Below, in pieces: positions 1 to 64,000 of a stretch of DNA of 64,000 nucleotides. Position numbers and translations under genes: made by a program. A model generated the notes under the pieces. That model saw nothing but the letters and a program-made list of their open reading frames with translations, ran no database searches and was not told the DNA's origin. Source of the stretch: Eledone cirrhosa (taxonomy: Eukaryota). Each line of letters begins with the position of its first letter. Positions within the stretch are counted from its first letter, which is position 1. The stretch is taken from NCBI GenBank assembly GCA_964016885.1, contig OZ024757.1, forward strand, positions 23,498,001-23,562,000, written 5' to 3'.

Positions 1-14318: not shown

Positions 14319-15027
14319 GAACGGCTGCAACCCCAATAGATTAACAACATCTAGACGGGAAGTAGAACCCTTTCTGTAACTTCCGGCAGAGCCCTATAAA
14401 ACGAATAGCCTTCGGCTCTCTCCCTCTCATTTGCCCTTCCGGCGCCTGGCCTTCGCCAGGTGTCTCGCATTTGCCTGGCAATCAAAACGGTAACTACTAA
14501 CTTTGCTTCATTCTTTCATCTATTTCATTGACATGTCAACTATACTGTTAGATTGTTAATTAAATATTATACACACAAACCATGTCTCCTTGTTACATTC
14601 ATACAACCCAGTATCTTCGCTATATATTCTTTAAAGGATAGTGATGTGTCAGTGTGATACAACGATGCTGTTCTCTGTTAGAAGCTTCAGTTTATAATAT
14701 ATCATATATACTAGAATATAAGCTGAGGAATATGTGACCAAAAAATTGATGGTAAAAGGGTGGGCAGGGGGAGGCTTATATATGCCATCTAAACAATGTG
14801 GTGATTAGCTGCCTCGGCTTATAATATTGGGGTTTGGAATTTTCCACATTTCTCAGATAAAAAACATCCAGTAAAGCTTATTTCATTAACTGATTAGGCT
14901 TATCTTTGCTTTGTATAAAATGTTTTGTTATCTGATCACTCTGGTGCCTGGGAAATAAACTATTTAGGGAAGTTTACCAGTGGTCATGTTCATATAGAGC
15001 CAGAGACTGGCCCTTACACTCAATCCA

Positions 15028-15225
15028 CCATCATCATCATTGTTGTTGTTGAACGTCCATTTTCCACGCTTGCATGGGTTACATGGGTTGTTGCATTATG
15101 AAACAAGTCAGGTCAGGAGACTGCTTCTTGCTCATACAGATCTGTATTTTGGCTTGGTTTCTATGACTGGATGCCTTTCCTAACACCAACCACATTACCG
15201 AGTGGACTGGGTGCTTTTTATCATA
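15028..15225 (-). mobile_element. RTE 3' UTR / SINE A tail fragment
   Basis: aacgtccattttccacgcttgcatggg...ctggatgcctttcctaacacc. Confidence 0.75.
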
Positions 15226-15386
15226 GCACAATTATTCTCTTACAATCATACAGTAAAAGCTGCTAACTTTGTCCATATTTAATTATAACTATATTTTTTT
15301 TACTACAAAAAAGAAAAAAAATTTGCAGCTTTCAAATTTCTTTTTATGCTCTCAACTTTATTGAAAAAACTTAATTGGAGATTTAA

Positions 15387-15695
15387 CCCTTTAGTATTTA
15401 TATTATTCTATATTTAAGGGCAGTGGATTGGCAGTATGGGTAGAGGGTTGGGCGCCATGCTTTGCAGCAAACAGTTACAGCCCTTTACAGTCCGAGTTCA
15501 AATCCCGCCGAGGTTAACTTTGCCTTTCATCCTTACGGGGTCAATAAAATAAAGTACCAGTAATACACTGGGACAATTTCTGACCTTGTGCCAAAAGTAG
15601 AAACAATTATTCTATATTTACTATTATATTTTCGTGGTAAAGGCTTTACCTCACATAATATCGAATCTATGAGATTTTGATCTTATTTATTTTGC
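15387..15695. mobile_element. Partial piggyBac-type MITE interrupted by SINE B (15417-15605)
   Basis: TTAA-ccctttag start; the SINE B is flanked by a 15-bp TSD attattctatattta (15402-15416 and 15606-15620). Confidence 0.8.
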
Positions 15696-15789
15696 TAATA
15701 ATATCTTAACAGTATAGAAAAAGAATCGACCCCAGAACTGGACTTGTACTTTATTTGTGTGCATATTTGGACATGCACACAAATAAACT

Positions 15790-16100
15790 CCCGATTGAAT
15801 TGTAGGGACACTATATTGACATACAATATTGATCTGGGCATTTTAAACCAGATGGAGCTCATCCCCTCTTTAGGTCTGGATACAGTAGATTTCTTCCAGA
15901 GAAGGATAGAGAGGGTGAAAGAAAGGAAGTGAGAAAGAGATATAGAGGACGACTTAATCCCAGTATTTGACTGATATTTTTTGTTGACCTCGAAAGGATG
16001 AAAGGCAAAGTTGACTTCAGCTGGATTTGAACTAAGAGAGCAGAGAGGTAGAATAAATACTGCAAAGCATTCTATCTGACGTTCTAACAACTCTGCCAAT
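15790..16100 (-). mobile_element. SINE B plus 3' extension composite
   Basis: Reverse complement of the 13048-13545 type. Confidence 0.65.
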
Positions 16101-16967
16101 TCACCACATCTTGTTATGTTTAGGACGCAATAAAATATATTATTCCCATTCCATTCCAGAGATAATTCTCACCAGAATACGAATTAACATAGATCCAACT
16201 GGTTATAAATTGATCTTGTTTGATTCTAGGATTAGAAAGAGATTTCCTAAATATGATTAGGAGAAAAAGAGATTTAAAAATTCTGAAATCAAAATAACTG
16301 ACAGATTCAGGTTTAAGAAATCGTGAAATCGCCTAATAGTAGCCCATCCATTTCATATAGAAAAAATTTCCGTCATGTTAAATTCATGTAAATCCTGAAC
16401 AACAAATTCAGGGGAAAATAGATCAAAACATAAAGAAAAGATTATCACAAATAACTTTCTTTAATGTATTTAAAGCAGATTTATGGTAGTAATCAACATA
16501 ATAATTGACAATGTAAATAAGTTTTGCTTTAAAAACAGAAAAACAGAGAAACCCCCTCCCAAAAAAACACATAAAAATCTGACACAAATTTATTCTATGT
16601 TCAGGAAAAAACATATTTTTCTTAATTTTTTAAATGTGTAATTTTAATTTTTAATTTTTTTTATCCTTTTTTTCATTAGGGAATTGCTATGTACAGATTG
16701 TAAATCTATAAATCAATTGAGTTTTTGTGAAAGGAAATGTTGTGAAGTTTAAATACTTAATATGATCTGATATAGGATAGGATCTGATATAGGATAGGAT
16801 ATTCTCATTGATGATAATGAGATTGACAGAGAATTGGTTAAAGTTTAGCAGCAACAGAATATAATGAGAAAAAAATAAGAAAATTTGATATTTATTATGC
16901 CTTAAGCTCCATAAAAATATAATTCTGATATATAGATATATATATGATACTTTAATAAGGCAGCAAA

Positions 16968-17640
16968 TTGGCAGAGTCATGAAAACGTCAGATAATGCTT
17001 TGCTGTATTCATTTCTGCTCTCTGAGTTCAAATCCTACCATAGACACACGACCGTGACCTCTGGCGTCACACAGTAATACAGAGTACCCGACCTCTCATG
17101 GGTACAAGCTGAATCATATAGACAATATGCCCCCACCGCAAGGTGGTCGTGGAGGTGCCACGGCAAAAAAGCACCCAGCCCACACTGTAAAGTGGACGTG
17201 TAGGCGCCACGGAAAAAAGCACTCAGCACTCACTGTAAATGAGGTTGGTGTTAGGAAGGGCATCCAGCTGTAGAAATCAAGCCAAATCAGTTCCTGTATG
17301 AGCAAGGCATGGTCAGCCGACCAGACACTGCCCACAACAGGACAACCCGTCTAACCCATGCTAGCGTGGAAGAACGGACGTAAAACGGTGATGATGATGA
17401 TGATGAGTCAACATTGCTTTTCATCCTTTCGAGGTCAATAAAAAATGTACCAGTCAAGTACTGGACCCATGTCTTCCTCTATATCTCTATCTCACTTCCA
17501 TTCACTCTCTCTCTCTCTATGAAATCTGCTGTATTCAAACATGGAGTCGTATAAGACTGCATTGTTTAAAAAAATACTCTAGAAATGCTGTGTGTCAATA
17601 TGGCACCCCTAGAATTTCATCAGGAGTTATAGGTCCATAC
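16968..17640 (+). mobile_element. SINE B composite split by an RTE-tailed insert (17041-17406)
   Basis: gagttcaaatcctacca | insert ending (GAT)n | gtcaacattgcttttcatcc resumes the SINE B. Confidence 0.7.
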
Positions 17641-17817
17641 ATACAGATTCTGTAACTGTGATATATATGTGTGCGTGTGTGTGTGTGTACATATACATGT
17701 ATATATAGATGTAACAGTGGTGTATATATATGACGAAGGAATTGTGGTAAGGAACCAGATGGACCATAACGCACCAGAGTACTCAATACTTAGGGTAGTA
17801 GAGTGGGTCATATAATA

Positions 17818-19332
17818 CTAGCTGGCCCGTCCGGCTAGGTATACTGGCATTTTATCTTTTCAGGAATCCCCCTCCACTCCAGTGCAAAGATACCGCACGC
17901 CCTCTCAAGTCACCGAGGGGGAGGGGGTTAATCTGCTCTGATGTTGGGTTTGAATAGTTTTTAGGATTCCCCATTTCAGCAGCCAGTACGTTAAAGAAAA
18001 TTGATAGTTACAACAATAAAGGCTGAACAGAGAACACATTTTTTAACAAACAATAATTTGTACAACCATAATGGAAATTCCAAGTAACAGAAAATACATA
18101 AATTACATTGTTAGAGCCTCAGAGTATACAATATTTTTTGTTCAGCCCTCGAGAGCAAAGATGAAGAGATTGTTTGGCGAGCTCACCCTAGAGCATCCTA
18201 CATACAATTGATGCTATGGGAGAAGCATGGTTTTCCCAGATGAAGGCCAGCCACTTTTAGGGTTTGACCTTGAGCTTTGTTGATGGTAATCGCGAAGCTT
18301 AGTCCCTCTGTTGCTCTTGTAACATTTTTTTCTTCTGGAAAATCTGATCTTGTGGCCAGGCTGGGACTCTTTGGGCGGCATATCGGCAGTAACAATGATG
18401 ATAAGCTGTCTGTGCTTTCGTGAAATAAATACGTTTGTTTATATTTTGTTTTTGTGTATGCAAAAATATTTGTACACGAATATATAATTATATATATATA
18501 TATATATATCATCATTATCGTTTAACGTCCATCTTCCATGCTTGCGTGGGTTTGGACGGGAGTTTTCCCACTTGAGGCAAGATTGGTTGTCTTGCTCATA
18601 TAGGACTGTCTGGCGGGTTTTCTACGGCTGGATGCCCTTCCTAACACCAACCACGTTTACAGTGTGGACTGGGAGGTTTTTACCGTGTTACCTACACGGC
18701 CACATTACAGCGTGGACTGTGTGTTTTTTTTGTCGTGACACCTACACGACCTCATTTGTTTATATATATATATATATATTAAAATAACAGATTAAAGTGT
18801 AAGCAAAGAATCGCTGCTTTCACCCTTAACGGGACCTTCTGAAACTAAAGAAAAATCAATCTCTGAACGCAGAAGTAAATATTTCGAAAAACGTTGCAGG
18901 GCGTGCGGTATATTTGCACTGAATTAATTAATAGTTGGTTAGAAGCAAAGTCAATGCAGTCAGGCAGCCAGACAGACATATATTATAAGCGTGTGACGTT
19001 ATAGCTATGTATCTAATGCAAACAGCCAGACATACATAGACATATTATAAGGGGGCACGTTATAGCTATGTATCTATCTAAAAAGACAGACTAAGAAAGA
19101 CAGAGGAATGTCGTATAACCGGAAGTGTTGACATTTGAAAATCTAAAAGAAGTGAATATTTAAATAAACGATAAAATATTTTTAATCATTTAACGAAATT
19201 TAGAAGACAAAAATACCCTCACTTTCTTACTTGGAAAAAGTTACATCCATGGTGCAAATTTGGTGCTTTTTGGTCCAGCCGTTTGGCGAAAAGTTTCTTA
19301 CATACATACGGCCATCAGCTTTATAATATAGA
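17818..19332 (-). mobile_element. Non-autonomous Helitron with a PIF1-like helicase remnant
   Basis: Minus strand begins A|TCTATATTATAAAG (19332) and ends GC-rich ...gggccagCTAG|T (17818); about 18200-18300 encodes TINKAQGQTLKVAGLHLGKPCFSH, the C-terminal motif of Helitron/PIF1 helicases. Confidence 0.8.
18509..18760 (-). mobile_element. 5'-truncated RTE LINE (3' UTR) nested in the Helitron
   Basis: Matches 22656-22915 and 27476-27730. Confidence 0.8.
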
Positions 19333-19395
19333 TATATACATACACATATATACATGTATATATATATATAGATGTGTATATAATAATGTAACAGT

Positions 19396-19440
<45 letters not shown>

Positions 19441-19444
<4 letters not shown>

Positions 19445-19586
19445 TCATCATTTTACGTCTGCTCTTCCCTGCTTGCAAGGGTGGGACGGGTCTTATCCAG
19501 CACAGCATCTCTCCACTTGTCACGGTCCTTCGTATATATATATACCCTTGCAAGCAGGGAAAAGCGGACGTAAAATGATGATGATG

Positions 19587-19588
<2 letters not shown>
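19441..19588. repeat. Inverted pair of SINE A/RTE tails
   Basis: atcatcattttacgtctgctcttccctgcttgcaaggg ... cccttgcaagcagggaaaagcggacgtaaaatgatgat. Confidence 0.8.
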
Positions 19589-19623
<35 letters not shown>

Positions 19624-19639
19624 TGTGTATATAATACAA

Positions 19640-19672
<33 letters not shown>

Positions 19673-19996
19673 CCATTTAAAACAGAAGTAATTTTATGTA
19701 ATTACAATGTTAAGGCTGGGGAAGATAATCCAGATTTTATTAACCTGTAGTTTTTATAGAATTTTATAGAATTGTTATTTGGTTATTGGAAATAAATAAG
19801 TCTTCCAGATTAATTTCTCATGTCCATTGTTTTGTCATCAACCAGTTTTGTGACAATACTTATAATGTACATCAATTTCCGTCAGATTAAACCAACAACA
19901 GTCAGCTAATTATTGAGTGGTTTAAGATATTGGATACTGGATTCTTAACTAGTTTCTGGTCCTCATCAAACATTTATATTATATTATATTGTATTA

Positions 19997-20440
19997 GGGT
20001 GGTGGATTGGCAGAATCGGTAGAGCGTCGGACACTCTGCTTTGCGTTGCGGCATAGAGTTCGGCCCTTTACATTCTGAGTTCAAATCCCGCCGAGGTTAG
20101 CTTTGCCTTGCATCCTTATGTGGTCGATAAAATAAAGTACCTGTCATGCACTGGGGTCGATTTAATCAACTTTTCCCCACCCCTAAAATTGCTGGCCTTG
20201 TGCCTAAATCAGAAACCATTAGGGTCGGACGCCATGCTTTGATGCAAAGCGTTACAGCCCTTTCCATTCTGAGTTCAAATTCCGCCGAGGTTAACTTTGC
20301 TTTTCATCCTTGCGGGGTCGATAAAATAAAGGACCAGTAATACACTGGGTAATTGCTGGCCTTGTGCCAAAAGTAGAAACAATTATATTATATTATATTC
20401 AGTGTTAGGGTAGAGGATTGGCAGAATCAGTAGAGCATTG
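19997..20440 (+). mobile_element. SINE family B tandem dimer plus a head fragment
   Basis: ggtggattggcagaatcggtagag head, B box gagttcaaatccc, tail gtagaaacaattat; two bodies in tandem. Confidence 0.85.
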
Positions 20441-20916
20441 AGTTACAACCCATGTGTTCCCTGCTCAGGTTGGATGGGTCATCACAGTCCAAGTCAGAAC
20501 TTAATAAGACCTACTGACCTCTCAGATGGCCTGGTGACCTCCTTTAAATATGTTCCTGCATACTACAAAGTGTAAATGAATGCATTACAGCTTGAGTACT
20601 GACCAGTTGGTGACATGTCCAACACTTGCTGGCAGGGACAACAGTCATTTGAAGATGATAAAGATGACAGTGATGATGATGACAGTGATGATGATAATGT
20701 CACATTACCTACACAGTTTACCAAAGACTATACACTGAACATCTACAGTGAGACTACAGCCAACGAAGAAGATCAATATACACTACAACTACCACGAAAG
20801 TTCACAGTATACAAGATAAACCTAGTATGATACTTGCCAGAAATTGAAAAATCCTTCACTAAAATCCATTGGAATACGGAGATAAATAACAACACAAACA
20901 GCAATAATGATATTAA

Positions 20917-21437
20917 CCCTTTAACATTCACATTACTCTATATATACTATTATATTTTCATGGTAAAGGCTTTACCTCACATAATATTCACATTACTCTA
21001 TATATACTATTATATTTTCATGGTAAAGGCTTTACCTCACATAATATTCACATTACTCTATATATACTATTATATTTTCATGGTAAAGGCTTTACCTCAC
21101 ATAATATTCACATTACTCTATATATACTATTGTATTTTCATGATAAAGGCTTTACCTCACATATTTATCTCACATAACATTTACATTACTCTATATATAC
21201 TATTGTATTTTCATGATAAAGGCTTTACCTCACATATTTATCTCACATAACATTTACATTACTCTATATATACTATTGTATTTTTATGGTAAATGCTTTA
21301 CCTCACATAATTATCTCACATAATATCGAATCTATGAGATTTTGAAAGTATTTAGTTTGAGCGACTAGTTACAGCCAGCTTCAACAGAAAAAGGTAGAGA
21401 ATTATGGCCGGTTTTGGCCGGTTTGAACATTAAAGGG
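20917..21437. mobile_element. piggyBac-type MITE with an internal 60/73-bp minisatellite
   Basis: TTAA TSD with ccc/ggg termini; cattactctatatatactat...ggctttacctcacat occurs about 6 times. Confidence 0.85.
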
Positions 21438-21614
21438 TTAATAGTAGTAATATGATTAATGAAAAAGGTACTGAAGGTATTTCAGATTTAGGCTCATACA
21501 AAAGTATGCACTGACCGGTATGGTTGCCTGTGTTGTCAGATGATCCTGCAAGAGTGCAGGTGAAACTCCAGAGTAACAAGACACCTTTCCAAACCATATT
21601 AAAGGAATATATAT

Positions 21615-21928
21615 TCAATTCTCAGACCGGGTGTGAGCAAGACACTTTATTTCACATTGCTCTAATTTACTCAGCTGTAGAAATGAGATGATAGGGACTG
21701 GGGTCCCTATCATCCCACTGCAAAGTGGTCGTGGAGGTACCACTGCAAAAAAGCACCCAGCCCACACTGTAAAGTAGACATGTAGACGCCACGGAAAAAA
21801 AGCACCCAGCGCTCACTGTAAATGAGGTTGGTGTTAGGAAGGGCATCCAGCCATAGAAATCAAGCCAGAATCAGTTCCCATCCCACCCTCGCAAGCAGGG
21901 AAAAACTGGACGTAAAATGATGATGATG
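21615..21928 (+). mobile_element. SINE family A, 5'-truncated
   Basis: Starts at ttcaattctcagacc and ends in (GAT)n. Confidence 0.88.
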
Positions 21929-21940
21929 AGAGAGAGAGAG

Positions 21941-22017
21941 AGGATGTTCCCAAAATATGTATACACACCTTACCAGCATTCTAATAAATATGAGTATACA
22001 TTTTGGGGGGAATCCTG
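21941..22017. mobile_element. Small Tc1/mariner-type MITE, degraded
   Basis: Homologous to 48522-48618 with inverted ends. Confidence 0.5.
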
Positions 22018-22332
22018 TATATATATTTCTTCACATCTTCCATATAGTAAAATGTATGAATGTCAGCAAAGATGAAATAACAAAGGATGCATGTGTAATG
22101 AAATAATTTATAAGTTTTATTTCATGCATAAATATCTTCTGGCTGACAAGAAACGGAATCTCTTTGCTTTTGGCGGAAGTCACGTGAATCACGCTAGTTT
22201 TAAAAGCAATAAACCGAGACGTCTCAATTAGTTATCTCTGTGGTAGGTAGAGCAACTAGTTGAATAATTGACTAGCCACACGGTTTGTTGAGAGGCTTTC
22301 AATTACAAGCATGCCAAATATATATATGTATA

Positions 22333-22384
<52 letters not shown>

Positions 22385-22385
<1 letters not shown>

Positions 22386-23085
22386 CCAAAGATTAATATG
22401 GTTCATTGATTACTCAATGAATATAGTTTTACAATAGATTAAAAGCACTCTACAAAGAAGTTTTCTGGAGTTAGTAATATTATTCAAAATATTAATAAAT
22501 GAATACGTTCACATAATCAAAATATATGTTTTATTATATATATTTCGGAGGTACTGTGCAGTTTTTTCTTACATACAGTTGAGGTATGTCATGCATCGAT
22601 TCATATATTTTATCTGATGAGGGTGTATGGAAAAACAGCACAGTACCTCCGAAATCATCATCATCATCATCGTTTAACGTCCATGTTCCACGCTTGCATG
22701 GGTTTGGACGGGAGTTTTCCCACTTGAGGCAAGAGTGGTTGCCTTGCTCGCATAGGACTGTCTGGTGGGTTTTCTACAGCTGGATGCTCTTCCTAACACC
22801 AACCACATTTACAGTGTGGACTGGGAGGTTTTTACCGTGTTACCTACACGGCCACATTACAGCGTGGACTGTGTGTTTTTTTTTTGTCGTGACACCTACA
22901 CGATCTCATTTGTTTCGGCCTGGATGTTGTGGTACCAACATAACTTTACATTGAGAGGGGTGGTGGTGTGGATGGGGTGGGGTGGTGGGACGGGGGTGTA
23001 TTTTGTTAGAGATGCCTACTGACTGTATAATAAAACATATATTTTGATTATGTGAACATCTTCATTTATTAATATTTTGAATAAT
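22385..23085. mobile_element. Hammerhead family-1 fold-back element interrupted by an RTE insertion
   Basis: Inverted arms 22480-22567 versus 22631-22655 plus 23026-23085; CTGATGA at 22614 and GAAA at 22651. Confidence 0.75.
22656..23025 (-). mobile_element. 5'-truncated RTE LINE copy
   Basis: (ATC)n tail then 3' UTR, colinear with 27476-27812. Confidence 0.85.
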
Positions 23086-23699
23086 ATATACATATATATA
23101 TATGTGTGAATGTATGTATATATATATATAGTAATATGTATTGTAGAAAAATATATGAACTTGTATACAACATTAGCTCACAACCATCAGCACATGAATA
23201 TACACCATACACACTCACATATATATTTATTTGTGTGTGTACATGTATATATGTGTTAATGTGCGTGTATATATATATATGTGTATGTGTGTATGTGTGT
23301 GTGCATGTATATATGTGTGTGTCTGTGTGTGTGTGTGTATGTGTATATGTATGTATGTATGTATGTCTGCAGAAGACAACTACAAGAACAGTTGATTGCT
23401 ATAAGTTACACCTTAGAAAATCAGGTAAAATATCCCAATGGATGGACAAACATGACCAGCAGCCATTCCATTGCAGTTATTAGCCTGTTCTATGTAGTGA
23501 AGGACCAATAAGACCAAACCATGCCTGTGTCCTTTTGTCATCCTCACATCCGTAGTAATTGTTATCCTATGCTGTGCTGTGAAGGTCTAATAAGACAGAA
23601 ACATATGTAGTTTTTAATGAGGAAAGTCATATATGTAAGAAAGCTAAACAATGCAAAATGGATGGTAAGATGAAGGCAGCAAAAAAGTTAGTTACATGG

Positions 23700-25560
23700 T
23701 AATCTTTGTTTTTTTCATCTAATATTTTGGGTCTTATGCCTGCAGTGTCTTCAATTCCTAAGATGATTGACTGTGGATGTTGGGTATCCATTCGTCTTCA
23801 GTATATCTATGAAGTGTGCAGTGTGAGTGATCTGGTCCTCTGTGTTGCTGCATTTACTCCAGATATACCTAAGTTCATTTCTTATGTAACCGATTTTAGC
23901 ACTAAGGGGAAGGGCTGGTCTCTGCTGGTGACTTCCCTATAGAAGTTGGTGTATATAGCACCTTCTGTTATTCTAAGTTGGAAGTCGAGCAGAGACAAGT
24001 AACCATTTTTATTGGGGTGTTCTACGGTAAATCCTATGTTGTTATCTATGTTTGAGAATGTTGTAGATATTATGTGAGCTTCTTCATGGGATGATGTGAG
24101 GATGAGTACATCATCTATGTATCAGGTGAAGAAGACACAGGAGCAACAGGTGTTGAGCACTCAACATTCCAGTTGGTTCATATAGGTGATGGCTGGAATG
24201 CCTGAAAGACAGGATCTCATGGGTGGGCCTGTTATTTGTTTGTATGTGTGGTTGTGGAAAGCGAAGTGTGTATTTTCTATGATGACAGATAGAAGTTGAT
24301 GTATGTCTTATGGGGTGAGGCCAAAGCAGTATATGTTCTATGAAATAATGCACTCAGTCACTAGCTTGACTGCTGGATGAGAGTGTACCGTTGTGTAGAG
24401 GGAGACAATGTCGAGGCTGAAGGAATATCTATTGAGTTTAAGTTGTAGTTGACGTAATCTTTGTATGACTTCATCAAAGCAGCTGACATGTCTGGGACAA
24501 GTAGCAAACATAGGCTTGAGGATCTGGGAGAGGAACCAAGAGATTTTATAGAGATGTCCTTCAATACTAGAGACAATGGGTTTAATCTGTAGATTAACAC
24601 TAGTTTTATGGGTTTTAAAGAGGTGGTAGAATGTTTGCAGTCTGCTGTTTCTGGTGGTGAGGTTGTTTTTATATTTGTTGGGAAGTTGTCTCCATCTGCA
24701 GATATTCATCCAGGTGCTGTTGATGTCTTCTTCAATCTGGGATGCAGCTATGTCTGTCACTTCTGTATATAGTTCACAGTTGTTAAGGTGCTCATATGCC
24801 AAGCTGTTGTATGTGTCCCGAGAAATGATGCAGAACTCTTTCCCTTTATCAGAAGGGAAGTATACGAGTTCCTTCTCTTGCATATTGTTTAGAATGAGGT
24901 GTTGTTTCCTGGAGAGGTTAAGGAATACGTTCTTATGTTTCAGTAATAGGCTAAAAATAGACTGCTTAAGTCTGGTAAGTTTGAGGTCAAGATCTCGGTT
25001 GACAGGTAGTAGAGAGAGTTGGTGGTCAAGGAGGTATATTGGAAATTTAGTGTTGTTCATCACAGTAGTAGTATTGTTGTCGGTGGCATTGTTTATGATT
25101 GAGAGCCATTTGAGTTGGTTGGCAGCTCGGCAAAAGCTGGCTTCAAGATTTAGTTACATCCTATCATCTAGATGCTAAGTTAATATAAATTTGGGGCCAA
25201 GAGTTAGGGTTAGGGTTAGTTTTTCATGTGATAGTGATCATGTCAAGTCTGTGATGAGAGTTGTGGTATTATTTGAAGTGTTGGTGACCTCAGCGGTGGC
25301 AGTTTCTTGACCTTCTCTGTTGTTGTAGTGATGTTTCTCACAAAGCCATAAGAATTTTCATTTCAGGCATTTCTTCTCACGATTGAGGCAGTTGTGATAA
25401 CATTGATTTATAGCAGTGGTTGATTTCTGGAGCAGGGGCTTATAATTAGTTTTGGTAGTGTATCGGAGAATCTATGTATGTATTGGTGGAGTTGGTAGTG
25501 TAAGTGTTGTATGATTTTCTTGATGCAGAATTTGTGTAAGTAGCCTAGTAACTCTTTGAG
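23700..25560 (-). pseudogene. Decayed Penelope-like element reverse transcriptase
   Basis: ORF 24338-25063 contains SDKG, FYHLFKTHK, IKPIVS; frameshifted continuation gives FSLDIVSLYT; RYIDDV at about 24125 followed by IGFTVE...LSLLD, typical of PLE RTs. Confidence 0.8.
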
Positions 25561-27198
25561 GCTTGGTAAGTGTATGTTCTTTTTCATTGCCTTCATCTTA
25601 CTATTCATTTTGCATTGCTTTAGCCTTCTTACATATCTTACATATGTCACTTTCCACATTATATATTATATTCAATGCTTCAAGTAAACTACAATATTTT
25701 ATTATATTTAGTGTTGTTACTGTGCTGCTAATAAACACTCATACATCAATGCATTTTTTTTTTTTAATTGATTCAAATTTCAGTACCTTGTTAGGTCAGA
25801 ATTAGTCATTTAGAAAATGGTTGTTCTTATTACTAAGGGTTTAATTTCAATTATTTAAAATTCCTTCCTTTACTTATAACATCAAGAATCCTAACTGCCA
25901 CTTTACTGCAGAACTAACACAATGAAGAAATCCAAAAATCTTATAATGTAGAAAGAGAGGTCACATGATCCCAGGAGCAATTGAAGTTGATAAGTTAACA
26001 GCTCTAATTGAAAACTAAAGGGTCATAAAACACTAGATAACAGCGGGTCATGTCTAGGTTTGTGAATGAAAAAGAGAGAGGGGGAGAGGAAATGGACATG
26101 TGACACTAATAGCAATAATAAGATAGATTTGAAAGACTATAATTCCATTAGGTAGACAACACAGTAGCCAATAATGAGGGAAAGAAAGAGAATGATGGAA
26201 AAGAATTTATACAAGTGAAATTGGATTATTACATCTCGCAGAAAATTTAATGAAACAATGCCTAAAAGGATCATATTAATCAACGTTCAGGTACGAATGT
26301 AAGACAGAATGTGAACAAAAAGTAGAAGTGTGAAATGAGAATCTGTAAGAATATGCTGATGTTTTCTATGAATTTATTGTGTCATATGAGATATTTCCGT
26401 GTGAATGTTATTAAAAGTGAGTTTCTGAATGTGGCAAATTGAAAATAAGCAGCATGAATGTAACAACATAGAGGACTTGTTGTCAAGAAATTGTGAAGAT
26501 TTACCATTGCAAACTATATATCTTCTTGGTAAAATGATTATCTTGTCTGTCAGTGATATAAAATGAAGCAAATCCTGTGAACAGAACAGAATACACTCTC
26601 CCTGGTATGTGTGTATGGTTGTGGGAACCAATACATTGGTTAAGCATATTTCAACATATATACATGTATGTAAATGCATAGAAAATATAGACGTGTGAGA
26701 GACAAATCAATAAAATGCATATCCACGCTGTCTTTCATTTCCTATCACCAAAAGGTGTGTATATATATATATATATATATATCTTCTGGCCTAAGTGCTA
26801 CGCTAATTCAGTGTTTACTTTTGAATGTTCATAAAATACAGGTTGCAATAAGGCAGTAATTCACACAGAGAAAAGCAACAATTTTCAATTCCAACATTCA
26901 TAAATGCAAGGTTTGGTTTAACCCATGTTGCAAAAGAGGTGGTGTGAGTGGTGTTCTTATGAATATGTTTGAGTTTGGAAAATTGGGGAGGGGGTTAATT
27001 CGAATATAGAAGAAAATCAAGATCTTAGAGGTCAAACATGCAATGTGAATGAGAAATGTTGCAGGATAAAAAGGAAAGAAAATGAAGATATGTAGTTGGA
27101 GGAATTGAGATACAATAAATCTATGTCTCAGTCAACTGCTATATTTCTTCAGAATATGTATGGATGTGTGTATGTGTGTGCATATAAATGTATGTATG

Positions 27199-27243
<45 letters not shown>

Positions 27244-27244
27244 G

Positions 27245-27276
<32 letters not shown>

Positions 27277-27406
27277 TATATGTATGTATATATATCATCA
27301 TCATCTTCGTTTAATGTCCATTTTCCATGCTAGCATGGGGTGTATGTATGTATCTATGTGCATATGTATGTATGTATCTGTGTGCGTATACATGTGTGTG
27401 TGTATG

Positions 27407-27475
<69 letters not shown>

Positions 27476-28815
27476 CAACATCATCATCATCGTTTAACAT
27501 CTACTTTCCACGCTAGCATGGGTTAGATGGGTTTGTCTCATTAGAGGCAAGTTGGGTCAGGTGACCATGACTCACTCATATAGGACTGTTTCTGGATGCT
27601 TTTCTATGCCTGGATGCCCTTCCTAACGCCAATCACATTTACAGTGTGTGCCGGATGCTTTTTGCCGTGTCTCCTACACAACCACTTTACAGTGTGGGCT
27701 GGATGTTTTGTGGTACCAACATAACTTTACAGAGTAAGGGTGCTGAAGGCAGAAGTGGAAGGGAGGTGTAGGTGGTGTGGGAGGTGTATATTGGATTTAG
27801 AGGTGCCTACTGAGTGTAAGTTTAAGTCCGTGCGCAAGGGAAGGCGGGTCTTCTGTATTACGGCATAGCGCCAAAGATCTCGATCTCATCATTGTCTTAG
27901 AGAGGTGCAAGTGTGGAAGGTCAGCTTTTATCACCTCATCCCAGGACTTTCTGGGTCTATCTACTCAATAGCTTTCATCAATTTTGATCGGTCTGAACTT
28001 TTTTATACAGCTGTTGTCTTTCATGTGCATCACATGACCATACCAACGCAATCTCCTCTCTAATATACTTCGTCTTATCCCTCATATGCCTAATTTCTCA
28101 GTTCATTTACACTTTGCCGTTCATGTATATTACTATTATGCATCCATCGGAGCATGCCAGCTTCATGTCTTTCCAATCTGCGCAGATCCTCTATACACTA
28201 TGCCCATGTCTCACTGCTGTTCATATACAAGCATCATACAATTTTCCTTTCATTTTTAGAGAGAAGCCTTTTTATGGCCAACAGTAGTATTAGCACTCTG
28301 AACTTTCTCCATCCGTTCTTACTCTGGCTACTGTACTTTCAGAACACCCTTCTCTACTGTTGATTTTGTCACCCAGATAACGGAAAGTGTCTACTCTTTT
28401 ATAGAACCATCTGGGCAGTTGAAGGAGCTAGTATCCAATGGGCACTTGCTACTTACTGCACCTGAGCATTGGCCACATATAAAACCTACATTCTTTGATA
28501 GCCTGCCTGTGATCCCACTACATCTTGTATGTACCCATAGCTTACATTTGGGACATAGAATGGAATTTCTACCTACTCTTTTCCTACATACAGAGCAAAG
28601 CCATTTCCCAGAGGAAACCTGTGCCCTATTTTCCTTTCAACATACTAGAACATTAGTCTTAGACAAGTTAACTTTAAGGCCTTTTGATTCTAGGCCATGC
28701 TTCCAGGTTTGGAATTTCTTCTCTAGTTCTGCTATGAGAGTTAGATCATCTGCATATAGAAGTTCCCATAGGCAGCCAGTCTTGAACTCTTCTGTTATAG
28801 CCTGTAGGGAAATAA
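27476..28815 (-). mobile_element. RTE-clade LINE, 5'-truncated and decayed (RT C-terminus, 3' UTR and (GAT)n tail)
   Basis: Minus strand LLYADDL (about 28750), RLRWYGHV (about 28045), RPRKSWDEVIKADL (about 27940), RDLWRYAV; UTR at 27476-27810. Confidence 0.88.
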
Positions 28816-28937
28816 TGTATGTATATTTGTATGTATGTGTGTGTGAATCTGTATGTAAGAATGTGTGTGTGTATCTATGTATATGAAAGTATTTGAGTCT
28901 GTATGTGTGTATGTATCTGTGTGCATATATATGTATA

Positions 28938-28988
<51 letters not shown>

Positions 28989-29145
28989 ATGTATATTTGT
29001 ATGTATGCATTTGTGTATATGTATGTATTTGTGTATGTGTTCGTATATATGTATTTGTGGTATGTATGTATTTGTGTATATATGTATGTGTTTATGTGTG
29101 TATGTATGTATGTATTTGTGTATGTATGTATTTATGTATCTGTGT

Positions 29146-30685
29146 ATAATAATAATAATAATAATAATGAAATTATTGTGTAAAGTGCTCAGGTGCACTA
29201 CAACTCGTCAAAGGTGTATGTATAGTACATAGAATAATACACAAATGTCAGGGAAGTACATGTGTGTATGTGTTAGCTGTAGTGTTGGCGGATCTCGGGA
29301 AGCATGGAGGCCTTAAAGGATGCAGTGTCTCGACAGCTAACAACTGATGCAGGTAGTTTGTTCCATGCTTCAGCAACTCTGAGCATGAAAAAATGTTTCC
29401 GAAAGTCATGGGAACTGTGCTGTTTTCTTACTTTATGGGCATGTCCACGTGTGTTAGACACATGGAAATCAAAAAGGTACTCAGGGTTGTTGTTGGCAAC
29501 ATGGTTAACAATTTTGTGGGTGTTTACCAAGTCAGTTGCCAGGCGTCGGAGCTTCAATGAATCCATGCCCAGGGAAGCAAGGTGCTCAGAGTATGGTAGA
29601 TGCCTGATGGAGGGTATTCGCTTGGTTGCACGTCTCTGAACAGTTTCCAGGCGGTCAATGTTCTGAGCAAGATAGGGGTTCCAGACTGGTGATGCAAATT
29701 CTAAGTGTGGTCGCACCATAGCTGTATACAGCCTTAAATAGATATCTGGAGAGCGGCTGACAAAGGTCTTGCTGAGTGATGCTAAGACACCCTCGTCCCT
29801 CTTGACAATTTTAGAGACGTGCCTCGTCCAACGCAAATCGCTGCTGACCGTAATGCCCAGGTCACGTTCACAGGAAGACTTCTTGATATTAGTGCTGTGG
29901 AGGGAGTATGTGGACGCTGGGTTTTTACTCCCAAAATGTATGGTGGTGCACTTGTCCACAGCTAGCTTGAGTTGCCAGTCTGAGATCCATTGTTGCATTG
30001 TGTCTAGGTCAGACTGCAAGCAAGATCTATAGTGTTCAGGATCTGTCCTTTTTATCTCAAGGTACAGCTTGATGTCGTCTGCGTACTTTAGTACTGTGGC
30101 ATTCCTTAAGTTGGCATCTATGTCATTAATATATGCCACAAACAAAAGGGGGCCAAGAACAGATCCCTGTGGTACACCAGATGACATCTCATATGGTGAG
30201 AAATGCTGTCCCAGAACCGTGACTACCTCTCTTCGACTGAGAATGAAGGACTTCAACCAGTTAAAAAGATCATCCTTCACACCCATTGCAGAGAGTTTTG
30301 CCATAAGCCTTTTGTGTGGCACAGAATTGAAGGCCTTCGCAAAGTCAAGGTAAACAACATCCACCCATGAGCCGCCATCAGTGATCCGGGTGATGTCCTC
30401 AAGAAACTCTATAAGTTGATCACAGCAGCTGGAGTTGGGGATAAATCCAAATTGCGAGGGCCGGATAAGACTGTGAGAGCTCCAGAAATTGCAAAGTGTT
30501 TCTCTGACACAGGATTCCATCAGTTTGGCGATGCAACTAGTAAGACTGACTGGACGATAGTTCACAGGTGATGTGCGGTCACCCTTTTTGAACAGAGGAA
30601 TGACACTGGCAGTTTTCCACTATTCTGGAGTAGCACTGTTGTTCAGACAGAATTGGAAGAAGCGTGATAACTGGTGTAGAAGGAA
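29146..30685 (-). mobile_element. CR1-group LINE, 5'-truncated, with (ATT)n tail
   Basis: RT ORF plus 3' UTR ending in (ATT)n at about 29146-29167; inserted in a TGTA-rich microsatellite. Confidence 0.9.
29273..30565 (-). CDS. LINE ORF2 reverse transcriptase domain (CR1 group), partial
   Basis: NYRPVSLTS, QFGF, YLDFAKAFNSV, GVPQGSVLGPLLF, KYADD, ERDLG, VRPHLEFA, QRRATK, TRGH, WNKLP; no endonuclease domain. Confidence 0.85.
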   Translation of the reverse strand: MNYRPVSLTSCIAKLMESCVRETLCNFWSSHSLIRPSQFGFIPNSSCCDQLIEFLEDITRITDGGSWVDVVYLDFAKAFNSVPHKRLMAKLSAMGVKDDLFNWLKSFILSRREVVTVLGQHFSPYEMSSGVPQGSVLGPLLFVAYINDIDANLRNATVLKYADDIKLYLEIKRTDPEHYRSCLQSDLDTMQQWISDWQLKLAVDKCTTIHFGSKNPASTYSLHSTNIKKSSCERDLGITVSSDLRWTRHVSKIVKRDEGVLASLSKTFVSRSPDIYLRLYTAMVRPHLEFASPVWNPYLAQNIDRLETVQRRATKRIPSIRHLPYSEHLASLGMDSLKLRRLATDLVNTHKIVNHVANNNPEYLFDFHVSNTRGHAHKVRKQHSSHDFRKHFFMLRVAEAWNKLPASVVSCRDTASFKASMLPEIRQHYS

Positions 30686-31112
30686 GTATGTACGTATGTA
30701 TGTATTTGTGTATGTATTTATGTATATGTATGTGTATGTATGTTTGTATTTGTGTATGTATGTTTGTATTTGTGTATGTACGTATGTATTTGTGTATGTA
30801 TGTATTTATGTATATGTGTGTATGTGTGTGTGTATGTGTGTATATATTTATGTATATGTGTGTGTATGTGTGTATGTACGAATGTATTTGTGTATGGACC
30901 CGTAATTCTTGGAGTCATAGGGGTGTCCTAGAGACATACAGTGTGTCTTAAGGCACTTTAAACATGACAGTACCCATCTCCTCTCTAGGTCTGACCCCAG
31001 TATTGCACTGGTACATTTTTATCAACCATAACAGGATGAAAGACAAAGTTGGCCTCTTATTAGGACGGGAGTAAATAGCAAAGTATTCCACTGACTCTGG
31101 AATCAGACAGAG

Positions 31113-31430
31113 TTGGAGCAGGGGTGGGACAGGGGGTGGGGCAGGGGGTGGAGCAGGGGTGGAGCAGGTGGTGGAGCAGGGGTAAGGCAGGTGGTGGAGC
31201 AGGGGTGGGGCACGGGTGGGGCAGGGGTGGGGCAGTCGTTAGTACTGTTTCTATATCTGGTGTGTGGCAGAGGTGGGGCAGCTGTTAGTACTGTTTCTAT
31301 ATCTGGTGTATGGTAGGGGTGGGGCAGCTGTCAGTACTGTTTCTATATCTGGTGTATGGCAGGGGGTGGGGCAGCTGTTAGTATTGTTTCTATATCTGGT
31401 GTGTGGGGGTGGGGCAGCTGTTAGTACTGT
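31113..31430. repeat. G-rich repeats followed by an approximately 45-bp minisatellite
   Basis: ggagcaggggtg runs; gggcagctgttagtactgtttctatatctggtgt repeated about 4-5 times. Confidence 0.8.
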
Positions 31431-31592
31431 GTATGACTGTGAGGGTGGAAGGGTGGCACCAGGGAAGCTCTGTGTTGTGGTAATATATTTAGTGTATGGC
31501 TGAGAGGGGGGTGGCAGTTCTGAATTCCTTTTCTATATCTGGTGAATGGCTAAAAAAAATAGGCGGATGGGCCGCTTTGAGTTCTATTTATT

Positions 31593-31665
<73 letters not shown>

Positions 31666-32928
31666 ACAGTGTAATTATTTTGTGGGTACAACAACTTTTG
31701 AGAGACAGCATATGCCCAGGTGTTTTTCTTCTATTAATTGAATGGTAATGAGAATCAAAAGATGTCATTTCGGAACACTGAGTTTTGAAATAAAATTTCA
31801 CACTGACTAGTAATTGGTGTAGCTTTATTGGAAAACAAATTGTACAAAATTATTGAGCATGTATTGGTACTGGTACTGGCTTCTACAGAACATGTCTTTA
31901 AAATATAACAAAATAAAAGGTTAATTCAAAACTTTGATGAATTTAATCAACTCAAAACTGCAAAAAAATCTCACTCTAATTGCAGCCAAATAGCCAAGAG
32001 AGGTCAACCACTAATGAATTAATCAGATTTAAGATTATAATTAGCATCTTGTTCTGTACGAAAGCAATATGGAGGAAAATTTCAAGAAACAGGAATCAGT
32101 TGTGATATTTAATGACAGAATATGAAGGGAAAAAAAAAAAAAAATATAATAAATAAAATAAAAGCAACTATTCATTTTAAGAACCATTGATTATGTTTTC
32201 AAAAGACATGTTCAATAAAATATAATGATTCTAGGATCGAAAAATATTAGGCATCTTTCTGAGTTTCAAAGAAACTCCTATGAAGGAACTAGTGGAAATT
32301 TAGTGTGGCAATCTTTGGGAAACCGTTTTACTTCGCGAAATAACAAAGATTCCACTTTTACAACAACAAAAGAGTTAAAGGAAATTGATTTCTTCTATCA
32401 TTAATTAACAAAAGGAATTTTGTTCTAAAATAGAAAAAAAAAATTACAAAAAAATACAAAGAAAAATGTTTGCGAGAAAATTATATATTATAAGATTGTT
32501 AAGCTTTGAGCAATCTTTTTCACAAATACAGATGCAATGCTTTCTTTGATACAAAATATCTGAGTTATTGTAGTTTTAACCCTTCTGAGAAAATATCTGA
32601 GTTATTGAAGTTTTAACCCTTCCAATTCCAACATGCCTAAAACCACCTTGATTTTATGGCAGGGTTCCCAAAAGTTTTCAAATGCGGAACACTTATTAGT
32701 TCAGAAACTTTTCATGGAACTCCAAAGTCTAATACTGTCATATGGTCATAATATAAATATACTCCTCTACCCTTTTTCAGGGAACCCCAGACACCGCTTT
32801 ACGGAATCCACTTTGGGTTATGGTATAAAACTGCCCACTTTAAAAGGTTCATTCTTGTGTTAAAACCTTCCATTGTAATTATATTTAAGAATTCAAAAAT
32901 TGAAGTCTTTAATATAAGAAATCATTAT

Positions 32929-33770
32929 GCGGTGGATTGGCAGTATCGGTAAAGCTTTGGACACCCTGCTTCGTGGCAGAGAGTTACGGCCCTTTACATC
33001 AGAGTCCAAATCCCGCTCAGGTTAGCGTTGCCTTTGCTGATAAAATAAAGCACCAGTAACGTACTGGGGTTTATTTAATCAACTTTCCCTTCCCTCCAAA
33101 TAACTGGCCTTGTGCCTTACGGGGGGGGGGGGGGTCGATAAAAAAAGTACCAGTAATGTACTGGGATAATTGCTGGCCTTGTGGAAAAATAGAAACAATT
33201 ATTTATTGTAAGGCCGTCCATATCGGTAGAGGGTCGGACGCCATGCTTTGGAGCATAGAGCTACGGCCCTTTATGATCTGAGTTCAAATCCCGCCGAGGT
33301 TAACTTTGCCTTTCATCCTTATGGGGGGTCGATAAAATAAAGTACCAGTAATGCACTGGATTAATTGCTGGCATTGTGCCAAAAATAGAAACCATTATTT
33401 GGCAGTATCGGTAGAGGGTCGGACGCCATGCTTTCCAGCATAGAGTTACGTCCCTTTACGATCTGAGTTCAAATCCCACCGAGGTTGACTTTGCCTTTCA
33501 TCCTTATGGGGGGTCGATAAAATAAAGTACCAGTAATGCACTGGTATAATTGCTGGCATTGTGCCAAAAATAGAAACCATTATTTGGCAGTATCGATAGA
33601 GGGTCGGACGCCATGCTTTCCAGCATAGTTACGTCCCTTTACGATCTGAGTTCAAATCCCGCCGAGGTTGACTTTGCCTTTCATCCTTATGGGGGGTCGA
33701 TAAAATAAAGTACCAGTAATGCACTGGGTAAATTGCTGGCATTGTGCCTAAAGTAGAAACAATTATTATT
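32929..33770 (+). mobile_element. Head-to-tail multimer of SINE family B (4 bodies plus a partial unit)
   Basis: B box at about 33002, 33280, 33466 and 33648; later units of about 185 bp are joined at aaaccattatt|tggcagtatcg. Confidence 0.88.
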
Positions 33771-34099
33771 TTTGTGCACTTTTTCGCTTCTATTTTCCCT
33801 TCACCTTTTATTATATTTAGCAACAATGTTCGTGTTAATACTTTCCTATCATAGAAACAACAAAAAAAAACAATCAAACTCCTACGTTGAGGGTATGACA
33901 GCTGCTGATAATGAGAACCAAAAGCATTGAATTTACTTTTGCAATCAGTGATCCATTCAGATAGTTTAGAAAATGTCCCTCAAGTAAGAGGTTAGATGTA
34001 CTTTGTTAAAAACCACACCATTCTGTCTGCTTTTCAACACATCAACTATCTTTCAATCTCCCTTACTCTAAATGAGAGATGGAAAAGCCCCATGGAATT

Positions 34100-34215
34100 G
34101 TGTGTGTGCATGTGTGTGTGTGTATATATATATATGTGTGCGTGTGTGTGCGTGTGTGCGTGTGCATGTATATTTGCATGCCTGATTACATATATATATA
34201 TATGTATACATATAT

Positions 34216-34274
<59 letters not shown>

Positions 34275-34289
34275 CATATATATGTATAC

Positions 34290-34326
<37 letters not shown>

Positions 34327-34402
34327 CATATATATATGTATATATACATATATATATGTATACATATATATATGTATACATATATATATATATATATATA
34401 TG

Positions 34403-34444
<42 letters not shown>

Positions 34445-34469
34445 ATATATATGTACTTATATATATACA

Positions 34470-34535
<66 letters not shown>
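34100..34535. repeat. TG/TA/TACA microsatellite
   Basis: Directly visible. Confidence 0.95.
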
Positions 34536-34536
<1 letters not shown>

Positions 34537-35083
34537 TCAAATAGAAAGGGTTTGAACCTTTTATCTTCATGTTTTCGACCCCAATAAAATCCAAACATTT
34601 GCAAGCTATGTCAATCAACAGTACGCATGAATAACTCATGTGGTTGATATAATCCCTTCCATCGTTGTTGCTCTTGCAATGGCAACTATATCGAAATAAA
34701 GGATCAAACCTGCCAACTAAACAGTTCTGTGGTAATTCCTGCTGTTCACTCAGCTTCTATCTTCTACATTCCTTCTGGAGTTATAAATATCACCAGAGCA
34801 CAGTTGACAGACTTTATTGCCATGAAATATCTATATAAGTGTCAATGCTTCTGCTTTTATTAACATTAAATTATCATGGGTGCGTGCAAGAAGGAAGTAA
34901 GCTATATCTCTTCTATGAAATGTTGGGTTCTGTTGGGGATATGACAGTAGAGGAAGGCTCAAATAATTGCTTTTATTGGAACTTAAAATTTATTCAGAGT
35001 TTTAACTGATTTCTCTAATTAACATACATGCTCCCAGTTAGTCCTAGTATCTACTGTGTTATATGTAGCCAAATAAAATTTAA

Positions 35084-35677
35084 CTCTTTAGCATTTGCAT
35101 TACTCTATATATACTGATGGAGGCACATGGCTTAGTGGTTAGAGCATTGGCCTTGCAATCGAAAGGTTGTGAGTTCAATTCTCAGACCAGGTAATGTGTT
35201 GTTTCCTTGAGCAAGAAACTTTATTTCACGTTGCTCCAGTTTACTCAGCTGTAGAAATGAGATGTTAGAAACTGGGGTCCCTATCATTCCACTGCAAAGT
35301 GGTCATGGAGGTGCCACGGAAAAAAAAAAAACACCCAGCCCACACCGTAAAGTGGACGTGTAGGCACCACAGAAAAAAAAGGACCCAGCACTCACTGTAA
35401 ATGAGGTTGGTGTTAGGAAGGGCATCCATCTGTAGAAATCAAGCCAGAATCAGTTCCTGTCCCACCCTTGCAAGCAGGGAAAAGCGGACATAAAATGATG
35501 ATGATGATATTGTATTTTCGTGATAAAGGCTTTATCTCACATAATTATCTCACATAATATTTATTTATTTATTTTGAGAACAATACCTTAAGGGTATGAG
35601 GGACCGGTTATTCCCAGTTTGAACAAAAATAGGTGAGAGAATTCTGGCCGGATGAGGCCAGTTTAAATGCTAAAGGG
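35084..35677. mobile_element. piggyBac-type MITE carrying a nested full-length SINE A (35117-35508, +)
   Basis: TTAA flanks; the MITE body resumes at attgtattttcgtgataaagg after the (GAT)n tail. Confidence 0.85.
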
Positions 35678-36006
35678 TTAATGTTGTTATAATTAGTTAG
35701 TCGCGGAACCTCTATGTTGATGTTGGATCCACTAGAAATACCAGCTAAATATCCCTTATATTAATTTACCATCATAAAAGGAAGGAAATATTGAATACGT
35801 ATATATATATATATATTTAGGTTTGTTGGTTCACCACTGGATAGAACTGGTCATTCCGTATGGTCGACCTCGATGTAATATTATGGAGAGCATTCAACGT
35901 GAGGGTGGCCGACCAGGGTAGAAGCTGCTAAATGTTCAGTCGCCCTCATGTCTCTGAATTTCAACCCCATGGATTTTGTCTATTATATTCCTTTGTTATA
36001 TTTCGA

Positions 36007-36064
36007 ATACCTGATGATGTCACCGGATTCATACTGAACCTGGTCATTGAAATAATCATAGTAT
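36007..36064 (+). ncRNA. Hammerhead-ribozyme-like motif, type I (family 3, within repeat 35818-36112)
   Basis: auac-CUGAUGA-...accgg.uuca/ugaa.cuggu...-GAAA-uaauca-UA-guau; base of stem II is imperfect. Confidence 0.55.
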
Positions 36065-36447
36065 AATAAACCTTTTAAGGAATTATACCAGTCCAGCCTC
36101 CTGTTATTTTAAAATATATATATATACACACACACATCTGTATGAGACTGCTAATTCTCCCACCACTGCCACTACCATCTTAATCCCACCTCTTCAATTA
36201 ACTCTACCCCCAAGTTTTCCTTATTTGTACCGTCTCTGCTATTGAATTGTAGTTCTTATCTGATTCATGATAATATATATGTGATTGTGTGTGTGTATGT
36301 GTGTGTGTGTGTGTATGTGTATATATATATATATATATATATTAAGACAGGGGGGAAGAAAAAATGGCTTCACTTGTGCTTTCAACAAATTTATTTTCTT
36401 CACAAAATCCAAAAAGAATTTTTCTTAAAAAAAATTATTTTATAAAT

Positions 36448-36485
<38 letters not shown>

Positions 36486-36488
<3 letters not shown>

Positions 36489-36800
36489 TGGCTGCCAACT
36501 CGTTTTCGAGTACGGCCACTACTTTATATCCATGTAGGAGAACCCCTACCGATGCGCTGAACGAGTGTGACTTTTTAGTCGAGCCAGCGACTTGAAAACT
36601 CTGGTACAAACACTACACTTGTGACAATTACTGACACAGTGCTGGGCCCATGGTACCATGTGACGACAAGTGCAGAGAGATCTCCAGATATAAAGCAATG
36701 CCTGTGCCGTGAAGCTTTTATAGTGAGCAAAGGCACTGCACAAAGCCAGTCCCACTCTCTTAACCAAGATGATATTTACCAAAAAGAAGAACAAGTCAAC
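36486..36800 (-). mobile_element. LINE (probably RTE) C-terminal fragment with C2H2-like motif
   Basis: Minus ORF ends ...CSVCTRVFKSLARLKSHTRSAH, followed by a short UTR abutting (TA)n. Confidence 0.5.
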
Positions 36801-36974
36801 ATCATTGGATACCATCAGGGTTGCAGGTGTTATATCAGAGTTTTCCTTCTCCTAGAATTCTGCCTTGACAAAGGCTAAGGGGTCATCTCTCCCGGTGATT
36901 TTGGATGGCCATTGACTCTTAAGAGCTCCTTTGCCCTTTGACATATATATATATACATATATATATATGTATAT

Positions 36975-37352
36975 ATTATTCAGAATATTAATAAATGAAG
37001 ACATTCATATAATCAAAATATATGTTTTTATTATATATATTTCGAAGGTACTGTGCTGTTTTTTCAATAGTTCAATTCCAGTATTGACGGCCAATACTGG
37101 AATTGAAGCATCAAGACAGTTGAGGTATGTCATACATCAATTCATGTATTTTATCTGACGAGGACGTACTGAAAAAAACAGCACAGTACCTTCGAAATAT
37201 ATATAATAAAACATATATTTTGATTATGTGAATGTCTTCATTTATTATTATTCGGAATAATAACAACTCCAGAAAACTTACTGTAGAGTGCTTTTAATCT
37301 ATTGTAAAACTATATTCATTGAATAATCAATGAACCATATTAATATTTGGTC
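36975..37352. mobile_element. Hammerhead family-1 fold-back element
   Basis: About 90-bp inverted arms (36975-37066 and 37170-37260), flanked by TA runs. Confidence 0.8.
37144..37214 (+). ncRNA. Minimal type I hammerhead ribozyme (family 1)
   Basis: uuuuau-CUGACGA-GGA(C)GUACUG/CAGUAC(C)UUC-GAAA-UAUAUA-UA^auaaaa; predicted cut after 37205. Confidence 0.75.
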
Positions 37353-37731
37353 ATATATATATATATAATACACAAGATGTCTACTGATGAATGGCTTCAC
37401 CATTTTCCGATGTTAATCAATGGTAACTCTTGATGACTTTTGCTGCATGAAAAGGTACCATCTAGGTCTTATAAAAACTTAGTGGCTAAGTATAATACTT
37501 ATTCTGTCTCTGCATTTTTTTTTTTAACCTATTTATGATGTTCTCTGCAAAATATTGGATATGTGGTTTTCTGTGATATTGGTCGTCTGCAAGCGCTGTA
37601 AGGTCTTGGATTTTTAGTTCTAATTCTTTCATAGAGCTGCATGATCATTAGATATCGATTTCTTCTTTGATATATATATATAGTTATATACGATATTAAA
37701 CAAATGGAAACTATATTTATAAAACCATATT

Positions 37732-37797
37732 TATTTCATTATATATATTTCAGGGATACCATATTAAAAATATGGTATGCCTTCCTCAGACAAAATA
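37732..37797 (-). ncRNA. Minimal type I hammerhead ribozyme (family 2)
   Basis: uauuuugu-CUGAGGA-AGG(C)AUACCAUAUU/AAUAUGGUAU(C)CCU-GAAA-UAUAUA-UA^augaaaua; 8-bp stem I includes two GU pairs. Confidence 0.75.
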
Positions 37798-37959
37798 CAA
37801 TATATAAACCGTTTTATAAATAAATTTGACATACCTAGAACAGTGCAACTTCCATATAGTTATATATATATATAAGCAAAAGGGATATTTAATTTGTTGG
37901 TAATTCAACAAATATATTTATAACAGATTCGAAGCACTCGACAAGTTTTCTGGAGTATA

Positions 37960-38155
37960 ATATCAATGATATTAATAAATGGAAACTATATTTATAAAAC
38001 CATATTTATTCTATTATATATATTTCAAGGGTACCAAAACTTTTGTATGCTCTCATCAGATAAGATGAGAGCATACCAAAGTTTTGCTACCCTTGAAATA
38101 TATATAATAGAATAAATATGGTTTTATAAATATAGTTTCTATTTATTAATATCAT

Positions 38156-38160
<5 letters not shown>
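37960..38160. repeat. About 200-bp palindrome; left arm carries a family-2 hammerhead on the minus strand (38011-38063)
   Basis: Centre ctctcatcagataagatgagag; minus strand reads uuau-CUGAUGA-GAG(C)..(C)CUU-GAAA-UAUAUA-UA-auag. Confidence 0.8.
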
Positions 38161-38191
<31 letters not shown>

Positions 38192-38197
<6 letters not shown>

Positions 38198-38310
38198 GAA
38201 ATGACTTGTACAAGACTAGAACCGTTTCATTCATATGAAATCATCAAGAATGTCCTGATGATTTCATATGAATGAACCAGTTCTAGTCTTGTAGAAGTCA
38301 TTTCTATATA
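38192..38310. repeat. About 120-bp palindrome next to (TA)n with a degenerate hammerhead-like core
   Basis: atagaaatgacttgtacaagactagaac ... gttctagtcttgtagaagtcatttctat. Confidence 0.8.
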
Positions 38311-38384
38311 AAATAAAAATGCCAAAGTGTTTAGTACCTTTTTTAACTGTGGTTGCTCCCCGACACAACTCGAGAATCTACATG

Positions 38385-38431
<47 letters not shown>

Positions 38432-38691
38432 TTCTTGAGAAAATATCATAGCTGAACTGTATTAGATGACGGCAAGAGCTCAGCTATCAGGCTGTAACTC
38501 AAAACATATATATATAGAGAGAGAGATAAAATCCAGACCGCTTGGCACTGTGGTCGGGATTTTACATATCTCTATACCCACTCTACATCTCCGCATGTGT
38601 TGAGTACTTCCATGATTAGTGGTCTTCTCGGTCTCAGCACCACGGACTCTCTCACTCTCCAATTGATGTATGACATACATCAATTCATGTA

Positions 38692-38753
38692 TTTTATCTG
38701 ATGAGGACGTACTGAAAAAACAGCACAGTACCTCCGAAATATATATAATAAAA
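38692..38753 (+). ncRNA. Minimal type I hammerhead ribozyme (family 1, element 38660-38900)
   Basis: uuuuau-CUGAUGA-GGA(C)GUACUG/CAGUAC(C)UCC-GAAA-UAUAUA-UA^auaaaa; predicted cut after 38747. Confidence 0.8.
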
Positions 38754-38919
38754 AATATATTTTGATTATGTGAACGTCTTCATTTATTATTATTTTGAAT
38801 AATATTAATAACTCCGGAAAACTTCTCTGTTCAGTGCTTTTAATCTATTGTAAAACTATATTCATTGAGTAAACAATGAACCTTATTAACATTTGGTTAT
38901 ATATATATATATATATATA

Positions 38920-39102
38920 ACGAAGGAGGTGTGGTAAGGAACCAGATGGACCATAATGCACCAGAGTCCTCAATAGTTAGGGTAGTAGAGTGGGTAATAG
39001 GAAAATGTTAGACCCCGACAGCAGAGCTCAAGCCGTTTCGTAGTCCAGAAATAGCCGTCGAAACGGCTTGAGCTCTGCCGTCGGGGTCTAACATTTTCCT
39101 AT
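38920..39102. mobile_element. Family-4 palindromic element with hammerhead 3' half
   Basis: Inverted repeat 38997-39102; the arm reads GAAA-CGGC..GCCG-UC^gggguc. Confidence 0.6.
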
Positions 39103-39117
39103 AAATATATATATATA

Positions 39118-39375
39118 TATCATCATCGTTTAACATCCATCTTCCACGCTAGCATGGGTTGGACGTTTTTGTCCCACTTGAGGCGAGATTGGTTGGGAGA
39201 CCACGTCTCGCTCAAACAGAACTGTTTCTGGCAGGTTTTCTACGCCTTGATGCCCTTCCTAACACCAACCACATATACAGTGTGGACTGGGAGCCTTTTT
39301 ACCGTGTCTCCTACACGACCACTTTACAGTGTGGACTGGGAGCTTTTCATTGTGTCACCTCCATGACCACTTTAA
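39118..39375 (-). mobile_element. RTE 3' UTR fragment
   Basis: atcatcgtttaacatccatcttccacgctagcatggg...gatgcccttcctaacacc. Confidence 0.8.
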
Positions 39376-40419
39376 ACAGATCTAAGTAAGTTATCCAACC
39401 TAACACTAACATCTAAATATGTGAAAAAAGGAATATTGGGGTAGACGAAATCGGTGAGAAGTAGCACAAAGCAAAATGTAGATATTTCACTGTGAATTCT
39501 TTCTTTCCAAATTTTGACAAATTATTGAATATTTGATACCTCTGTTATTATTTTCTTAAAGTTATCAATCTTAAAATATATTTTTATTATTGATGACTAT
39601 GTTGTATTTCTGCTACAGTGAATTACATTTTTACTGATTTTTCTCCGTTTCTAACATTCTAGTAAATAAGAGGATGTGTCCATTCTTGAATAGAAAACTT
39701 GATACAATTTCTCATATATATATATATATATATATATTTTGTACTGCATTTCCCAAAATTGAGAAATATATATATGTGTGTGTGTGCACACATAAATATA
39801 TATAGAGAGAGACAGAATGATAGATAGATAAATAAATATATTTATATTTCCTGATATATATTTGTGTGTGTGTGTGCATGAGTGTGTATGTATGTGTGTG
39901 AGCAAGGACACTGGACATTAATTGATGATGAAAATAATAGAAGGAAAAAATTAGAATTTTTCCTTCTATTATATATATATGTGTATGTGTGTGTATATTT
40001 GTGTGTATAAATATATATAGACACACACACATACACACAAGTTTTGGTTGGTCAATTTCCTATTTCCAGAAATATTATTTATGCAAATTAGCTAAACATG
40101 TAAATCATCTTTTTCCATTATATTTGTCGGCGTTTAATCCAGATTTTTGCTTTATTGCAAAAGTATATAAAAAATTTGTGGGGGAGGGGAGTACTTATTT
40201 ATTTACTTATTTATTTTGCAAATGTGTGTGCGTATATATATATATGCATCTGGGTGTGTGTGTGTGCACACATTTATCAGCAAGTATTTACATGATATGT
40301 AATTGTGTGTGTGTGTGTGTGTTTATGTGTGTGTGGGTGTGGGAGTGTGGGAGTGTGTGTGTGTGTGTGTGTGTTATAAATATAGACGTATTTTGTCAAA
40401 AGTTGGACAAGAAAATTTC

Positions 40420-40690
40420 CACTCACCAATGAGCATGCATATTTGATGAACAGCATCAGTTTCCATAGTAACCAAATAACAATACCGCCTCTTTTAGCCC
40501 CACCCTATGTCACTGGAAACATTTTTCCGGCTAAGTCTCTCCAAAAATAAAAGATAAATCCATAAACAAATTCAATTCCGTTGGTGACAGAGAACCTGCT
40601 GTAATTTAACTCATTTTAGAGAACAAATGCCTTTTGGTGCTATTGAGACAATTAGAGAGCTATTCTTGTTGCTATAGATACTAATTAACT
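40420..40690. promoter_or_regulatory. Candidate RFX-regulated promoter or enhancer
   Basis: X-boxes GTTTCCATAGTAAC (40459-40472) and GTTGCTATAGATAC (40668-40681), CCAAT at 40426, GCCCCACCC at about 40497, TTCCGG at about 40525, all in sequence not otherwise repeated in the window. Confidence 0.45.
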
Positions 40691-40921
40691 CTTAACATCC
40701 TGTAAGGATTTCGCTCGCTGAAAAGATGGAAATATCTAAAAATGTGTTTGTTAATTCATATGTTTATAGTATCTTTACTAATGGAGAGTTTGTTGTGAAA
40801 ACTTGTGGTATACTAAAAATTTAGTGTTTTTAATGTGATGTAGTCATAGTTTTGTTTTATACTTGTCACGAATGTCTTGCTGATGTGGTTTCATGTGATT
40901 TGTTCATTCAAATGTTTATAG

Positions 40922-41068
40922 TGAAGGCACATGGCTTGCAATCGAAAGGTTGTGAGTTCAATTCTCTGACCGAGTGATGTGCTGTTTCCTTGAGCAAGAC
41001 ACTTTATTTCACGTTGCTCCAGTTTACTCAGCTGTAGAAATGAGATGATAGGACTGGGGTCCCTTTCA
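40922..41068 (+). mobile_element. SINE family A, 5' part
   Basis: gaaggcacatggc...ccttgagcaagacac...ggactggggtccct. Confidence 0.85.
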
Positions 41069-41449
41069 TTAAATCACCCAAGACACCTCCAACGAGATAT
41101 ACCTTGGAGGAGGCCAGCTTAACATGCATAGGTGTGAGCTGTAACACACACATAGGTGTGAGCTGTCACACACACACAGTAGACAGATCATTGTGAAAAT
41201 TGGAAGTAAATTAAAGACTTTAAATTTTGATATAGTCATAGTGCTGTGTTTACTTTACAGTATTTACTTTACAGTATTTTTAATGTGATGTAGTCATAGC
41301 TTTGTTTTATACTTGTCAAGAATGTCTTGTTGGTGAGGTTTCATGTGGTTTGTTAATTCAAATGTTTATACTGTTTTTACTAATAGACAAATTGCATCTT
41401 AACTCTTAACATCCTGTAAAATATCTAAAAATGGGTTTGTTAGCCAAAC

Positions 41450-41870
41450 TCACTATCTTTGATTCGGTATTCATACGAAACCTTATCTATGGTCATGAAT
41501 CTTGGTAATGATCAACAGAAAATGATCGTAAACACAAGCAGCCAAAATGGGGTTTCTCCAAAGGGTTTTTGAAGTAACTTTACTTGATCGAGTGCAGAGA
41601 ATCGCTACAGGTAGAGCTGCTACTCCAAATTGAGAGATGACAACTCCAATATTAAGGGCATGGGATTAGAATGTCTCAGGAAAGAATCACTGGAGAGATT
41701 TTATGGGCAAAACTAACCAGAGGAAACACATGACTAGACCCTGAACAAGATAGTTGGATAACAGCCAGATTAATTGGAGACAGTCACTTCTGACATGACC
41801 TGCTGGTAAAAGTGTTTGAGGACTGTCCCTCCACAACCTTCTGAGGAATAAGTGGGTGAAGAAGAAGGAT
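41450..41870 (+). mobile_element. Old RTE LINE 3' fragment (second family)
   Basis: Residual frames LIYGHESW and QAAKMGFLQR; ends in gaagaagaag. Confidence 0.6.
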
Positions 41871-42182
41871 TTGTTAATTTAAATGTTACTAGTGGACAGA
41901 TTGCATTTTAACTCTTAACATCCTGTAGAGATCTAGTAGAAATATCTAAAAATGAGTTTGTTAGTTCAAATATTTATAATATTTTAATAGTGGGCACAAT
42001 ATAGTGAAAATCAGAAGTATTAGAGTAAAGTCATTAACTTTTAATATAATGCAGTCATAGTACTGTTTTGCATATTTCAAGAATGTCTCGTTAATGTGGT
42101 TTCATGTGGTTTATTAATTCAAATGTTTATAGTATCTTTAGTAGTAGACGGATTGTTGTGAAAATTGGCAATTTTATCTCTT

Positions 42183-42520
42183 ACATGGCTTAGTGGTTAG
42201 AGCATTGGGCTTGCAATCAAAAGGTTGTGAGTTCAATTTTCAGATCGGGTGATGTGTTGTTTCCTTGAGCAAGACACTTTATTTCACATGGCTCCAGTTT
42301 ACTCAGCTGTAGAAATGAGATGATAGGACTGAGTTCCCTATCATTCCACTGCAAAGTGGTCATGGAGGTGCCACGGCAAAAAAACACCCAGCACTCACTG
42401 TAAAATGAGGTTGGTGTTAGGAAGGGCATCCAGCTGTAGAAATCAAGCCAGAATCAGTTCCCGTCCCACCCTTGCAAGCAGGGAAAAAGTGGACGTAAAA
42501 GGAAATGAAAATGAAATGAA
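42183..42520 (+). mobile_element. SINE family A
   Basis: Matches family A. Confidence 0.88.
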
Positions 42521-42669
42521 ACATCCTGTAATGATTTAGCAGAAAATATCTAAAAACATATTTGTTAATTCAAGTTTTATAGTATATATAAGACAGATTG
42601 TTGTGAAATTTTGCAATATTAGAGTAAATACATATATGTATGTATGTATATGTGGTTGTGTTGGTGACA

Positions 42670-42900
42670 ACAAAAAGTGCCCAGCCCACACTGTAAAGTG
42701 GTCGTTTTGGTACTACAATAAAAAGCACTCAATCCCTGTTGTATATGTGGCTGATGTTAGGAAGGGCATCCAGTCATAGAAACCTAGACAGAAACAGTTC
42801 TGTGTGTGCAGGACAAAGTCATCTGACCTGACTTATCTTACAACAAGACAACTCATCTAACCCTGCTAGCGTGGAAAAATTGACGTTAAACAATGATGGT
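42670..42900 (+). mobile_element. RTE 3' UTR fragment, older
   Basis: cccagcccacactgtaaagtgg...gttaggaagggcatccag...gctagcgtggaaaaattgacgttaaac. Confidence 0.7.
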
Positions 42901-43584
42901 ATCCTTATTAATTTATTTGATTCATTTATCTTTTTTACATGTATTTTTTCCAGAAAAAAAAACGTGACAAAAACTTTGTATCGATTCTTTCAAAACAACC
43001 ATTAATTTATTTCAAAATTCAAAAAAATTACTAAACCCCCCAAAAATAAATAAATAAATGTAAATAAGTAAAACAATTTTTTTTTTTTTTTAATGATAAA
43101 CAGTTAAGAAGTAAAATGAAAGAAATAACTATCTGTGCAGTAACTTGCCAGTTTTTAAATTATTTTGACTTCTGGGAAATTAAGATTAAAAATTTTACTG
43201 ACAACACACTTAGATATATATGTGAGTGTATACATTAAATATATATATATATATATATACATGTGTGTGTGTATATCTTCGGGACAATAAATTGTGACTG
43301 CCTTTAAGAAATACTAATAGAAGCTCTTAAGCTGGACTATAAATAATAACAGTCCATAAATAACTTCCTCACCATTGCCCTATCACAGGTTATCTCCCAT
43401 CTATGCTTATGTCTTCCCATTTTCTTTTATTTTTTTATTTTTCAGGCTATCCACATACCTGTCTGTCTGTCAGTCTGACTGCTTGTCTGTCTGTCAGTCT
43501 GACTGCTTGTCTGTCTGTCTACCTAACATTGCTTTAAATATGACACAGAACATTCATTCTAATATATATATATATATATATATA

Positions 43585-44008
43585 AAGGGCATCCAGCTGT
43601 AGAAATCAAGCCAGAATCAGTTCCCGTCCCACCCTTGCAAGCAGGGAAAAGCGGACGTAAAATGATGATGATGATGATATCATCATCATCATCATCATCA
43701 TCATTTCATTTTACGTCCGCTTTTCCCTGCTTGCAAGGGTGGGACGGGAACTGAGTCTGGCTTGATTTCTGCAGCTGGATGCCCTTCCCAACACCAACCT
43801 CATTTACAGTGAGTGCTGGGGCTTTTTTTCCGTGGGGCCTACACGTCCACTTTACAGTGTGGGCTGGGTGCCTTTTTTGCCGTGGCACCTCCACGACCAC
43901 TCTACAGTGGAATGATATGGACCCCAGTCCCTATCATCTCATTTCTACAGCTGAGTAAACTGGAGCAATGTGAAATAAAGTGTCTTGCTCAAGGAAACAA
44001 CACATCAC
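43585..44008. mobile_element. Tail-to-tail pair of SINE A copies (43585-43679 +, 43679-44008 -)
   Basis: (GAT)n and (ATC)n meet at 43679; about 75-bp inverted arms outside the tails. Confidence 0.88.
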
Positions 44009-44255
44009 CTATATATATATATACAAAACCACCTGCATATATATATATGAACAACTGATTTTCCATGTTTAAGTTGAATATCTACATACATACAACACAG
44101 CCCCCAAAACACATAGAAATGTAAATGTATAATTATAAAGAAAATATATATATACATACGCATATAAACCTATACATACACATATATACGTATACAGGGT
44201 GCATAGCGTATTTGAGGACATACTTTTTGGGGTTATTACTGCATTTTACTAAACA

Positions 44256-44649
44256 TTGGCAGTATCAGTAGAGGGTCGGACGCCATGCTTTGCAGCACAG
44301 TTACGTCCCTTTACGGACTGAGTTCAAGACCCGCCGAGGTTAACTTTGCCTTTCATCCTTAACGGGTCGATAAAATAAAGTACCAGTAATACACTGGAAT
44401 AATTGCTGGCCTTGTGCCAAAAGTAGAAACAATTATATCATCTTTTGAGGTGGAGGACAATAATTGTTTCTACTTTTGGCACAAGGCCAGCAATTACCCA
44501 GTACATCACTGGTACTTTATTTTATCGACCCCGTAAGGATGAAAGGCAAAGTTAACCTCGACGGGATTTGAACTCAGACCGTAAAGGGACGTAACTATGC
44601 TGGAAAGCATGGCGTCCGACTCTCTACCAATACTGCCAATCCACCTTAT
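44256..44649. mobile_element. Two SINE B copies in opposite orientation (44256-44436 +, 44465-44649 -)
   Basis: The second copy has a 14-bp TSD tggaggacaataat (44451-44464 and 44650-44663). Confidence 0.88.
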
Positions 44650-44719
44650 TGGAGGACAATAATGGCAGACATTCAGCTTACTCAAGAAATGAAAAGGTAT
44701 GCTGTAATTGTAGTTTTAA

Positions 44720-46433
44720 CCCTTTAGCAGTTAAACGGGTTGTATCCAGGCAGAATTTTCTCACCTCTTTCTTTTCAAACCAGTCATAACTGGCTGCTCA
44801 TACTTAATAAATAATATCAAAATCTCATAGATTCGATATTAGGGGAAATAATTATGTGTGATAAAGTGTTTACCGTGAAAATACAATAGTAAATATAGAA
44901 TAATGTAAATGTTATGTGAGATATTATGTGGTATAATTATGTGGGAACAAGCCTTTACCATGAAAATACAATAGTAAATATAGAATAATGTAAATGTTAT
45001 GTGAGATATTATGTGGTATAATTATGTAAGATAAAGCCTTTACCATGAAAATACAATAGTAAATATAGAATAATGTAAATATTATGTGAGATATTATGTG
45101 GCATAATTATGTGGGATAAAGCCTTTACCATGAAAATACAATAGTAAATATAGAATAATGTAAATGTTATGTGAGATATTATGTGGTATAATTATGTAAG
45201 ATAAAGCCTTTACCATGAAAATACAATAGTAAATATAGAATAATGTAAATGTTATGTGAGATATTATGTGGTATAATTATGTAAGATAAAGCCTTTACCA
45301 TGAAAATACAATAGTAAATATAGAATAATGTAAATGTTATGTGAGATATTATGTGGTATAATTATGTAAGATAAAGCCTTTACCATGAAAATACAATAGT
45401 AAATATAGAATAATGTAAATGTTATGTGAGATATTATGTGGTATAATTATGTAAGATAAAGCCTTTACCATGAAAATACAATAGTAAATATAGAATAATG
45501 TAAATGTTATGTGAGATATTATGTGGTATAATTATGTAAGATAAAGCCTTTACCATGAAAATACAATAGTAAATATAGAATAATGTCAATGTTATGTGAG
45601 ATATTATGTGGTATAATTATGTAAGATAAAGCCTTTACCATGAAAATACAATAGTAAATATAGAATAATGTAAATGTTATGTGAGATATTATGTGGTATA
45701 ATTATGTGGGATAAAGCCTTTACCATGAAAATACAATAGTAAATATAGAATAATGTAAATGTTATGTGAGATATTATGTGGTATAATTATGTGGGATAAA
45801 GCCTTTACCATGAAAATACAATAGTAAATATAGAATAATGTAAATGTTATGTGAGATATTATGTGGTATAATTATGTAAGATAAAGCCTTTACCATGAAA
45901 ATACAATAGTAAATATAGAATAATGTAAATGTTATGTGAGATATTGTGTGGTATAATTATGTGGGATAAAGCCTTTACCATGAAAATACAATAGTAAATA
46001 TAGAATAATTGTTTCTACTTTTGGCACAAGGCCAGCAATTACTCAGTACATTACTGGTACTTTATTTTATCGACTCCATAAGGATGAAAGGCAAAGTTAA
46101 CCGCGACAGTATTTGAACTCAGTCCTTAAAAGGGATGTAACTCTGTGCTGCAAAGCATGCCGTCCGACCGTCTACTGATACTACCAATCCACCATAGTAA
46201 ATAGTAAATTATAGAATAATTGTTTCTACTTTAGGCACAAGGCCAACAATTACCCAGTGCATTACTGGTACTTTATTTTATCGACCTCGTAAGGATGAAA
46301 GGCAAAGTCAACCTCGGCGGGATATGAACTCAGATCGTAAAGGGACGTAACTATGCTGGAAAGCATGGCATCCGACCGTCTACCGATACCGCCAATCCAC
46401 CATAAATAATAGAATAATGTGAATGCTAAAGGG
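44720..46433. mobile_element. piggyBac-type MITE inflated by an 85-bp minisatellite and two SINE B copies
   Basis: TTAA at 44716-44719 and 46434-46437; SINE B copies on the minus strand at about 46008-46193 and 46219-46402. Confidence 0.85.
44850..46008. repeat. 85-bp minisatellite, about 13.5 copies
   Basis: atacaatagt recurs at 44881, 44966 and 45051. Confidence 0.95.
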
Positions 46434-47294
46434 TTAAAGGCTGAGCGTAGTGATTTAGAGATATCTCGGTTTTTAAAAGTTGCCAGATCTTTCATCTACA
46501 AAGGAGTTAGAGGCTAAATGTGGAAACAAATCAACTGTATCAGAACATAAAAAAGCATTCCTAACACTCTGACATCCTCAGAACACCTGAATTTAGCCAC
46601 CAAGTTCTGCAAACCATTGATGACAATCCCAGAAAAATCCATGAGTTCACTTACAAAAGATTTCCATGTGTCAAAAGGAACAATCAGAAATGTTGTCCAT
46701 GATGACATCAGATATAAGTGTTATGTGATGAAGAAAGGTCAATTTATGTCAGAAAAAAAAAGAAAATCACTTAATCAGATCTAAAACAAGCGTAAAAATC
46801 CAACAGAAGATGATGTGATTTTGTTTTAGTCAGACGAGAAAAACTTTGACCAAGATCAGAAATTTAACAAAAGAAATGACAGATGGTTATGTGCAGACCC
46901 TTCTGAAGTTTCAACAGTTATACACATAAAATTTCCTGCAACTGTCATGTTTTGGGGGGTTGTCAGCAATGAAGGACATGTGACGCTTTCTCACTTCTTT
47001 CCACAAGGCCATAGAGTTAACTCTGCTGCCTACATCGAGGTCCTGGAAACAGTTGTTAAGCCCTGGGTAGACAATGTATGTAATGGGAGGCCTAATGTGT
47101 TTCAGCAAGACACTTCACCATCGCACAAGGCTAAAGTAGTGCAGGACTGGATGGCTGAACATTTTCATGATTACATAACCCCTAATATTTGGTCTCCTAA
47201 CTCCCCAGACTACTACATGTGAAGCATTGTTGAGGGAGAGGTCAATGAACACCCCCATAACACCAAAGATTCTTTGAAAGCTGCCATAGTCAGA

Positions 47295-47515
47295 ATAATA
47301 ATAATAATGAAATTATTGTGTACAGTGCTCAGGTGCACTACAACTCATCAAAGGTGCATGTATAGTACATAGAATAATGTACAAATGTCAGGAAAATGAA
47401 CAGTGTATGAGTCATGATATAATGACAACAACAATAATAATAATGAAATATTGTGTACAGTGCCCAGGTGCACCACAACTCATCAAAAAGTGCATGTACA
47501 GTACATAGGGCAATG
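47295..47515 (-). mobile_element. Two short CR1 3'-end insertions in tandem
   Basis: aataataatgaaattattgtgtacagtgctcaggtgcactacaactc matches 29150-29250. Confidence 0.85.
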
Positions 47516-47717
47516 CAATGTCCAATATGAACCAGGACCATTTAATTCGGGCTTGTAGACGATTTCAATCTCACGTAGAAGCAGTTATTGAGGGTGGCTT
47601 TAATTAATAAAATTATGAAAAGATGGTTTACTTTTATACTCATAACATTTTTTCAATAATTAACTTATTATATATCTGTTTTTCTAAACAAATCTGTCCT
47701 CAAATACCTTACACACC

Positions 47718-47768
<51 letters not shown>

Positions 47769-47773
47769 TATAA

Positions 47774-47804
<31 letters not shown>

Positions 47805-47866
47805 TACATATATATGTACACACAATAATAATAAAAAGAATGATTTGTTATGTCTTCATTACATTT

Positions 47867-47914
<48 letters not shown>

Positions 47915-48306
47915 ATATATATGTAGTTATTGCACTCGTATCTAAGTCATTCTTTATAATAAAAAGTATTTTAAAAAAAGGATTTTTTAAAGTGAGCCCA
48001 CTGGGTGCTTACATTTGATTTTGATTTCCTTGTTTTTATACCTGCAGCAAGAATCTGTTTAAATCTAAACCTATATTTGCCTTTCAGTTGTACATTATCA
48101 ATGAATGTATATAATTTAATAGACTATGATCTTTTGTAACTAATGAGTTCAACAGGGAGGGACAGACCCCTGCTAACATGGAAATGTGGGGGGGGGGGTT
48201 GTATGAGGATATCAACAGATACAAACATGTAAAAACTATTCAAAGTACACATAGCTATAAAAATGAGTAAGTTAAATTCAAATCCTTTTTTATTATATAT
48301 ACAGAG

Positions 48307-48357
<51 letters not shown>

Positions 48358-48466
48358 GAGAGAGAGAGAGATATGTTTATTAGCCACAGGGGTACAAAAG
48401 AAGGGGACAAATACAAAGGGGGAAGTTTACATACAATAAAAACGTGTAAAATGCTAAGACAGATAC

Positions 48467-48521
<55 letters not shown>

Positions 48522-48618
48522 CAGGGTGTCTCAAAAGATGTACACACTTCAACAGCATTCTGATAAATATTGCCTGTACAGGTAATCAAAGTGTGTATAC
48601 ATTATTTGGGCTACCCTG
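48522..48618. mobile_element. About 97-bp Tc1/mariner-type MITE
   Basis: TA|cagggtgtctcaaaagatgtacacac ... gtgtatacattatttgggctaccctg|TA. Confidence 0.7.
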
Positions 48619-48655
<37 letters not shown>

Positions 48656-48850
48656 ATATATATACATGTTTGGTAATTCTAAATGACAATACACCAATTA
48701 AAGAGCCATCAAATCTGATATTCATCTATTACTTAATTTTATAGAAAAAGAAACATTTATATATATATATATAAGGTACTCTGAAAATAATTAGGGGTTT
48801 ACAGCTCTGATAGAAAACATGCAGGGTCAACAACAAAAGAATTGTTGTTA

Positions 48851-49020
48851 AGTATCGGTTGAGGGTTGGACGCCATGCTTTCTAGCATAGTTACGTCCCA
48901 TTGCAGTCTGAGTTCAAATCCCGCCTAGGTTAACTTTGCCTTTCATCCTTACGGGGTCGATAAAATAAAGTACCAGTAATGTACTGGGTAATTGCTGGCC
49001 TTGTGCCTAAAGTAGAAACA
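48851..49020 (+). mobile_element. SINE family B
   Basis: Matches family B. Confidence 0.85.
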
Positions 49021-49064
49021 AGTTGGGTTTTGTTTAGCTTTGGTGCTGAAAGACTACTGATACA

Positions 49065-49378
49065 TGGAATGAAAGGCATTCCATCAGTTACGAGTGTTCC
49101 AGTAGATACGATCAATGGAACAGTCTGTTCGTGAAATTAATGTGCAAGTGGCTGAGCATTCCACAAACACGTGCGCCGTTAGCGTAGTTCTCGGGGAGAT
49201 TCGGCGGTTTGACACAGAATGGGACAAAGCGAATTACACTTACAACTCATTTTTGCCAGCTGAGTGAACTGGAGCAGCCTGAAATAAAGTGTATTGCTCA
49301 ACAGCGTGCTGCTGGGAATCGAACTCATGACCTTACAATCGTGAGCCGAATACCCTAACCACAAAGCCACATGCATCC
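49065..49378 (-). mobile_element. tRNA-derived SINE family D
   Basis: Head gtggctttgtggttagggtattcggctcacgat...gagttcgattccc; central gtggaatgctcagccacttgcac; related copy at 62765-63060. Confidence 0.8.
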
Positions 49379-50407
49379 ATTGTATGTGTGTATAAACATA
49401 CATCCAAAGATATATGCATACACACACACACCTGATCTTAGTGCCAAAATACTCCTGTCAACCAGAGGTTAATTTACACAGGTAATGTTGATATTTCACT
49501 CTTTTGTTGCCAAATTCATAATGAAATACACTGTCTATATCACCATCATCTTCACCATTTATCATGTATTTTCCATGCTTGTATGGGTTGATATGTAAAG
49601 TAAGATAGAAGGAATTGTCATTATATATATAGATATATATTATATCTATAGTAATAATAATAAATTTGAAGACTAAAATCCAAAGAGGGCTCGATAAGGA
49701 TAAATATTATATCTATATATATATGTTTCTTTTATTTGCCACCAGGGCATCAAAAGTGGGACAAGTACAATGGGGGGAGTTTACACAAAAAGGCGTCCTC
49801 AATAAGGAGGAGGCAATAACAAAATATAAAAATAAAATAAAATATAACAAAAAATAAAATTTGTAACAAAATCCTCAATAGAGAGGAGGCGCCTTGGGGG
49901 GTCGCACACACACCCGAAAAAAGTGTGCAACCCTTTTCCTCAAGAGCACAGAGAGGGAGTGCTCCCTCGTTCCTTCCTCTTTTCCACCTACAGGCTTATG
50001 TAAAGAGAAGGCCCATTCACACGGGCCATTCTCGCCACTTTCACCCACCTTTCATAAAAACGACTGGGGTGGAGCACCTAGATAGATAGAGAGAGAGATT
50101 TTTGTGAAAATCAGTCATATGGAACTATTGTCATCTTGCCTGACGGTTTGAACTTTACAACACCACCTGCCTCTTTGAGGTCAAATACCAACCCTACTAC
50201 CATCTACAAACTGACTAATGAGAATCAAGACTATTCCTGCTGACAACATTAAATTATTCCTAACAAGCTCGTATGTCCCAAGGCTCTGATACCATCAACA
50301 CTATAAACACAGAGCTGGCATATCTAAGAACTGACTAACTGCCTGATGAGGTCATAGCCATTCAATATATATACTTTCAGACGTTCAACCATCTGGCAGG
50401 AAGGTAT

Positions 50408-50450
50408 ACGTTGCTGACGATAGCTAATAAGCTTGAAACTGGTACAGCGT
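50408..50450 (+). ncRNA. Minimal type I hammerhead ribozyme (family 5)
   Basis: acguug-CUGACGA-uAGCU aaua AGCUu-GAAA-CUGG-UA^cagcgu; 6-bp stem I. Confidence 0.65.
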
Positions 50451-50713
50451 TCCTTTGTCAGTGTTGAACAAATGAGCAACGATGGTTGCTAGACACTGTA
50501 CGACTTGATTCGGGATGCTTGTTTACAAACACATCGAGCATTATAATAAATGTTCGGTGAATCCATACGTACATATATATATATATGTGTGCATGTATGT
50601 ATATATACATACTACTGTACATCTGTATACATATATGTATGTACGTATACATACTTATATTTAAGTAACAGCCGTACTAAGAGTGAGAAATGAAATTTTG
50701 TTTCATTTTTTCC

Positions 50714-50755
<42 letters not shown>

Positions 50756-50818
50756 TTAAAATTCAGCCATGACTGAATTTTAATCATCAACATAGTCAAG
50801 GTATGTCAAGCATCATCT

Positions 50819-50885
50819 TATTTTATCTGATGAGAACGTACTGTTGAAAATAGCTCAGTACCTCTGAAATATGTATAATAAAATA
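50819..50885 (+). ncRNA. Hammerhead family 1, diverged copy (element about 50790-50930)
   Basis: uauuuuau-CUGAUGA-gaacGUACUG/CAGUACcucu-GAAA-uaugua-UA^auaaaaua. Confidence 0.65.
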
Positions 50886-51322
50886 TACTTGATCACACGA
50901 ATGTCTATATTTGTTAATATTTTGATTAATATATATATATATATATCAACATCGCCACTGTTTAATGTTTATTTTCCATGCTTTCATGGGTCAGATAGGC
51001 TTACATGTAATGTAGCTAAACAAGTCAGGTGACCACATCTTGCTTATACACTCCATTTTAGGGATTGTTTTAACTGCTCTTCCTATTGCCAACTGTTTTA
51101 CAGTATGTAGTGGGAACATTTTAGTGCGACTCCAGAACTAACACCTTACAGGATGGACTTTGGGCTTTTGGTAATGTCACCAGCAAGGCCTCCAAGAGAA
51201 ATTTTGCATGGCAGTACAAGACCCCGTTTGGGGCTCGAGGCAGAAAAATATTTTTCTCAAAATGGATATTGCGTGGTTGTTGTGGGGCCTTCTTAGCTCT
51301 TGCACACCAGAACAAAGTACCG

Positions 51323-64000: not shown

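What the first reader, a model, noticed from the sequence alone, without database searches (positions are those of the whole stretch)
37144..38753. Stem II covaries between hammerhead subfamilies and keeps a C-C mismatch
Family 1 has GGA-C-GUACUG/CAGUAC-C-UCC, family 2a has AGG-C-AUACCAUAUU/AAUAUGGUAU-C-CCU, and family 2b has GAG-C.../...C-CUU. The sequence differs, but pairing, the C-C mismatch at position 4 and GAAA-UAUAUA-UA are kept. The families are homologous, sharing aggtatgtca upstream and gcactc..aagttttctggagt in the tail. This is the best sequence-only evidence that the fold was under selection. The C-C mismatch may mark a subtype or a tertiary contact, which is inference.
Basis: partly seen in the sequence, partly recalled or inferred. 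Interest (0 to 1): 0.75.

Follow-up and report, generated by a model that had tools for sequence, protein, structure and literature searches.

The report
Penelope hammerheads keep one unpaired cytosine
These are hammerhead-type self-cutting RNA motifs (cutting untested) at the ends of a known kind of jumping gene, with about 100,000 matches in this genome; their second helix changed sequence while keeping its pairing and one unpaired cytosine, which is likely a contact point that controls cutting.

Summary
The motifs are minimal type I hammerheads in the terminal repeats (pLTRs) of Hydra-clade Penelope-like retroelements. The window copies are 5'-truncated ends, and the genome holds at least 113,000 anchor matches. 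Stem II covariation is real but statistically moderate. The three best of 1,378 column pairs are stem II pairs (E 0.011-0.018 over 20 proposed pairs; 0.8-1.3 all-versus-all). Changes on inner branches keep pairing 34 of 41 times, against 31 of 94 for private changes. G-U is favoured over A-C on the sense strand, which points to selection on RNA rather than repair of a DNA hairpin. The fixed feature is not C-C. It is an unpaired 5' C (10.4; 94.5% of 81,230) facing C (67%) or U/A (32%, mostly U), and G only at background level (0.5%). It spans families whose reverse transcriptases are 49-62% identical. It is absent from the hammerheads of 54 metagenome relatives and from the published Hydra table. 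A specific contact is inferred, not shown. Hammerheads in these elements are published. This scan had already noted the same mismatch elsewhere in this genome (e1-8670794).

The parts
36974..37069 (-). Inverted partial arm of the family-1 insertion (3' half of stem II, GAAA and tail; no CUGANGA), as in typical Penelope-like insertions
   Evidence: inverted repeats I4/I9; 93-96% to parent L429
37090..37352 (+). 5'-truncated 3' end (pLTR) of a family-1 Hydra-clade element, ending in (TA)n
   Evidence: 91-93% to near-full-length element L429
37146..37214 (+). Minimal type I hammerhead, family 1: CUGACGA 37155-37161, C10.4=37165, C11.4=37190, GAAA 37194-37197, predicted cut after A37205
37689..37858 (-). 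5'-truncated pLTR fragment of the young family-2a element
   Evidence: 99% to the pLTRs of full-length element L061; 20 places 100% identical over 161 nt, the window's own copy included
37731..37798 (-). Minimal type I hammerhead, family 2a: CUGAGGA 37789-37783, A10.1-U11.1, C10.4=37779, C11.4=37755, predicted cut after A37740
37854..38066 (-). Family-2b insertion, long arm; hammerhead CUGAUGA 38059-38053 with C.C at pair 4, decayed pair 5 (A.C) and shortened stem I
   Evidence: 89-93% to L423
38064..38161 (+). Family-2b inverted arm, truncated inside the catalytic core (lacks C3, U4)
   Evidence: inverted repeat I1
38662..38898 (+). Second family-1 truncated pLTR
   Evidence: 90% to L429
38689..38756 (+). 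Minimal type I hammerhead, family 1: CUGAUGA 38698-38704, C10.4=38708, C11.4=38732, GAAA 38736-38739, predicted cut after A38747
50818..50886 (+). Further copy of a family-1 sister subfamily (C.C kept, A.C at pair 2)
22605..22654 (+). Decayed family-1 copy cut off after GAAA, C10.4 changed to T

Best explanation
These are minimal type I hammerhead motifs in the terminal repeats of Hydra-clade Penelope-like retroelements; stem II pairing was likely kept by selection on the element's RNA each time it was copied, and the unpaired C at position 10.4 is likely a specific contact (for the element's own protein or for stem I) that would make self-cleavage depend on dimer or protein-bound folding. Shown: the motif sits on the sense strand in both terminal repeats of full-length elements, about 200 nt before the start codon and near the 3' end. 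Most genomic copies are truncated 3' ends in (TA)n. Stem III is an 8-nt palindrome that changes between families while staying self-complementary. Stem II is 3 bp, then C opposite C/U/A, then 4-12 bp. Inferred: tandem copies pair through the palindrome as a double hammerhead and cut after AUA, trimming the element RNA from its co-transcript. Lineages that closed pair 4 or lost C10.4 did not amplify. Least certain: what C10.4 touches.
For: Host element: L061/L062 carry RWR, DKT, YRDD, CxCX5C, CxxC and CxH, the Hydra features of PMC8557442 section 11. A relative fetched with this protein (L398) has the same hammerhead, letter for letter, as published Penelope-1_NV. Each hammerhead family lies downstream of such an ORF. 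Covariation: top 3 of 1,378 pairs. In 11 representatives, 6 of 7 pairs have two-sided changes, 96% of cells pair, and the score is 0.69 against at most 0.19 in slid registers. Keep/break 34/7 inner against 31/63 terminal, p 7e-8; 29/8 against 24/34, p 6e-4, without similarity-picked loci. RNA strand: WC to GU versus WC to AC is 16/4 inner and 23/44 terminal, p 6e-4. Position 4 is unpaired in 72 of 72 copies with both core halves in a position-ordered sample of 79. The 5' base is non-C in only 4,435 of 81,230. G at 11.4 occurs in 527 of 100,049, near the private C>G rate of 0.38%, scattered over subfamilies. C10.4 is the only one of 16 stem II columns without an inner-branch change. C.U amplified to about 30,000 matches while U.C appears only as private decay. 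Dimer: the monomer hammerhead is 3-14 kcal/mol above the monomer minimum in all 14 clusters, and the double hammerhead equals or beats two monomers in 8 of 14. A Penelope-like hammerhead needed the element's protein to cleave in vitro (PMC11167929, passages).
Against: All-versus-all covariation is not significant (E 0.8-1.3), and my null imitates R-scape but is not R-scape. Slid registers also show some inner-branch excess (odds ratios 1.4-4.5 against 9.7). Zero changes at C10.4 has P about 0.014 for one column but about 0.2 over 16 columns, and the column was picked with these families in view. In the unbiased subset the neighbouring G10.5 changed to A on only 1 inner branch, so the CpG contrast is weak. 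No invariant G partner exists outside the core. All other Hydra hammerheads do without the mismatch, so it is not needed for the fold. The double hammerhead was never the two-strand minimum in the energy model. Cleavage and expression are untested. In the Anolis element, cleavage was not needed for insertion in vitro. A10.1-U11.1 and G.U at the first pair depart from the G-C consensus.
Confidence: 0.5

Rival explanations
1. The mismatch is only a hinge or brake. It leaves a 3-bp helix next to the core, loosens stem II and tunes cleavage down, with no base-specific contact.
For: The 3' partner is free among C, U and A. Closing the pair stabilises the fold by 6.7 kcal/mol in a natural C-G copy. 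Penelope-like hammerheads cleave slowly (PMC4209133). Stabilising stem II by one pair lowered activity in another hammerhead (PMC3088659, passage). An earlier scan note proposed a brake (e1-8670794; unchecked lead).
Against: A pure hinge should accept U.C, U.U or A.C and other positions, yet the 5' C and the position stayed fixed in every sampled amplifying lineage.
Confidence: 0.25
2. The stems are under selection, but the unpaired C is a frozen accident of one lineage, or is held by an overlapping sequence signal (promoter or protein site in the terminal repeat DNA) unrelated to the ribozyme.
For: Closing the pair needs a transversion, while nearly all stem II changes are transitions. The invariance statistic is weak after correction for 16 columns. 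A10.7-U11.7 is nearly as constant. The mismatch arose once.
Against: C10.4 sits in a CpG in many families, where it decays privately (8 of 100 in family 2b). It nevertheless survived across reverse transcriptases only 49-62% identical while its neighbours changed.
Confidence: 0.2
3. The apparent covariation comes from DNA-level template switching that makes hairpin arms match, with no selection on RNA.
For: The region is full of fold-back junctions. Several G11.4 copies carry local deletions that fit template switching.
Against: Such repair would close the mismatch and would not favour G-U over A-C on one strand (27 against 5 in 20 cluster consensuses). The stems frame an exact hammerhead core on the sense strand of the element.
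Confidence: 0.05

Closest known systems
Hydra clade of C-terminal-endonuclease Penelope-like elements and their hammerheads (Craig et al. 2021, PMC8557442; passages, section 11 and supplement tables S1 Hydra sheet and S2 read)
   Same: Protein motifs, (TA)n targets, pLTR with a type I hammerhead, inverted truncated copies; an octopus family (Hydra-1_Obim) is listed.
   Different: No listed Hydra hammerhead has a mismatch inside stem II at position 4. Hydra-1_Obim has an uninterrupted 7-bp stem II and another stem III. The elements here are about 4 kb (published: generally under 3 kb) and very abundant, with an 8-nt fully palindromic stem III.
Minimal hammerheads of metazoan Penelope-like elements (Cervera and de la Pena 2014, PMC4209133; parts 1-2 of 4 and supplement passages read)
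   Same: Palindromic short helix III, long helix II, AU-rich flanks, mostly solo truncated copies, families rich in compensatory changes, dimer model.
   Different: No extra nucleotide after A9. Pair 10.1-11.1 is A-U, G.U or G-C rather than a conserved G-C. The internal C.H loop is new; the nearest precedent is a bulge in helix II of the Drosophila virilis element.
Poseidon element PAc of Anolis (PMC11167929; passages read)
   Same: Hammerhead in the pLTR; two 3' ends of insertions, matching two start sites of reverse transcription.
   Different: Another clade. Its cleavage was tested and is protein-assisted; nothing is tested here.
Animal non-LTR retrozymes (bioRxiv 10.64898/2026.07.22.740005, part 1 of 5 read)
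   Same: Type I hammerhead in a repeat tied to Penelope-like elements.
   Different: Retrozymes are tandem non-coding units. These copies are truncated ends of coding elements.

Membership tests
Type I minimal hammerhead ribozyme | CUGANGA and GAAA core with A15.1-U16.1 and an NUH site | tested here: met
   right half found in 72 of 79 left-anchored copies; left half exact in 26 of 30 right-anchored family-3 rows, read by eye
Type I minimal hammerhead ribozyme | Stems I, II and III can form around the core | tested here: met
   pairing 0.95-1.00 at stem I pairs 1-5 and 0.81-0.99 at stem II pairs other than 4; covariation
Type I minimal hammerhead ribozyme | Palindromic short stem III (dimer type) | tested here: met
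   279 of 287 rows are AUAUAUAU, AUAUGUAU, AUGCGCAU or AUACGUAU; the anchor allowed only R/Y variation there
Type I minimal hammerhead ribozyme | Conserved G10.1-C11.1 pair | tested here: not met
   weighted A-U 18.6, G.U 17.0, G-C 13.1 of 51; published Hydra hammerheads also deviate
Type I minimal hammerhead ribozyme | Self-cleavage at the predicted site | not testable with these tools
   needs an in vitro assay or raw RNA reads
Hydra-clade Penelope-like element | RWK-like and DKT motifs, RT core, C-terminal GIY-YIG-like domain | tested here: met
   RWR, DKT, YRDD and YVG..F..RY read in L061/L062/L151; Pfam and PDB gave no named hit, so this rests on motifs and relatives
Hydra-clade Penelope-like element | CxCX5C linker, CxxC and CxH near the end | tested here: met
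   CNCRDRSKC, CDLC, CRH
Hydra-clade Penelope-like element | pLTRs, inverted 5'-truncated copy, (TA)n targets | tested here: met
   L061 direct repeats 3,972 bp apart plus an inverted copy; window arms
Hydra-clade Penelope-like element | Placement with published Hydra proteins in a tree | tested here: inconclusive
   published sequences were not in the tree; relatives at 32-38% identity carry published-type Hydra hammerheads
Non-LTR retrozyme | Tandem non-coding monomers each with a hammerhead | tested here: not met
   no tandem unit at the locus; copies map to ends of coding elements

The most novel reading that the evidence does not exclude
A cephalopod lineage of Penelope-like elements evolved a hammerhead subtype in which a single unpaired cytosine in stem II is the docking site that lets the element's own protein (or the partner ribozyme in the dimer) switch cleavage on. 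It would be a natural protein-gated hammerhead whose contact has been held while reverse transcriptases drifted to about 50% identity.
Probability: 0.25. Interest if true: 0.65.

Novelty: new variant of a known kind. Interest (0 to 1): 0.33.

Why it matters
What hammerheads do in Penelope-like elements is open: they cleave poorly alone and were dispensable for insertion in vitro in one element. Here a very large natural sample shows that the fold is selected on the RNA strand in lineages that amplify, which argues that the motif matters in vivo. It also points to one nucleotide that can be tested with four point variants. The system itself (hammerheads in Hydra-clade elements, including an octopus family) is published, so the gain is a structural variant and a sharp test, not a new kind of element.

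Tried and rejected
Rfam at gathering score: no hit. Pfam on five ORF pieces and on four proteins, and a PDB profile search: nothing that names the protein. Fourteen arbitrary 10-kb stretches held none of these families, so sampling by position was dropped for pattern-ordered sampling. Sequencing runs: no RNA holder listed. Contigs of three runs of unknown kind list no variant at 10.4 or 11.4 above 4%, but they are one study and show presence only. Search for a G partner of C10.4: G2.9 is not conserved (10 inner-branch changes). An alternative monomer fold pairing the U-rich strand with GAAAUAUA is the minimum in families 1 and 2a but not in 3 or 4, so I did not treat it as a conserved switch. 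'A.C at pair 5 defines family 2b' was rejected. The clustering used the whole motif, stem II included; only the trees were blind to stem II. The structure was one column off; one search is the valid count. In one search the row labelled fam1_425 is mislabelled (it groups with family 3), the careful tree and the one-clade test did not finish, and element L427 in the same clade yielded no hammerhead. Lunse et al. (PMC5785218), Martick and Scott (PMC4447102) and Scott et al. (PMC4008931) could not be read. The first surveys these variants and may already show such a mismatch; one supplement file of PMC4209133 was not searchable.

Full report
Observation. The quoted stems are all there. Family 1 at 38698 and family 2a at 37789 differ at 5 of 9 paired positions, each change two-sided, and both leave position 4 as C opposite C. 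The 2b copies in the window are poor witnesses. One arm is cut inside the core, the other has A.C at pair 5, and both fold into a junction hairpin. Among the first 100 of 1,070 genomic 2b matches, 5 have that A and 8 have T at position 4, the two outcomes of CpG decay.

Host element. The window lies in a 3.0-Gb genome. The named relatives of the linked protein are mostly from Argonauta and Octopus, so an octopod is likely. Family 2a is young, with 20 places identical over 161 nt, the window's own included. Copies 4 kb apart flank an ORF (L061, L062). The motif lies on the sense strand in both terminal repeats. The protein has RWR, DKT, YRDD, CxCX5C, CxxC and CxH, which match the Hydra clade of Penelope-like elements (PMC8557442, section 11). 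Pfam and PDB do not name it. However, relatives fetched with it carry published-type Hydra hammerheads, one identical to that of Penelope-1_NV. Parents were found for family 1 (L429), 2b (L422, L423), family 3 (L430) and family 4 (L428). The window pieces are 5'-truncated 3' ends of these, with inverted arms, in (TA)n.

Scale. Exact anchors give 81,230 matches on the left side against 298 controls. On the right side they give 67,321 with C, 32,201 with U or A and 527 with G at 11.4, plus 12,985 for family 3. That is at least 113,000 matches, partial arms included. Of the first 100 U/A matches, 91 are U, mostly one family with a UGCGCA palindrome. On the 5' side, 4,435 of 81,230 are not C, and these include unrelated background and a satellite. 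The G matches are spread over all subfamilies at about the private C>G rate (0.38%).

Covariation. I collected 338 distinct motif contexts by core and stem III only. I set aside 51 from loci picked for G or non-C, and used 245 distinct rows of the remaining 287. Trees were built from flanks only. With a weighted G-test and a null that redistributes substitutions along the tree, the top three of 1,378 pairs are 10.3-11.3, 10.6-11.6 and 10.2-11.2. Their E is 0.011-0.018 over 20 proposed pairs but 0.8-1.3 all-versus-all; no other proposed pair passes. Eleven hand-picked representatives give 6 of 7 pairs with two-sided change and 0 of 11 paired at position 4. A branch test is stronger. Changes shared by three or more copies keep pairing 34 times and break it 7 times; private changes keep it 31 times and break it 63 times (p 7e-8). 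Without the similarity-picked loci the counts are 29/8 and 24/34 (145 rows, p 6e-4). Slid registers show a weaker effect of the same sign, so part of it is strand composition. Steps from Watson-Crick to G.U outnumber steps to A.C 16 to 4 on inner branches, against 23 to 44 on terminal ones (p 6e-4). This fits selection on the sense-strand RNA and not repair of a DNA hairpin.

The mismatch. Position 4 is unpaired in 72 of 72 complete copies of a position-ordered sample of 79. States in 287 rows are C.C 225, C.U 45, C.A 10, and 7 others. The 5' C is the only stem II column with no inner-branch change (mean of the others 4.3; P about 0.014 alone, about 0.2 over 16 columns). It is shared by families whose reverse transcriptases are 49-62% identical to that of 2a. 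These families group apart from 77 metagenome relatives in a quick tree. A general descriptor found hammerheads in 54 of those 77 loci, none with a position-4 mismatch, and the published Hydra table has none. The feature is therefore a marker of one lineage and is not needed by hammerheads in general.

Mechanism. The 8-nt palindrome cannot make a stable stem III alone. The monomer hammerhead is 3-14 kcal/mol above the monomer minimum in all 14 clusters, while a double hammerhead equals or beats two monomers in 8 of 14, though never the two-strand minimum. This fits the published dimer model (PMC4209133). Natural hammerheads gain speed from contacts between loop II and stem I (PMC12192606 and PMC3088659, passages), and position 4 is about where a canonical 4-bp helix II ends (recalled). 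A Penelope-like hammerhead from Anolis cleaved only with the element's protein. A fixed 5' C with a free partner suggests that the base is read, but no invariant G exists outside the core, so any contact is non-canonical or with protein. I put this reading at 0.5, a hinge or brake at 0.25, an accident or overlapping DNA signal at 0.2, and a DNA artefact at 0.05. The identity of the element and selection on stem II are much more secure (about 0.9 and 0.85).

Novelty. Hammerheads in Penelope-like and Hydra elements, with families full of compensatory changes, are in print. I found no description of this mismatch in searches for hammerhead with octopus or cephalopod, C-C mismatch, unpaired cytosine or Hydra clade, but the most relevant survey (Lunse et al.) was not readable. 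After I had reached my reading, the scan's notes showed the same family and mismatch on another piece of this genome (e1-8670794). It agrees on identity and copy number, and I took its 'brake' wording as a rival. Verdict: a real, lineage-specific variant of a known ribozyme in a known retroelement clade; interest 0.33.

Noticed in passing
window 38182-38320: A 68-bp inverted repeat holding a decayed hammerhead-like motif of another type (CUGAUGA followed by U..U closing of stem II, as in published Hydra hammerheads).
   Followed up: no
window 38997-39102: A 44-bp near-perfect inverted repeat containing GAAAC-GGC...GCC-GUC-GGGGUC, the 3' half of a hammerhead-like motif; the same repeat recurs in L035:2895-3000. 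It may belong to the rearranged hammerhead family of earlier scan notes.
   Followed up: no
window 36974-37352 and 37854-38161: In both inverted pairs the two arms end at different 3' sites about 100 nt apart, as expected from two start sites of reverse transcription.
   Followed up: partly
window 37090-38898: Four insertions of three families lie within 1.8 kb, with family 2a abutting the end of family 2b, while 14 arbitrary 10-kb stretches held none: strong clustering in (TA)n-rich DNA.
   Followed up: partly
L420:2560-2665, L421:5566, L431:3765 and 5098, L441:1057: Other hammerhead types without the mismatch occur in the same genome (short stem II; canonical GAAAC-UA-GUC type).
   Followed up: no
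L427:2745-5165: A divergent element of the same clade (about 49% identity to the others) with no hammerhead found downstream by my descriptors.
   Followed up: partly
L341-L417: 77 Hydra-type elements in metagenome contigs, 54 with clear hammerheads, mostly with a 9-10 nt stem III that can form in a monomer; many more families than the published table lists.
   Followed up: partly
L151:6134-8924 (-) and L152: A different Penelope-like element (DKG-type motif region) is nested beside the Hydra-type copy.
   Followed up: no
G000:C1:92985740-92991583: A tandem array of about 657-bp units carries TATTTTATCTGATGA followed by TTCT; it inflates the non-C count.
   Followed up: no
window 13678-14625: A young tandem repeat of 325-bp units (2.9 copies, 98% matches), the size of a retrozyme-like unit; not examined.
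   Followed up: no
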